Assembly: GCA_965197525.1 (NCBI GenBank)
Contig: OZ240211.1
Location: 1,824,001-1,888,000, forward strand
DNA length: 64,000 nt
Reading direction: 5' to 3'
Source of the DNA: Nitrosopumilus sp.
GTDB taxonomy: Archaea; Thermoproteota; Nitrososphaeria; Nitrososphaerales; Nitrosopumilaceae
In this document: positions 1 to 64,000 of the stretch, in pieces
How positions within the stretch are numbered: position 1 is the stretch's first letter
How the letters are laid out: the number at the start of each line of letters is the position of its first letter
Program-made: the position numbers and the translations under genes
Notes under the pieces: model-generated
Databases searched by the model: none
What the model saw: only the letters and a program-made list of their open reading frames with translations
Told to the model about the DNA's origin: nothing

Positions 1-36
1 AAATCCTGGAGCAACATCCCCTACATTCAACGGCAT
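1..36 (-). CDS. Peroxiredoxin/AhpC-TSA family protein, N-terminal 12 codons only (runs off window start)
   Basis: Minus strand from ATG at 36 reads MPLNVGDVAPGF, the typical peroxiredoxin N-terminus (xxxVGDxAPxF). Confidence 0.7.
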   Translation of the reverse strand, partial: MPLNVGDVAPGF

Positions 37-254
37 ACTTGCCGTATAATTTTGTGTTATTAATCTTTTTACAAAAACAGTTTTTTGGAGGCTTTTAGAG
101 GAGACACGGTTTTCAATTATTGGCGTTTGAAGGCGTTGTCATCTGTAGGTATTAATCAACGCACACACTCTGTTGACTGTCACCTTTACTATGGATTGTA
201 TCTCATATAGTTTACAAATACTTGTTTTATCCAACTCGTTGCTTGTGGCAAGTA

Positions 255-277
255 CTAAAACGATTGAATTATATACA
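255..277 (+). repeat. attL-like direct repeat CTAAAACGATTGAATTATATACA
   Basis: Identical 23-mer at 25561-25583 beside the integrase. Confidence 0.85.
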
Positions 278-545
278 TAAAAATTTTTTTCGTGCGTGTA
301 AAAAACAGATTCCTTTGTTGGTAATTTTGAATGAAAACTAGTAGACATTATGCAATGTTTTTTTGGTTGCATGTTACACAAGTCATGATTGTATCTAATT
401 TAACGTTTCTTTGATTTTGGTTTTGGTAAATGTTGGGTCAATTGATATTATTTGATATCTCTTGATGTGGGGTTGATCCTTATTTGAGCTACTCTTTGAT
501 ATTCTATCAAAAATAATGATGGCTTGGAAAAATCTGAATCTTTGT

Positions 546-850
546 AATTGTTAGAAGATTAATTACCTTGCATGTAAGTAATTGTTAAAACAATTGTTAG
601 AAAATATTTTGTAATTATACAAACTATTAGAGAGTTGCTCAACTTACGAGTAAGAAAAAGTTAGAAATAAAATTAGTGCGTAAGTTTTGCAGTAATCCGC
701 GCGTAAGTTTCCAAGCTAGGATCTAGTTTTAACTTCTAACAAATTAGAACTTTCTCACAATTACTAAATTTGTTAATTTTCTAACTTTTTGGAATATGTT
801 AGATTGATCAGAAATCATGTATATTGATTTATGTACAATTCTAACTTTTT
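546..850. repeat. Cluster of short GTTAGAA/TTCTAAC motifs in an AT-rich non-coding region
   Basis: GTTAGAA at 550, 596, 660; TTCTAAC at 734, 779, 839; 12-mer AAAAAGTTAGAA at 655(+), 779(-), 839(-). Confidence 0.55.
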
Positions 851-1086
851 ATCTATAGTAATCAAATCAATTTTGTAATTGTAAACGTCACTAATTCCTA
901 TCTGATTATTATACCATGTCTGAAAAACCTAATTTTCACCCTTTATAATATGGATACTTCTTTCACAATTTGTAACAACACCTGACACAAAAATCTTCAT
1001 AATCTGGACATTCCTCATATGTAAGGATTAATTTTTCTTCTGCACTGGAACATAAATTTCAATAACACTATTTATCCTATCATGCA

Positions 1087-1749
1087 TTATTTTTCTTCTA
1101 CTCGGTAATCTATTCTTTTTATCACGTTTACCACAAAGTCAAAATTCTGAATCAATGTTTGATCTTTTTCTGGATGAAGATTCTTTTTTATTTCCTCTAT
1201 GCCGCACTCGACTAGCAGACTTGCTATATCTCTATAATATTTTTTGTACTTGTCTCTGTACTGATCGTCACTATCTTCTTTGGATTTTTTGTATGTGACA
1301 CGTCTACCAAGATCTTGACGTATTATTCCCTGTGGATGAAATGCAAATATAGAATCTAATAGTTTTTTCATCATATCCAAATTAAAGATATCTGTGGCAA
1401 GTTCTCTTTGAAGATTCTTAAACTGTTGTAATACGTACTCCTCTCCTATGAGATTGAAACTTAGAGTAGATCTTACTATATCTGAATTCAGATCCGTGTA
1501 TTTCTCTCTTATGTATTTTGTATTCTGATCTGTGGATTTGTCTGGAGTAATGTTGGATATTTTGATTACTTCCGATAACAACATAAATGCATCCATAGTG
1601 TTTGTTATCTTGCTTCTGATATCCTTTTTTGCCTTGGATAACCTCTTAGTCTCTGTCTTTGACTTGTATTTTACTCCAAATTGTTGGTTATAATGACCCT
1701 TGAGAAAATCTAATATCTTTTTTTCAAATTGACTGGGTTCATCACTCAT
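1087..1749 (-). CDS. Hypothetical protein (220 aa, charged, helical)
   Basis: Long ORF in AT-rich DNA; no motif recognised. Confidence 0.7.
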   Translation of the reverse strand: MSDEPSQFEKKILDFLKGHYNQQFGVKYKSKTETKRLSKAKKDIRSKITNTMDAFMLLSEVIKISNITPDKSTDQNTKYIREKYTDLNSDIVRSTLSFNLIGEEYVLQQFKNLQRELATDIFNLDMMKKLLDSIFAFHPQGIIRQDLGRRVTYKKSKEDSDDQYRDKYKKYYRDIASLLVECGIEEIKKNLHPEKDQTLIQNFDFVVNVIKRIDYRVEEK

Positions 1750-1985
1750 GATTAATATTGGTCGAACTATCTTAAAAATCTACTATATATAACGAGACAT
1801 TATATTTTACAGAGCATAGTTTGGATTTGCATTGTTAAATCTTTGATTGTTTTCAACCATCTGTTAAATTAAATTGATAAAATTTTCACTCTGGTACATC
1901 TTCGAGGAATTTCGTCAAATTGAAACTACTGTTACATTTGAGTGTCAATGTGTTACTTTAGAGGGATGATTTACATGCTTTTGAC

Positions 1986-2750
1986 ATGTGTTTTATATGC
2001 TTAAATCCTACATTTCTAATGGGTAACATGGGTGAAAATCTTCCAATCCGTATTCATCAAACTTTGGTGAATCTTTTGGGAATGTACACATATGATGATG
2101 AAGTGCTGATACTTGAATCTGTTGCCAACGGAATTGACGCAAAAGCTTCTGAAATAAAAATAAATTTCCATAAAGAAGAAAGTAACAATTTCATAGATAT
2201 ACACAATAATGGAGATCCCATGTCCAAATCGGATTTTGCAAATTATCATACGATTTCACTATCCAGTAAAAAAAGGACAGCCGATCGGTTTTGCTGGTGT
2301 GGGAGCAAAAATATTTTTAGGTTCACCACATGGCAAAGAGATAATTACAATTACAGGGGATGGTAAGAACTTCTTTCTTTCGAGAATGTATAGGAATAAA
2401 AGTGATGTTAAATATGAAACGAGTTTGAAAAATTTAAAAACCGACGACGGAAAACTGGTGCCAAAAAACTATAGACAGTTAAAAGGAACTACATACAAGG
2501 TTAAGTTACCAGTTCTAATTTTGAATCATTTACAAGAATACATTGTAGACATAATCCAATTTTGGTTTAATCAAGGAATACTGACAAATAAGTTATCAAT
2601 CAGCGTAGACGGTAAAAAAATAAATGCATGGGAGCCGGTAGGATAGAAGTTCAAAAGAACACTAAAACACAAATCCCATGAAATACCATGTTACTTTTAT
2701 ATATGTAAGGAACCAATTATGGAAGACCGCCGACACCTGACGTCAGATTT
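1986..2750 (+). pseudogene. GHKL (HATPase_c, MORC/Hsp90-like) ATPase pseudogene
   Basis: ORF 1986 has ESVANGIDA and HNNGDPMS (N and G1 boxes); ORF 2209 has GFAGVGAK (G2 box). Frameshift in the A7 run near 2268-2274, in-frame TAG at 2644-2646, then truncation. Confidence 0.8.
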
Positions 2751-2965
2751 GGAGTACGTTTTGGTTAGATGCATATGCAGATTGTTTAAAATGTGGGTCA
2801 GATATGGACTCTTGTACGTGTTATACTTGATTTAATCATCCGTATCTAATCGAGGTCGTATTTTGTTTATCTCATCCTTCATGTTTTGTGGGAGTTGTTC
2901 GTATTTTATCGCACCAAACTGTAAAGCCATTAGAACCTGGTGAGCATTTAGTGTCTTGAACTCGG

Positions 2966-3197
2966 CGCAATTTCAAAATATTACAGAACAATCAGGTTTA
3001 ATCTTGATCTATTTAAATATCTGTACAGATCTACTCCGAAGATCCTAACGAACTTTGTCTCGTAGATATGCTATTCAGCGTTTACTGTCATGTGCAACGC
3101 AATTTCAAAATATTACAGAACAATCAGGTTTAATCTTGATCTATTTAAATATCTGTACAGATCTCCTTCGAAGATCCTAACGAACTTTGTCTCGTAG
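2966..3197 (+). repeat. 100-bp direct repeat, two copies (2966-3065, 3098-3197)
   Basis: Copies differ at 2 positions (ctactccgaa vs ctccttcgaa); period 132 bp. Confidence 0.9.
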
Positions 3198-3455
3198 CTA
3201 TACATTGTTCATGAAATAAATCAGACATGCTATTTACAAAGATGCGCTTGGGTTTCTTCCAAGTTAGAGGTAGTCTTATGTCATCGGGATGTTCTATGAA
3301 TTGAAAGTTGTTCTTGTATTTTGATATGCCCTGGCTTGTAATTGCTTTGATAGTTTTTCAGCATAGCAATTTTTACAACCTAGGGATACTGTAGTGCATC
3401 CTGTTGTAGGATTCCATGTTGCATTGGTTCATTCAATAGAAGAAATATTTGCCAT
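3198..3455 (-). pseudogene. DUF5131 (phage Gp37/Gp68-like, three-Cys radical-SAM-like) pseudogene
   Basis: Reads [34 protein letters not shown], then after a 1-nt frameshift PLTWKKPKRIFVNSMSDLFHE. TGA replaces Trp; truncated at the 100-bp repeat. Confidence 0.85.
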
Positions 3456-3528
3456 GTTCTTATTAGATCTGCATCTTACTAAAACCATTCATTAAACAAT
3501 ATATCTTGGAATTTATGGTATTTGGTAG

Positions 3529-4179
3529 ATGGTTGAATTAATTAATAAAATAATGATTGTGGGGATAATTTCTGCAGTAATTATTATTGGCATGATGTCT
3601 TCTACAATAAACACATCTTTGTTTGATGATTCTTTAACTTGGGCAGCACTCATAATTTCAATATCTGCCGGAGTGATCATAACCCTAATTGTAGATAAAA
3701 AATCTTCAGATTCACATAATGAAGTAGTTGGTGCACAGAATGAAATTTCTAATCTTTTAGCACGTTTAGATGAAACTGATCAAAAACATGATGAAGCATT
3801 ATCTAAATTAAATCAAAGTAGAATAAAAAATGAAGAATTAGCAAAAAATTCAGTACTTTCGTCTTTATGCTATATCGAATCTATGTTTGATAAATTAATT
3901 TCAGCTTTAAAGAATAATCCCTTAACGGGTAAAGACATGAAATTAATTGTAAATGTGCTAGATCATTTAGAATCTCCCTTAAACATAATTGAACAAGCTA
4001 TACCACAAAGTAGTATTGAATTTAAGAGACATGGAACGGAAATACAAGATATAACTATGCTTATTCGAAGATTAATTATTGCGTCAGTAGCAGTATCTGA
4101 TGAGGAAGCAAAGAGAACATTTACTTTGATAGAAAAAACTCATCCAAAATTGAAGGCATTGATTCATAAAATCTCTTAA
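3529..4179 (+). CDS. Membrane protein, two N-terminal TM helices plus coiled coil
   Basis: Hydrophobic segments at aa ~8-25 and ~37-54, followed by a heptad-rich region. Confidence 0.7.
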   Translation: MVELINKIMIVGIISAVIIIGMMSSTINTSLFDDSLTWAALIISISAGVIITLIVDKKSSDSHNEVVGAQNEISNLLARLDETDQKHDEALSKLNQSRIKNEELAKNSVLSSLCYIESMFDKLISALKNNPLTGKDMKLIVNVLDHLESPLNIIEQAIPQSSIEFKRHGTEIQDITMLIRRLIIASVAVSDEEAKRTFTLIEKTHPKLKALIHKIS

Positions 4180-4562
4180 AGATAATAGTTTATTTTCCCT
4201 TTCATGTATTGCTGCAAAGAAATAACATTTTTTACCCACACTTGTGCCCCTTGAGGATGAAAATACCGTTTTGGACGAACAAATTTCTCAGTAACTTCCA
4301 CTTCCCAGACATAAGTTGAAAAAGAATCATCCAAACCATCTAAATTGGAATTATGCAGATGAACAGTTTTTTTTAATTCATCTACATCAAACGGACCTAA
4401 ATTTTTTTTAATTTTGATCTTGCCCAACATGTTTCCTTGGCTTAAAAGGAGAATTGTATTTCCTATTTTTGATTTTGGTACGGGTTTACTTCTTAATTCC
4501 CATCGTTTATTTCCGTCTATTATAAGATCTGCAAAAGGAGATTTTACAATTAATCCGTCCAT
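4176..4562 (-). CDS. ASCH-domain protein
   Basis: GLIVKSPFADLIIDGNKRWELR (GxKxxExR), YVW and HPQGAQVWV motifs of the ASCH family. Confidence 0.85.
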   Translation of the reverse strand: MDGLIVKSPFADLIIDGNKRWELRSKPVPKSKIGNTILLLSQGNMLGKIKIKKNLGPFDVDELKKTVHLHNSNLDGLDDSFSTYVWEVEVTEKFVRPKRYFHPQGAQVWVKNVISLQQYMKGKINYYL

Positions 4563-4565
4563 ATA

Positions 4566-5816
4566 TCATCCACTTTTATAATTCTTAATTTTTCTTTCTA
4601 ACGAACTAACTCTATTTTCGATTACGTCCTTGTCTATAATTGTCAAATCATTCCTAGCTAACTGGGCTAATGTAGATTTTCCTTCATTGTTATCTAGATA
4701 TTTTTTCAATCCTACAAACATATCTAAAGAGTGCTTCATTAGTACTTGATGTCTTTTGGTTAAATTCCTATAATCTGTTTTTTCTAATGAGATAGGAGAT
4801 AAGTCAGGATGAATCAAATGTTTCCAAAATTCCAAACAATTTATTAATATTCTAACTTTTTCTTTCCTTCTTATTTTTAACTTAGTTTCTGAGGATTCCA
4901 ACACATTAAACTCATAACACTTGTTGAGATTTTCACCTTCATTAATTGCATACAACGATAAAATCCTTACAAAACATGCCATGCAGATACCACACATTTT
5001 TGAAATCCCTTGAGACGTAGAACAGGACCATGTATATTGAATTAGTTTAGGTTCTTTGCTTGCTAAAATCACTTCCGATTTAGTTAATTCACTAAATGGC
5101 ATTTCAATTTGGAATTTTTTACCTGAAATTTCTTCAAAAATCCTTGTCCATTCTGAAATCATGTACGGATCTGTCGTTCGTGTAGGAGAAACTAACATTG
5201 AAACTGGATAATTTATCATGAAAGGTCCGTTTTCTGGTATTATTACTCGTTTGATGTCATATTCTGCTGCCATACACAGTAAGTTTGTGAGAAATGTTAC
5301 GCCCCTAACATGCAACAAAGGGATGTCTACAGTACGTTCTAACCCTAAATCAGTTTCAACTTTTGCGTGGTTATGTGGTATGCAATTTTGATAAACTGTT
5401 CTTGCAACTCCTTGCATTCTGTTACTGGTTATGGTGTGATTCAACAATCCACATTTGGTTCTATTTTGTTGTAACAATGGAAAAGATGAACTGTCAAGAC
5501 CGCCTGAGTAGAGACTCACAAAATCAAATGTAGCATCGCCAGGAAAACGTGTTTGTATTCCTGTTTTTGTTCTTTGTGAAAACTTAATTTTTATGACTCT
5601 GTCAGTCATAGTTTCATAAAATAACATTATATCGTCTAATTTTACATTAAATCGTTCAGGATCTGTAACTTTGATTTCAATTTCAGTGGAAAGGTGTTGT
5701 CTTGCTTCTGCAAGATGCACTCCAATTAGCAATTGTTGAAAATCTAAATATTCATCAGAAATTTTAAAATGTGCTTGATTTTGCCCGAATGTATTTTTTG
5801 GGGAAGTGTTAGTCAT
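4566..5816 (-). CDS. QatC/Cap9-like QueC-family PP-loop ATPase (7-cyano-7-deazaguanine synthase-like)
   Basis: SLYSGGLDS PP-loop; PENG...TRTTDP; Zn motif WSC-x8-CGICMAC. 416 aa with a QatC-type N-terminal extension, unlike ~230-aa housekeeping QueC. Confidence 0.85.
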   Translation of the reverse strand: MTNTSPKNTFGQNQAHFKISDEYLDFQQLLIGVHLAEARQHLSTEIEIKVTDPERFNVKLDDIMLFYETMTDRVIKIKFSQRTKTGIQTRFPGDATFDFVSLYSGGLDSSSFPLLQQNRTKCGLLNHTITSNRMQGVARTVYQNCIPHNHAKVETDLGLERTVDIPLLHVRGVTFLTNLLCMAAEYDIKRVIIPENGPFMINYPVSMLVSPTRTTDPYMISEWTRIFEEISGKKFQIEMPFSELTKSEVILASKEPKLIQYTWSCSTSQGISKMCGICMACFVRILSLYAINEGENLNKCYEFNVLESSETKLKIRRKEKVRILINCLEFWKHLIHPDLSPISLEKTDYRNLTKRHQVLMKHSLDMFVGLKKYLDNNEGKSTLAQLARNDLTIIDKDVIENRVSSLERKIKNYKSG

Positions 5817-6122
5817 TTATATCACTTCATCTCCAATTTCGTTTTCAAGTTCTGATAAAAGAGAATCTCCAAAATCTTTATTTTGGCTAGAATTGATAAT
5901 TGTTTTTAGTTCTTCTATTGTTTTATTTTTAATCTCTCTTACTATTTTCCTAGCTGATTGCGCAGCATTGTGTTCCGCTTCTCTAAGTAACAGATCCCGT
6001 TGTTTTCTAACTTCGGGTTTTTCAATTTCTGTTAACGACGCTTCGATTTCTAATTTATAAGCTGAATAAAATGTATTTTTATATAACTTAAAAAAATATT
6101 CCTGCTGATCTATTGTCAGCAT
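5817..6122 (-). CDS. Small helical protein (possible QatB C-terminal-like half)
   Basis: Abuts the QueC-like start; start overlaps the upstream stop (TAATG); acidic and helical. Confidence 0.65.
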   Translation of the reverse strand: MLTIDQQEYFFKLYKNTFYSAYKLEIEASLTEIEKPEVRKQRDLLLREAEHNAAQSARKIVREIKNKTIEELKTIINSSQNKDFGDSLLSELENEIGDEVI

Positions 6123-6475
6123 TAGTTTTCACCTCTATCAGATAATGTGTTGTAAAGTGCTTGACGAATGGAGTCTTTTCCAGCTAATGTTAGGTTTTTC
6201 TTAATATCACTAGGTATTTTTGAAACTGCATTACCAGAAATTTTTTTGATTGATTGTTCAGTAGTTGTTTTTGGAGATCTGTACGCAGAAATACCTGCTG
6301 CCAAAATACCGGTAATATAATCAGAACCGCCACTTTCTCTTACAGCTTTAGAAACTGTATATGCTGCTTTTTTATAATCGCCTTTGCTTATGTGGCTATC
6401 AAGTTCTTTTTTGAATTTTCTAGTTCGAACTTTCGTCCCTCGTCTGGTTAATTTTCTGCTAGGTTGGGTCCCCAT
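6122..6475 (-). CDS. Basic protein starting MGTQPS (QatB-like N-terminal Gly partner)
   Basis: Internal ATG at 6475 of the 6122-6520 ORF lies ~27 nt downstream of a TATA box (leaderless start); the MGT N-terminus resembles the MGTS start of QatB. Confidence 0.6.
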   Translation of the reverse strand: MGTQPSRKLTRRGTKVRTRKFKKELDSHISKGDYKKAAYTVSKAVRESGGSDYITGILAAGISAYRSPKTTTEQSIKKISGNAVSKIPSDIKKNLTLAGKDSIRQALYNTLSDRGEN

Positions 6476-6501
6476 AACTTTAATTAAAAACATGCATAAA
6501 A

Positions 6502-6509
6502 ATATATAA
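6502..6509 (-). promoter_or_regulatory. Archaeal TATA box (TTATATAT) with upstream GAAAAC BRE-like element
   Basis: Minus strand reads gaaaacTTATATATttttatgcatgtttttaattaaagttATG. Confidence 0.55.
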
Positions 6510-6876
6510 GTTTTCAACACATCTTGGGATTGTGGAGGGCAGTATGATGAAAAACACTATTGTATCTACTTGTTATATTATAACATACAGAGATTCGGCG
6601 TTAGGCTCAATTGCATAACAGCCTCATTACAAATTCCACTTAAATATCATATTATCTATAGAATATAAAGAGGAGACAATATGGGGAAATAGATCTTGAA
6701 TAGCGAAAATGTCAAAATCACTGTCAGTACGCCATTATTCGGCCTTGAAAATTATTCACATATTGAAAGAATTTTCAAAGTTGAAGCAGAAGAAGAGCCC
6801 TCTTCCAAGTTTCGTTTTCAAGAAACAACGTGTATTGAGAACAATCTGATTGTTTTGGCAGAGCAAAATTAATTCG

Positions 6877-8043
6877 TTAAATTTCTTTCCACATCATTTT
6901 TTCATTATGAAGATCTATTGCATCAACTGGCATACTATTGTTTAGTTGATCAACAATCATAGTTCCTACTTGACTAGCTATATTTTGTTGCATTTGTTGT
7001 AATATTTGTTGAATTTGTACAGGTACACTTTGGACTAGAATGTCGGGTGGAAGTTGGATTGGAACATTGATGTTGAGGTTAAGCTGTGGCGGAGCCCGTC
7101 TAATTTTTTTCAACTGAAGTGGTCCGGAATATTCATGGCATTTGTTTACTGACTCTATACATGCAATAATTGCATTCTTCTCTGTATATTCCTCATGATC
7201 GTCGTTATCAAAATAAGCCAAAGGATTTGCAAATGAGTTAAGTTGTAAATCCTCTTCATACTGTAAGAATAAATCCCAGCATAGTTTTTCTAACTCTTTG
7301 TCCATATCCTCAACTTGTAATCCTATCTGTTTTGCTTCATGTCTTCCAATAGAATGACCGTGAATGAATGTTCGTTCAGTTAACGTTGCTATTATTTCTT
7401 GAATCTTCGTTGTAGTTAATGCAGGTTCTACTTGAGAAAGCATTTTTTTTGCAACTGCTCTAATATGGGAATGTACACGATTCACTTGACCCAGTGTAGG
7501 AGGGCTCAATGTATCTGTAAGGGATTTTGTTAATGACGCTAATGCATTTTGATCCGTAATCCCAACTTTATCCTTTATGAAAGATATGTATGATGATACA
7601 TCTTCTGTACTCATTGGTTTCATAACAGGACTTGTTCCAGGTGGTCCTTTTCCTTTTTGCTCTTCAATCATTTGTGGATCGATTGGACCCAGTTCTCCTT
7701 TCCTACTCATTACAATCTTGTCTGCACCTAATGCAGTTAAGGTGGTAGCACTGAATGCTTTATAGGGAATCAATACGTTCAAACTTTCACAATATTCTCT
7801 TAGTATGCTAATAATTGGCCATGGGGTATCCAAATTACCGCCTAGTGAGTAGAGATAGAAATCAATTTTTTTAATTTTCTCATCACTGTTCATATTTTTT
7901 AGATGTTCGTAAAGCCATCTAATGGAATCACCTGCGATTCTAGCATTTAAAATAGGTCTATCCCCTACAAAATACACTAGAACTTTCGAATCACGATGTG
8001 ATTCTATTTTCCTTATAATCTCCTTACGTTCGGTTCTTCCCAA
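6877..8043 (-). CDS. ClpP-class serine protease (SDH_sah/DUF114 family)
   Basis: LYSLGG, PYKAFSATTLTALGAD, ELGPIDPQ and HGHSI motifs; Q/P-rich C-terminal tail. Confidence 0.85.
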   Translation of the reverse strand: MGRTERKEIIRKIESHRDSKVLVYFVGDRPILNARIAGDSIRWLYEHLKNMNSDEKIKKIDFYLYSLGGNLDTPWPIISILREYCESLNVLIPYKAFSATTLTALGADKIVMSRKGELGPIDPQMIEEQKGKGPPGTSPVMKPMSTEDVSSYISFIKDKVGITDQNALASLTKSLTDTLSPPTLGQVNRVHSHIRAVAKKMLSQVEPALTTTKIQEIIATLTERTFIHGHSIGRHEAKQIGLQVEDMDKELEKLCWDLFLQYEEDLQLNSFANPLAYFDNDDHEEYTEKNAIIACIESVNKCHEYSGPLQLKKIRRAPPQLNLNINVPIQLPPDILVQSVPVQIQQILQQMQQNIASQVGTMIVDQLNNSMPVDAIDLHNEKMMWKEI

Positions 8044-8340
8044 TTATAGATTTGACTTTAATACCTCTACATTAAAAATCTATAGAATTTATCAGCTAAG
8101 CGAAATGTGTTCCAAATCTGATGTTAGGTGGGTGGTTTGGGCTCTCGCATCAGATATTATTCTACCTGTATCTTAAATATCAACATGATTATGGTAAAAA
8201 GTTGATTCATCGCACCGATTATGATGAGGATGTTTTTACATGCGTTCAAATTACAGGTAGTTTTTTCTCGGCTCTTGACATAACAAAACACCTCTCGACA
8301 GTTAACACGACGAATTATCTCTCAACAAGCTAACAAAACC

Positions 8341-8391
8341 GAAACAAATACGACTTTATGTCCCTAATTTAACACCTTACTGAAAACTCCC
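8341..8391 (+). repeat. 51-bp IS-end-like repeat (second copy 19227-19277)
   Basis: 45/51 identity; both copies encode KQIRLYVPNLTP in one frame and end in GAAAACTCCC. Confidence 0.6.
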
Positions 8392-8448
8392 TAATTTTTA
8401 AGTGTACCAAAATGTATCAGTTATATGGATCGTTTGAAAGATTAAATC

Positions 8449-8781
8449 GTGCCCCTATCTGAAGACCAATGGGATAAAGGAGAGACAGACATCATTTCCC
8501 AATTAAAATCCGAGATACTAAACATTCTCAGATCAACAAAAGATGCGTATAATGTAAAGGAACTCATGGAGGCACTATCCAAGAATGATGTGAACCTTCC
8601 TGACGAGATTGAGGATAGTTTCAAGTCCCATGATGATGGACGATTATTAATTGACCCTCCACATCACGAAGTCGTTCTTGTGCAAGCGTTAAAGGACCTG
8701 TCCAATAATGGGATAATCCAAATCAAGAAGATCAACAATACCCAAGGCATGCCTGTTGAGTATTATAAAGAAAATAACTGA
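8449..8781 (+). CDS. Hypothetical protein, possible winged helix
   Basis: ILNILRS..YNVKELMEAL..ALKDLSNNGIIQIKK pattern. Confidence 0.55.
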   Translation: MPLSEDQWDKGETDIISQLKSEILNILRSTKDAYNVKELMEALSKNDVNLPDEIEDSFKSHDDGRLLIDPPHHEVVLVQALKDLSNNGIIQIKKINNTQGMPVEYYKENN

Positions 8782-8961
8782 CTTGCACATCTGGAGAAGA
8801 TCCACATATCTCCCCTATGTTACACATAGAATTATCTCCCTAAGGTGTTACAGTTCCAAATTCAATAGGTTGTTTCATAACCTTCTCAGTTATGCCCAGA
8901 CGGTTGGTAGGTGGCAGGTATTTTGCGTATGTGATTTAGAGTTATGAAACACACTAAAGTT

Positions 8962-8997
8962 CAGAAAATCCTTAAAAAGAGCGTACATAGATAACCT
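8962..8997 (+). repeat. Short copy of the IS110 right end
   Basis: cagaaaatccttaaaaagagcgtacatagataacct matches ~19182-19217. Confidence 0.65.
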
Positions 8998-9050
8998 ACT
9001 GCGTATCCGACTAATGAAGACTTATTAACAGCTTTTAAGAGTTTAGATTA

Positions 9051-9434
9051 TTGCTTTCAGATACAACTCAATCAAGTAAGAATTATAGAATTAAAGCAAA
9101 TCAAACACACAACGCTGATTGGAAGCGGGCAATAAAATTTGTCGCAAATATTGATGAAAAAATGCCGATTGCAAGCTCTCAAATTTTAGATCTGTCAGAA
9201 CATAATAGTACATTCGCTTTTGCTACCGAACTACATGTAAATTTTCTGACTTCAGCGATGCCGAAAATTGAAAAACCTCCAGTATATGTCGAATATTCTA
9301 ACAACCAAGAACATCTAATTTATAAAACCAAACAAATGATAATAGGAGAATTGTACCATATAACATGGAAAGGGCAAGAAATTGCATTACGAAAAACTGA
9401 AAAAGGTGAAGTTCAAATTCTAGAGTTGATTTGA
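9051..9434 (+). CDS. Hypothetical protein
   Basis: First of three overlapping or abutting ORFs. Confidence 0.55.
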   Translation: MLSDTTQSSKNYRIKANQTHNADWKRAIKFVANIDEKMPIASSQILDLSEHNSTFAFATELHVNFLTSAMPKIEKPPVYVEYSNNQEHLIYKTKQMIIGELYHITWKGQEIALRKTEKGEVQILELI

Positions 9435-9640
9435 TAGAAATGGTAAACATAGAAGCAGGCATAAATGCAAAAGTAGTCGGTGGAAAGTTTAAAGTAGTAA
9501 GTAGTTATCCTGCAAATTTACTTCCATGTAACTCTCTTGTCGACAAAATAAAATTGAAGAAAGAAAAAACAGTTGTAGTAGTAGTACATACAGATGATCA
9601 TGGCGAAACATCAATTACTGAAAAAAAGATCGGTGAATAA
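9431..9640 (+). CDS. Small hypothetical protein (beta-rich)
   Basis: Overlaps the previous ORF by 4 nt. Confidence 0.5.
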   Translation: MIEMVNIEAGINAKVVGGKFKVVSSYPANLLPCNSLVDKIKLKKEKTVVVVVHTDDHGETSITEKKIGE

Positions 9641-9641
9641 C

Positions 9642-10097
9642 ATGCATGTTAAAGATTTAGCTGAAGATTTTAGAAAAATGGGATATACTCCGTTTACTGT
9701 TAAAATTGAAAGACCTAATTTTTATCGACTAAGTGACGGTTCAATATTAAAACTATATTCCATACTCAATGGGATTGAGCTTGATCAAGCTAAACTAGAG
9801 GCTATCAGTATCAATGCGCAAAGCATTGTAACTGCATTTATTCCAAAAAATCTTAGAAAACAGCCATCGAATATTGTATACACACAAAAGGATTACATCA
9901 AACATATGGATGAGGAAGACATGGCGTTTGATGTGATTTTTGAAGATTTTAACCAATATGATTTAGATGGAAAATTCATTTTGAGCCTTAAGACAACTTT
10001 GTCACAAGTTAGTCGTACGAAACTATACAATATACGAGGAGAGCCTATTTATCTGACAAATACTGCCGCTATACCAAAAATTATAAATAAAAAGTAG
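9642..10097 (+). CDS. Hypothetical protein with internal duplication (likely start MHVKDL)
   Basis: Two similar halves: FTVKIERPNFYRLSDGSILKL and FDVIFEDFNQYDLDGKFILSL. Confidence 0.65.
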   Translation: MHVKDLAEDFRKMGYTPFTVKIERPNFYRLSDGSILKLYSILNGIELDQAKLEAISINAQSIVTAFIPKNLRKQPSNIVYTQKDYIKHMDEEDMAFDVIFEDFNQYDLDGKFILSLKTTLSQVSRTKLYNIRGEPIYLTNTAAIPKIINKK

Positions 10098-10152
10098 TAA
10101 AATCTCATGATTAATACATGATTTAATTTCAGCTTTTTTTAAAATACTGTTC

Positions 10153-10515
10153 GTGGAACTAAAACTTTGTGCAATAACAGGTTCTATAATTTTTGGACTG
10201 TTCCTGTTAATACCAAGTGTGAACATGCATGAACTAGGGCATGCAGTTGCTTGTGTAGGACAAGGTTTTGAGTTATTTGAAATCAATTTTCTTGCAAGTT
10301 ATGTAAGATGCTCGGATTCTGGCAATCAACTTGTCGATATTATGGGGGGTGCTACTGGAAGCATTTCCATGTTGTTATTTATATTTGAACGTGTCAAGCA
10401 CTCACATCATGCTGACGGTGACCCTTCGGGCCCAAACCATAAGGCTCTTGTCCCTTGCATCTTTTTGAGATCTTCCCATTTAGTATCGTCCATGCATCTA
10501 TGGAATAGGAGATGA
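10153..10515 (+). pseudogene. Truncated membrane zinc metalloprotease (M50-like HExxH)
   Basis: TM segment followed by HELGH; similarity appears lost after ~aa 78. Confidence 0.5.
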
Positions 10516-10586
10516 TCTACAAACTTTTCAATTATTTACACGCGAACTTTGAAACGTCGCCATAACATGATTAGTTACTGATATTT

Positions 10587-11372
10587 TCAATCTTCTATGT
10601 TCGTTTTAATATCTGGATTAAGAGCAATTGGATCTTTTGATGAAAGAATTTTTTTCTTGTACAGAAAATTGATTCTTCTTTTAATAAATCGTTTGTTGAA
10701 TTTTAATTCTTCATATAATGATTCATAGTTATCTTTGCCATTATATATAGCAAGAATTAACTCTTCATCATAATTCCTTAGGAATTTACCATATTGGTCA
10801 AGCAAGAAATTTCTGAATTTTGAATTAGATGTCAGTTTTTTCCTGTTCTTGGGAGTGATTTTCCATAACCAGATTGTGCATGATATGGCTATCCCATAAA
10901 CTATGACCAAAAAAAGCAATAGAAGATGCATCCCAAATATTCTTGATTCAACTTCATCCTTGCTTAAATACCATGTATCTGCAGTTCTGTCTTCTTCTGA
11001 AATCAGTGCATACCCAATACTAGTGTTGTTTTTTCCAACAAACGTTAAACTGCACTCAAAACCAATGGACATTTTTGGAAAATGAATTTTTAGATAGTCA
11101 TCAGTATCGACGTCATCACTTATGGTTCCTTCAAGACAGAAACTATCGGTCAAATTCATGTTATTTTTCTTTATGAACACATCAACATTTTTTGCCTGTA
11201 TAATTCCACGATTGGAGATAGCCAATGTTTCGATATGGCGCTCATTGTTTGTAGATTCTTCAATTGGTTCTAAATATAGAGTGGTCAGATATCCAAAATG
11301 ATTCACTATAGGAAATACAACAACTGCTGAAAGTGTAATCATGATTGCCACTATATTAAGCCATTTTTCCAT
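10587..11372 (-). CDS. Membrane protein with two TM helices and a possible C-terminal winged helix
   Basis: TM at the N-terminus and aa ~147-170; C-terminal YESLYEELKF..IKRRINFLYKKKIL. Confidence 0.65.
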   Translation of the reverse strand: MEKWLNIVAIMITLSAVVVFPIVNHFGYLTTLYLEPIEESTNNERHIETLAISNRGIIQAKNVDVFIKKNNMNLTDSFCLEGTISDDVDTDDYLKIHFPKMSIGFECSLTFVGKNNTSIGYALISEEDRTADTWYLSKDEVESRIFGMHLLLLFLVIVYGIAISCTIWLWKITPKNRKKLTSNSKFRNFLLDQYGKFLRNYDEELILAIYNGKDNYESLYEELKFNKRFIKRRINFLYKKKILSSKDPIALNPDIKTNIED

Positions 11373-11859
11373 TCAAATACAACCATGTGCTACATCAATT
11401 AAGATATTTCTAACGTTAATCAATATGCACTCAGATCCGGTGTCTGCGTAGGCACAAAAAAAAACGTAGTGCATTATAAAATCACACCTAGAACTAGATG
11501 GATCTGAGTGCATACCACACGTTTATGGCAAGTACCATACCTCCTGTTGGAATCATGCCAATGGCAAATGGCGTCCAAATCACAGTAGATGCCATGGGTA
11601 CAAATACAACTGCTAGAACGACTAAACTACTATTGTTACATCAAATTTATTCATGTGTTAAACTGCGTTTGATTTTTGTGTTTTCTAAATTATTCTAACA
11701 AAATAATTGATGGCCCCTGTAGAAATATATGAAAAAATAACAAAGAGATGAAAATCTTCATTGCCGGTCTTGCCTCTTTCACTCATAAAGAAGTTGAAAA
11801 ACCCTAGTGAAAATTACACTTAATTTTAATAAAGGGTTCCAACAGGTAGATTCTAAATA

Positions 11860-12537
11860 ATGAATTCAAATATCAAAGTATTTCTCAGTCATTCTCACAT
11901 GGACAAAAAAATCGCTTCTGAACTAAAATCGAATTTATCAAGATATGGATTGTCTGTTTTTCTTGCCCATGAAGATATTGAGGCAGGTGCACATTGGCCA
12001 TCCAAGTTGTATGAAGAAATTCAAAATTCAAAAATATTTATCATGCTGCTTACTAAAAACTTTCATTCTTCACAATATACAGATCAGGAAACCGGTATTG
12101 CAATTGGTTGTAAGAAAACGATCATACCAATTTGTATAGATGGAACAATACCCTACGGGTTTGCACATACTAGACAAGCAATAACCTGTTCGTATCCATT
12201 TGAAGAATCTAAAATTGAGAATATTGCAAAAATTTGTAAAATAAAGCCTGTATCTAACAGTTTCTCAGACTTGGATAAACTACTTTCAGAATTAGCAAAT
12301 TCTGATTCATATGCTGAATCTATAAGGATCTCTTCAAAATTAAAACAATATGGTAATTTTTCAGAATCTCAAATCTTTCAACTTATTTCAGCACTTGACA
12401 ATCCTCAGGTGTCTTACTCGTATGTTACCAACACGATCATAAATGAGATCCTAGAGGAGTACATTGATAATGCTAGGCCTGCTTTGCGTAGTTTACTAGA
12501 ACAATATCATGATCCTTCACATCCTTCTCTCAACTAG
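11860..12537 (+). CDS. TIR-domain protein
   Basis: VFLSHSHMD, DIEAGAHW, IFIMLLTKNF and YTDQETG (conserved catalytic Glu). Confidence 0.9.
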   Translation: MNSNIKVFLSHSHMDKKIASELKSNLSRYGLSVFLAHEDIEAGAHWPSKLYEEIQNSKIFIMLLTKNFHSSQYTDQETGIAIGCKKTIIPICIDGTIPYGFAHTRQAITCSYPFEESKIENIAKICKIKPVSNSFSDLDKLLSELANSDSYAESIRISSKLKQYGNFSESQIFQLISALDNPQVSYSYVTNTIINEILEEYIDNARPALRSLLEQYHDPSHPSLN

Positions 12538-12736
12538 GATTAAATAAACAATAATCAAATATTTTAATAGTATTATACTGTTCCAAACTAGGGACATTTG
12601 TCATTAGTGTTCAATTAGAAACATGTCACAGCTATATGTTTTCCGACTGTTAAATTAGAGACATAAAATTTGAATAGTTAGGTAATAATGGAACATATGT
12701 ACAGAAAATCCAATCCTAGTACAGTGTTTCTGTGTT

Positions 12737-13531
12737 CTACACCTTCATATTATACTTACACTTCTCAATTTGTCTATAAAGATAGCTAATAAAACTGAGT
12801 ATATCTAAAGCGTCTTGTTTGTTTATTTGGTGATCGGATTGAGGTTCATGTTCAACGGGGTTTCGTATTGCTTTCATCAAGCCCATACATAAATACATTA
12901 AGCCGTCTTGTAAATTTTGTTCTGTCATAGTTGTGTTTTTATTTAATTTTAATGAGCCATTCTGATTTAGTGCACTAGACATCAATTTACTGCCGTGTTC
13001 TGTTACTTTGGATTTTTTTGAAACACATTTTTCAAATGCTTTACAACATTCATCGACTGCATCAAAATAATGCTCTGCTTTAAATTGCGGTCTAGCATTT
13101 TTTGCTACTTGACTATGAAATTGTCGCATGTTGAACAAATTGTTATTTTTAATTGTTTTATTGGAGGTTCCTTGTTTTCTAGGAATTGCTTCTACTTTGT
13201 TTTGATTATTTATATGGAGAGAACAAGATTTCAAACACTCGTTAAATTTTTTGATAATTTTTTCTTGTCTCTTTGAGTTTCCGATATGTTCTTGAGAATC
13301 ACATATACTTTCTATAAGTACAAGAATTTTATCTGATCCTGATACATGTTGGATTTTTATAAAGATGTCATGTAGCTGGCTCCGTATTTTCCAAGATGTA
13401 ACAGAATAATCATCATCTATTTCTTTGAGAATTCTATTAATTTGGGATATTTCTCTAAACTCTTTAACGATGATCTTCGCAAATGCATACAGAGTAGGTG
13501 ATTTAAATTTCGTTATGTCGCCATTTATCAT
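12737..13531 (-). CDS. TIGR02391-family (AbiJ-like) HEPN protein
   Basis: HYFDAVDECCKAFE..GSKLM..EQNLQDGL..AIRNPVEH (RxxxxH)..DALDILSFISYL. Confidence 0.85.
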   Translation of the reverse strand: MINGDITKFKSPTLYAFAKIIVKEFREISQINRILKEIDDDYSVTSWKIRSQLHDIFIKIQHVSGSDKILVLIESICDSQEHIGNSKRQEKIIKKFNECLKSCSLHINNQNKVEAIPRKQGTSNKTIKNNNLFNMRQFHSQVAKNARPQFKAEHYFDAVDECCKAFEKCVSKKSKVTEHGSKLMSSALNQNGSLKLNKNTTMTEQNLQDGLMYLCMGLMKAIRNPVEHEPQSDHQINKQDALDILSFISYLYRQIEKCKYNMKV

Positions 13532-13574
13532 AATTTTATGTATTATTAACGCTCTAATAACCTCTTTTCATCCC

Positions 13575-14090
13575 AGTTATAGACGGATACAACGCATACA
13601 ACATGTTTGCCACAAAACAGAGATATCGGATACATCTGTTAGGTGATGCCAAAAAATACGCCATATAGAATGATGTCAATGATCTAACTATTACCTAGGT
13701 TACGGTCCTTGTACAAACGCATCAAAAACAAGGAATCTGCCAGCTGTGCAGAATACCTTGATCTGCAAAAGATGTCACTTCAAATAGCAAATGTGTACGG
13801 TTCATCTCACAAGTTGTGTAAAAAATTGGAAAATGCAATTCCGTACACGTTCACATTTTTACTGTATCCGGGTATACCGCTACATAACAATGCAGCAGAG
13901 CTTGAGATACGCGACGCATTAGTATTGCAGAGAAACGTGCGCCATCAGTTGTCAGAACCTGGAGGTATGCGTGTCTTTTCCGTGTTGATCTCTATTGCAC
14001 GTACATGTCACAAACAAGGGTTCTTCCAGCGTGTTGCAGCGTAAAATATGGTTATGAATTCTAACTGGAATCCGTTTGAACCACCGGATC
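13575..14090 (+). pseudogene. IS66-family transposase remnant
   Basis: DGYNAYN...QRYRIHLLGDAK (cf. QRCWAHLLR) and LHNNAAELEIR motifs; broken by stops and frameshifts. Confidence 0.8.
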
Positions 14091-14226
14091 AGTGTCAGAA
14101 AAAGATTCCAGTACCAGTAGTTACTGCATAATGTTAAGATAATGATGTTATATGTTATCTGATACCTCAATACTGGCAATTTGCCTATCTGGGTAAACAT
14201 GGGATCTGAGTGCTTAATGGTAATAG

Positions 14227-14408
14227 GTTATCTATGTACACTCTTTTTAAAGATTTTCTAGATTTTTGTGCGTTGGCGTACAGCATCAGCTGGGAATAGT
14301 GTTTCGCCAAGAAGATGGTTGGACACATATCTATACGAGCTCTATCACTCAGTACCATTCTCCATCCATTCATTAAGGTTAATTGCAGTTAGATCCAGAG
14401 CATAAAAC
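14227..14408 (-). repeat. Orphan inverted copy of the IS110 3' non-coding region
   Basis: Reverse complement aligns with 19032-19215 over ~185 bp at roughly 85% identity (by eye). Confidence 0.85.
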
Positions 14409-14502
14409 TATTATCTGCTAAATGATATATTGGATTTAATTTCATATGATTTAAAGACCAGGTTAAAATCAAAAAACTTCGGATCTTTTTACCCTTTCGC
14501 CC

Positions 14503-15477
14503 TCACTCAGATTCAAGCGTGACTGATATAGGAAAGTGGTCAGAAAATCCATTCTCATCATAAGTTCTGTTTCTGGAAGGACGGCCAAACCTGCGCGGCT
14601 TGCCTCTGCGTGCCATCTCAGATGAATTCTCAATTCTCATCGAATCCAGTTTAACTGATAGTCCTGTCTTCCTGCTAGGCAATAGTCCTTTTGAGACCAT
14701 CATCTGGTCAAGAGCAGATCCTGTTCCTCCATAATAGTGGGTACCCAATCCCTTGGCCATCAGAGGCCACATCAGGTTGTAGAATTTGGGTTTTCTGGCT
14801 CTCAGTACTTGTCCCTTATTATTAGTGGCCAGTGCATGTTCCATTACAGAGCGGTTAAATGGCTCGTCATTAAAATCCCCCATTGCGATTACTGCTACGT
14901 CTTTTCCGTGTACCTCTACTATTCTCTCATGAAAATATGCCAAGGTTTCACCAGCTATGAGCCTGTAGGGCTCAGACTCAAATGTTCCGCCCATTCTTGC
15001 AGGCCAGTGATTCCCCACCAGCACCAGCAGCCTGCCACTCTTCTTTATCTTCAGATTCACCTGGAACAGGTCCCGTGTCGCATTTCTTTTTACAATAAAG
15101 TGCGAAAATTTTTCTTTCAACTGAAATAAATCCGCATCGTAGATGAACGCAGTATCGATCCCACGGTTATCCTTGCCATCATAATGTGCAATTTTGTAAT
15201 TTCTCTCAAGGGGGATTTTAGTAGCTAGTTTTTTCAACACTTCTCTACTCTCTACCTCGCAGACTCCCAAGATGTCAGGCCCTGCACCGTCGTTTATCTG
15301 TACTATTATTTTTGATAGCTGTGAGATCTTTTTATTCAGAACAGTACTGTTCCATCCCTTTAACTCCTTTCCAAGCATGCGCTTCAGCTTGTTCCCACGT
15401 GGCGCATTTTGAGAATCAAAAAGGTTCTCAACATTCCACCAGGATATACAATATTCTTTCACGCGTATCCTATACAC
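14503..15477 (-). CDS. Endonuclease/exonuclease/phosphatase (EEP) family protein
   Basis: WNVENLFD, GVCEVE, NHWP, GDFND, LDQ and SDHFP motifs. Confidence 0.9.
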   Translation of the reverse strand: MYRIRVKEYCISWWNVENLFDSQNAPRGNKLKRMLGKELKGWNSTVLNKKISQLSKIIVQINDGAGPDILGVCEVESREVLKKLATKIPLERNYKIAHYDGKDNRGIDTAFIYDADLFQLKEKFSHFIVKRNATRDLFQVNLKIKKSGRLLVLVGNHWPARMGGTFESEPYRLIAGETLAYFHERIVEVHGKDVAVIAMGDFNDEPFNRSVMEHALATNNKGQVLRARKPKFYNLMWPLMAKGLGTHYYGGTGSALDQMMVSKGLLPSRKTGLSVKLDSMRIENSSEMARRGKPRRFGRPSRNRTYDENGFSDHFPISVTLESE

Positions 15478-15533
15478 ATCATTGTTTTAAGTATTATGTT
15501 CAAATCTATCATTTATACCTAATATGCTGTAAG

Positions 15534-15785
15534 CTAGCTGTCCTTGTTTGATGCAGCTGAAAATAAAAAAGTTGCAGCAGATCCAGCAATGCCTGAAAGA
15601 ATTGCAATCAAGGCAATGTTGTCCTCTTTCATCGTTACGAGTAAATTCAGCGTATAAAATAATATGGTCGTGGCAATTATTGTCCTGATTAACCGCGTCT
15701 GTTTTATAAAAGCCCCTGCTCCTTCCCAACGGGTTCCTTTCTTTGGATCAGTATCTTTTCCTGCAACCATGGTAAGACTTTGCAA
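15534..15785 (-). CDS. Small membrane protein (start uncertain)
   Basis: Two hydrophobic segments. Confidence 0.4.
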   Translation of the reverse strand: MQSLTMVAGKDTDPKKGTRWEGAGAFIKQTRLIRTIIATTILFYTLNLLVTMKEDNIALIAILSGIAGSAATFLFSAASNKDS

Positions 15786-15963
15786 TACAGAATAAAATAT
15801 TTCCGGATCACAAACATGTACACTGTCAATAGAACTGGGTAAAACAACATGTTTATTACCGACGCTGTTTACATGATAATTTGTTTTTGGGATATGTTAT
15901 TTGAATTGAAAAAATACTATGAATGATACCAAGATCATATGTCAAATTTCTTTTTTCAAAAAT

Positions 15964-16710
15964 TTAGATCAACTTGATTTTTTTCAAAGCCTCTGTCAAT
16001 CCTACTAACATATCTTCCATCTTCTTATGTGAGAAAGTTAGATAAGTAGCACGCATTTGTATGTTGGAGGGAATTTCAACTTTCTCTTCTGCAATAATTA
16101 TTACGGGCTTGTTAGTTGCCTGCCCAATCTCATCTATCACGTTTTGACTTGAATAAAAAACCTCTTGTCCATTTTTATCTGACTTGATGTCCTTTGTAAG
16201 TATGGCTAGTAGTGCGTTTGATTGACTAATCAAATCACTTGCTTGACTACTGGGAGACAAGTCTGCCCTTCCTGTTTCTTTAGCAGAAAGAACGGTGAAC
16301 CCTAGAGCCTTAAACAACCTACTCACTAGATCATAGAGATTATCATTCTTCTCCTGCATAGCAAAACTGATGAATATTGTAATACCTTCTAAAGAGAATG
16401 GTGGCATTCCCTCTTTGAAGGGAACAGACGTTCTCAAGGGCCCATCATCTGCACGATATCTAAACTCACATCTAATTCCTGAATTGCATTGAATAACTAC
16501 AAGTCCATTTTGTCTCCTTAGTTTGCGAATTTTTACCAGTTCAATGAGTTTAGAGCCAAAGGGTTTTACTTTGTCACGCTTAGTTTCATAAACTATACCT
16601 CCATTAGAATCAAAAAACTTTATCGAGTATTCCTGTTCGAGACTGCTTAAATTCACCAATATCATCTCGCTGTGCCCCCACTGCATGTCATAAATTCCGG
16701 TTAAATACAC
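15964..16710 (-). CDS. Beta-rich N-terminal domain fused to a C-terminal TIR-like domain
   Basis: TIFISFA..LLAILTKD..SSQNVIDEIG..PVIIIAE..IPSNI resembles CBASS/Pycsar-type TIR effectors. Confidence 0.7.
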   Translation of the reverse strand: MYLTGIYDMQWGHSEMILVNLSSLEQEYSIKFFDSNGGIVYETKRDKVKPFGSKLIELVKIRKLRRQNGLVVIQCNSGIRCEFRYRADDGPLRTSVPFKEGMPPFSLEGITIFISFAMQEKNDNLYDLVSRLFKALGFTVLSAKETGRADLSPSSQASDLISQSNALLAILTKDIKSDKNGQEVFYSSQNVIDEIGQATNKPVIIIAEEKVEIPSNIQMRATYLTFSHKKMEDMLVGLTEALKKIKLI

Positions 16711-16856
16711 TCCTTGACTATCTGACTATCTTATTTTAATGTTGAACAGATCTGTAAAATGCATTTCATTAAAAGTAAATTACAATATCAAATTTTGTTG
16801 CTATTTGCAATTTCTTACAAAATTGAGCATACGCTTTAATTGAATACGTTAGTAAT

Positions 16857-17378
16857 GTGAACATGAGCAAACATATACCAAACAACTACCCTGATGTGTC
16901 TGATGACATAACAGTAACTCTTGATACTATGTGTTTTATAGAAAAAGAAAAGGATGAAGATATTTCTAAATTATTTCAACTAAACCGTAACGGGTACATT
17001 ACAATATTTAAGACTGATGTTGCAGATACAGAAATGTCGGAATCCTCAAAAGAGAAAAGTAAAGACATTCCTGAAGATATGGGCGTTGGCCGTGTGTGTC
17101 ATAGCAGGATTGGTCATGCGATTGTGGGGGGAGAAGATGATTCGCTGTATCAAAACATCATGAACGTTGTTTTTCCTGAAACCAAAGGTGAGCCTCCAAA
17201 TAAAAATAAAGTTCGTGACGTTATGGCATTAACTGTTCATACTGAGAAAAAGCGAACCGTGTTTGTTACCAAGGATGGGGCAATTTGTAGGGCAAAAGAA
17301 TCATTAAAAAATCAATTTGGCATTACAGTCATGTCACCTCTTGAATGTGTTGAATACATATTGCAGAAATTCACTTAG
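16857..17378 (+). CDS. PIN-like domain protein
   Basis: TLDT near the N-terminus, E in ADTE, RD and FVTKD acidic pattern. Confidence 0.55.
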   Translation: MNMSKHIPNNYPDVSDDITVTLDTMCFIEKEKDEDISKLFQLNRNGYITIFKTDVADTEMSESSKEKSKDIPEDMGVGRVCHSRIGHAIVGGEDDSLYQNIMNVVFPETKGEPPNKNKVRDVMALTVHTEKKRTVFVTKDGAICRAKESLKNQFGITVMSPLECVEYILQKFT

Positions 17379-17649
17379 ATAACATCCAGTATGATATCTA
17401 TTACTTGAAATTACCAGTTTTAATTCGTAATTTGGCCTAAATTTTTCATCAGCTGTGTTACCACAACTGACATGGAATGAAATCTCACGGGAAAGCAAAA
17501 CTATCTCGTCAACCTACGTTTCCACCAGAAGAAAATCTCTTCTTCATCATAATTTTAGCTTACACTAGTATTTGTTGATTACTCATTTTTCTGCCAAAGA
17601 TGGATTCAAGCATTCAACATGGGCAGAGTGACTAAGCACCTAACCATAT

Positions 17650-18972
17650 GTGCTAAGCAGACAAAGAAATTCAGATGGTACAAAGCATAAACCGGCAGAC
17701 GGCAAGACATCTCGTGTAAAGAGGGTAAAAAAGACTGGAAAAACAAAGAAACAGATTACCCTCAAAAAGAGTGTAGCTGTGAAACAGAAATCCGTTATGC
17801 AAGCCAGGACTGCAACAAAACCCTCTGCTACAAGGATCAAAAAAACCAAGGTGGAGCAAAAAATATTTTTTGGGTTGGACCTGCACAAAAAATCCCTTCA
17901 GGTTGCGGCTGTAGATCCAAAAGGAAATCTTTTGATGAACAAGAGGATTGAAAACGACTTTAAGATAATCGAGCAAGAGTTTTCAGCGTTTCCAAAAAAT
18001 GCAAAATATGTATTGGAGTCATCATCCGTGTGGTATGGCGTATACCAAAAACTTGTGAGGGATCTGGATCTTGACGTGGTCATGTCAAACCCCTATCTTA
18101 CGCGCCTTATAGCAAAATCCAAAAAGAAGACCGACCGGTTTGATGCGCATGCACTAGCAGACCTGCTCAGGGGAGGTTACATCCATGAATCGTATGTCTC
18201 GCCTCCAAAAACCGTCGAGGAAAAACGGGCCATACGCTTTCGTACAAGAATGGTACGGAGCAGAACCAGTATGAAGAACATGATCCACGGCATACTGCTC
18301 CAAGAATCAATCAAGATTCCAGGACCCACATTTACATCTGCATTTAACAGGGCACTGCACGGCCTGAAGAATTGGAGGATAGATGAGTATCTGCAAGGCA
18401 TCAGATCCCTCGATGAGCGCATAGGCAGTGCCAATCTTAAGATAAACGACATGGTCAAAGACAACGAATATGCACAAATTCTCATGTCAATACCTGGAGT
18501 AGGCAAGTTTACCGCACTTTCCATCGCATCAGAGATAGATGATATCAGCAGATTCCAGAACCCTGACAAGCTAGTATCATACATTGGATTGGCTCCATCA
18601 GTGAGAAACTCTGCAGGAATAACACATCATGGAAAGATAACCCATGCCGGTAACGCGACTGTGCGATGGGTTCTCACAGAGGCTGCACTTGTACATAGGA
18701 TACATGCAAAAGAGACGACTGTCTTGACAGAGTTTTACAAACGTGTTGCAAGAAAGCGAGGAACAGCCAAGGCCATCGTTGCAACGGCGGCTAAGATGTT
18801 GCGTATTATATTTTGGATGCTAAAAAAACGAATTACCTTTGCAGAATGTCAAAGACAACGTACAGAATCATGTAGAAATGCAAAGGCAAAGCATTTGAAG
18901 AATATAAAGGATAAGAAAAGTGTAAAGAGTAAGAAAAGTGTAAAGAGTGTGAAACAACTTGCAAAAAAATGA
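17650..18972 (+). CDS. IS110-family DEDD transposase/recombinase
   Basis: GLDLHK, VLESS, KTDRFDA, SIPGVG and GLAPSVRNSAG; intact frame with Lys-rich terminal extensions. Confidence 0.95.
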   Translation: MLSRQRNSDGTKHKPADGKTSRVKRVKKTGKTKKQITLKKSVAVKQKSVMQARTATKPSATRIKKTKVEQKIFFGLDLHKKSLQVAAVDPKGNLLMNKRIENDFKIIEQEFSAFPKNAKYVLESSSVWYGVYQKLVRDLDLDVVMSNPYLTRLIAKSKKKTDRFDAHALADLLRGGYIHESYVSPPKTVEEKRAIRFRTRMVRSRTSMKNMIHGILLQESIKIPGPTFTSAFNRALHGLKNWRIDEYLQGIRSLDERIGSANLKINDMVKDNEYAQILMSIPGVGKFTALSIASEIDDISRFQNPDKLVSYIGLAPSVRNSAGITHHGKITHAGNATVRWVLTEAALVHRIHAKETTVLTEFYKRVARKRGTAKAIVATAAKMLRIIFWMLKKRITFAECQRQRTESCRNAKAKHLKNIKDKKSVKSKKSVKSVKQLAKK

Positions 18973-19215
18973 ATTGCGTATGACTGAATGTCAGGAGATT
19001 ATGGTTAGGGATTTGCGCGATGTAAAGTGTGAGTTTTTATGCTCGGAGCCTAACTGCGATTAACTCTAATGAATGGATGAAGAATGGTGCTGAGTGATAG
19101 TGCTCGTATAGATATGTGTCCAACCATCTTCTAAGTGAAACATTATTCCTAGCCTGCGCTGTACTCCAACGCACAAAAATCCAGAAAATCTTTAAAAAGA
19201 GTGCACATAGATAAC
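17650..19215 (+). mobile_element. IS110-family element; left boundary unresolved, ~240-bp 3' non-coding end
   Basis: Transposase plus a downstream region repeated elsewhere and ending ACATAGATAAC. Confidence 0.75.
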
Positions 19216-19335
19216 TTTACAGTCTCGAAACAAATACGACTCTATGTCCCGAATTTAACACCATGTCGAAAACTCCCAAGTTTGTAACAGTGTATTCTAG
19301 TCATAACATAGATAATACCAATACTTGAACTGAGT

Positions 19336-19803
19336 TTGTTGGAATTGATTGAATTTATTTCACTGCTTGTAGTCATCGTCACTATTCAAATATTGTTCGC
19401 CAGATATGCTGAGGACATCATACGGAATAAATCACAGAAGAAATCTACCTCGGTACAACTATGTATGAAGTTATCAGAAAAGTGGGAAAGTGACGACATG
19501 TTTACAAAAATGATTCTCAAACTGAAAAAACCCCATACTGAGTTCATAGATAAGGATGATAATGTGCACTCTGTTCTGAGTAAATTTGATAACATAGCCT
19601 TATTATGGAAAGACAAAACGATAACCGAGACACATGTACAATGGTTCTTCGGGAAGAATATAGTCCGTATTACTGCCAACAAATCCGTAATGAAAATCTT
19701 AGACAAGTATCACAACGAAGATGTTAAGAATAACTACAACCATCTCAAGAAACTGTTAAAAGAATCTAAAAGTTGGAAGATATCTCCTTATCCGTCTGAA
19801 TAA
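19336..19803 (+). CDS. Membrane-anchored protein, DUF4760-like
   Basis: N-terminal TM; VLSKFDNIALLWKDKTI..FFG pattern. Confidence 0.5.
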   Translation: MLELIEFISLLVVIVTIQILFARYAEDIIRNKSQKKSTSVQLCMKLSEKWESDDMFTKMILKLKKPHTEFIDKDDNVHSVLSKFDNIALLWKDKTITETHVQWFFGKNIVRITANKSVMKILDKYHNEDVKNNYNHLKKLLKESKSWKISPYPSE

Positions 19804-20381
19804 TTGCCCTCAGATGGGTTGATACCATAACATTACCTGTTCCATCTCTACGATCCTAATGAAAAATAACAATCTATTTTGTGCGCCAAAATTTACACAA
19901 GAGTAATAAAGTACATGATTTTATATACATCCAGTATGAAACCCAGTCCAGAATTTCACTTTAAATTAATAAAACAGTATGAAAAAGTAGTATTTACTTT
20001 AAAATAAACAAACAGACTGAGATGTGGCCGATAATTTTCCTTGGAACAGATCGGTAGATGATGCAGTTGAGTTATCAAGGTTGCTGTAAAAACCGATAAC
20101 TCTGTTCAATCTTAGTCGCTTTTCACACGTCTGTTATTTCGTCTGAATCCGAAACGTAACGGGCTTGGGCGTGTCTTTTGAACCGGAGGTTGACTGTTTT
20201 TATGCTGTTTTATTTTTGTGTTGTTTTTGTTTTTGGCTCAATTCCGTATTTTTTAGACGCGCCGCACACCATCGACTCATCACTCTAACATAACACTTCA
20301 TCCCTCGAATGTACCACTACTTCAAAATCAATGAAATCCCTCGAAGTACCAGAGTGACGAAATGCAAATTATTAAAAGTCC

Positions 20382-22745
20382 GTGAAAATATATCTAGTTA
20401 TGGATCACATTAATGTAGCATTTCCAGAAGAAAAACGTCCCATGATGTATAAGATGATGAAGTGGTGGGGAGGGAAGCCACATAATATTTGGTCAGAGTA
20501 CATAGAACGATATTCAAAGAAAAACGATATTGTTTTGGATCCGTTTTGTGGCCGAGGAGTTGGCGTTATAGAATCTGCAAGACTTGGAAGAAAAGCTATA
20601 GGTGTGGATATGAACCCAATAGCAATTTTTCAAACCAAGATATTATCCTCAAAATTAGATATTGACACCTTCAAATTAGAATGGGACAAGATGAAGCAAA
20701 TATTGGTAGATATTGAAGAGTGTTCTGGATTGTTCCATACAAAATGTATCAAATGTAAACAGAACGCACGACTGGGTACAATGAATCGAGATAATGGAAC
20801 ACCTTATCGAATATTTTACTATTGTAAATGTACTCCAAAGAAAGCATTAAAGAAAGAACCTACATCTGAGGACATTGCGGTGGTTGAAAAATCAGACAAT
20901 ATGGAGATAAAACTTCCATATCCAAAGGACAAATTTCCAAAATCTCAGGCTTTCAAGGTAGCAATAAAGAATTTTGGTGATACGTATGACAAACTTTTCA
21001 CAAGACGCAATTTGTATGCATTGGCAGTAATTTTTGACCAAATTGAAAAAATCAAAGATAAGGACATAAAACAATTCTTTCAGTTCGCATTTATATCCAT
21101 GATTCATCTGGTTACCAAAATTCCAAGTGTACGAGAAAACTCAAACCGTGTAATGTCTGGAAGTTGGGGTCGCCCTGGTTTTCTTAAAATGAAAAAGAAC
21201 ATGGAACTGAACCCATTTATCATATTTGAGAGATCTATAGAGGGTAGGCAGGGTGTGATAAAAGGAAAAATGAACTCAAACAAACGATTGAAAGATGGTA
21301 TAAAATATGCTAAAGAAATGAATGATCTGTCATCCAAAAATAATATATTATTGCTTAATCACAATACCGCAGAGCTAACCAATCTGATTCCTGAAAATAG
21401 CGTTGATTATGTAATTACTGATCCTCCATATGGTGGGTTAATTCCATATTTTGATCTTAGTTCAGTATGGAGTATGTGGTTGAAGTTAACCGACACGTCA
21501 TTTTCAATGCCATTTGATGATGAAATTACAATCGACGATTATAAAGATAAACCGTTTGATGAATATCACAGAATGCTATCATTATGTTTTGGAGAAATCT
21601 ACAAAGTGCTCAAACCTGGAAAATATATGACTGTAACATTTCATAATAAAAAACCGAAAATATTCAACTCAATCTTAAGAGCATGTCAGGATCATGGATT
21701 TGTTCTTGAAAAAATATTATTTCAGATGAATAAAAGAGCTGGAGAGACAGGTGCTTCTAGTCCGTGGGGGACATCAGTCAGTGATTTTTATATTCGATTT
21801 TTCAAACCGAAGGAAAAAGTCCACACATTATCAGAATATCTTCCAACAAAATTTCAAATGATTGTAAAGAATGAAGCAAAAAAAATCATAGCTAATCGTG
21901 GGGAACCAACAGAAATTTCTGCTATGATACCTCACATATACACAGAGATGGGAAAATCAGGAATGCGAATAGATTTTACTGGAGATAAACAAATATCCAC
22001 AATTTTACACGGTGATAGTGACTTTGTAGAAATGCCAAATAAACAATGGTGGTTGTCTACAGATGCGTTACAAAAACACAGGCTTCAAACTCCGTTGTCC
22101 GAACGGGTTGAAATAGCAGTGTTGTCAATTTTGCAGAAAAAATACAAGGTGTCTTTTGACGAAGCCCTGCAATCTATATTTGAACAATTTCCAAACTCAA
22201 TGACGCCAAATACGGAAAGTGTAAACAATTATCTAAAACAATATGCGAAAAAAACATCTGACGGAAAATGGAAGTTGAACCCTGGTTTTGACGAGAATAC
22301 GTTATCTCGAGAACACACTAGAATGGAAGCCATTTTATGTAAACTTGGAAAGCGTTTTGGATACAAGGTGTGGTGTCCAGACCGTAACAAAGACAAAGAA
22401 ATGAATGAGATATGCGAAGAGTTTGATTTAGAAATGATTCATGCGGATAGGATTAAACAAATTGATGTATTGTGGATAAGAGATAATGAAGTAAAGTATG
22501 CATTTGAGGTAGAAAATTCAACAAGCATAACATCAGCTCTTGAAAGATGCTCACATATCACAAATATGGGTGTGAATAAAATTATAGTGATTCCAAAGGA
22601 AAGAGAAACTTTTCTTGCACGAAAGAAGAAAGAACCGATGTTTTTAGATTATTTCCAAAAAGATAACTGGAAAGTGTTATTGTATGATGATCTTGAAAAC
22701 CATGATCGTGGAACTGAACAAGCATTATTACAGCTGGCACAATAA
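20382..22745 (+). CDS. N6A/N4C DNA methyltransferase fused to a C-terminal PD-(D/E)xK-like nuclease
   Basis: VLDPFCGRG (motif I), Zn ribbon (CIKC..CKC), ITDPPY (motif IV); C-terminal IDVLW..FEVENST. Confidence 0.85.
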   Translation: MKIYLVMDHINVAFPEEKRPMMYKMMKWWGGKPHNIWSEYIERYSKKNDIVLDPFCGRGVGVIESARLGRKAIGVDMNPIAIFQTKILSSKLDIDTFKLEWDKMKQILVDIEECSGLFHTKCIKCKQNARLGTMNRDNGTPYRIFYYCKCTPKKALKKEPTSEDIAVVEKSDNMEIKLPYPKDKFPKSQAFKVAIKNFGDTYDKLFTRRNLYALAVIFDQIEKIKDKDIKQFFQFAFISMIHLVTKIPSVRENSNRVMSGSWGRPGFLKMKKNMELNPFIIFERSIEGRQGVIKGKMNSNKRLKDGIKYAKEMNDLSSKNNILLLNHNTAELTNLIPENSVDYVITDPPYGGLIPYFDLSSVWSMWLKLTDTSFSMPFDDEITIDDYKDKPFDEYHRMLSLCFGEIYKVLKPGKYMTVTFHNKKPKIFNSILRACQDHGFVLEKILFQMNKRAGETGASSPWGTSVSDFYIRFFKPKEKVHTLSEYLPTKFQMIVKNEAKKIIANRGEPTEISAMIPHIYTEMGKSGMRIDFTGDKQISTILHGDSDFVEMPNKQWWLSTDALQKHRLQTPLSERVEIAVLSILQKKYKVSFDEALQSIFEQFPNSMTPNTESVNNYLKQYAKKTSDGKWKLNPGFDENTLSREHTRMEAILCKLGKRFGYKVWCPDRNKDKEMNEICEEFDLEMIHADRIKQIDVLWIRDNEVKYAFEVENSTSITSALERCSHITNMGVNKIIVIPKERETFLARKKKEPMFLDYFQKDNWKVLLYDDLENHDRGTEQALLQLAQ

Positions 22746-23582
22746 TCAGATTTTTCTAAAATTTAAAAGATATTGGTGTACATGATTTATTTTGAAAGCA
22801 TATGGGTATCCAAAAGGGTACAAAGGTTTGCTGTCCTGAATAAGTACAATATTGCCAACAAACTCAAAGCCTATGTCCTGCATGAGTTGTATCATATCTC
22901 CATGTGCGTTGATCTCTTTCTTGTTTACTGTGAAATCGCTGATTACTATGGTACAATATTTTTTCTGCTTGAGTTTCTTATACAATTGAATCATTATTTT
23001 TTTGACTGATGTAAGATACGAGTTGTATGTTTTCTTATTTCCTACATCATTGGCGTCATCAGAATAATATTCAACTCCTTGTCTCGTCTGGCTACCGTCA
23101 TGTCTTATTCCTAATCCCTTGTTTTTCAATATGTTGTGATATGGAGGGGATGTAACGCAATAATCAATCATATCTAATTTTTTAATAACTTGTAAAGAAT
23201 CATCATTGATTATGGTGTAATCTTTTTTCATTATTTTGGCCTTGCGAAGTCTCTTTCTTGCAAGTTTACAATAATCCTTATTCAATTCAATACCTATACC
23301 AAAACGATTAGTCATACCAGCCGATAATATTGTAGTTCCACTCCCCATAAACATGTCTAGAACACGATCATTTTCCTTTGTAAATAGCTGAATTAGTCGT
23401 TTAATATCCTCCGTTAAAAATGGGGCTGGATGTTCAAAGGCATCTTTATCTAGAACGTTTTTTTTACTCGTCCAGACACTTTTTGATAACCGTAACCATT
23501 CCTTCCCTGTAAGATTATTGACTTTGTTTCTCTTATCATAGATCCCTCGCTCTCCTTTGTCTATCTTTGATATTATGGACAT
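22746..23582 (-). CDS. DNA methyltransferase (N4C/N6A type)
   Basis: HPAPF, VLDMFMGSGTT, then TSPPY (SAM-binding motif precedes the catalytic motif). Confidence 0.9.
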   Translation of the reverse strand: MSIISKIDKGERGIYDKRNKVNNLTGKEWLRLSKSVWTSKKNVLDKDAFEHPAPFLTEDIKRLIQLFTKENDRVLDMFMGSGTTILSAGMTNRFGIGIELNKDYCKLARKRLRKAKIMKKDYTIINDDSLQVIKKLDMIDYCVTSPPYHNILKNKGLGIRHDGSQTRQGVEYYSDDANDVGNKKTYNSYLTSVKKIMIQLYKKLKQKKYCTIVISDFTVNKKEINAHGDMIQLMQDIGFEFVGNIVLIQDSKPLYPFGYPYAFKINHVHQYLLNFRKI

Positions 23583-23765
23583 CTACTCTACACTACCTTT
23601 TCTTTTTACTTTATCTAAAAACATATTATTGTTTTCAAGCCAGTATATGACTCTTGTAATATTTGTGGGATTTGTTACATATTTTCCGATCAAACCATCT
23701 ATGATTTTTATATGGGTTTTAGTAAAAGATGAATAAATTTTCTCATTATATTGTGTTGTTTTCAT
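23583..23765 (-). CDS. Small CopG/RHH-like regulator
   Basis: KIYSSFTKTHIKIIDGLIGKY..NITRVI pattern; abuts the MTase start. Confidence 0.5.
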   Translation of the reverse strand: MKTTQYNEKIYSSFTKTHIKIIDGLIGKYVTNPTNITRVIYWLENNNMFLDKVKRKGSVE

Positions 23766-23769
23766 ATTT

Positions 23770-24360
23770 ACTCATAAGTAGATCTATTATTAAAAGACTG
23801 ATTAACAACGATTCGTAAGGATTTAAGACCGTACCTGAATGTTTACCTTTGGTCATACTTAATTCCACAATCTACGTACATGGATCACGGATTCAACACA
23901 AACAATATGGGTACGTCTGGTACAATCCTTCCATACAATGAGTTGCAAACATGGTAGATCAATTTAAAATTTATCAGACAAAACAGTGAACGAATACACA
24001 AATAAATTGAAACAATCCGATTCTGAAATTGATCTATTAAGCATAAACACTTGATATAGGTATTTTTCCCATTACTGTGTTTGAGGTAAAATTTGGCATC
24101 CAATATTCTTCAAAACAAGGATTATTTTTCCAATAACGCTTTTTTGTTTTTTATCATCAAAAGGAATTGTTATATTGAAGATGTTGGGTTTTACTTGTGA
24201 ATAATATTTTGTACACAGTAGCTGGCCTTTGTCTCTACCTTAATCATGATTCTAAATCTGGTTTTTACATCAGTTTGTCTATTCTTCTTTACTGAATATC
24301 TTTTGCTAGATGAATAATTTGAATAATTCCTTTAATCCATCTAGTATCAGAGCCAGTATT
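23770..24360 (-). pseudogene. Decayed unidentified ORF upstream of the RM genes
   Basis: Several protein-like open stretches separated by stops; no family recognised. Confidence 0.3.
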
Positions 24361-24588
24361 AATTATTATTTTTAACTATTATTTAATTTAATTTTTAATT
24401 AATCTTTGATTGTCATAATCACACATTACAGATCTTTAAATAAACATCTTGCTGAAAACTAAGAAAACATTCTAAGGTTGAGCAAAGCAAAATAATAAAC
24501 TATGTTGCATTTGGACTGAATAAATAATATAATCGTGTTTCTGATATCAAAAAATTCTATAATTTTTTATTTAAATACATGATATATT

Positions 24589-25542
24589 TTATTTAGAATT
24601 ATTTATCAGCAGATCAGGCTCAAATTTGATATAGTGTTCCAATCTTTCACTCACTGTCAATCTGTCATACATAAGCAAATCTCTTGACTGTTCCTGTCCT
24701 GCAAAATATTTTGCAAGATTTGGATCGTGGCGTGAGATCTTGGTAATAAAAAATGCCCTAAAACTATGTGTTGTTATCTTGTGATGTCCTGATTCATATT
24801 TCTGATCAAGTCCTGCTCTCTCTAGATACTTTGTTAGCATCAATTCGTAATGATTACATATGTTTACAGGATTTGCACCTCCTCGGAAAAAGACTCTATC
24901 ACTATCATCTATTCTTCTCAGAATAGGTATCAGCAATGGTCTCACCTCTTTGCTAAAAAAAGTCACCCTTGACTTCTTTGTTTTTGTAATGCTGGCAGGA
25001 ACATTTACCATAATTCTCTCCTGAGTGGTATCTAGGTCTTTTTTGCGCAATTGTAGTAATTCTCCTCTTCTTAGTCCACTTGATGACTGTGCCAATATCT
25101 TGATTGCATTGTTCTTGTTACTTACTGCCAATATTCTCGTCATCTCTTCTCTTGAAAGTGGGTGTCTCTCTTCCTTAATCCTGTGAGGAAAATTCAACTG
25201 CTCTACCACATCCTCTTTTGCGATCTTTATTCCATGATATCTGAGATATGCTTTAAGATGTGAAAACAGTGTAGGGATGCTATTTGCATATATTCTATTA
25301 CTATTCCAATTTATCCAGTCTTGTAGAGAATCATAGACCAGTTCCATCTCGACTTTACGATATTCTTTTATTGTATCATCTACCGTCCTGTTATACCTCT
25401 TACTGCAGAATAACTCAAAATTCCTTATAGATGACTGGGATGCCTTTTGTGTATTGATCGCTTTTGTGCGTATTTTTTCCTCAAAACTCACTCGATCTCT
25501 GGTTTTCTGTAAAAAGGTAGACATATATCTAATATCTACCAT
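24589..25542 (-). CDS. Tyrosine recombinase/integrase
   Basis: SSGLRRGEL (R), TKTKK (K), HSFR (HxxR), C-terminal YDR (Y); starts 18 bp from the right repeat. Confidence 0.92.
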   Translation of the reverse strand: MVDIRYMSTFLQKTRDRVSFEEKIRTKAINTQKASQSSIRNFELFCSKRYNRTVDDTIKEYRKVEMELVYDSLQDWINWNSNRIYANSIPTLFSHLKAYLRYHGIKIAKEDVVEQLNFPHRIKEERHPLSREEMTRILAVSNKNNAIKILAQSSSGLRRGELLQLRKKDLDTTQERIMVNVPASITKTKKSRVTFFSKEVRPLLIPILRRIDDSDRVFFRGGANPVNICNHYELMLTKYLERAGLDQKYESGHHKITTHSFRAFFITKISRHDPNLAKYFAGQEQSRDLLMYDRLTVSERLEHYIKFEPDLLINNSK

Positions 25543-25560
25543 TCTCTCTTAAAAGTGTGC

Positions 25561-25583
25561 CTAAAACGATTGAATTATATACA
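25561..25583 (+). repeat. attR-like direct repeat overlapping the nuoA TATA box
   Basis: Identical to 255-277; TTATATA lies ~25 nt upstream of the TTG at 25606. Confidence 0.85.
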
Positions 25584-25605
25584 AAAATCAGGGTCAAAAG
25601 CTAAA

Positions 25606-25980
25606 TTGGTCGGAGAATTAGCGGGCAATTATAGTACCGTGGTCTTGATGTTTGGATTTGCAATGGCAGCTATGGCTCCAGCGTTACTTATTTCAAGAAT
25701 GATCTCTCCGCGTAAAAGAAGTAATCCTGTCAAATTTTTACCGATGGAATGCGGTCAAGTTCCGACAGGAGAAGGTAGGACTCATTTTATGATGCAGTAC
25801 TATCCGTACATCTTGATGTTTGTTGTATTTGACGTTATGGCAATATTTTTGTATGCATGGGGAAGTGCACTTTTAGAAATTCCTAAATCTGCAACACTTC
25901 CAATGATCGGATTTTTAGGAATTACGTTTGGGGCAATGGCCTTTGCACTATATCAATCAGGGAGAAGAAGAATATGGTAG
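25606..25980 (+). CDS. nuoA: NADH-quinone oxidoreductase subunit A (start TTG 25606 or ATG 25648)
   Basis: MECG and MFVVFDV motifs; first gene of the operon. Confidence 0.95.
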   Translation: MVGELAGNYSTVVLMFGFAMAAMAPALLISRMISPRKRSNPVKFLPMECGQVPTGEGRTHFMMQYYPYILMFVVFDVMAIFLYAWGSALLEIPKSATLPMIGFLGITFGAMAFALYQSGRRRIW

Positions 25981-26008
25981 TTTTTTATAGATATAACATC
26001 TATGAGGA

Positions 26009-26545
26009 ATGGGGATAAAATTGCTAAAAGACTTGGTAACACCAGAGAACGCGAATGTTTTTGTAGGCAAGTTAGGTGATATTTTAGAAAAAGCAATTGA
26101 TAAACCATTGGGCTATGCCATTAATTGGGGTAGAATTTGGTCGCTCTGGCCTGTACACATTGAAACAGCTTGTTGTAGTGTTGAATTTGGTGCAGCATCT
26201 AGTCCTAGATACGATGTTGAAAGATTTGGTATCATTGAAGCGTTTGGTTCGTTAAGACAATGCGATTTAGTAGTTGTTCAAGGAACCATTACAAGAAAGA
26301 TGGCACCACGTCTAAGGTTAGTTTATGATCAGATGCCAGAACCCAAATACGTCATTGCTATGGGTGCCTGTGCAATTACTGGGGGGCTGTATTTTGATTC
26401 ATATAATGTACTTCCAGGAATTGACGGAGTTATTCCAGTTGATGTGTATGTTCCAGGTTGTCCACCTAGACCTGAAACTCTTATCCAAGGATGTATGCTA
26501 CTGCAGGAAAAAATTAAGAGAATGAAGGCTAGGAAGTTTGTATAA
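26009..26545 (+). CDS. nuoB: Complex I subunit B
   Basis: TACCSVE, GACA and PGCPPRP. Confidence 0.97.
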   Translation: MGIKLLKDLVTPENANVFVGKLGDILEKAIDKPLGYAINWGRIWSLWPVHIETACCSVEFGAASSPRYDVERFGIIEAFGSLRQCDLVVVQGTITRKMAPRLRLVYDQMPEPKYVIAMGACAITGGLYFDSYNVLPGIDGVIPVDVYVPGCPPRPETLIQGCMLLQEKIKRMKARKFV

Positions 26546-27219
26546 TGAGTTCTGATTCTAAACCTGTTTCGCCTGATGAAAAACCTGCAGCTAAACCCGC
26601 AGCCAAACCAGAACCAAAACCTGCAGCTAAACCCGCAGCCAAACCAGAACCAAAACCTGCAGCTAAACCCGCACCAAAGCCTGTAGCTAAACCCGCAACC
26701 AAACTAGAACCAAAACCTGCAGACGTCCCTGCGTTTGAAAAGAGCATTTCTGATAAAATTGTTGAAAAATTTGGTGAAAAAACCAAAGTCGCATTTGTAA
26801 AACCAGATAGGGTTAGAATAGATGTTAACAGAGACGATATTCATGATGTAGCTGAGTTTATCCGTGACGGTCTAAACTACGATCACGTCGAATCAGTATC
26901 AGGCGTTGATTACCCTCAAGATAACGAGATCGAGGTAGTTTATCATATAGGGTCTTATTCTGATGATTCATTGGCAAGGCAGATTCTGGTATTAGCTACC
27001 AGGGCACAACGAGAGACAAATCCAATTCCTGGAAACGATGCTACAGTACTACCAACTCTAAGAGATATATTTTACAGTGTAGAATTTCATGAAAGGGAAG
27101 TCTTTGAGATGTTTGGTGTCTACTTTAGTGATCATCCGGATAATAGGCGACTACTATTACCTGAGGACTGGGCAGACCTGCCTCCACTTCGAAAGGACTT
27201 TGCAATAAAAGGAAGATAA
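26545..27219 (+). CDS. nuoC: Complex I subunit C with N-terminal KPAA repeats
   Basis: EREVFEMFG and PPLRKDF. Confidence 0.95.
   Translation: MSSDSKPVSPDEKPAAKPAAKPEPKPAAKPAAKPEPKPAAKPAPKPVAKPATKLEPKPADVPAFEKSISDKIVEKFGEKTKVAFVKPDRVRIDVNRDDIHDVAEFIRDGLNYDHVESVSGVDYPQDNEIEVVYHIGSYSDDSLARQILVLATRAQRETNPIPGNDATVLPTLRDIFYSVEFHEREVFEMFGVYFSDHPDNRRLLLPEDWADLPPLRKDFAIKGR
26581..26720 (+). repeat. Coding tandem repeat, 12-bp units (KPAA/KPEP), with a 36-bp higher-order unit
   Basis: aaacctgcagctaaacccgcagccaaaccagaacca occurs twice, followed by degenerate copies. Confidence 0.85.
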
Positions 27220-27224
27220 TACCG

Positions 27225-28361
27225 ATGACTGTAGAATTACCACCAGGACTAGCACTCCAAAAAGTTGACGAGAGAATAATGACTCTCAATGTTGGGCCTC
27301 AACATCCTGGCTCAGGACATATGCGAATTATCGTACAAATTGACGGTGATTACATTGTTGCATGCGATCCTGATCCGGGATACGTTCATCGTGGCGAAGA
27401 AAAGATGGCAGAGTATAGAAACTATATCACCAACATTCCTCATTTGGAGAGACCTGTAATTCATGACTCGTGTAATATATTGTATCCTTATGTATTGGGA
27501 GTTGAGGAATTGCTTGGGATTGAAGTTCCTGAACGCGCAAAGTATGTACGCGTAATTTCATCTGAACTAAACAGATGTATTTACACCATGTACTGGCTTG
27601 CAATTTACGGAATCTTTTTGGGCCATTCTACAATGTTTATGTGGCCTGCAGGTGACCGTGAACTACTCATCGATTTGATGGAAAAGATGACAGGCGCACG
27701 AGTTACACACGCACATTTCGTTCCAGGTGGCGTTAGAAACGATCTTCCTCCAAACTTTGAAGAAGTGTGTCTGCGACAAGTTAACTATTTTGAGAAGCGT
27801 ATTAAAGAATACGCTGCAATATTTTATGATAATCCAATTCTAATCTCTAGAACTCGAGATACTGGAGTCCTGTCGCGTCATGATGCAATCCGACTTGGAA
27901 CAACCGGTTCGGTATTACGCGCTAGTGGCGTTGATTATGATCTTCGATTGAAGGAACCATATGACGTCTACGAAGAATTAGATGTACACACTAATGTTAT
28001 GAAAGAAGGTGACTCTTATGCGAGATCTAGGGTACCATGGCTTGACATGTTGGACAGTTGTAAAATAATTCGTCAAGCCTTACAAAAAATGCCAAAATCA
28101 GGATCCGTTAGGGTAAAGTTAAAGCCAAATCCAAAAGGGAAGGGACTTGACTCTGTTTACAAACGTGTAGAATCCGGACGCGGTTCTTTAGGTTGCTATA
28201 TTGTATCTGATGGAAAACCTGAACCATATAGGGTAAAACTAAGTGTTGGTTCTTTTAGAAATCTGATTGCGTTACCATATCTTCTCAAAGGTGAAAAACT
28301 TGGGAATATGCCGTCAGTTTACTGGAGTCTAAATTATTGGCCTGTGGAGGCGGATAGATAA
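27225..28361 (+). CDS. nuoD: Complex I subunit D
   Basis: GPQHPG, GYVHRG and ESGRG. Confidence 0.97.
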   Translation: MTVELPPGLALQKVDERIMTLNVGPQHPGSGHMRIIVQIDGDYIVACDPDPGYVHRGEEKMAEYRNYITNIPHLERPVIHDSCNILYPYVLGVEELLGIEVPERAKYVRVISSELNRCIYTMYWLAIYGIFLGHSTMFMWPAGDRELLIDLMEKMTGARVTHAHFVPGGVRNDLPPNFEEVCLRQVNYFEKRIKEYAAIFYDNPILISRTRDTGVLSRHDAIRLGTTGSVLRASGVDYDLRLKEPYDVYEELDVHTNVMKEGDSYARSRVPWLDMLDSCKIIRQALQKMPKSGSVRVKLKPNPKGKGLDSVYKRVESGRGSLGCYIVSDGKPEPYRVKLSVGSFRNLIALPYLLKGEKLGNMPSVYWSLNYWPVEADR

Positions 28362-29659
28362 TGTCTGTCATCGCACCAAATTTCAAATTAAGTGAATTCA
28401 TTAAATCGTTAATTGATAACCTATTTTGGATTTTATTGCTGATGGTTATCATCGGTCTTCCAGCTGTCTTTATGGTTCTGTTTGTTATAGAGATGCCTGT
28501 AATTGATGGTGAATTACTGACTCCTTTTCTTGCATTGACATGGCTTGCTGACCCGTCGCGTCTCTTGCCTATCGTGCATGCATTTATGGCAACTGATATA
28601 TTTCGAGTTGTGGTATTCCCAGGATTTGGATTTGCCGCATTGCTTGCAGCAGGTACCATATTTGTAGAGCGAAAGATGCTTGCAAAATTACAGTTACGAG
28701 TTGGTCCATTTTATTGTGGCAAGGTAGAGGGCATACTGCAACTCATGGGCGATGGACTCAAGCTCATATCAAAAGAGATTATTATTCCTGCAAAAGCTGA
28801 CAAACCGATATTCTGGGCAGCACCAGTGCTGTTTGTGGCAACAGCTGCTGCATTTGTTGCATTCATTCCAGTTGCCCCGGGATGGGTCGTTGCAGATGTT
28901 GATATGGGACTGTTAGGCGTATTTGCAGTTATCGGATTCTTCCCAATCATTACCATTTTATCTGCATGGTCTGCTAATAGCAAGTTCCCATTCATTGGTG
29001 GAATCAGGGCACTATTCCAAATGGTCTCATTTGAGATTCCGTTGATTTTATCTTTGTTGGGCGTAGTTATGTTGACTGGCACCCTGAATCTATCTGAGAT
29101 TGCAGCCAGTCAGTCAAGCTTTCCATGGATAGTATTCCTTCCTGTTGGGGCTATCGTATTCTTTATTACCATGCTTGCAGAGCTTGAGAGAATTCCATTT
29201 GATCTGCCAGAGGCAGAAAGTGAGATTGTAGCCGGATGGTTAACTGAGCTATCTGGTATGATGTATGGCCTTGTTCAGTTGGGTACCTATCTGAAACTTT
29301 ATGCATTTGCAGCATTGTTTGTTGTGTTGTTCCTTGGGGGCTGGCATGGTCCTATGGTGGTACCTCCATTCCCTGCAGAGCTAATCACAGAAGGTATCGA
29401 GTTGGGTCCTGTTACTGCAAATATTCCTGGGCTTCCACTGTTCACTCAAGAGATGCTTAACGGCGCACTTTGGTTTGTCCTAAAGACGGTAGCTGTTATA
29501 TTCTTTATATTACTCCCAAGAGGCGTATTTCCAAGAATTCGAGTTGATATGCTATTGAGTCTTGGATGGAGCAAACTAATTGGGCTGGCCTTTGTTAACA
29601 TCTTTATTGCACTAGGATTGCTTTATGCTGGAGTGCTCGGATCGGGAGGATTACAATAA
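28361..29659 (+). CDS. nuoH: Complex I subunit H
   Basis: ERKMLAKLQLRVGP and PFDLPEAESE. Confidence 0.97.
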   Translation: MSVIAPNFKLSEFIKSLIDNLFWILLLMVIIGLPAVFMVLFVIEMPVIDGELLTPFLALTWLADPSRLLPIVHAFMATDIFRVVVFPGFGFAALLAAGTIFVERKMLAKLQLRVGPFYCGKVEGILQLMGDGLKLISKEIIIPAKADKPIFWAAPVLFVATAAAFVAFIPVAPGWVVADVDMGLLGVFAVIGFFPIITILSAWSANSKFPFIGGIRALFQMVSFEIPLILSLLGVVMLTGTLNLSEIAASQSSFPWIVFLPVGAIVFFITMLAELERIPFDLPEAESEIVAGWLTELSGMMYGLVQLGTYLKLYAFAALFVVLFLGGWHGPMVVPPFPAELITEGIELGPVTANIPGLPLFTQEMLNGALWFVLKTVAVIFFILLPRGVFPRIRVDMLLSLGWSKLIGLAFVNIFIALGLLYAGVLGSGGLQ

Positions 29660-30156
29660 TGGGAACTGCTACTGGTATTATCCGTGCCCTAAATTCTGGA
29701 ATTAAACATATTGCCACTAAGCGATTTACGCTTCGTTATCCTGAGGAGAAACTAAAGTTTGTCGGTGACGGATACCAGTTTGATCCCTCTACTGGTGTTG
29801 GAATTGCAGGTCTCAAGGGCCGTCACATGTTGTTTCATGATCATTGTACCGGCTGTCAGCTGTGCTCCATTGCATGTGAGGGCGTGGCAGAAGCCATTGG
29901 AATGGTAAAAGTTCCAGAAGAACACAAGCAGAACAAAAAGGCCATTATGCCTCAGATTGACTATGGAAAATGCGTGTTTTGCGGTCTCTGCGTTGATGCA
30001 TGTCCTTTTTACGCACTTTACATGACTAATGATTACGAACTATCTTCCTTTTCAAAAGAGGGTTTGATTTACACTCCTGCTCAACTGGCTGTAAAACCAT
30101 ATGTTGCACAAGACAGTGAGATTCAGATATCTGATAGAGGTGCAACGCATGGCTGA
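29659..30156 (+). CDS. nuoI: Complex I subunit I
   Basis: Two CxxCxxCxxxC 4Fe-4S motifs. Confidence 0.96.
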   Translation: MGTATGIIRALNSGIKHIATKRFTLRYPEEKLKFVGDGYQFDPSTGVGIAGLKGRHMLFHDHCTGCQLCSIACEGVAEAIGMVKVPEEHKQNKKAIMPQIDYGKCVFCGLCVDACPFYALYMTNDYELSSFSKEGLIYTPAQLAVKPYVAQDSEIQISDRGATHG

Positions 30157-30661
30157 TGCTGTATTTCTTGGACTGGCAGTCATTACAATTGGCTCTGCAA
30201 TTGCAGCATTGGAGCTACGCTCATTAATCTATGGTTCAATTGCCCTGATGGGTGTTTTGGGCGGTATTGCCGGATTCTTCTTTTTACTTGATGCACCATT
30301 TGTTGCCTTGTTCCAGATAGCAGTGTACGTTGGCTCTATCGCTGTTTTAATCTTGTTTACTGTAATGCTTGTAAAGCGGGAGTTAATCTTTAAAAAGATC
30401 GAAGACAAGAGACGAAAGTTTGCAGGAATCGGATTGATGCTTGTAGTTATGGTGTCACTGGGTGCCGTCTTTTTGGATTCTGGAATTAAAACTATAACTA
30501 CTGATGAACCCCCTGTTGATTTTAGAGCTATTGGTGCTGACTTTGTAACATATTATTGGCCTGCACTAATACTGATGGGGTTGATACTTGCAGGTTCTGT
30601 TACAGGCGCACTAGTTTTGGCTAAACGTGAGGATTTGGAGAATGACAAGCGAACTAGTTGA
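30149..30661 (+). CDS. nuoJ: Complex I subunit J (start MADAVF)
   Basis: QIAVYVGSIAVLILF; operon position. Confidence 0.93.
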   Translation: MADAVFLGLAVITIGSAIAALELRSLIYGSIALMGVLGGIAGFFFLLDAPFVALFQIAVYVGSIAVLILFTVMLVKRELIFKKIEDKRRKFAGIGLMLVVMVSLGAVFLDSGIKTITTDEPPVDFRAIGADFVTYYWPALILMGLILAGSVTGALVLAKREDLENDKRTS

Positions 30662-30947
30662 TTTTACCCTAGTCTCTGTTGCTTTGCTGGGGATAGGAAT
30701 TTACGGTCTAGCAGTAAAACGTAACTTTATTCGAATGCTCTTTGCAGTCGAAATCATTATCAATGCTGCAAACTTGAATTTGGTGGCATTTGCCAGATTC
30801 TTACCTCACAGTGGCGGACAGACTATGGCGTTATTCTCAATTGCAATAGCCGCAGCCGAGGTTGCAGTAGGACTATCTTTAATCATTGTTGCTTATCGTA
30901 TGTATCAAAATGTCGATATTGCAGACTTTAGGAGCTTGAAGGGCTAA
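30642..30947 (+). CDS. nuoK: Complex I subunit K (start MTSELV)
   Basis: AVEIIINAANL and AAAEVAVGL. Confidence 0.95.
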   Translation: MTSELVDFTLVSVALLGIGIYGLAVKRNFIRMLFAVEIIINAANLNLVAFARFLPHSGGQTMALFSIAIAAAEVAVGLSLIIVAYRMYQNVDIADFRSLKG

Positions 30948-32560
30948 TGGAATATGCATTACTACAGGCAGTCTTCTTGCCTCTATTGTTATCCCCTGTG
31001 GCATATATCATTGGACGAAAGATGGGTCCGACACCTGCAATGTGGTTTACATTTGGACTTTTGTTGTATACTACCACTCTTGTCATTCATTCAGCACTTT
31101 CAGGCACTGTTGAGGAGCACTATCCTTGGACTACACAGTTCGGTGAGTTTGGATTCTTACTTGATGGTTTAGCATCACCATTTGCAATAATGATATATGT
31201 TCTATCTACCATCCTGGCATTGTATTCTAAACCATACATGGTACACAAATTCCACGAACAGTTCAAAGAAGAGAATGGTATTGATGTTGCTGCTACTGCT
31301 ACCGGTGATGTTGCAGACAGCAGCAGCAACAATAGTAGCAGCAGTAGCAGCAGCAGGACACAAACATCTCTAGTAGAGTCGTCTGCTCTTACAAATTACG
31401 TCAATGCCAAATCCGGACTGTATTTTGCATTATATCTGGTATTTGCAATGGGAATGCTAGGGACAGTCCTAGCTACAAACCTCATTGAATTTTATATCTT
31501 CTTTGAGGTTATGCTCATCCCTGGTTTCTTTCTAGTTGCACTTTGGGGTGATGGTCCGCGAAGAAAGATCGGTCTAATGTTCTTGTTTTGGACTCATACC
31601 GGCGCAGTTGTTTTGTTGTTGGGATTTTTGATGATCGGTCTGACTATTGGCAGCTTTGATTTTGCAGACATCTCAGAATCTGAGATCCCGCCTGATATTG
31701 TAATGCTATCTGCAGTTGCTATTACCATAGGGTTGGGAGTAAAGCTGGCAGTATTCATGTTCCATATATGGCTACCATACGTTCACGGTTCTGCCCCGAC
31801 ACCAATTAGCGCGCTGTTGTCACCTGCCATGATCGGTATCGGCGCTTATGGTATATTTCGATTAATTATAGAGTTCTTACCCTCAACATTTGCTGAATTA
31901 TCAATATGGTTCCACATTTGGGGTCTTGTAACTATGATTTATGGTGGGGCAATGGCATTGATGCAAGATGACCTAAAACGACTGTTGGCATACTCTAGTA
32001 TCAGTCAGATGGGTTACATCCTGTTTGGTATTGGTTCAATGTCCGTACTAGGGCTTGCCGGAGCTGAGATGATGTATGTGACACACGCAATTGGAAAAGG
32101 CATTCTCTTCATGATGGCAGGCATCATCATAGTAAAAGTGGGAACCCGCAGCATCTCAAAACTTGGAGGGCTGGCAGGAAAGATGCCGATAACTGCTGTG
32201 TGTGCAGTGATTGGCGCATTGACCATAATGGGCGTTCCACCAACTAGCGGTTTTATGGGTGAGTGGGTATTGTTCTTTGGTGCATTGGAGACTGCAATTC
32301 ATGACGGCTCTACACTGCGTGCAGTAACATTTGGTCTGGGTCTTGTTGCGACTGTTCTTACAATGTCTTACATGCTGTGGATGCTAAAACGTGTGTTCTT
32401 TGGAAAGACGCCTGAGCATCTTGAGAATGTCAAAGAGGGAAGCTGGTACATGACTGCACCAATGATGGTGCTTGCAGGATTCTCAATAGTTGTTGGAATT
32501 TATCCTGACATATTCTTCAATACAATAATTCCGTATATGGGTGGAGTGCTGGGGGCGTAA
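30947..32560 (+). CDS. nuoM: Complex I subunit M, with a Ser-rich insertion
   Basis: FHIWLPYVHGSAP and LLAYSSISQMG. Confidence 0.95.
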   Translation: MEYALLQAVFLPLLLSPVAYIIGRKMGPTPAMWFTFGLLLYTTTLVIHSALSGTVEEHYPWTTQFGEFGFLLDGLASPFAIMIYVLSTILALYSKPYMVHKFHEQFKEENGIDVAATATGDVADSSSNNSSSSSSSRTQTSLVESSALTNYVNAKSGLYFALYLVFAMGMLGTVLATNLIEFYIFFEVMLIPGFFLVALWGDGPRRKIGLMFLFWTHTGAVVLLLGFLMIGLTIGSFDFADISESEIPPDIVMLSAVAITIGLGVKLAVFMFHIWLPYVHGSAPTPISALLSPAMIGIGAYGIFRLIIEFLPSTFAELSIWFHIWGLVTMIYGGAMALMQDDLKRLLAYSSISQMGYILFGIGSMSVLGLAGAEMMYVTHAIGKGILFMMAGIIIVKVGTRSISKLGGLAGKMPITAVCAVIGALTIMGVPPTSGFMGEWVLFFGALETAIHDGSTLRAVTFGLGLVATVLTMSYMLWMLKRVFFGKTPEHLENVKEGSWYMTAPMMVLAGFSIVVGIYPDIFFNTIIPYMGGVLGA

Positions 32561-32563
32561 TGA

Positions 32564-34651
32564 ATGGCTACTGAAGTTTTAGGAATATCATCTGAGATGG
32601 CAGTAGTACTTGCCGGATGGCTAGTATGGATACTGCCGTTTGCAGCAGCGCTAATCATTCCGGGGATTGCAAAATTCTCAAAACATGCCACTGGATACGT
32701 TGCAGTAGCGTTTGCTTTGATGAGCGCTCTGTCTGCTGCAACTCTGATTCCTGTTGCTTTGGATGCGCATGAGATACACCATCAAATTATGTGGATAGAT
32801 GCAATAGGTCTGGAGGCAGGCATCTTGGCTGATCCGCTCTCCATAATAATGACAAATGTTGTTGCTTGGATATCACTTCTCATCATGATATACAGTACCG
32901 GCTATATGAAAGGCGACAAGGCCATCCCACGATTCTGGTTCTGGATGCTGTTCTTTATTGGTTCAATGCAGTTGATTGTACTCTCTGATAACCTCCTTCA
33001 GGTATTCTTTGGTTGGGAAGGTGTCGGACTGGCATCATACGCGCTTATCAGCTTTTGGTACCGTGATAAAAAGAAGGATCACGTAGGTACCGAGGGACGC
33101 ACTGTTCTTGGAATGCTAGACTATTATTCCCCTACACATGCCGGCATGAAGGCGTTTATCATGACCAAAGTGGGTGACGTGATGATGATAGCAGGCATGC
33201 TGTTGATATTCCTGTTTGCAGGCACCTTTGGATTCAGGGAACTAGTAGGTGATACTGCGTGGGCAACTACGATGGCATCCCAAGGCCTGCTTGTTCCTGC
33301 GTTTGTCTTGCTGTTTGGCGGCGCAATAGGAAAGTCCGCACAATTCCCATTAAATGAATGGCTGTTAGAGGCCATGACCGGCCCTACTGCCGTATCTGCA
33401 TTGATTCATGCAGCTACCATGGTAAAGGCAGGCGTATTCTTGGTAGCCCGTATAGGCCCTATCGTATTTGCACTAGGCGCCGCAGGCATCCTTGCAGATC
33501 AGTTCTTTGAGATTGTAGCTTGGGTTGGCGCAATCACTGCGTTGTTACTTGCAACACAGGGAATGGTTAATCCTGAAATTAAAAAAGTACTTGCGTATTC
33601 TACCGGTTCTCAAATTGGCTATATGATGATGGCCTTGGGTGTTGCAGGACTTGCCCACCAGTACGTCGACGGTTACACTGCAGGATTCTTCCATCTTATC
33701 TCGCATGCAATGTTCAAGGCATCCCTGTTTATGGCAGCCGGTTCGCTATTGCACATTGTAGGTTCCAGGTTTATGACTGATATGGGTGGTCTGCGTAAAC
33801 AGATGAAAAAGACATATGCGTTTATGTGGGCAGCAGGTCTTGGCCTGATGGGCGCACCGTTTATCACAACTGGATTTTGGAGCAAGGATGCGATATTTGC
33901 CGCAGTATACGAATCAGGCAACGAGTGGGCATTGCCACTGTTCATTATTGCCGTACTGACTGCAATTATCACGGCATTCTACACAACACGAATGATCGGT
34001 CTGGTATTCTTTGGAGAAAAGAGCGAACACATCAAGCACGTAGAAAAAGATGGAGGACATCTAATCCATGATGCACCAGTATCCATGTGGATTCCATACG
34101 GAATTTTAGCCGTACTGACCATCGGAATAGGCATTATTGGATTATCAGCAGAAGAGGGGCTGCACCATCTCTTTGAAGAATACCTAGAGGAGTCATTTGG
34201 CATTCACACAGAACACGTTTCCATGCAAGCATCATCTATCTTGCCTGAGTTCTTACAAGGCCTCAATCCTGTAGCATTGGGTGCCTCCCTAGTAGCGTTT
34301 GCCACTGGAATTGGACTAGGTTACATATTTTACATTGGCAGATGGGTTGATCCCGTAAGATTTGTCAACTCTAACATCTTCTTTTACTCAATTCATAAAC
34401 TCTTCTTGAACAGATGGTATCTTAATGCAATCGTATACTGGTGTTTTGTTGTAGCACCACTATGGCTTGCAAGAGGCGTGTTTAGATACTTTGAAAAGAC
34501 AGCTATTGACTATGGTATGAACGGCGGAGTTCAGAAAGCAGTTAGTTGGAGTGCAAGAGTCATTCAAGGAACTCAGACTGGAGTATCGCAATCGTATCTA
34601 TTTGTATTTGGAGCAGGATTACTATTTGTAGTCTTGATATTGTTGATATAG
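32564..34651 (+). CDS. nuoL: Complex I subunit L
   Basis: GKSAQFPL, AMTGPTAVSALIHAATMV and KKVLAYST. Confidence 0.96.
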   Translation: MATEVLGISSEMAVVLAGWLVWILPFAAALIIPGIAKFSKHATGYVAVAFALMSALSAATLIPVALDAHEIHHQIMWIDAIGLEAGILADPLSIIMTNVVAWISLLIMIYSTGYMKGDKAIPRFWFWMLFFIGSMQLIVLSDNLLQVFFGWEGVGLASYALISFWYRDKKKDHVGTEGRTVLGMLDYYSPTHAGMKAFIMTKVGDVMMIAGMLLIFLFAGTFGFRELVGDTAWATTMASQGLLVPAFVLLFGGAIGKSAQFPLNEWLLEAMTGPTAVSALIHAATMVKAGVFLVARIGPIVFALGAAGILADQFFEIVAWVGAITALLLATQGMVNPEIKKVLAYSTGSQIGYMMMALGVAGLAHQYVDGYTAGFFHLISHAMFKASLFMAAGSLLHIVGSRFMTDMGGLRKQMKKTYAFMWAAGLGLMGAPFITTGFWSKDAIFAAVYESGNEWALPLFIIAVLTAIITAFYTTRMIGLVFFGEKSEHIKHVEKDGGHLIHDAPVSMWIPYGILAVLTIGIGIIGLSAEEGLHHLFEEYLEESFGIHTEHVSMQASSILPEFLQGLNPVALGASLVAFATGIGLGYIFYIGRWVDPVRFVNSNIFFYSIHKLFLNRWYLNAIVYWCFVVAPLWLARGVFRYFEKTAIDYGMNGGVQKAVSWSARVIQGTQTGVSQSYLFVFGAGLLFVVLILLI

Positions 34652-36136
34652 GTGATTTATGGCATGTTAGAGATTACTTCAACCCCACTGGTCTTAATTG
34701 CGATTCTAGGAACAGTCGGCGTCGTTCTTCCAATAATTAGTATTGCAAGAAAGGAACAGGGTTCTAACTCATTTTATGCCGTAATTGCGTTTGCTGCATT
34801 AATTGTATCGATGGGTTATGTAGGATACCAATTCATCAGTGATAACGTTGCAGCCGGTGCCCTATTCTCAGATGATGTGATAGCAGATGATGCATTTGGC
34901 GGATTCTTTGCCATTGCAATGTTAATTGTCGCAGTCTTCACTACCGTTGGCTCCTTTAACTATATGCGAAAGCATAACTCCCCTGCTGTATACTATTCGT
35001 TAATTCTGCTTGCCACAATAGGTATGGTACTAGTTGCGTATTCGACTGATCTTGTAATGCTGTTTGTGGCATGGGAACTCATGAGTATCCCAACGTATGT
35101 TCTAGTGGGCTACATGAAGAAGAATCCGAGCTCAAATGAGGCTGCTTTAAAGTACTTTTTGTTTGGCGCACTCTCCTCTGCAATAATCGTCTATGGCATC
35201 TCAATTGCATACGGCCTGACAGGCTCTACAAACATTGGCGAGGTAATTGCAGGCTTTGCAGCACTCGATTCATCGTTGCTGCCGTTGGCGCTACTCTCAG
35301 TTGGAATGTTTATTGCAGGATTTGGATTCAAGATGGGTCTTGTCCCATTCCATCAATGGCTTCCTGATACTTATGATGGCGCTCCTCCACCAATCACTGC
35401 TTTACTTGCCGCTGCAACCAAAAAGGCAGGCTTTGCAGCAACAATACGTATCGTAATTCTTGGAATGGTAGTTCTGAATCTTGATTGGACGCTGGCGTTG
35501 GGTATCCTGGCAATTATGACCATGACTGTAGGAAATATTGCAGCAATTATGCAAAAGAGCATATCTCGAATGCTTGCATATTCCAGTATTGCCCATGCAG
35601 GATACATTCTGATTGGATTGGCAGTAGCACCCCACAGTTCGCTTGGTCTGCAAGGATCGCTATATCAGATTATGAATCATGCAGTAATGAAGGGAGCTGC
35701 CTTTATTGCAATTGCAGGAATTGTTACAACTCTTGCAGTAACGCATATTGACAAGCTCAAAGGTCTGGGACGACGAATGCCCATTACTGCACTTGGTCTA
35801 GTCATTGCGTTGTTTGCACTAGCTGGCGTTCCTCCACTATCCGGATTCTGGAGTAAGTTGATGTTGTTTGGCGGTGCTTTGGATGCAAGCTCTGTATTGT
35901 GGTGGGCTCCATGGCTTGCAATTGCAGGCGTTCTAAACAGTGCACTGTCACTTGCGTACTATGGCTGGCTTACAAGAAAGATGTACTTTGAGGGTGAGAA
36001 CGAGAAGCGTGTTAAAGAACCTAGATCCATTATTGCAGTTATGATATTCTCTACAATATTCCTAGTAGGATTCGGCGTGTATCCTGAACCATTGATTCAA
36101 TTCGTTGAATTTGCAGCACCTGTTTTAGGATTTTAA
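34652..36136 (+). CDS. nuoN: Complex I subunit N
   Basis: EAALKYF, PFHQWLPD and RMLAYSSIAH. Confidence 0.96.
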   Translation: MIYGMLEITSTPLVLIAILGTVGVVLPIISIARKEQGSNSFYAVIAFAALIVSMGYVGYQFISDNVAAGALFSDDVIADDAFGGFFAIAMLIVAVFTTVGSFNYMRKHNSPAVYYSLILLATIGMVLVAYSTDLVMLFVAWELMSIPTYVLVGYMKKNPSSNEAALKYFLFGALSSAIIVYGISIAYGLTGSTNIGEVIAGFAALDSSLLPLALLSVGMFIAGFGFKMGLVPFHQWLPDTYDGAPPPITALLAAATKKAGFAATIRIVILGMVVLNLDWTLALGILAIMTMTVGNIAAIMQKSISRMLAYSSIAHAGYILIGLAVAPHSSLGLQGSLYQIMNHAVMKGAAFIAIAGIVTTLAVTHIDKLKGLGRRMPITALGLVIALFALAGVPPLSGFWSKLMLFGGALDASSVLWWAPWLAIAGVLNSALSLAYYGWLTRKMYFEGENEKRVKEPRSIIAVMIFSTIFLVGFGVYPEPLIQFVEFAAPVLGF

Positions 36137-36278
36137 ATGGCGCTGTCTAGATTTTTCCCGGAAAATCACCCCCGATAAGCTTGAAGATCGTGCCGCAACC
36201 TGTTGAAATTCTTATTGATCAAAGATCCCGATGCCATGCTAATGTCAAAACGATACAGACATGACAAGCAAAACAGGC

Positions 36279-36581
36279 ACAGCAGTAGCAGTAGTAATAG
36301 TAACAGTAGCAGCATGATTCACACATCAGAAAATACAAGATACGTCAGTGCCGAAACTATGTGGCATATGAGGTAAGGCGCAGAAACGAGGGCAGAAAGA
36401 TATCGGCGGGACCAAGTCTCAAAAGACTGATCCTCGCCGGATGGAAGGACGTCTCTGAACACGAGCTGCCATACTGTTGTTGTTGTTGTTGTTGTTGTTG
36501 CTGTGTGTGCCTGCCGGACTGCGAGTTTAGGAGGAGGAGAAGGAGAAAGAGAGGATGAGGAGGATGAGGAGGAGGAGGAGG
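36279..36581. repeat. Trinucleotide microsatellites: (CAG/TAG)n, (TGT)8 at 36475-36498, (GGA/GAG)n
   Basis: Seen directly in the sequence. Confidence 0.85.
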
Positions 36582-36796
36582 CACTCGTACAGGACGCACG
36601 TGACATACATGGAATTGCATCCAGGTACGGTAAGCATGTGCGGCCTAAAGGATTCCATCAAAATCGTGGCTGCAGACTGTCTGCTGCACTATCAGGTAAG
36701 ACGGATATTATGATGAATTTTCTTCTGGCTCAATCCTGCACCGACGCAGATGGCACGCTTGCAGGCGACTCGTCGGGATTCTCCATAATGAGGTAG
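36316..36796 (+). pseudogene. Probable decayed DDE transposase
   Basis: Fragments in different frames: IPSKSWLQ and GTLAGDSSGFS (first DDE Asp motif). Confidence 0.4.
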
Positions 36797-37368
36797 ACAT
36801 AGGAACCAAAGCTTAATGTGATGATATATGTTGGCAGGAAATCCCAACCTTGATGAACTTTCGATTTCAAGTTTTTTACACAAGATAAAAACCTGTTCAG
36901 ATTAAAGATCTAGTAGTGGTTATTGCATAATGTCATTTTGATTGAAAAATGAACAGCTTTTTGTCCAATACTGCCAATAATCTCTAATGTGTACTTACTA
37001 GCCTAAGACTAGTTTAGATGACCTCTTTGTTATATGATGACTGTTTTTAATACTGAGTGTGAATTTTGTAATTCTTTCAAGTAGTGTTGTTACTGATCCC
37101 AATCAAGACAAAGCACTTGGTAAAACTTCAAGTTGTCAAAAATACGATAAAAAAACCTTCAGTCAATTATCGTATCGTTGTTTACAAAATAATGGTGAAA
37201 AATAATGACAAATTATATTAATAATAATAGTAACAACACTGGCAAGTACATTTACAGGAACAATAAAAACAGATTCTGTATACGTGACATCCAATTCTCA
37301 AACTCCTCTCTGACTGCAATATTGACTATAGTTGCTTTAGCTAGTCTGAAGAATGTTGTTGTGGTGGT

Positions 37369-40300
37369 GTGGGGGGGGGGGGTCTGAGGAAGAGAAGAGA
37401 CGGCAGAACCCTTGCAATCACGGCGCTGGCGCTTGTGATGGCGGCTGGGCTCTTGATCACGCAGCCTGGGAGCTGGACTGGCGCGCCCCTGGATGTCGAT
37501 ACTGCCGTTCTGAATGCGTGGCCTCCGTCCGGTGATGCCGTATTCGCGTGGCTGTTGTCAGAATATGCGTTTGCACAGTCTGTAAATGTGGCACCTACCC
37601 TGACACCTGCAGGTCATATCAACACCACCAGCCCCGGCAGTTCCCTGCTTGACACACCGCAGAGCATAGCCGTCTTTGAATCCGGGAACAACAGATACGC
37701 AGCCGTCAAAGCGGTCCATGGCGTCCAGATATTGAACATCACAAACCCTGACAACATTACCGCTACAGACAGCATTGCTGATGGTGGTAGCCGCGTGCTT
37801 TTTGGCTCGGGCTACGTAGATGTCTACATGTCAGGGAACAATCACTACGCAGCCGTTGCAGCAAGAACTGATGACGGCGTCTCGATATTTGACATCACAA
37901 ACCCTGCCAGCATCACACTCGTGGGTCAAATCAAGGACAATACCAGCATCAGACTTGAGGGCCCACGCGGCATCGACGTCTACGAATCTGGAAGCAGCCG
38001 CTACGTGATAGTTGCCACAGATGAGGAAGACGGCGTCCAGATACTGAACATCACAAACCCTGCTAGTATTACTGCAGCAGGTAACATCGCCGAAGATGAC
38101 GATCTCGAGCTTGCCAACCCATACGGCGTCGAGGTCTACAAGTCCAACGACAACATATACGCAATCGTTGCCGGAAACAGTGACGACGGCGTCCAGATAC
38201 TGAACATCACAAACCCTGCCAGCATTACTGCAACAGATAACCTCGAAAAAAGTGGAACTACCCAGCTTGATGGCGCGCGTGACGTTGCCATCTTTGAGTC
38301 CGGGAACAGCATATACGCAGCCGTCACCGCAAGCAATGATCACGCCGTCCAGATACTTGACATCACAGACCCTGCCAACATCATCGAAGCTGACAGCATC
38401 AGAGATACTACCAATCTTCGAAGCGCGTGGGGAATTGACATCTTCGAGTCCGGTGACAGCCGCTACGCAGTCGTCGCCGCCTCAAGCAGCCACCGCGTCC
38501 ATATACTAAACATCACAAACCCTGACAGTATCACCAAAGCCGGCAGCATCGTCGACACTAACGACCTCATACTTGAAACTCCTATCGGCATCGCAGTCTT
38601 CGAGTCAGGTGGCAGCCTCTACACAGCCGTTGTCTCACAAGCTGAAAACGGCGTCCAGATAATAGGTCTGGGGGTGATGTCAGCAGAGATGGTTGTTCCT
38701 CCTATCCCTCCTACCAACACCCCTCCTACAGTTACTACAGGTCCGGACCTGCTCGTGACCAAGGGGCTGTCAGTCCACCTGACAGGGGCCTCTGCCGCAG
38801 ATGTCGACTCTGATGATGTGCTCTCTTATTCATGGTCACAAAATCCTACCGGCACCGTCACTTTCGATGATGCAACCTCGCTTAACCCTACCGTTACAGC
38901 TCCCTTGAGCGGTACTGCCACCTCTGTTGCACTGACACTGTCTGTAAATGACGGCACAAATGATGCCGTAACTGATACTATGACACTGACCATACAGGAC
39001 CCTCCCCCAAGCTTTGTCTCTTCCATCCTCAACTCCACATCAGGCGCACTTGCAATAACTTTTTCAGAGGACATCGATGTAACACCTGCCACAAACGTTG
39101 TTCCGGCCAAGATACACATAAGGGAGTCTGGTAATTACACAGGCGGCGGGATAACCTTGAATGCAGCCGAACTTGACACTACAGTTGATGGTACCACCAT
39201 ATCGTTTGCATTGAATGCATCGCGTCTTGCTACAGTTGTAGCACTGACTGTGCCGGAACTGACGATCGAGCCGGGGGCAGTACAGGATACGTCCGGCACC
39301 CTCATCGACGGCACCTTTGACGTCTCCACCGCTGTCTTCGTCGACGCCACCTCAATCTCAGCCAAGGAGGACGCTCCAAGAGGTCTGGCGTTCTCAAGCG
39401 ACGGCACCAAGATGTTTGTAGTAGGCTATCAAAATGCCGAGGTACACAAATACACGCTATCTACCGCCTTTGATGCATCCACTAGAAGTTTTGTTGATTC
39501 CTTCACAGGGCTCATAAGCGATGAACAACAGCCGCAAGACGTGACATTCTCGAATGACGGCACCAGGATGTTCGTATTGGGCAATGAGAACGACGAGATA
39601 CACGAATACACGCTGTCCACGGCCTTTGATTCACGCAATGCAGTCCGAGCTAGCGCCACCTCAATCTCAGAGGAATCTAACCCGCTAGGCATGGCGTTCT
39701 CAAGCGACGGCACCAAGATGTTCGTAATAGGCAATAGTGGCATGGATGTAAACGAATACGCCCTGTCCACGGCCTTTAATACAACCACTGCAGTCTTTGT
39801 AGATGACACCTCAATCTCAGGTCAGGACCCTGTTCCGACAGGCATGGCGTTCTCAAGCGACGGCACCAAGATGTTCGTAATAGGCAATCAAAACGACGCC
39901 GTAAACGAGTACGCGCTGACTACCACATTTGATGCCTCCACCCTAACCTTCGTGCATGCCGCCGATGTCTCGCAAGAGGAATTAGGCCCACAAGACGTGG
40001 CGTTCTCAAGCGACGGCGCCAAGATGTTTGTAATAGGTAGTGCTGGAGACGACGTAAACGAGTATACATTAAGCTCAGTCTACCCAATTACCGTGATCTC
40101 CGCTGCAGACGCCTTTATCACCACGTGGCAGACGACTTTAGCCAACCAGCCAATAAAAATACCTGTAGAGGTACATTCAGGAAAAGACTTTATCATAGAT
40201 TGGGGTGATGGTAATACAACCACAGTAACTGCTAACGGCATACAGTCACATACATACGCTACAGCTGATACCTACCGAGTCACCATGACTGGTGATCTGT

Positions 40301-43300
40301 CACGGATAAATCTTGGTGGTTCTGGCTCTACACCTGCGTTACTTCACTCAATTAACCAATGGGGGGACATCAAGTGGTCTAGCATGAATGGTGCATTCGG
40401 TGGTGCTACTACAATGACCCACAACGCCACTGACACACCGGATCTATCACAGGTTACTGACATGTCCCACATGTTTAACGATGCCCACGCATTTAACGGA
40501 GACATCTCTACCTGGAACACCTCGTCTGTTACCAACATGTCCCACATGTTTAACGATGCCAGTGAATTTAACAGAAACCTCTCTACCTGGAACACCTCAT
40601 CCGTTACCAACATGTCCTACATGTTCACCTCTGCCAACGACTTTAATGGAGATCTCTCTACCTGGAACACCTCGTCCGTTACCAACATGCGCGACATGTT
40701 CTCATTTGCCGCTGTATTTAACGGAGACATCTCCGGCTGGGATACCTCCTCAATCACCTCCATGTCCCACATGTTCGATGGTGCCGCCGCCTTCACGGGT
40801 GACCTCTCTGGATGGAATGTCTCACAGGTCATCACCATGTCCTACATGTTCTCGGACGCCCAATCATTTAACGGCGACCTCTCCGAATGGGATGTCTCAC
40901 AGGTTCAGAGCATGCAAAACATGTTCTCGGACGCCCAATCATTTAACGGCGACCTCTCCGAATGGGATGTCTCGAAGGTTAAATACATGGACTTTATGTT
41001 CCGTGGTGCCTTTGGCTTTGACAGCGACATCTCCGAATGGAACGTCTCACAGGTCACCACCATGTCCCACATGTTCTCCTCCGCCTTTGCCTTTGACAGC
41101 GACATCTCCGAATGGAACATCTCAAAGGTTACCGACATGGAAAACATGTTCTACTTTGCCACCAGTTTCGACCAGAACCTGGGCCCATGGTACATCGTAC
41201 TTGATAACGATTTCATAGATTTGAGGGATGCCGACACCACCACCATAGGCGTCATCTCCCCGCAGAACTCTGCGCTTGCAGGCCAGAACGGCGCGTACGG
41301 CATCGGTCAAAACCATGACTCTGACATGTTTGAGATTAACGGCACCAGCCTTGACATCAAGGCAGACGCAGACTATACTGCAAAGACTGATTATACCATC
41401 AACATAACCTCCACCCATCCCTATGGAACCGACAACCACCACCTAGTTGATGTGACAGTTACCGAGTCAGTCGATCCTGCCACGACGTTTGTCACCACCT
41501 GGCAGACCACCTCTGCCGGCGAGTCCATAACCATCCCAGTGGGAGATGCCACGGGCAACTATACTGTACACTGGGGCGATGACAGCACCAGCACACACAT
41601 AACTGATGCTGACCACACATACACACAGGCCGGCAGTCACACGGTCAGCATATCGGGCGATTTTACCCGGATACACCTTTTTGATGATGCAAACAACGCA
41701 GGCAAGCTCGCATCCATAGACCAGTGGGGCGACATATCGTGGACTACGATGCAGGATGCATTCAGGGGCGCGTCTAACATGGCATACAACGCCGATGACG
41801 CCCCAAATCTATCCGGGGCCACCTCTATGCACTCCATGTTCCGCGACACCTCCTTTAGCGCCGACCTTTCTACCTGGAACGTATCATCAGTTACCGATAC
41901 GAGCCGGATGTTCCAGAGCAGCTCCTTTAACGGCGACCTCTCCGGATGGAATGTCTCACAGGTTCAGAGCATGCGAAGCATGTTCTCCGATGCCTCCTCC
42001 TTCAACCAGCCCCTTGACACCTGGAACGTCTCCTCAGTTACCAACATGGCCTACATGTTCTACGATGCTGGCAGCTTCAACCAGGATCTGGACACCTGGA
42101 CTGTCTCAAGTGTTGAGACTATGGAATACATGTTCGGCTCCTCATCCACCTTCAATTCTGTCTTCAACGGCGACATCTCTACCTGGAACGTCTCCTCAGT
42201 TACCAACATGGAATTCATGTTCAATCATGCCTCCTCCTTCAACCAGCCCCTTGACACCTGGAATGTCTCGCAGGTCCAGAGCATGCGAAGCATGTTCTCA
42301 GGCGCCTCCTCCTTCAACCAGCCCCTTGACACCTGGAACGTCTCCTCAGTCACCAACATGTCCAACATGTTCTACAATGCTGCCAACTTTGATCAGAATC
42401 TGGGTCCATGGTACATTACACCGGATTCTGTAGACTTTCCTTATGTTGACTCACTTAACGTCACTGATATAACGCCCCAGAATAACGTACTTGCAGGACA
42501 CAACCCGGTATACGACATCGTAGCAGGTGGTAACTTTACACTGTTTGAGATAGTGTCCGGTTCTGACACTCTGGCATTCAAGGCAACACCAACCAGTAAC
42601 GGTCTCCATCAGGTCAACGTGACTGCCACTGGAGGCTCTGTCTTTGAGAGTGGCAACAATTACCACATAATGCAAATAACTGTATCTGACATTCTGACAG
42701 ATAATACTCCACCCCGTGTTGCCTCCATACTGCGTGATACTCCTAGCGTTGCATCCACACCTCTTACTACACTAGTGTTTAATGTCACATTTAATGAACC
42801 AGTAACCAATGTGAATGATGATGACTTTACAGTAACGGGCACCGGCACAGGTACAATATCTGGCGTATCAGGTTCTGGTACATCATACCAGGTGACAGTC
42901 ACAGTAGCCGCTGTTGGAACCATCGGCTTGGATATCGCATCAGGACACAACATACAGGATGCTGCAAACAACGGTCTGACTGACCTGACAACGACTGGCT
43001 CTGATGAGACCTACACGGTAACAGACAGTACTCCGCCTCGTGTTACATCCATACTGCGTGATACTCCTAGCGTTGCATCCACATCTGCTACCACCCTGGT
43101 GTTTGCTGTCACGTTTGATGAACCAGTAATCAATGTGAGTAATGCCGACTTTGCAGTAACGGGCACCGGCACAGGTACAATATCTGGCGTATCAGGTTCT
43201 GGTACATCATACCAGGTGACAGTCACAGTAGCCGCTGTTGGAACCATCGGCTTGGATATCGCATCAGGACACAACATACAGGATGCTGCAAACAACGGTC

Positions 43301-46300
43301 TGACTGACCTGACAACGACTGGCTCTGATGAGACCTACACGGTAACAGACAATAACTCATTTCTGACTACGTGGGAGACTACTGCGGCCAACCCCGCAGT
43401 AAGTATACCTGTAGAGGTACATTCAGGAGAAACCTTTACCATAGATTGGGGTGATGGTACCCCAACTGCCACGGTCAACTCTAACGGCACACAGTCACAT
43501 ACATACGCTACAGCTGGTTCTTATCGTGTCACCATGACTGGTGATCTGTCACGGATAAATCTTGGCGGTTCTGGCTCTACACCTACACTACTTGACTCAA
43601 TTAACCAATGGGGTGACATCCAGTGGTCTACCATGAATAGTGCATTCCGTGGTGCCAGTGATATGACATACAACGCAGCTGATACACCGGATCTATCACA
43701 GGTTACTGACATGTCTGACATGTTCAGACTTGCCACCGCATTTAACGGGGATATCTCTGACTGGGACGTCTCGTCAGTTACTGACATGTCCTCCCTGTTC
43801 TCTGGTGCCAACGCATTTAACAAAAGCCTCGTTGACTGGGACGTCTCGTCAGTTACTGACATGTCCAACATGTTCTACTTTGCCCGCGCATTTAACGGGG
43901 ATATCTCTGGCTGGAACACCTCGTCAGTTACTGACATGTCTCAAATGTTCGATTCTGCCGACACATTTAACGGAGACATCTCTGGCTGGAACACCTCGTC
44001 AGTTACCAACATGTCTGGCATGTTTGACTTTGCCGAAAAATTTAACAGAGACATCTCTGGCTGGGATGTCTCCTCAGTTACCAACATGGACGACATGTTC
44101 GACCATGCAGATGACTTTGACCAAAACTTGGGTCCATGGTACATTACACCGGATTCTGTAGACTTTTCTTATGTTGATTCCCTCAATGTCACTGATATAA
44201 CTCCACAGAATGACGCACTTGCAGGACACAACCCGGTATACGACATCGGAACGGGCGGCAACTTTACCCTCTTTGAGATAGTGTCCGGTTCTGACACCCT
44301 GGCATTCAAGGCAACACCAACCAGTACAGGTGTATATGATGTCAGCGTGACTGCCTCTGACGGCACAGTTTTTGAGGATGGTAATAATCACCGCGTCATC
44401 CGGGTAACTGTATCTGACATTCTGATAGACAGTACGCCACCTCGTGTTGCCTCCATACTGCGTGATACTCCTAGCGTTCCATCCACACCTCTTACCACAC
44501 TAGTGTTTAATGTCACATTTAATGAACCAGTAATCAACGTGGATGCTGCTGACTTTGCAGTAACAGGCACCGGTACAGGTACAGTAACTGACGTATCAGG
44601 TGATGGTACATCATACCTGGTAACAGTCACAGTAGATAATGTTGGAATAATCGGCTTGGATATCGCATCAGGACACGACATACAGGATGCTGCAAACAAC
44701 CCTTTGGACAACCCGACACCGACTGGCTCTGATGAGACCTACACGGTAACAGACAGTACTCCGCCCCGTGTTACATCCATACTGCGTGATACTCCTAGCG
44801 TTGCATCCACAACTGCTACCACCTTGGTGTTTAATGTCACATTTAACGAACCAGTTATCAATGTGGGCGTTGCTGACTTTGATGTAGCAGGCAACGGTAC
44901 AGGTTCAATATCTAACGTATCAGGTTCTGGTGCGTCATACACCGTAACAGTCACAGTAACCGGTGCTGGAACCATAGGATTGGATATCGCATCAGGACAC
45001 GACATACAGGATGCTGCAAACAACCCTTTGGCCAACCTGACACCGACTGGTTCTGATGAGACCTACACGGTAACAGAGACTACGGTACCAGACAGTACTC
45101 CGCCCCGTGTTACATCCATACTGCGTGATACTCCTAGCGTTGCATCCACAACTGCTACCACCCTGGTGTTTGCTGTCACGTTTGATGAGCCGGTAACCAA
45201 CGTTGATGCTGCTGACTTTACGGTAACAGGCACTGGCACCGGCACAATATCTGGCGTATCAGGTTCCGGTGCATCATACCGGGTAATAGTCACAGTAGAT
45301 AATGTTGGAATAATCGGCTTGGATATCGCATCAGGACACGACATACAGGATGCTGCAAACAACCCTTTGGACAACCCGACACCGACTGGCTCTGATGAGA
45401 CCTACACGGTAGCAGAGACTACGGCACCAGACAGTACTCCACCACATGTTGTCTCCATACTGCGCAACACCCCTCTCGCTGAATCCACAACTGCTACCAC
45501 CCTGGTGTTTGCTGTCACGTTTGATGAGCCGGTAACCAACGTTGATGCTGCTGACTTTACAGTAACAGGCACCGGCACAGGTACAATATCTGGAGTAACA
45601 GGCACCGATACGTCATACACCGTAACAGTTACAGTAACTGATGTTGGAACCATCGGCTTGGATATTGTATTAAACCACGACATCAAGGATACTACAAACA
45701 ACGATCTGACCGACCTAGCACCTACCGACAATGATGAGACCTACACAGTCACGGTAACAGACAATACTCCGCCCCATGTTGCCTCCATACTGCGCAACAC
45801 CCCTCTCGCTGAATCCACAACTGCTACCACCCTAGTGTTTGCTGTCACGTTTGATGAATCAGTCATCAATGTGAATGATACTGCTGACTTTACAGTAACA
45901 GGCACCGGCACAGGTACAATATCTGGCGTATCAGGTTCAGGTGCATCATACCGGGTAACAGTCACAGTAACCGCTAGTGGAACCATAGGATTGGATATCG
46001 CATCCGGACACGACATCAAGGATACTGCAGACAACGATCTGACTGACACTACAGTGGTAGGCTCTAATGAGACCTACATAGTCAACCAGCTACCCGTACT
46101 GAATAATATCCCATCACAGACTGGAGATGAGCTTACACCCCTCACGTTCACTGCTGAAGCAACTGATCGTGATAACGATCCCCTGACATACTCCCTTATC
46201 GGGACGATACCTGACGGTGCCACGATGGATACTAATACTGGAGTGTTCTCATGGACGCCAACTGAGACGCAGGATGGCATCCACACCGTAACCGTACAGG

Positions 46301-47730
46301 TCTCTGACGGTAACGGCGGCGGCGGCACTGACTTGCAGGACGTCACGATAACTGTAACTGAGGTAAATCAGAATCCTGTACTTGATTCAATAGGTGGACA
46401 GACCATAGATGAGACAGACACACTCAAGTTTGATGCAACAGCCAGGGACGACGACATATACCAAGGCTCTCCTAACTCCCTGACATTCTCACTTGGTGAC
46501 GGGGCAGACAGACCACGCGGTGCATCAATCACCCGTGACGGCTCGTTCTCTTGGAGGCCTGACCAGTCCCAGGACGGCGTATACTCTATTAATGTGACTG
46601 TCTCTGACGGCCGGGGCGGCACCGCATCCGAACTGGTATCAGTTACAATAAATGACATAGCTCCGCGTCTTGTATCGGTACGGGGATCTGACTCTTCTAT
46701 AACGTTGACATTCTCTGAGCCAGTTAACACCCGCGGAACAGGCTCCGGCGGATTTACAGTATCTTCTTCTTCTTCTTCTGGTAATACAGTCACAGTGGAA
46801 TCCATCACCGGAAGTGGCACCGACACCCTTACGTTACTACTTGATGGTCCACTGTCTCGTGGGGACACGCTCTCATACGACAGTAGCACAGGCGATATTG
46901 TAGACGAGTTCAACAAAGATTTGGAATCATTTGTTGATGCTGCCATACTGCTCAAGTCCAAAAAGTCAGGTACCGCACCACCGTCTGTGGATACACTTGA
47001 GATAAACGGCCAGAGTTACAATGCTCAAAACAGGGTAAACCATAATGCCACGCCGCTGGAGGTTGCAGTAGATCAACCCATATCCATAAGTTTTACGGCA
47101 CACGACAGACTTGACATACTCTACTTTGCAGTATACCTGAACCTTCAAGATGACGACATGTCATACACGAACAGTGATACGTACGTGGAATACAACAGAG
47201 GTCAAACAAATATCACTGATCCTCAAGACTTGCTGTCAGATGCCTCTCTCACCGTGTCAACTGACCCTGATGATTCCACTGAGAAGACAGTCACACTTGA
47301 TATCACGTTTGCAGAGCCAATAGGGAATACCAACATGGTAATCAGGACTTGGAATGCAGACAACGAGTCTTCAATCGTCATAATCGTTGATGCACTAAAT
47401 GTCATACCCATGGAGGTGGATCCAGAGCCACAAGTAACAGAGGTGGACCCAGAGCCACAGTTACCGGCAGTACCTAATCCAGAACCTGAGACTGAGACTT
47501 TTGCTGATGACTTTGACTATGACCGTGCATTGTTTGTACTGCGCATGTGGTCTGGATTTGAATCTGAGATAGCAGATGACAATCAACTGTTAACTGTCAT
47601 GGGCCTGACTCACATGGGAACAGACATACCTGCCTGGGTCATGACTGATCTTGCACCACTAGTGGTAAAAGAACTGATAACCCTAGACGAGTTTAGAGTT
47701 GCATTAGAGTACGTGATGGGAAATACCTGA
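37369..47730 (+). CDS. Giant surface protein/adhesin (3453 aa)
   Basis: N-terminal TM/signal, 7 LVIVD-like blades, PKD-like domain, 5 FSSDGTKMF propeller repeats, 3 DUF285/BspA-like blocks (WNTSSVTNMSxMF), 7 Ig-like TPPRV modules, cadherin/Ig-like domains, thaumarchaeal C-terminal IPAWV..EFRVALEY domain. Confidence 0.92.
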   Translation: MGGGGLRKRRDGRTLAITALALVMAAGLLITQPGSWTGAPLDVDTAVLNAWPPSGDAVFAWLLSEYAFAQSVNVAPTLTPAGHINTTSPGSSLLDTPQSIAVFESGNNRYAAVKAVHGVQILNITNPDNITATDSIADGGSRVLFGSGYVDVYMSGNNHYAAVAARTDDGVSIFDITNPASITLVGQIKDNTSIRLEGPRGIDVYESGSSRYVIVATDEEDGVQILNITNPASITAAGNIAEDDDLELANPYGVEVYKSNDNIYAIVAGNSDDGVQILNITNPASITATDNLEKSGTTQLDGARDVAIFESGNSIYAAVTASNDHAVQILDITDPANIIEADSIRDTTNLRSAWGIDIFESGDSRYAVVAASSSHRVHILNITNPDSITKAGSIVDTNDLILETPIGIAVFESGGSLYTAVVSQAENGVQIIGLGVMSAEMVVPPIPPTNTPPTVTTGPDLLVTKGLSVHLTGASAADVDSDDVLSYSWSQNPTGTVTFDDATSLNPTVTAPLSGTATSVALTLSVNDGTNDAVTDTMTLTIQDPPPSFVSSILNSTSGALAITFSEDIDVTPATNVVPAKIHIRESGNYTGGGITLNAAELDTTVDGTTISFALNASRLATVVALTVPELTIEPGAVQDTSGTLIDGTFDVSTAVFVDATSISAKEDAPRGLAFSSDGTKMFVVGYQNAEVHKYTLSTAFDASTRSFVDSFTGLISDEQQPQDVTFSNDGTRMFVLGNENDEIHEYTLSTAFDSRNAVRASATSISEESNPLGMAFSSDGTKMFVIGNSGMDVNEYALSTAFNTTTAVFVDDTSISGQDPVPTGMAFSSDGTKMFVIGNQNDAVNEYALTTTFDASTLTFVHAADVSQEELGPQDVAFSSDGAKMFVIGSAGDDVNEYTLSSVYPITVISAADAFITTWQTTLANQPIKIPVEVHSGKDFIIDWGDGNTTTVTANGIQSHTYATADTYRVTMTGDLSRINLGGSGSTPALLHSINQWGDIKWSSMNGAFGGATTMTHNATDTPDLSQVTDMSHMFNDAHAFNGDISTWNTSSVTNMSHMFNDASEFNRNLSTWNTSSVTNMSYMFTSANDFNGDLSTWNTSSVTNMRDMFSFAAVFNGDISGWDTSSITSMSHMFDGAAAFTGDLSGWNVSQVITMSYMFSDAQSFNGDLSEWDVSQVQSMQNMFSDAQSFNGDLSEWDVSKVKYMDFMFRGAFGFDSDISEWNVSQVTTMSHMFSSAFAFDSDISEWNISKVTDMENMFYFATSFDQNLGPWYIVLDNDFIDLRDADTTTIGVISPQNSALAGQNGAYGIGQNHDSDMFEINGTSLDIKADADYTAKTDYTINITSTHPYGTDNHHLVDVTVTESVDPATTFVTTWQTTSAGESITIPVGDATGNYTVHWGDDSTSTHITDADHTYTQAGSHTVSISGDFTRIHLFDDANNAGKLASIDQWGDISWTTMQDAFRGASNMAYNADDAPNLSGATSMHSMFRDTSFSADLSTWNVSSVTDTSRMFQSSSFNGDLSGWNVSQVQSMRSMFSDASSFNQPLDTWNVSSVTNMAYMFYDAGSFNQDLDTWTVSSVETMEYMFGSSSTFNSVFNGDISTWNVSSVTNMEFMFNHASSFNQPLDTWNVSQVQSMRSMFSGASSFNQPLDTWNVSSVTNMSNMFYNAANFDQNLGPWYITPDSVDFPYVDSLNVTDITPQNNVLAGHNPVYDIVAGGNFTLFEIVSGSDTLAFKATPTSNGLHQVNVTATGGSVFESGNNYHIMQITVSDILTDNTPPRVASILRDTPSVASTPLTTLVFNVTFNEPVTNVNDDDFTVTGTGTGTISGVSGSGTSYQVTVTVAAVGTIGLDIASGHNIQDAANNGLTDLTTTGSDETYTVTDSTPPRVTSILRDTPSVASTSATTLVFAVTFDEPVINVSNADFAVTGTGTGTISGVSGSGTSYQVTVTVAAVGTIGLDIASGHNIQDAANNGLTDLTTTGSDETYTVTDNNSFLTTWETTAANPAVSIPVEVHSGETFTIDWGDGTPTATVNSNGTQSHTYATAGSYRVTMTGDLSRINLGGSGSTPTLLDSINQWGDIQWSTMNSAFRGASDMTYNAADTPDLSQVTDMSDMFRLATAFNGDISDWDVSSVTDMSSLFSGANAFNKSLVDWDVSSVTDMSNMFYFARAFNGDISGWNTSSVTDMSQMFDSADTFNGDISGWNTSSVTNMSGMFDFAEKFNRDISGWDVSSVTNMDDMFDHADDFDQNLGPWYITPDSVDFSYVDSLNVTDITPQNDALAGHNPVYDIGTGGNFTLFEIVSGSDTLAFKATPTSTGVYDVSVTASDGTVFEDGNNHRVIRVTVSDILIDSTPPRVASILRDTPSVPSTPLTTLVFNVTFNEPVINVDAADFAVTGTGTGTVTDVSGDGTSYLVTVTVDNVGIIGLDIASGHDIQDAANNPLDNPTPTGSDETYTVTDSTPPRVTSILRDTPSVASTTATTLVFNVTFNEPVINVGVADFDVAGNGTGSISNVSGSGASYTVTVTVTGAGTIGLDIASGHDIQDAANNPLANLTPTGSDETYTVTETTVPDSTPPRVTSILRDTPSVASTTATTLVFAVTFDEPVTNVDAADFTVTGTGTGTISGVSGSGASYRVIVTVDNVGIIGLDIASGHDIQDAANNPLDNPTPTGSDETYTVAETTAPDSTPPHVVSILRNTPLAESTTATTLVFAVTFDEPVTNVDAADFTVTGTGTGTISGVTGTDTSYTVTVTVTDVGTIGLDIVLNHDIKDTTNNDLTDLAPTDNDETYTVTVTDNTPPHVASILRNTPLAESTTATTLVFAVTFDESVINVNDTADFTVTGTGTGTISGVSGSGASYRVTVTVTASGTIGLDIASGHDIKDTADNDLTDTTVVGSNETYIVNQLPVLNNIPSQTGDELTPLTFTAEATDRDNDPLTYSLIGTIPDGATMDTNTGVFSWTPTETQDGIHTVTVQVSDGNGGGGTDLQDVTITVTEVNQNPVLDSIGGQTIDETDTLKFDATARDDDIYQGSPNSLTFSLGDGADRPRGASITRDGSFSWRPDQSQDGVYSINVTVSDGRGGTASELVSVTINDIAPRLVSVRGSDSSITLTFSEPVNTRGTGSGGFTVSSSSSSGNTVTVESITGSGTDTLTLLLDGPLSRGDTLSYDSSTGDIVDEFNKDLESFVDAAILLKSKKSGTAPPSVDTLEINGQSYNAQNRVNHNATPLEVAVDQPISISFTAHDRLDILYFAVYLNLQDDDMSYTNSDTYVEYNRGQTNITDPQDLLSDASLTVSTDPDDSTEKTVTLDITFAEPIGNTNMVIRTWNADNESSIVIIVDALNVIPMEVDPEPQVTEVDPEPQLPAVPNPEPETETFADDFDYDRALFVLRMWSGFESEIADDNQLLTVMGLTHMGTDIPAWVMTDLAPLVVKELITLDEFRVALEYVMGNT
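37371..37382 (+). repeat. G12 homopolymer at the adhesin 5' end
   Basis: gt-gggggggggggg-tctgagg. Confidence 0.9.
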
Positions 47731-48033
47731 AGAAGCATCTAGTTTTTCAGATCGTATGCATGTGCAACAGACAGGTTGTACATATCCTTGCACTCAGTCA
47801 GTGTCTTATGTATCTTCTCGGAGATGGCGGAGTCCTAGCAAAAATCTAATTTGTATGTAAGTATCAACAAACAAGCATTCTCTTTAGATTCTAAAAAGAT
47901 TGTTAATGAGTCTAGTCTACTCAAGTATATAATCCCCTTGATTATCTTGCTTGATTGAATTACTTTTGCACTCGTCTGTACCTTATTTTTATCTGATGTT
48001 GAATCCAAACTACTTTCAAGTTAACTTGGTTGT

Positions 48034-48900
48034 TTACAGCTTGAATGATGCAAATTTTATTAGATTATACAAATTCGCCTTTGCATCGCTTTCTGGAATT
48101 TTTCTTAAACTGGTTTTTGCCTGCTCTGAATATTTCTTTAGCAATTCCTCCATCATGTTAAACACATCTCTTGGATCGGAACTTTTTTTGATTAGCAAGT
48201 TAAACAGCTTGTCTTCATTCTTCCAATCCAACAGGTCATCTCGAATCTGATACGCTATTCCTATATTCTTTCCATACTCTGTTAATGCTTCTATCTGTTC
48301 TTCATCTCCGTTTGCAATAATTGCTCCTATCCTTGCCGCTACTTCAAACGCAGTCGCTGTTTTATACTCGATTACTTTGAGATAGTCATCAAACGTTACA
48401 TCCTCACTGGTCTCTAACCTACTCTCAATCATCTCTCCTTCACTCATCATCATGGCAGTAGTTGCCAAGTCTTTTGTAATTCTGGCGTTGTCTAACTTTG
48501 ATGATATTGCAAGAATCAATCCTAAAACAAAATCTCCTGTAAGCACACTTGTGTTATAGCCATATTTTATATGAAAAGGATCTTTCTGTCTTCGCATTGT
48601 CTCATTATCAATGATATCGTCGTGAATAATTGACTCCATGTGCAAAAATTCGATGGCACACGATGCCGTTAGCGTGTTCTCATCCATCTTGCCGACACAT
48701 TCTGCTGCCAAATTCAAAATAACTGGTCTAATTCGCTTGCCGCCTTCAAGGGAGTATCTTAATGGCTCGATAAACTCTGACTCTGAATAAATAGCTAATT
48801 CGTTTTCCAGAGCTTGGTCGATCTTTTCAATATATCTTCCATATGATTCAAGTAAGGGATTTATCTCTACATTCTTTCTATCCAATATGACCCTCATCAA
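48034..48900 (-). CDS. Polyprenyl (geranylgeranyl) diphosphate synthase
   Basis: GGKRIRP, HDDIID and QIRDDLLD motifs. Confidence 0.95.
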   Translation of the reverse strand: MMRVILDRKNVEINPLLESYGRYIEKIDQALENELAIYSESEFIEPLRYSLEGGKRIRPVILNLAAECVGKMDENTLTASCAIEFLHMESIIHDDIIDNETMRRQKDPFHIKYGYNTSVLTGDFVLGLILAISSKLDNARITKDLATTAMMMSEGEMIESRLETSEDVTFDDYLKVIEYKTATAFEVAARIGAIIANGDEEQIEALTEYGKNIGIAYQIRDDLLDWKNEDKLFNLLIKKSSDPRDVFNMMEELLKKYSEQAKTSLRKIPESDAKANLYNLIKFASFKL

Positions 48901-48995
48901 AAATTTTAATTGTTAGTAAATAAATCTTAGGCAGTATCTTCTGTAGATGCCAAAGATCTTGTATACAGTCTCTTTTGTTAATGGAGAAATCTAAG

Positions 48996-49086
48996 TGCTC
49001 CAGCCGGGATTTTCATCGTTTGATTTTGAACCCGGGATCACTGCCTTGAAAGGGCAGTATGCTTGACCGGTCTACACCACTGGAAC
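48996..49086 (-). tRNA. tRNA-Glu(TTC) with a 15-nt non-canonical T-loop intron (49010-49024)
   Basis: Acceptor GTTCCAG/CTGGAGC; anticodon arm CTGCC-CTTTCAA-GGCAG; expanded T-loop forms a bulge-helix-bulge. Confidence 0.92.
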
Positions 49087-49166
49087 CTATAAAAAATCTG
49101 TTCTTTGACCATAAAATCTTTTGTAACTCGCAAAGATTTTTTTAATGGTAGTATTGTTGATGAATC

Positions 49167-49805
49167 ATGAATATAATAAAAAAGATTGATGACATTATTG
49201 AAGAAAATAGTTTACTAAAACACAAGTTCTATCAGATGTGGTCTGACGGCAACCTGACTCTGGATTCTCTTGCAGGCTATTCCAAAGAATACTTTCAACT
49301 CGTCAAGGCAGTCCCTTCTTTTATGACCTGTATTATTGATGATTCATCTGATGAGTCTGTATTGCCAGAGTTAATCGCAAATCAGCAAGAGGAATTTGAT
49401 CACATCCGACCTTGGGTTGCATTTGCAGATCAATTAGGAGTGTCAGAAGCCGATCTAACATCGTATCCTGGTTCTGATAAAACGTGTCAAGCAGTATCTG
49501 ATCTGAATAATTTGATGGATACTTTTGATGGCGGTTCTTGTGCAATGTATGCATTTGAAAAAGAAATTCCTAAACTCAGCCAAACCAAACTTGACGGATT
49601 GGCAAAATTCTATGGAATTACAAGCGATGCTGCAACAGAATACTTCAAGCTTCACACAGAGGCTGACATTAGACATGCTGCATCATGGAAAAAGATACTT
49701 GAAGGATCGTCTCTTGGTTCTGACCGACTACTAGACATTACAGAGCGTTCCGTTGCTGCACAAAACCTGCTGCTAGATAGTTGTTACGAGCAGTATTGCA
49801 GCTAA
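49167..49805 (+). CDS. TenA/PqqC/CADD-like heme-oxygenase-fold protein
   Basis: LLKHKFYQMWSDG, EEFDH, YAFE and YFKLHTEADIRH. Confidence 0.85.
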   Translation: MNIIKKIDDIIEENSLLKHKFYQMWSDGNLTLDSLAGYSKEYFQLVKAVPSFMTCIIDDSSDESVLPELIANQQEEFDHIRPWVAFADQLGVSEADLTSYPGSDKTCQAVSDLNNLMDTFDGGSCAMYAFEKEIPKLSQTKLDGLAKFYGITSDAATEYFKLHTEADIRHAASWKKILEGSSLGSDRLLDITERSVAAQNLLLDSCYEQYCS

Positions 49806-49847
49806 ACTAGCAACGTTTTTTATCTGAGAAAAATTTCATCTGCATGG

Positions 49848-49921
49848 GGGCCCGTAACTCAGCTTGGTAGAGTAACCGGCTCATAACCGGTGAGCCAAGG
49901 GATCGAAGCCCTTCGGGCCCA
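49848..49921 (+). tRNA. tRNA with CAT anticodon, most likely archaeal tRNA-Ile2
   Basis: GGGCCCG/CGGGCCC acceptor; ACCGG-CTCATAA-CCGGT anticodon arm. The GGGCCC start is typical of tRNA-Ile rather than initiator Met. Confidence 0.9.
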
Positions 49922-50191
49922 TTATTTCCAATGTGCGGAGCCGCAAAAATTACGGTAGGCAAGACAACTAAAGTAAGACTATTCTTTGACTATGGCATCG
50001 CTTGAGTGATCATTGTTGTATCTGGAATCATTCACATACGAGTTTTCAAAGACATCAAAGAGAATCAACGTTTTATCAGGACATCATAATAAAAAACAAC
50101 GTGTGCCTTTATCTCATATTTGCATGCTCTAATTGCAAAATACATTTTTTGTGCATGATGATACGATGATATAATTTGTTAGAGTCCTGAG

Positions 50192-50467
50192 ATGGATGAT
50201 AATTGTAAGACAGATGGTATGAATCAACACAGACGTATAATTCTAGATGACATGCCCAAAAAAACGTCTTTGGCCTTGAGTAAAAAACTATTTGTTACCT
50301 ATGATGTAATGTATGGCATGCAATCACTAAAATCCTTTGCCGATCAAACTATCAAGAAAGGCAGAGAAGATATCAAGAATTTTGATGAATTCAAAAAAAT
50401 ACTGGATATTCTAGGCGCAAATGAAAAACCAACATATCTAAAATATAAAACCCATTCCAACACATGA
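50192..50467 (+). CDS. Small hypothetical protein
   Basis: ORF only. Confidence 0.4.
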   Translation: MDDNCKTDGMNQHRRIILDDMPKKTSLALSKKLFVTYDVMYGMQSLKSFADQTIKKGREDIKNFDEFKKILDILGANEKPTYLKYKTHSNT

Positions 50468-50636
50468 GCGATATTACAGCAGATTCAATCTTTACAAATA
50501 TTCGAAATGAGGACAAACATGAAAAATGCAAGCATCTGATTAAATCCATAGAAGATAAGATGGGAGGAAAGATAAATGCTATTTTGGTAAACGGCTTGTA
50601 CATCTGGACATACACCACATACTTGCACGGGTAAGG

Positions 50637-50726
50637 CATCCGAAGACAAACGACAAACTGGAATGGCTGTACGAGGAGATCGAGCGTCACCTGTACAAGT
50701 TTGAAGACGAATCTGCAGAAAGGTGA
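50637..50726 (+). pseudogene. Integrase-core (IS481/IS3-like) transposase fragment
   Basis: HPKTNDKLEWLYEEIERH resembles the HPQTNGKLER motif. Confidence 0.6.
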
Positions 50727-50825
50727 GGAATATGATGTTCAGTCGAGATGTATACTCCTTTCAGGATCCTACGTCCTCATACGTATATTAGAAACTAATA
50801 TACTGTAGATACTCTAACACATGCC

Positions 50826-51302
50826 ATGGACAAGACACTCCCGGCGTTTATTGAGTTTTTAGAACGTCATGATTTGGTAGCGTTTGATATTGATGGAGAG
50901 AGCGAGGATCAGTTTAACAACAGACTTAAGATACAAAAATACGTGTTTCTATCAAAGAAATTCGGCATGCCGTTTACTTATACATTTAACATGTACATGT
51001 ATGGTCCATACTCTCCTTCCCTCACAACAGACTATTACGAATTAGCAAAAGACAACGATGCAAAAATAAGTAACTCTATGGCGCTACCTGTAGAGTTCAG
51101 ACAAGATGAGTTTCTGACATCTTTGAAAAACGACCCCCAATGGCTTGAGATTGCAACCACGCTGATAGATCGAAATCATGTAATTCACAGTCGTGACACT
51201 TTGGTAAACAGGGTCTACCACATAAAATCTCATTTCAATCTACAATTCATACATTCCGTATTGGACGATCTTGTAAAACATAACTTAGTCAAGACATCGT
51301 AG
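50826..51302 (+). CDS. SocA/DUF4065-like antitoxin
   Basis: RLKIQKYVFL..FNMYMYGPYS. Confidence 0.7.
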   Translation: MDKTLPAFIEFLERHDLVAFDIDGESEDQFNNRLKIQKYVFLSKKFGMPFTYTFNMYMYGPYSPSLTTDYYELAKDNDAKISNSMALPVEFRQDEFLTSLKNDPQWLEIATTLIDRNHVIHSRDTLVNRVYHIKSHFNLQFIHSVLDDLVKHNLVKTS

Positions 51303-51303
51303 A

Positions 51304-51774
51304 TTATATGCTATCTTGTATGATCATCTCCACGCTACGTTTATCGTTATCTCTCAACTCTTTTTCAATGTCTTCAATTACCTGATTGCCAATTAATTTA
51401 GAATCACTTGTGAAAAAAAATTTAGAATTTGGATCGGCGAGCGCATGCGATACTATCATGGTGTCAGTTGGATCCAAATCCGTTTTTGACGATAATAGCG
51501 TCATTATATCAAAAGCCTCCTTGGGTGGAGGTTTCATGTTATCACTACCTATACCATACTTGTCCATTTTACTGTATAATTTTCTTATAATCTCGGACGG
51601 ATCATTATTTTTTTTCGTTATTACTGCTATGGATTCACCTAGTACAATCTGAGATATGATAATGTGGTACGTGTTGTACCGAAGTCTCGATAAAAATTTG
51701 GTTATATCGTGCGACGGTTTCTTTGTTAATTCTATCAAATAAAACGAATCAAGGTATACTATGACAGATGGCAC
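51304..51774 (-). CDS. PIN-domain (VapC-like) protein
   Basis: YLDS, VLGES, DPTD and FFTSD acidic tetrad. Confidence 0.8.
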   Translation of the reverse strand: MPSVIVYLDSFYLIELTKKPSHDITKFLSRLRYNTYHIIISQIVLGESIAVITKKNNDPSEIIRKLYSKMDKYGIGSDNMKPPPKEAFDIMTLLSSKTDLDPTDTMIVSHALADPNSKFFFTSDSKLIGNQVIEDIEKELRDNDKRSVEMIIQDSI

Positions 51775-51822
51775 AATTCATGCATGTCTTTCTACCATAT
51801 CATTGTATGGATGTAGACGCAA

Positions 51823-52203
51823 ATGACTAACGGACATAATTTTCATGTACTACAAGGAGAGAATGGATACATAAATTATCCATTTCATGTAACTAATCTC
51901 CCTTTAGATGAGAGAAAGGTGACACCAAATATATGGCTAGGTCCACAGGAAACAAAACTACTGTTCATTTTAGAGACGAAGAAAATGAGTGTCTTTGCCT
52001 TTGATGGTGTCAGAAGTATTCTTGAAGGAACGGATTTGACTATCTGGAATGTAATTGAAGGATTAAAAAAAAGAAGAGATTACAACTTCTGCCTTTGCAA
52101 GAACGTCTGTCTGCACCAGCGTTATGGCACTGGATGGTCACATACCGTTAGCGCGACTTGTGGCAAATTTCGGACTGTTGTGAGTGCGGGTTTTTTTAGC
52201 TAA
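51823..52203 (+). CDS. Hypothetical protein
   Basis: ORF only; the C-terminus may be spurious. Confidence 0.35.
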   Translation: MTNGHNFHVLQGENGYINYPFHVTNLPLDERKVTPNIWLGPQETKLLFILETKKMSVFAFDGVRSILEGTDLTIWNVIEGLKKRRDYNFCLCKNVCLHQRYGTGWSHTVSATCGKFRTVVSAGFFS

Positions 52204-52348
52204 CGCAGTAGCATCTGACATTCTTTTCTAGGCATATCTGCTATTTCAGTTAGTTTTAAAATGAGCTGTTTTAAAATTAACTGGCTGCAATGAAGAATCA
52301 GAGTTATATCTGAATTGATGATTGAAAGGCATTTGTCTGAGCTGCCAT

Positions 52349-52957
52349 CTAACTTTTTATCTGCGTTCTTACTTTTTCTAAAATAGTTTTGTCTATCAGA
52401 TTCTGTTCGTGCAATGCTTCTGTGATCTGTAAAATATTTAAAATTGCATGCATCTTTACGCCTACCTCTGATAATGCATCTTGTGCCCCCTGCATTCTGT
52501 CAACAATAACGTATGCATGTTTTACTGTTACTTTTGCATCTTTGAGTATATTTACTGCGTTTACAACCGAACCTCCTGTTGTTGCAACATCATCAACCAT
52601 TACTGCGTTGATACCTTGATTGGGTATTACTCCTTCCACTGATTTTGATGTGCCGTAATCTTTTGGTTTACTTCGCACATAGATTAGGGGTTTTAGTGTC
52701 TGAGCAGCTAACGCAGTTCCAATTATTAATCCTCCCGTAGGAACTGACACAATCGTGTCAAATTCATCTAATCCGATATTTTGTATAATCTCGCTTTGAA
52801 GATATTTTATCATGGTTCTAAATTCATGAGGATAGCTAGGAACTAGCCTCAAATCTACGTAGTATGGACTCTTTTTGCCACTAGCAAGCGTAAATTCACC
52901 GAACTTTATGATGCCTTTTTGATGTAAAAATACTGCAAATTCTTTTACAAACTCCAT
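52349..52957 (-). CDS. pyrE: Orotate phosphoribosyltransferase
   Basis: FTLASGKKSPYYVDLR and VDDVATTGGS. Confidence 0.96.
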   Translation of the reverse strand: MEFVKEFAVFLHQKGIIKFGEFTLASGKKSPYYVDLRLVPSYPHEFRTMIKYLQSEIIQNIGLDEFDTIVSVPTGGLIIGTALAAQTLKPLIYVRSKPKDYGTSKSVEGVIPNQGINAVMVDDVATTGGSVVNAVNILKDAKVTVKHAYVIVDRMQGAQDALSEVGVKMHAILNILQITEALHEQNLIDKTILEKVRTQIKS

Positions 52958-53007
52958 AATGTTATCAACTACACTTGATTTATTTTAGTTTGTATTGTAT
53001 ACCAAGC

Positions 53008-54132
53008 ATGCCTGAAATTTGGTTAAACTATGGTGTTACAGATGTTGTTCTGGATATAAAAACAGAGAATTTGGAACATAGGATTGATTCTACAGGCAAA
53101 ATTTTAGATGATGATGCCATAAACGAGAAACTAAACACGCTTGATCTGTCAAAACCAATGGACCTTGTTGTATTACACAACTCTAAAGCAATTCAAAAGA
53201 TAATATCGTCCCTGTTTTTACTGTGTGAACAAAAATCAAAACCGTTTCCAAATATTCTAGCCGAGAAGGGCATATTAAATCTGGTACAATCTCAAATGCC
53301 TGAAGGGAGCTCAATTAGCGAATTTGATATGGGCAGTAGAAACAACAACAGTAGCGATGCAGGTAATAACAGTCTCTCAAACTCTAATCTTGTGTTTATG
53401 GGCGAGATGGAGTTTGACGGACTGTTTGGATACAAGACTATTGCCACACGTCTTGTCAAAAAATTCAGCCAAGAATCCATGCTTTTAGCATACGCAAAAC
53501 GACAAGGCAACCTTCCTGCTCCTGGTAAATCTTCTGAGAGTCTGGCTGAGGCAAAAAAGTTTACAGATAATTTTGAGATTCAAGGCATTGAGCTAGTGGC
53601 AAACTCTGATGGCATTGTGGATTTTACAATAGATCATCCCTCAAAGACTATTGCAACAACAACCAAGGTTTTGGAGTCTCACGGAGTCAAGGATATAGGT
53701 CCACAACAAAAGACGATGGTAATCAGTACCGGTAAAGATTCAAGCAATGATACCCTTGGTAACTCTCTCTCCTCTTTGTGGAACTGTTTTAATGCAGTCA
53801 AAAAAGACGGTCTTGCAATCTTGGTATCTGAATGTAAGGGTGGTTTGGGTTCTGATGCGCTTCAACAATACATTGAAGGTAGATTAACTCTTGAACAGCT
53901 GCGAAACCCCACTCGATACGTTGGTGGAATGGAGGATCTGCTATTCTTATCTGAGATTAGAAAGAACTTTCAAATAGGACTAGTCTCAATTCTGCCTGAA
54001 TTTTATACAAAGAAACTCGGCATGATCCCGCTGGCTGGAATAAAATACTCACTTGACTATATCCTTAAAACGCAAGGTGCAAGACAAAAAGTCAGTATCG
54101 TTACTGACGGTGCTAGACTCTTGTTAAGGTAG
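53008..54132 (+). CDS. LarA/DUF2088-like (lactate racemase-domain) protein
   Basis: WLNYG start; AVKKDGLAILVSECKGGLGS. Confidence 0.65.
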   Translation: MPEIWLNYGVTDVVLDIKTENLEHRIDSTGKILDDDAINEKLNTLDLSKPMDLVVLHNSKAIQKIISSLFLLCEQKSKPFPNILAEKGILNLVQSQMPEGSSISEFDMGSRNNNSSDAGNNSLSNSNLVFMGEMEFDGLFGYKTIATRLVKKFSQESMLLAYAKRQGNLPAPGKSSESLAEAKKFTDNFEIQGIELVANSDGIVDFTIDHPSKTIATTTKVLESHGVKDIGPQQKTMVISTGKDSSNDTLGNSLSSLWNCFNAVKKDGLAILVSECKGGLGSDALQQYIEGRLTLEQLRNPTRYVGGMEDLLFLSEIRKNFQIGLVSILPEFYTKKLGMIPLAGIKYSLDYILKTQGARQKVSIVTDGARLLLR

Positions 54133-55257
54133 GATGCCTGATAACAGATCATGTGGCAGCGGAGCACACAAAATTGCCAATCCTACAATTCCAATGTATG
54201 CCAACTTTCTATTCCTTGAGAGTGGTGAGATATCATCAAGCGGCGTAGCACTGGGATTTCTTAAACCCATTACAAAGATCAAGGCTGCCATCAACCAATA
54301 GTTTAACAGAACTAGAATTACCATACTTGCATAGGTGGCGTATTTGTGCAGTTTTACACCTAGTAGCGTTCTTGCCATGTGCCCACCATCTAACTGCCAC
54401 GCAGGCAACAAATTCAAGAATGTAATCAGGAATCCTATCCATGCTGCAAACATCACAGGAGTCAGGATTATCTGCTGTTCTGCCCCTCCTTTGCCAAACA
54501 ATGCCAAGCTCGCAGTCATTAGTAATGGCTCTCCCCAATCCCAATCACTTAACACATCATTTCTAAATAATTCATTTGCAACTCCGGGTTCTAAAACCGG
54601 TGCTGTATAAGCTCCATACATCGAAACTATTACTGCGATGATCAACCCTGCAATAGGACCTGCAATTGCAACATCAAACAATATCTCTCTGTTAATTGTC
54701 AATCCTTTTGACTGGATAAACGCACCAAATGTGGGGATGCCAAATATCGGTATTCCAGGAATAAAGTAAGGCCAAGTTGTCTTCAATCCATGTATCTTTG
54801 CTGCAACAATGTGTCCCAACTCATGCACTCCCAAAATTCCCAGCAGTGATACTGTATAGATTATTGCTATCTCTAGGGGCTGACCTATTGGTATTATCGA
54901 ATTTGTCAGAGAAGCTCTATGATATCCATCAATCATTACAAATGCTATAACGACTGCAAACAAAATACGTGGAGTCCACGTGGCACTCATCCATCTTCCC
55001 TGTTTTTTTGGCGTGAATTTTTGTATCATTACATAAATTTCTACATCGTTTACTTTTTGCAAACTACACATATATCTCATATTTTCCAATCTTTTTGCCA
55101 GATTTTCAAACTTTGATTTAAAATCCGCATCCTCTATCCTAAACTCCAAGGAGAATTCCGTCTTTACAAAGTCACTGACCTCAAATATGGAATTGACTAT
55201 GGCGATTACGTCTTCCTGTGAAGAGGGGTCTTCTTCCATACTTGTGGTCGTTTTCAT
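54124..55257 (-). CDS. Site-2 (M50) intramembrane metalloprotease
   Basis: HELGH, AIAGP and NLLPAWQLDGGH. Confidence 0.93.
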   Translation of the reverse strand: MKTTTSMEEDPSSQEDVIAIVNSIFEVSDFVKTEFSLEFRIEDADFKSKFENLAKRLENMRYMCSLQKVNDVEIYVMIQKFTPKKQGRWMSATWTPRILFAVVIAFVMIDGYHRASLTNSIIPIGQPLEIAIIYTVSLLGILGVHELGHIVAAKIHGLKTTWPYFIPGIPIFGIPTFGAFIQSKGLTINREILFDVAIAGPIAGLIIAVIVSMYGAYTAPVLEPGVANELFRNDVLSDWDWGEPLLMTASLALFGKGGAEQQIILTPVMFAAWIGFLITFLNLLPAWQLDGGHMARTLLGVKLHKYATYASMVILVLLNYWLMAALIFVMGLRNPSATPLDDISPLSRNRKLAYIGIVGLAILCAPLPHDLLSGILP

Positions 55258-55314
55258 CCATTAATGATCTTTTTGTTTAAAATTAAATATTGATGGTTTT
55301 ATAGTCATTATATA

Positions 55315-55812
55315 ATGCAGGTAATTCTCAGACAGCTAGGCAACTGTGATATACGACGAGCAGGGCCAAGCGATCTAATCTCAGTCATGGAGATCAACCT
55401 AAAGACCCTGCCTGAACACTATTCTGATTATTTCTATGAGAGCCTGTTATCAGAACTCCCTGAAGCGTTCTTGGTAGCAGAGATTGGCAACAAACATGTC
55501 GGATACATCATGTGTAAGACTGAATTTGGCTTTTCGAATTTTAAAAAATTAGGCTTTGTTAAAAAAGGCCACGTGGTTTCTATTGCGGTTCTTGATGAGT
55601 ATCGTCGTAAAGGTATTGGCAATGCGTTAGTAGAGGAATCAGTCAATGGTGTAAAGATACGAAACTGTGATGAATTTTATCTAGAGGTAAGGTGTAGTAA
55701 CATTGCTGCTGTCAGGCTATATGAGAAACTCGGATTTGCCATTAGGCAGCAATTAAACGCATACTATCGAGACGGCGAGGACGCCTATCTTATGGCCATC
55801 GAACTAGATTAG
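55315..55812 (+). CDS. Ard1/RimI-type N-terminal acetyltransferase
   Basis: LPEHY, HVVSIAV, RRKGIG, LEVR and YYRDGEDA. Confidence 0.92.
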   Translation: MQVILRQLGNCDIRRAGPSDLISVMEINLKTLPEHYSDYFYESLLSELPEAFLVAEIGNKHVGYIMCKTEFGFSNFKKLGFVKKGHVVSIAVLDEYRRKGIGNALVEESVNGVKIRNCDEFYLEVRCSNIAAVRLYEKLGFAIRQQLNAYYRDGEDAYLMAIELD

Positions 55813-55850
55813 TTCAAACCAATAAATAACTCACAAAAAAATTATTTTAT

Positions 55851-56069
55851 ATGAACAGACGAAAAGGGGTCGGAATTACTATTTTTATACTGTGTATAGG
55901 CGGCTTTTTTCTTTATGCGTATTTATTAATGCTGTCTGAGTGGAGTCCCATAGTATTGCAATTGTCTGTCTTGATGATTGCAGGCGGAATCTTGGGGGTA
56001 GTTGCATGGATTGGTTATGTAATGGCAACAACAAAGCCGTCCCCTGCATCAATTACATCTGATGATTAG
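55851..56069 (+). CDS. Small two-TM membrane protein
   Basis: Two hydrophobic helices; WIGYVMATT. Confidence 0.7.
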   Translation: MNRRKGVGITIFILCIGGFFLYAYLLMLSEWSPIVLQLSVLMIAGGILGVVAWIGYVMATTKPSPASITSDD

Positions 56070-56092
56070 GGCAATGGAACAAGAAGACACTA

Positions 56093-56932
56093 CTATTTGA
56101 AAATTTTTACGTCAACTACTGTCTGATAGTATCGTGGACCTACGGGTCTTACTATCTTTGAGTATAGAATTTCTGATTTGACAGGTGTAATATCCATATA
56201 GTGTTCTTCTGAGAGTCTGCCTGCATCTGATTTCTTGTCTGCATGAATGTGTGAGTAATAATGAATAACACCGCCATCCTTTGTCGTATTGATTGCAGTC
56301 TCTAAAAACTCATCTGATCTCTCAGGCAACAACATCAATGTTCTATCTGACTCTTTGATCAGTTTGTTTTTGATGATCTCTGCCGTATCACCGTTTATTG
56401 ACACTACCTGACCTCGCATCTTCTTATTTAGTTTGATGTTTGCCTCACACAGTCTTGATGCCACAGGATTGATATCAAGACTATACACCATACATCTTTT
56501 ATTTTTAGCAGCCATTATGGAGAACATTCCAACTCCTGCAAACATGTTAGTAACCACCTCTCCGTCCTTGACTAGATTTGCTATACGTTCTCTCTCAGTT
56601 GACAATCGGGGTGAAAAAAATGCGTTTTTTACATCCACTCTGAACCTGCATCCAAACTCTTTGTACTCTGTCTCTGTATTGTCCTCTCCTGCAAGAATTT
56701 CTAGACTCCTTGTACGAAAATCTCCCTCTACTGCTGTACTCTGGTAAAACACGCTCTTTGCTATGCTTACCTCGTCTAGCAGTGTCTTGCCAATAATCTT
56801 CTTTTTTGATAACAGTGGCTCTGGAATTCTAATAATAATTATATTGCCAATCTGATCAAATGCTGAAACCAGCTCCTCTCTCTCCTTTACCGTTAGAATA
56901 TCTTCTAGTGCCTTTTTTAGCATTCTAGTCAT
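56093..56932 (-). CDS. Trm5/Taw2-family tRNA methyltransferase
   Basis: FDQIGNI, FFSPRLSTER, MFAGVG and DINP. Confidence 0.9.
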   Translation of the reverse strand: MTRMLKKALEDILTVKEREELVSAFDQIGNIIIIRIPEPLLSKKKIIGKTLLDEVSIAKSVFYQSTAVEGDFRTRSLEILAGEDNTETEYKEFGCRFRVDVKNAFFSPRLSTERERIANLVKDGEVVTNMFAGVGMFSIMAAKNKRCMVYSLDINPVASRLCEANIKLNKKMRGQVVSINGDTAEIIKNKLIKESDRTLMLLPERSDEFLETAINTTKDGGVIHYYSHIHADKKSDAGRLSEEHYMDITPVKSEILYSKIVRPVGPRYYQTVVDVKIFK

Positions 56933-57028
56933 CGTTTGTGATGCTATAACATCAAATATAATTTCTAGGCGACATTGTTTTTCAGTCTTTTTTTTTGCTG
57001 ATACGATAAATACAGCCGTTTTTGTACA

Positions 57029-58816
57029 TCAATTCTTGTAGTAGAAATTTCCAGTAATCTTTTGCTCTTTGTCTAATCTGCTCTCTAGTTTATTTACACG
57101 TGGTCTCTGACTTTTTTCATCTCTTCTAAATGATATATCAAGTGATTTGAGAAATCTATTCATCGCATCTGATTTTGGCATTGGCGATGTAGCAGTTCCT
57201 GATATACCTGACACGCCTTCAAAGATTATCATCGTATCTGATACTAGATCCATCAGTTGCAAGTCATGATCAATTATGACTGCAGATCTTCCAAAAGAAC
57301 GCACAAACTTTTGCAGAAATTTTGCAATAGCGATTCTATCTTCTACATCCAAAAACGCAGAGGGCTCATCTAATGCATACAAGTCAACTTTCTGTAACAG
57401 ACACGACGCAACTGCCACTTTTTGCAGCTCTCCTCCTGAGAGATTCTTTATAGATTTGTTGTAGAGTTTTTTAATCTTCAACGGATCTAGTATCTGTTCT
57501 TCTTGCATGCTGCCCTCAATCGGATCCTCGTTTACTTTCTCTAATAGTGATATGACTTCCACATCGAGATTATTTTGAAGATATTGTGGCTTGTATGCTA
57601 TCTTGATCTTTTTATCAATACTGCCTGTATCTGGTTTTTGAACTCCTGCAATCATCTTCATCATGGTTGTTTTACCTAGCGCATTAGCACCCATTATGCC
57701 TAAAATCTCTCCTTTTCTTACCTGACCTGGCTGAATTTCTACTGAAAACGAAGGGTATCTCTTCTCTAGTCTTGGATATGTGACAACTTCACTGTCTTTT
57801 TGAAATATCTCAGTAGTTGACGTTGAGACGTCAAATGAGAATTTCTTGTCCCGAAACCTTACATTCTCGTTTGGCAGATACCCGTCAAGAAATACGTTGA
57901 TTCCAACCTTGGTTGATAAAATATTTGAGACGATTCCATATGCTGCTGGTTCTCCGTATAACACCTCTATGTAGTCACTTAGGAAATCCAATAACGTTAG
58001 ATCGTGCTCCACTACCATTACACTCTTCCCAATCCTTGCCAAGTTTTGTATGACTCTTGCAACTCCTGTTCTCTGAAAGACATCATTGTATGATGACGGT
58101 TCATCAAAAAAGTAAAACTCTGTATCCTTTGCTGCAGCAACTGCTACTGCAATTCTTTGCAGTTCTCCTCCACTCAATTCCTTTAAATCCTGTTCCATGG
58201 AGTTTTGCAATCCTAATTCTCTGATCAACTCTCTTGATACTCCTCTCTGATCATATTTGTCAAGTAACTCATTTCCTGTTCCGTTAAACGCCTGTGCAAT
58301 CTGATGAACTTGTTGCGGTTTGATTGATGCTCTGATCTGGTTTTGCTGTATCTTTTCAAAATGCGCTTTGAGCTCTGTTCCGCTATAATATTTTAAAATC
58401 TCATCCCACTGTGGCGGATTGTCATATCGTCCCAAGTTTGGTTTTAGGTTTCCTGATAGGATGTTGACTACTGTACTCTTTCCCATTCCGTTTCTTCCTA
58501 ACAGTCCTACAACCTCTCCCTTCTTTGGCGTAGGCAATCTGTAAAGTCGAAATGAGTTGTTTCCATATTGGTGAATTTTGTCAGTTGCCAGTTCGCTTGC
58601 CAGGTTTACTATTGTTATTGCATCAAATGGGCACACCTTGACACATATTCCACACCCATTACAGATATCTTCGTCAATCTGGGCCTTTTTTGATTCTTCA
58701 TTTAGAATGATACATTCAGCACCTGATTTGTTGACTGGACAGTACTTTATACACTCTAAACCGCATTTTTTTGGTTGGCACAAATCCTTGTCTAATACTG
58801 CTACTCTATGTGTCAT
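57029..58816 (-). CDS. rli: Ribosome recycling ATPase ABCE1/RLI
   Basis: N-terminal 2x[4Fe-4S] and two ABC domains with LSGGELQ. Confidence 0.97.
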   Translation of the reverse strand: MTHRVAVLDKDLCQPKKCGLECIKYCPVNKSGAECIILNEESKKAQIDEDICNGCGICVKVCPFDAITIVNLASELATDKIHQYGNNSFRLYRLPTPKKGEVVGLLGRNGMGKSTVVNILSGNLKPNLGRYDNPPQWDEILKYYSGTELKAHFEKIQQNQIRASIKPQQVHQIAQAFNGTGNELLDKYDQRGVSRELIRELGLQNSMEQDLKELSGGELQRIAVAVAAAKDTEFYFFDEPSSYNDVFQRTGVARVIQNLARIGKSVMVVEHDLTLLDFLSDYIEVLYGEPAAYGIVSNILSTKVGINVFLDGYLPNENVRFRDKKFSFDVSTSTTEIFQKDSEVVTYPRLEKRYPSFSVEIQPGQVRKGEILGIMGANALGKTTMMKMIAGVQKPDTGSIDKKIKIAYKPQYLQNNLDVEVISLLEKVNEDPIEGSMQEEQILDPLKIKKLYNKSIKNLSGGELQKVAVASCLLQKVDLYALDEPSAFLDVEDRIAIAKFLQKFVRSFGRSAVIIDHDLQLMDLVSDTMIIFEGVSGISGTATSPMPKSDAMNRFLKSLDISFRRDEKSQRPRVNKLESRLDKEQKITGNFYYKN

Positions 58817-59398
58817 GTTGTAACTGGATATCTTCTTTGTTTTATACCTATTTTGGGCATTATGGGAGATGATCTGCTACTCTAACTGCATGTCTTGTTA
58901 TGTTCATAGGCATGCTTGAATCTTACTTGTAAGTGGCTACCATCTTGAGGCAACAAGTCAGCATACAGTCATGCCTTACTTGTTTTATCATGTAGAGCAT
59001 CCATTTGACGCATAAGATGTGCTTGGATTTTTTCTTTGTGCCCTATACAAACCAAGAGTTGTATGCACAGTCTCTGCATACTGGCAGTGCTTGCACATGT
59101 CAAAGAATCGGTCCAAAAAGTCGCCATAACCGTACCAAAACGTTGTGCTTCTCAGAGAATTAAATCTCTAGGTTTGACAAAAATAACGCACTCATACTTT
59201 TAAATGCCTTTTCTGTGTAGACTTGTTGGAATTTGCGGTTTTATTTCACACGGTTTTATTTCATGCAGTTATGAGAAACTCACATTCTCCACTTTACCTC
59301 CACATCTACAAAAATGTTGTTTTCGATGCGTTTTTATTCATAAATTATGATGATTTAGGAAAAAATACATCCCATCTACTGATTTAAGGAAGAAAAAG

Positions 59399-60271
59399 CT
59401 ATTGATATTTTTTATGATCTCTTAGATATTTTGATACAAACCATTTCACAAAAATCATGCTGTTGTTTTGTATCTGTGACGCCTCTAATTTTTTAATGTA
59501 TGTGAGTTTTTCTTTTGGTAAGATGTTCATTAAAGGGTATCCATTTTTGTGTAAAATTAGCAACATCAACAATCTACCAATCCTACCATTTCCATCTATG
59601 AACGGGTGTATCATCTCAAATCTTTTATGAAATATTGCAGATAATATCACTGGATTTAATTTATTTTTATTTTTAGAGTGCCATTTCAAAAGTTTCTCCA
59701 CATCTGGAATCACATCTGCCCACAATACATATTCTGTTTTTCCTCCATACACAGCAACGTCTTCTCGTCTAAAACTTCCCGCATTATTTGTGTCTGTTTT
59801 TTCAAATAGTTTTTCATGCCAATCAAGAATTAATTTTTTGGAAATGTCGGATTTTATTACAAGTAACTCGTCAAATATTTTTTCTATTTGTTTAACTTCT
59901 ATAATATGCTCTGTTGCAGTGTCTTTTGGAGATAAATTGTATTCTAGTAGTTTTTTTGTCTGTCCGTATGTCATGGTACTGCCCTCTATTCTTTGCGTAC
60001 TGTAGATGTGATGTATTTTGAATTCATGATTCTCAGATTGTATGATTTTTGGATCTACTGCAATGATACGCTTTGAATAATTATCACGTATTTCCTCCAA
60101 TAATGGGATGTTCTCTTTTGCAAACATCTCTTCTTCAAATCCTAGTTTGATTGAACCAATGTTTTTTGGGATTTGTTTGCCAAGGTATCTTTCATGTAGA
60201 GTTTTGCCTGAATGGTAAATCAAATAGTAATAATACTCATTTCCGATTTTTCTTTTGATTATTGAAACCAT
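59399..60271 (-). CDS. Fic-family protein
   Basis: HPFIDGNGRIGR motif. Confidence 0.93.
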   Translation of the reverse strand: MVSIIKRKIGNEYYYYLIYHSGKTLHERYLGKQIPKNIGSIKLGFEEEMFAKENIPLLEEIRDNYSKRIIAVDPKIIQSENHEFKIHHIYSTQRIEGSTMTYGQTKKLLEYNLSPKDTATEHIIEVKQIEKIFDELLVIKSDISKKLILDWHEKLFEKTDTNNAGSFRREDVAVYGGKTEYVLWADVIPDVEKLLKWHSKNKNKLNPVILSAIFHKRFEMIHPFIDGNGRIGRLLMLLILHKNGYPLMNILPKEKLTYIKKLEASQIQNNSMIFVKWFVSKYLRDHKKYQ

Positions 60272-60359
60272 ATGATTCTTTACCCAACTAAACGTTTTAT
60301 CTTTTTTAAAATTATAAAATTATGTTGGGTAATAATTTAATATTATTGATGTTGAATCT

Positions 60360-60660
60360 TGAGAAAATCGACCCACATACAAGTCGACGAAAAGCGGAGA
60401 AGATGTGAGTTGTATCTAAAGATCAAGTGGAATAGAAAATACCTCTTTACCATGCTTGATTTAAAAACAGGATTCTGGTTATCCCATAGTATCAGCACCC
60501 AAGGTAAGTGATGATGTAACTTTGATGTTTAAAGACATCAAAAAGAAGTCAGGTATGGTGCCTGCCAACCTAATCTCTGGGGAGGGGCTGCAAATTTTCA
60601 TCATATCTGAAAGGAGCAATACAAACCAGAGCTTTCTGCACAAGAAAGCAGAACACCAGC
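60360..60660 (+). pseudogene. IS6-like DDE transposase remnant
   Basis: ELYLKIKWNRKYLFTMLDLKTGFW, then DDVTLMFK..VPANLIS, then AANFHHI*KEQY across frameshifts. Confidence 0.75.
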
Positions 60661-60736
60661 CTTTTTTTTTGGCTCTCAATAACCCCACAGAACCATTTTT
60701 CCTAAATTTTTTATATCTTTTAATTATGGCAAAACT

Positions 60737-61183
60737 ATGAAATTATTTATCAAGCAAGCCAAGCGGTCAGATGCTACAGAGTTCTATCGATTAGAGGCAG
60801 AATGTTTTGAGATGAAACGGGATGGTGACGCAATATATTTTTGGGTACCGATGCTCGATCATCAGTTTTGTTTCAAGGCTGTCATTGATGATAAAATAGT
60901 TGGAGGTATCATAGCAATGTCTACCAAAAAAGCGGGCACTCTATACATAAATTCTTTATTTGTTGATCCAAAGTATCGTGGACTCAAAATAGCTAATAAA
61001 TTATTAAAAAAAGTTTTCTCCCTGTCACCAACCAATAATATTGTACTGGAGATGAATCCTGAATTCAAACATCTGTATGCATTATACACAAAACATGGAT
61101 TTAAAAAAACACACTTTTCAAAAAACCACTTTACTGATGGCGAAGATCGTATCTTAATGTTACGAAAACCATCCGTATCTTAG
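60737..61183 (+). CDS. GNAT acetyltransferase
   Basis: LFVDPKYRGLKIA and LYTKHGF. Confidence 0.9.
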   Translation: MKLFIKQAKRSDATEFYRLEAECFEMKRDGDAIYFWVPMLDHQFCFKAVIDDKIVGGIIAMSTKKAGTLYINSLFVDPKYRGLKIANKLLKKVFSLSPTNNIVLEMNPEFKHLYALYTKHGFKKTHFSKNHFTDGEDRILMLRKPSVS

Positions 61184-61752
61184 GGATTGTTGCATACCAA
61201 ACGCCTATACAGTATTTATAAAATTATTTCTATAAAATATCTATAATCAAACATCTAAAATATATAATTAATGTGTATATGACTAGATATCTTATTTAGA
61301 GTTAGATGATTTTGTATGTTACCGGTATTTTATTTTCCATTTATTTGCACATTGATCTCAAAGCTCTAAAACCAATCTCTTGTTACATTGATTTGGTAGT
61401 TATTCCTCCAACGATTATAATATCATTTTTAATGACGTTCAAAAAATATCTCTGAACTATTTTTCTCTGCTGATTTTACATACTATGGCTTACTCAGACT
61501 ATATGCTATAATTGATATGAACTATTTGCTAAATACACGAGATTTAGACGAACAGATTGCAGATTGACAGCTTGGCATAATTTACTATTCTTGCGTGACT
61601 GACTAGTTGTAACACACAATCTAAATCTAAAATATCTAATCTTTGGTAAAACGTGCTCAATTTGATACTGGTTTACAGATATCTAATGCGTCTGAGACTA
61701 TTGTTCTGTCCTGCGTTATGTTAATAGGTACGAATTTGGCATAGAAATTCAA

Positions 61753-61866
61753 GCCGGCCATAGCGTTAGGGTGCGACCCAATCCCTTTCCGAACTTGGAA
61801 GTCAAACCTGATGTCGCCGTTGTGCTACTAAGATGCGAGAGCTCTTGGGAAGCAACGGTGCTGGCA
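61753..61866 (+). rRNA. rrf: 5S rRNA (unlinked)
   Basis: GCCGGC..GCTGGC terminal helix; CCGAAC and GAAGTCAA motifs; ~115 nt. Confidence 0.92.
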
Positions 61867-61911
61867 TTCTTCTTCAATCTTTTAATATCTGCATTTATCC
61901 CGTTCTATTAT

Positions 61912-62040
61912 ATGAAAAATTGTACAGTCTGTGGCCAAGAATTTTCTGACGATATCCGTTTTCTAAACCATATGATGGAAAAACATGGTTTTAGGAATCC
62001 AAATGTTGGCAAACCTGATCGAAATAGTAGAGGATACTAA
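61912..62040 (+). CDS. Small C2H2 zinc-finger protein
   Basis: CTVC-x12-HMMEKH. Confidence 0.7.
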   Translation: MKNCTVCGQEFSDDIRFLNHMMEKHGFRNPNVGKPDRNSRGY

Positions 62041-62162
62041 TTCACACTATATCTTTCTCCATCAAATGACGTTGCATCCAAACTCTCAAGACATGTATCA
62101 TATGTTCTATGATCACAGCGTCCTGTTATGACATTTAATTATTAGTATCGTCAAATACAGTC

Positions 62163-62549
62163 ATGAAGCAGTATACCGCGCTTGTCGGGATAGGAATCGG
62201 GGTAATTGGATTGATGGCAGTTATGTTTGGCGCAGATATACTCAAGCTGTCAGTGGCTACACAAAAACACGACATATTTGTAGATCCTATCATTGACAAA
62301 CAAAGTCTGTTTGTGATGGGTCGAGTAACAGTACAAAACACAGGTTCTGAACCCCTTACCAATATTCACATTAATTTTGGAGACGGTGATACACTTGATA
62401 TCGGGGAACTTCGAGCCGGACAGAAGATAATCGTATCGCCTCCGCCGGATAACTCTATGGAATTTGTAATGATCAATGCTGACAACGATGTCTTTGTAAA
62501 CAAATCTTACCGAGAGCTGCCAAAGATGGTGGGCATGATGGGTTCTTGA
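62163..62549 (+). CDS. Membrane-anchored Ig-like hypothetical protein
   Basis: N-terminal TM; VTVQNTGSEPLTNI. Confidence 0.75.
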   Translation: MKQYTALVGIGIGVIGLMAVMFGADILKLSVATQKHDIFVDPIIDKQSLFVMGRVTVQNTGSEPLTNIHINFGDGDTLDIGELRAGQKIIVSPPPDNSMEFVMINADNDVFVNKSYRELPKMVGMMGS

Positions 62550-62654
62550 CCGATGCCTATTTGCATCTAACACAAAAATGTATATTACACCAATGTGACT
62601 GTTGCAAAAAATGTAACAAAGCATCTTGTCGTGTGTTTTGATGACTTTTTTTGA

Positions 62655-64000
62655 TCATAAATTCTGAATATAGTCTAAAATCAGTCTGACTCCAAAACCA
62701 GTAGCTCCACTGGGATTGTATGATTTCTGAGTTGTTGCTGACTGTGTCCATGCAACTCCTGCAATATCGACGTGCACCCATGGTGTTTTTTCAACAGCGT
62801 TTCTCAAGAATGCAGCAGCAGTAATGGTTCCTGCCGCTCGTCCCATTCCGAGGTTTTTCATATCTGCAACATCTGATTTTATCATATTTCTGTAATCCTG
62901 AGTTAGAGGGAGTTCCCATACTTGTTCTGTGGTTCTCTTCGATGCCTCTGTAATTTTTTTGGTCAATCTTTCATCATTTGATACAATTGCAGCAATGTCA
63001 TTTCCTAACGCTATGATGCACGCACCAGTTAATGTGGCAAAATCAATTATTGCTTTTGGAGCGTAATGCTTCTCACCGTATGCTAGTGCATCAGCTAGAA
63101 TTAGTCTCCCTTCAGCGTCAGTATTTAGTATCTCAGCTGTCTTTCCACTGTATAATTTTATAATGTCTCCGGGTCTGTATGACTCTCCACTTGGCATGTT
63201 CTCCACTGATGGAACAATTCCTACCATGTTGATGGGCAGTCTCAATTCTGAGACTGCCTTCATTATTCCAAGCACTGTGCATCCCCCGCATTTATCAAAC
63301 TTCATCTCATCCATCTTTTCTCCCGGTTTTAGTGATATTCCACCGGTGTCAAACGTTACTGCCTTGCCTACGACAACTATTGGTTTTGCATCCTTTGGTC
63401 CATGGTTGTGCTCTAGTATTATCAGCTTTGACTCGTTTTTACTCCCTTGCCCTACTGCTGAAATTCCTCCAAAACCCTTCTTCTTTAATTCTGGCTCTGA
63501 GACGATGCGGCACGACATTGACTTGTTTTTTTTGGCGATATTTTTTGCAAAATTAGCTAATGTGCTAGGTGTGCATTGGTTTGGCGGTAAATTGGCAATA
63601 CTTTTTGTAAATATTGCACCGTCTGCAATGATCTCAGCTGCTCTTACTGTCTTCTCTGAAATGTCTTTTTCTTTGGAAGAAGAAGAAGAAGAAGAAGTCA
63701 CAATTGTTAGATCAGGCGACTTTTCAATCTTTTCAGTCTTGAACTCTTCGAATTTGTATAGTGCCATCTTGCAGCCTTGTATAATTTGAGTTACTGCTAA
63801 ATCTTGTTGCGTGACAGTATCTGAAGGCACAACTATGGTAAAATCTTTTAATTTTAACTCTCTTGCTTTTTGTGCAATCTTTCCTGAGACATTCATTATA
63901 GTATCTCTTGTAATGTCTTTCTTTTTTCCTATCCCTGCAAGCAAAATTCTTTTGATGCGTCTTTCTTTAGGTGTAGGGATTATGCTCAGCGTTCCTAGCC
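62655..64000 (-). CDS. pepA: Leucyl aminopeptidase (M17), 5' part beyond the window
   Basis: GKAVTFDTGG, MKFDKCG and NTDAEGRL; frame open to the window end. Confidence 0.96.
   Translation of the reverse strand, partial: LGTLSIIPTPKERRIKRILLAGIGKKKDITRDTIMNVSGKIAQKARELKLKDFTIVVPSDTVTQQDLAVTQIIQGCKMALYKFEEFKTEKIEKSPDLTIVTSSSSSSSKEKDISEKTVRAAEIIADGAIFTKSIANLPPNQCTPSTLANFAKNIAKKNKSMSCRIVSEPELKKKGFGGISAVGQGSKNESKLIILEHNHGPKDAKPIVVVGKAVTFDTGGISLKPGEKMDEMKFDKCGGCTVLGIMKAVSELRLPINMVGIVPSVENMPSGESYRPGDIIKLYSGKTAEILNTDAEGRLILADALAYGEKHYAPKAIIDFATLTGACIIALGNDIAAIVSNDERLTKKITEASKRTTEQVWELPLTQDYRNMIKSDVADMKNLGMGRAAGTITAAAFLRNAVEKTPWVHVDIAGVAWTQSATTQKSYNPSGATGFGVRLILDYIQNL

Follow-up and report, generated by a model that had tools for sequence, protein, structure and literature searches.

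Qat systems are widespread, and their core of two proteins, QatB and QatC, suffices for defence. This core is known from the QatABCD systems of P. aeruginosa and E. coli (PDB 9y01/9y02, 9vlk/9vll, 9zee/9zef; PMC13279940, PMC13376578, PMC13639016); it is experimentally antiviral (PMC13279940), and QatBC alone is enough against some phages (PMC13279940, PMC13376578, PMC13639016). The other two components, QatA (a KAP NTPase) and QatD (a TatD protein), go with only about 34% of QatC-cluster genes (PMC13329287). QatC is a QueC-family enzyme with an invariant T-x-T motif in place of the Tyr/Asp of QueC and Cap9, and in P. aeruginosa its essential residues comprise SGGxDS, R233/F237, T278/T280 and four zinc cysteines, with a long PENG...TRTT loop that touches QatB (PMC13279940). 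Bacterial QatB starts with MGTS, of which G2 is essential (PMC13279940), and its disordered N-terminal tail occupies the QatC active site in the crystal structures (PMC13376578, PMC13639016). The group attached by bacterial QatC is still debated, and the T-x-T pocket may bind a ligand other than CDG; the activity of QatC has not been reconstituted in vitro, and none was seen on CDG (PMC13279940, PMC13639016).

A related chemistry is described for the type IV CBASS proteins Cap9-CdnD-Cap10 (bioRxiv 10.1101/2025.04.06.647259), where a QueC-like enzyme joins a 7-deazaguanine carboxylate to the Gly2 amine at the flexible N-terminus of its partner, and Cap10, a TGT-like protein of nucleobase-handling ancestry, binds the modified tip. 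In this article, we describe a five-gene module of Nitrosopumilus sp. for which the QatB-QatC core is the closest known system, compare the proteins of the module with their described relatives, and weigh several explanations of what it does.

A conserved five-gene module

The preliminary description of the window (the whole stretch of 64,000 nucleotides that was analysed) placed an operon of four tightly coupled minus-strand genes at 4176-6475. All four genes are real and their junctions are as claimed: A and B overlap by 1 nt in TAATG, B and C are separated by a 0-bp gap and C and D by a 3-bp gap. What had been overlooked is a fifth conserved gene, E, which is convergent to A-D and overlaps the stop of the ASCH gene by 4 nt (Table 1).

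Table 1. Features of the QatC-type module, in coordinates of the window.
Feature	Position	Strand	Length	Source
Gene A	6122-6475	minus	117 aa from ATG 6475, 132 aa from GTG 6520	ORF list
Gene B	5817-6122	minus	101 aa	ORF list
Gene C, QatC-type PP-loop (QueC-family) enzyme	4566-5816	minus	416 aa	ORF list
Gene D, stand-alone ASCH (PUA-like) protein	4176-4562	minus	128 aa	ORF list, Pfam
Gene E, 2-TM protein	3529-4179	plus	216 aa	ORF list, homologues in same position
TATA-like element ttatatattttta	6509-6497	minus		read from sequence

About ten independent loci, with QatC-like proteins that share only 35-58% identity, repeat this gene order, so that the arrangement is not one of chance, and a reading of the genes as chance neighbours was rejected. 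The MG-tipped protein and the ASCH protein, which had been put forward as companions of the enzyme, are retained as its neighbours in these loci. Profile scans of genome and metagenome contigs gave 2 and 4 loci, respectively, and most of the genomic context comes from identity look-ups. The module is present in 5 of 401 Nitrososphaeria genomes, where one copy is decayed and one is of another type; decayed copies are seen in L002 and in L011, the latter with a disrupted ASCH gene. Its neighbours vary from locus to locus and include type I and II restriction-modification genes, HicAB, HEPN, SIR2, NERD, integrases and transposases. Its place in the window is an integrase-bounded island that also carries two TIR genes, Hypoth_Ymh, an EEP nuclease, IS110 and DNA methylases. 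Judged from these genomic contexts, the module behaves as an accessory and defence-like unit. The enzyme profile, run against viral contigs, found no relative, which is neutral for a role in defence.

Neither a KAP ATPase, a TatD protein, a CD-NTase nor a TGT was found in the neighbourhood within the window or in the ten retrieved loci, in agreement with what had been noted from the sequence at the outset. The module thus differs from QatABCD in having, instead of QatA and QatD, a conserved ASCH protein and a convergent 2-TM protein, and it differs from type IV CBASS in having no CD-NTase (with its MGGS tip), no TGT-like Cap10 and no Cap11. Our search of the literature found no paper that joins ASCH and QatC, and the supplement of PMC13329287 does not mention PF04266.

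A distant relative of QatC

Gene C had been assigned to the QueC family as an enzyme of the QatC type, and profile scores bear this out: the NCBIfam QatC model gives 79.1 bits (3e-22) as compared with 21.7 for TIGR00364 QueC, the PADLOC QatC model gives 69.9 bits (4.7e-20) as compared with 28.1 for QueC, and the only sequence matches in the PDB are the QatC chains 9vlk and 9zee. The 79.1 bits fall below the equivalog cut-off of NCBIfam NF041925 QatC (280 bits), so that by this score the enzyme is to be regarded as a distant relative and not as an equivalog. The N-terminal-domain motifs of bacterial QatC (listed in PMC13329287) are absent from gene C.

The SGGLDS, PENG, TRTTDP and four-cysteine features on which the assignment was based are invariant. 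Among 37 homologues the invariant positions are S104-G-G-L-D-S109, R171/F175, P194-E-N-G197, T212/T214, P240...T245-K246 and the zinc cysteines C265/C275/C278/C281; the spacing of the latter, reported earlier as C-x8-CxxCxxC, is in fact C-x9 between C265 and C275. SGGLDS and R171/F175 align to QatC chain 9vlk_A, and P211-T212-R-T214-T-D-P aligns to the sTRTTHP of QatC, the R233/F237 and T278/T280 of the P. aeruginosa enzyme being equivalent to R171/F175 and T212/T214. The nucleobase-binding Tyr/Asp of QueC is replaced by Thr/Thr. Thus the Qat core and the module have in common a QueC-family enzyme with SGGxDS, T-x-T, a four-cysteine zinc site and a long active-site loop, the PENG...TRTT loop of gene C being about 3 residues shorter than that of QatC. 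The two enzymes differ in that gene C has TRTTDP and not TRTTHP, a divergent N-terminal domain and an archaeal host. N- and C-terminal extensions are a feature of QatC, to which gene C is likened by its length (416 aa as compared with about 230 for QueC); positions 44-347 of 398 in the NCBIfam QatC model cover residues 45-322, and the last ~95 residues are unaligned. Cap9, in contrast, is minimal (~185 aa) and keeps the Tyr/Asp pair, whereas gene C has the QatC-type Thr/Thr and probable extensions.

Homologues of gene C are publicly annotated as "7-cyano-7-deazaguanine synthase", which would favour another explanation, namely that gene C is a second housekeeping QueC for archaeosine and that the small ORFs flanking it are unrelated or spurious. 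Canonical QueC (TIGR00364; B. subtilis 3BL5) does have in common with gene C the PP-loop fold, SGGxDS and a zinc cysteine cluster. However, gene C is ~190 residues longer, lacks the YxQxHxxE, VPxRN and YPDC motifs, differs in the pocket residues, and stays far below the TIGR00364 cut-off of 150 bits. It is accessory and not universal, occurring in only about 1% of the genomes of the class, while a canonical queC, scoring 169 bits against Pfam QueC, is encoded elsewhere in the genome of the host, with a queE-like gene ~1 kb from it and queD and arcTGT also present. The flanking small ORFs are conserved and confidently modelled. The enzyme therefore groups with QatC and not with housekeeping QueC, as had been anticipated, and we rejected the housekeeping explanation as highly improbable.

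A putative divided partner protein with a glycine tip

In both the Qat core and the module, a partner (a putative one in the module) that is all-helical and carries a disordered tail beginning with Met-Gly-Thr/Asn is encoded directly upstream of the enzyme. The gene upstream of the enzyme in all loci is B, whose protein is all-helical, and the gene A protein is helical after ~19 disordered residues at its N-terminus. The earlier suggestion that these two ORFs are a split QatB receives support from natural fusions: A and B are one protein of ~215 aa in two loci (L002, L009) and are also fused in representative P0084. The AF2 model of the fused form (pLDDT 91.3, pTM 0.86) shows residues 1-19 at low pLDDT and without secondary structure, plus a nine-helix globule in which A and B together make one confident domain. 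In a Foldseek search with this model, the QatB chains 9y01_A and 9y02_A came at ranks 1 and 4 with E of 0.1-0.5. VIA-align superposed the fused form on the QatB chains with Z 7.5 and rmsd 4.6 A over 174-177 residues, spanning the whole domain, a score to be read with the rule that helical proteins with Z < 8 are not callable homologous on structure alone; among 48,161 PDB representatives the maximum was Z 6.0 over 131 residues, so that QatB stands above all of them. Because the fusions exist and QatB is the best structural match in the PDB, the models support A as the N-terminal half and B as the C-terminal half of a split QatB-like protein.

The partner differs from QatB in being split in most loci, in having no detectable sequence similarity to it, and in its tail of ~19 residues, as compared with 30-90 reported for bacterial QatB. 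Neither A, B nor the fused form matched anything in PADLOC or NCBIfam at E <= 0.1, libraries which may have no QatB model, and no link to bacterial QatB was given by Pfam or by phmmer against the PDB. A profile search of 1.84 billion representatives returned short archaeal-type relatives only, none of bacterial QatB size. The predicted complex of enzyme, B and A scored 0.88 and a control with an unrelated protein replacing the enzyme 0.83, and therefore the complex score is silent on enzyme binding, for or against.

Gene A encodes a basic protein with the N-terminus MGTQPSRK. All 11 homologues compared keep M1, G2 and Q4, their tips reading MG[T/N/S]Q, with MG[TNS][QH] among database representatives, and this Met-Gly-x-Gln tip is the sole invariant feature of the protein. 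The proposed TATA-supported start MGTQPS at 6475 is to be preferred over 6520, since in 9 of the 11 loci no possible start codon lies between the preceding stop and that of the MG tip. The TATA-like element lies ~28 nt upstream of the ATG and downstream of the GTG, a position consistent with a leaderless or short-leader transcript; most of the homologous loci likewise have an A/T-rich element between -22 and -34, which in an AT-rich genome is weak evidence.

The gene A N-terminus, with G2, S6 and basic residues at 7-8, also resembles the eukaryotic N-myristoylation motif. We set this reading aside, as the neighbouring QatC-type enzyme accounts for the conserved glycine; the likeness is a reminder that the acyl donor for this glycine may be something other than deazaguanine.

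Two proteins in the place of QatA and QatD

The assignment of gene D as an ASCH protein holds (Pfam PF04266, 31.2 bits with a cut-off of 21.2), and 11 of 11 homologues match the same family. In these 11, K19-x-x-E22-x-R24 is invariant. When set beside EOLA1/YqfB, this motif, which is defined in bioRxiv 10.64898/2026.08.01.741249, matches the catalytic triad with which EOLA1 acts as an ac4C amidohydrolase. The nearest solved structure is T. thermophilus TTHA0113 (1.6e-10). The ASCH amidohydrolases YqfB and EOLA1 (TRIP4-like clade) and TTHA0113 (1wk2/2dp9) are, like gene D, stand-alone ASCH proteins of ~125 aa with a K-x-x-E-x-R pocket. That of EOLA1 hydrolyses a nucleobase amide (N4-acetylcytidine), and gene D has a putative equivalent; the alcoholic residue that EOLA1 is reported to have near position 7 has no evident counterpart in gene D. 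Unlike the three proteins, the gene D subfamily is tied to a QatC-type operon. ASCH relatives are also found alone in housekeeping-like contexts, and distant ones in Caldarchaeum adjoin an HD hydrolase and a deoxynucleoside kinase. One contig of 266 nt in a sponge metatranscriptome aligns within the ASCH gene, at 4236-4501, with 2 differences; it shows neither strand nor ends and DNA carry-over is possible, which makes it at most a hint of transcription, and no meaning attaches to the parts left uncovered.

The gene E protein has two N-terminal TM helices, a helix of ~96 residues and a C-terminal helical bundle (AF2 model, pLDDT 88), and fold searches with the model gave generic four-helix-bundle and designed-protein matches only. 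Its homologues are likewise convergent and overlapping in L001, L003/L008, L007, L009 (split), L010, L011, L012, L013 and L014. The family comprises 31 clusters, at least 21 of which have a longest contig of the same size as QatC-like or ASCH clusters, and as far as the database shows, it is confined to the loci of this module.

Proposed action and alternative explanations

With a probability of roughly 0.6, we regard these five genes as a thaumarchaeal (Nitrosopumilaceae) variant of the QatB-QatC anti-virus core, an accessory module of defence islands. This reading is based on gene content, motifs, the A-B fusion, fold resemblance, patchy distribution and defence-island context, and from it we infer an A/B-enzyme complex, its chemistry, the roles of the ASCH and membrane proteins, and an antiviral function, along the following lines. 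A and B would form a split QatB-like helical protein in which removal of Met leaves a flexible tail ending in Gly2, and the QatC-type enzyme most likely binds this pair. In its proposed reaction, a carboxylate would be adenylated at the expense of ATP and then amide-linked to the Gly2 amine of A; by analogy, this would be the carboxylate of 7-carboxy-7-deazaguanine, a compound that the host could supply through its queD, queE-like and queC pathway. ASCH and the 2-TM protein would stand in for the QatA ATPase and the QatD nuclease: ASCH, with its intact K-E-R hydrolase-type pocket, may read or hydrolytically remove the base-amide mark or sense a modified nucleotide, and could be a reader of the kind that Cap10 is in CBASS, while the 2-TM protein may be a membrane output or anchor.

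It is also conceivable, though unlikely, that the module is a non-defence protein-tagging system of a mobile element, either addiction-like in the manner of a toxin-antitoxin pair, where the 2-TM protein is a toxin checked by modified A/B, or a regulator of element maintenance. Integrase-bounded or transposon-rich surroundings, the separate, convergent transcription of gene E and the decayed copies would all suit such a role; but the closest relatives, QatBC, act against viruses (PMC13279940), and the neighbours are mostly defence genes and not one type of element. Abortive-infection systems and addiction modules are moreover not mutually exclusive. In another explanation, which we consider rather improbable, the substrate of the enzyme is a 7-deazaguanine derivative, either as a small molecule or as a base in nucleic acid, that ASCH binds or processes, and A/B is a scaffold or regulator. 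QueC-family chemistry is ancestrally of the small-molecule type, ASCH/PUA-like domains bind both modified bases and modified nucleotides in free form (PMC7641849; bioRxiv 10.64898/2026.01.15.699771), and both the Caldarchaeum neighbours and the lack of observed QatC activity on CDG would fit. Yet an invariant Met-Gly-x-Gln tip in an otherwise variable protein is what is expected of an acceptor, and the essential G2 of QatB and the tail in the QatC active site (PMC13376578, PMC13639016) likewise argue for a protein substrate; the module also has no transglycosylase (TGT/DpdA), the only TGT of the genome lying 260 kb away.

Within the preferred reading as a QatBC variant, one may tentatively go further and suppose that ASCH, by means of its K-E-R pocket, is a dedicated reader/eraser of the nucleobase-amide mark that the QatC-type enzyme writes on Gly2, and that the balance of the two gates a private 2-TM effector. 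We hold this to be doubtful, but if true, protein deazaguanylation would gain its first write/read-erase cycle and archaea their first described Qat-type immune module, and there would be a natural handle on how QatBC acts.

Implications

The three structural papers of 2026 have not reconstituted the reaction, nor do they explain the antiviral effect of tagged QatB. In the archaeal module, the ATPase and the nuclease are swapped for two small tractable proteins and the diagnostic features of the core are kept, which offers testable roles downstream of the tag as reader, eraser and membrane output. Where nature splits the QatB-like protein there is a domain boundary, with the tail-bearing half on one side and a second helical half on the other, and archaeosine synthesis in these hosts already yields the presumed precursor. 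With this module, QueC-based protein tagging would reach the ammonia-oxidising archaea, a group in which antiviral systems are little explored.

A five-gene module in a low-GC island

All four minus-strand ORFs named in the preliminary description were found: A and B, the enzyme C and the ASCH protein D, joined by a TAATG overlap (A/B), a 0-bp gap (B/C) and a 3-bp gap (C/D). The four-gene module claimed there needs a fifth member, the convergent gene E, which encodes a protein with two transmembrane helices. The module is part of an island of low GC content (approximately 0.30-0.35), which covers positions 1-25600 of the window and ends at a tyrosine integrase adjoining nuo genes. Its immediate upstream neighbour is a serine protease gene, an adjacency not kept in other loci, and a pair of overlapping ORFs in the same island looks like a frameshifted ATPase gene.

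Features of the module and its surroundings (window positions unless another locus is named)
Feature	Position	Strand	Remarks
A	6122-6475	-	117 aa counted from ATG; in-frame GTG upstream at 6520
B	5817-6122	-	101 aa
C, QatC-type enzyme	4566-5816	-	416 aa
D, ASCH protein	4176-4562	-	128 aa
E, two-transmembrane protein	3529-4179	+	convergent; 4-nt overlap with D stop codon
TATA-like element ttatatattttta	6509-6497	-	~28 nt upstream of ATG 6475, downstream of GTG 6520
Two overlapping ORFs, different frames	1986-2646	+	126 and 145 aa; first matches GHKL HATPase_c_3, 1.7e-08
ClpP-like SDH-type serine protease	6877-8043	-	388 aa; Pfam PF01972, 4e-15
TIR proteins	11860-12537; 15964-16710		island
Hypoth_Ymh/TIGR02391-type protein	12737-13531		island
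EEP nuclease	14503-15477		island
IS110 transposase	17650-18972		island
N6/N4 DNA methylase genes (two)	20382-22745; 22746-23582		island
Tyrosine integrase	24589-25542		end of island
nuo genes	27225 onward
Decayed copy, locus L002	5099-6728		Nitrosopumilus sp. OZ253567; A-B fused (215 aa), enzyme gene broken into at least two frames

The start of A had been placed at 6475 rather than 6520, and both the comparative start data and the location of the TATA-like element favour this choice. In 9 of 11 loci the Met-Gly codon (ATG, GTG or TTG) is the earliest possible start past an in-frame stop, and an upstream alternative exists only in the window and one other locus (L010). The start codon is GTG or TTG in 6 of 11 homologues. 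Only M1, G2 and Q4 are invariant in the homologue alignment of A, and its database representatives likewise begin MG[T/N/S][Q/H]. The N-terminus of A (Gly2, Ser6, basic residues at 7-8) is also similar to the eukaryotic N-myristoylation consensus.

A distant QatC-type enzyme

The assignment of C to the QatC type is borne out by profile scores and diagnostic residues. It matches NCBIfam QatC at 3e-22 (79 bits) as against 22 bits for TIGR00364 QueC, PADLOC gives 70 bits for QatC and 28 for QueC, and in the PDB its sequence matches nothing but the QatC chains 9vlk and 9zee. Residues were read from the PDB QatC alignment and from an alignment of 37 homologues, in which SGGLDS, PENG, P(x)4TK and four cysteines are invariant. 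Equally invariant are R171/F175, equivalent to R233/F237 in P. aeruginosa QatC, which bind adenine, and T212/T214, equivalent to its T278/T280 pair; this pair, indispensable for defence, stands where QueC and Cap9 have the Tyr/Asp that binds the nucleobase (PMC13279940). C also keeps the long PENG-TRTT loop that contacts QatB in QatC crystal structures. The score of C is well below the 280-bit NCBI equivalog cut-off for QatC and its N-terminal domain carries none of the motifs that PMC13329287 lists for bacterial QatC; judged by sequence, C is thus a distant QatC-type enzyme rather than an orthologue.

A housekeeping QueC was rejected on the TIGR00364 score and because the same genome encodes a canonical QueC (169 bits) elsewhere, approximately 1 kb from a QueE-like gene, so that C is a paralogue. 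As QueD and arcTGT are present too, the host could in principle supply 7-carboxy-7-deazaguanine. Among 5.8 billion proteins the C family forms 49 clusters at 90% identity, all with members of approximately 415-430 aa, and all members bearing organism names are Nitrosopumilus.

A probable split QatB-like partner

The proposal that A and B are a split or minimal QatB gains support from natural fusions and from fold comparison. Single ORFs of 215-218 aa in L002 and L009 align over their full length to A and then B, and a database protein of 199 aa (P0084) is a third such fusion. The L009 fusion, modelled by AlphaFold2 with a 22-row alignment (pLDDT 91.3, pTM 0.86), has disordered residues 1-19 followed by one globule of nine helices, and the split between A and B falls between helices 5 and 6. 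Among 350,542 PDB chains Foldseek ranked QatB first (9y02_A) and fourth (9y01_A), at E-values of only 0.1-0.5. VIA-align superposed the fusion on QatB (model 17-216, chain 64-287) with 174-177 residues aligned, rmsd 4.6 Å and Z 7.5 (runner-up Z 5.0), where Z below 8 in a helical protein is no proof of homology. A separate alignment to 48,161 PDB representatives gave no match above Z 6.0, the match at that value aligning 131 residues, and sequence methods found no link between A/B and QatB. A split QatB-like partner is nonetheless the best reading of A and B, because the fold match is combined with a place directly upstream of a QatC-type gene, a Met-Gly-Thr/Asn tip and a disordered tail. In QatB itself G2 is essential, the tail enters the QatC active site, Met1 is removed and an NDG-modified GTSKAY peptide is detectable (PMC13279940, PMC13376578, PMC13639016).

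A 1008-aa database protein (P0094) matches the profile of the B half in eight stretches, at E 5.7e-09. Helical units like B may be repeated along this protein, or the match may be a false positive due to coiled coils.

The ASCH and membrane proteins

D is the best-conserved accessory protein (mean column identity 63%), and all 11 of its homologues examined pass the Pfam ASCH threshold. Its closest solved structure is the uncharacterised T. thermophilus TTHA0113. The invariant K19, E22 and R24 form a K-x-x-E-x-R motif, which serves the TRIP4/EOLA1 clade as its catalytic triad, and EOLA1 and bacterial YqfB hydrolyse the amide of N4-acetylcytidine (bioRxiv 10.64898/2026.08.01.741249). PUA-like domains also serve as modified-nucleotide sensors in defence systems. 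Judged by shared contig sizes, enzyme-bearing loci appear to be the source of approximately the top 70 of 80 ASCH clusters, and more remote members stand alone. One of the latter (L023, 5001-7117, Candidatus Caldarchaeum) has a NifU-like gene on one side and an HD phosphohydrolase gene on the other, with a deoxynucleoside/thymidylate kinase gene adjacent; this setting hints at an ancestral ASCH role in nucleotide salvage. A 266-nt sponge metatranscriptome contig matches window 4236-4501, within the ASCH gene, with two differences, a hint that sponges harbour a close relative, in which this gene may be expressed.

In the model of E (pLDDT 88, pTM 0.58) the second of two N-terminal transmembrane helices extends into a helix of approximately 96 residues, and a helical bundle forms the C-terminus. 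Lysines following the second helix suggest that this bundle is cytoplasmic. Fold searches with the model were uninformative. Of the 31 clusters in the E family, at least 21 have the same longest-contig size as an enzyme or ASCH cluster, which hints indirectly that E is found solely in this module.

Conservation and distribution

Approximately 12 distinct loci were fetched for comparison. The order A-like (~117 aa), B-like (~100 aa), enzyme and ASCH is the same in the window and in eight of them (L001, L003 (= L008), L007, L010, L012, L013, L014 and L015), at just 35-58% identity of their enzymes to C; the Met-Gly and ASCH neighbours are kept. A convergent two-transmembrane gene overlaps the end of the ASCH gene in all of these except L015, where no E was seen. 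This 7999-bp metagenomic contig carries two inverted ASCH copies (5416-5811 and 7096-7491) that match the query with the same identity and probably reflect a fold-back artefact of assembly. Elsewhere an insertion disrupts the ASCH gene (L011), E is in two pieces (L009), and the decayed L002 copy has neither the ASCH nor the membrane gene.

The flanks vary and include type I and type II restriction-modification, HicAB, HEPN, SIR2, NERD, integrases and transposases. Only 5 of 401 sampled Nitrososphaeria genomes gave a match: three intact copies of the window type (own genome included), one decayed and one of a different type. Together with the island location, these genomic data bear the hallmarks of a defence-type accessory module that moves horizontally.

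In a genome of another Nitrososphaeria family (G067), locus L022 (4684-8003) holds a differing QatC-like gene (455 aa, TVTTHP, QatC 74 bits), again with a two-gene partner upstream (160 and 96 aa). The first of these small ORFs begins MVDK and has no Gly2. Downstream come a 91-aa gene in convergent orientation and a gene for an AAA/STAND-like ATPase of 316 aa.

Relation to known systems and proposed mechanism

We regard the module as a derivative of the QatBC kind (probability approximately 0.85) and predict that it works alike. It differs from QatABCD in lacking QatA and QatD, as the preliminary description had stated, in having no sequence-detectable QatB and in an enzyme under the equivalog cut-off. 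Type IV CBASS was rejected, since the module has no CD-NTase, another absence correctly anticipated, and no Cap10, and its active site is Thr/Thr. Approximately one third of QatC genes adjoin qatA/qatD in a survey of the QueC family that left archaeal clusters aside (PMC13329287). Our literature search found no paper naming both ASCH and QatC.

A/B is probably the protein substrate of the enzyme, at Gly2. By analogy the donor may be 7-carboxy-7-deazaguanine, a more tentative assignment in view of the T-x-T pocket and because bacterial QatC could not be reconstituted in vitro. Cap9 joins a deazaguanine carboxylate to a glycine amine through an amide bond, a mark also detected on QatB, and in type IV CBASS the nucleobase-handling Cap10 binds this deazaguanine-glycine mark. 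From these two facts a role of ASCH in reading or removing the mark is conceivable, if rather unlikely; alternatively it might convert the amide ADG back into the carboxylate donor, or sense a modified nucleotide. That E is the effector is a similarly speculative suggestion. In the scheme we propose, C would attach the carboxylate donor to Gly2 of A, ASCH would then read or remove this mark, and E, from its genomic context, would be the output or anchor of a system whose putative function is, on balance, likely to be antiviral.
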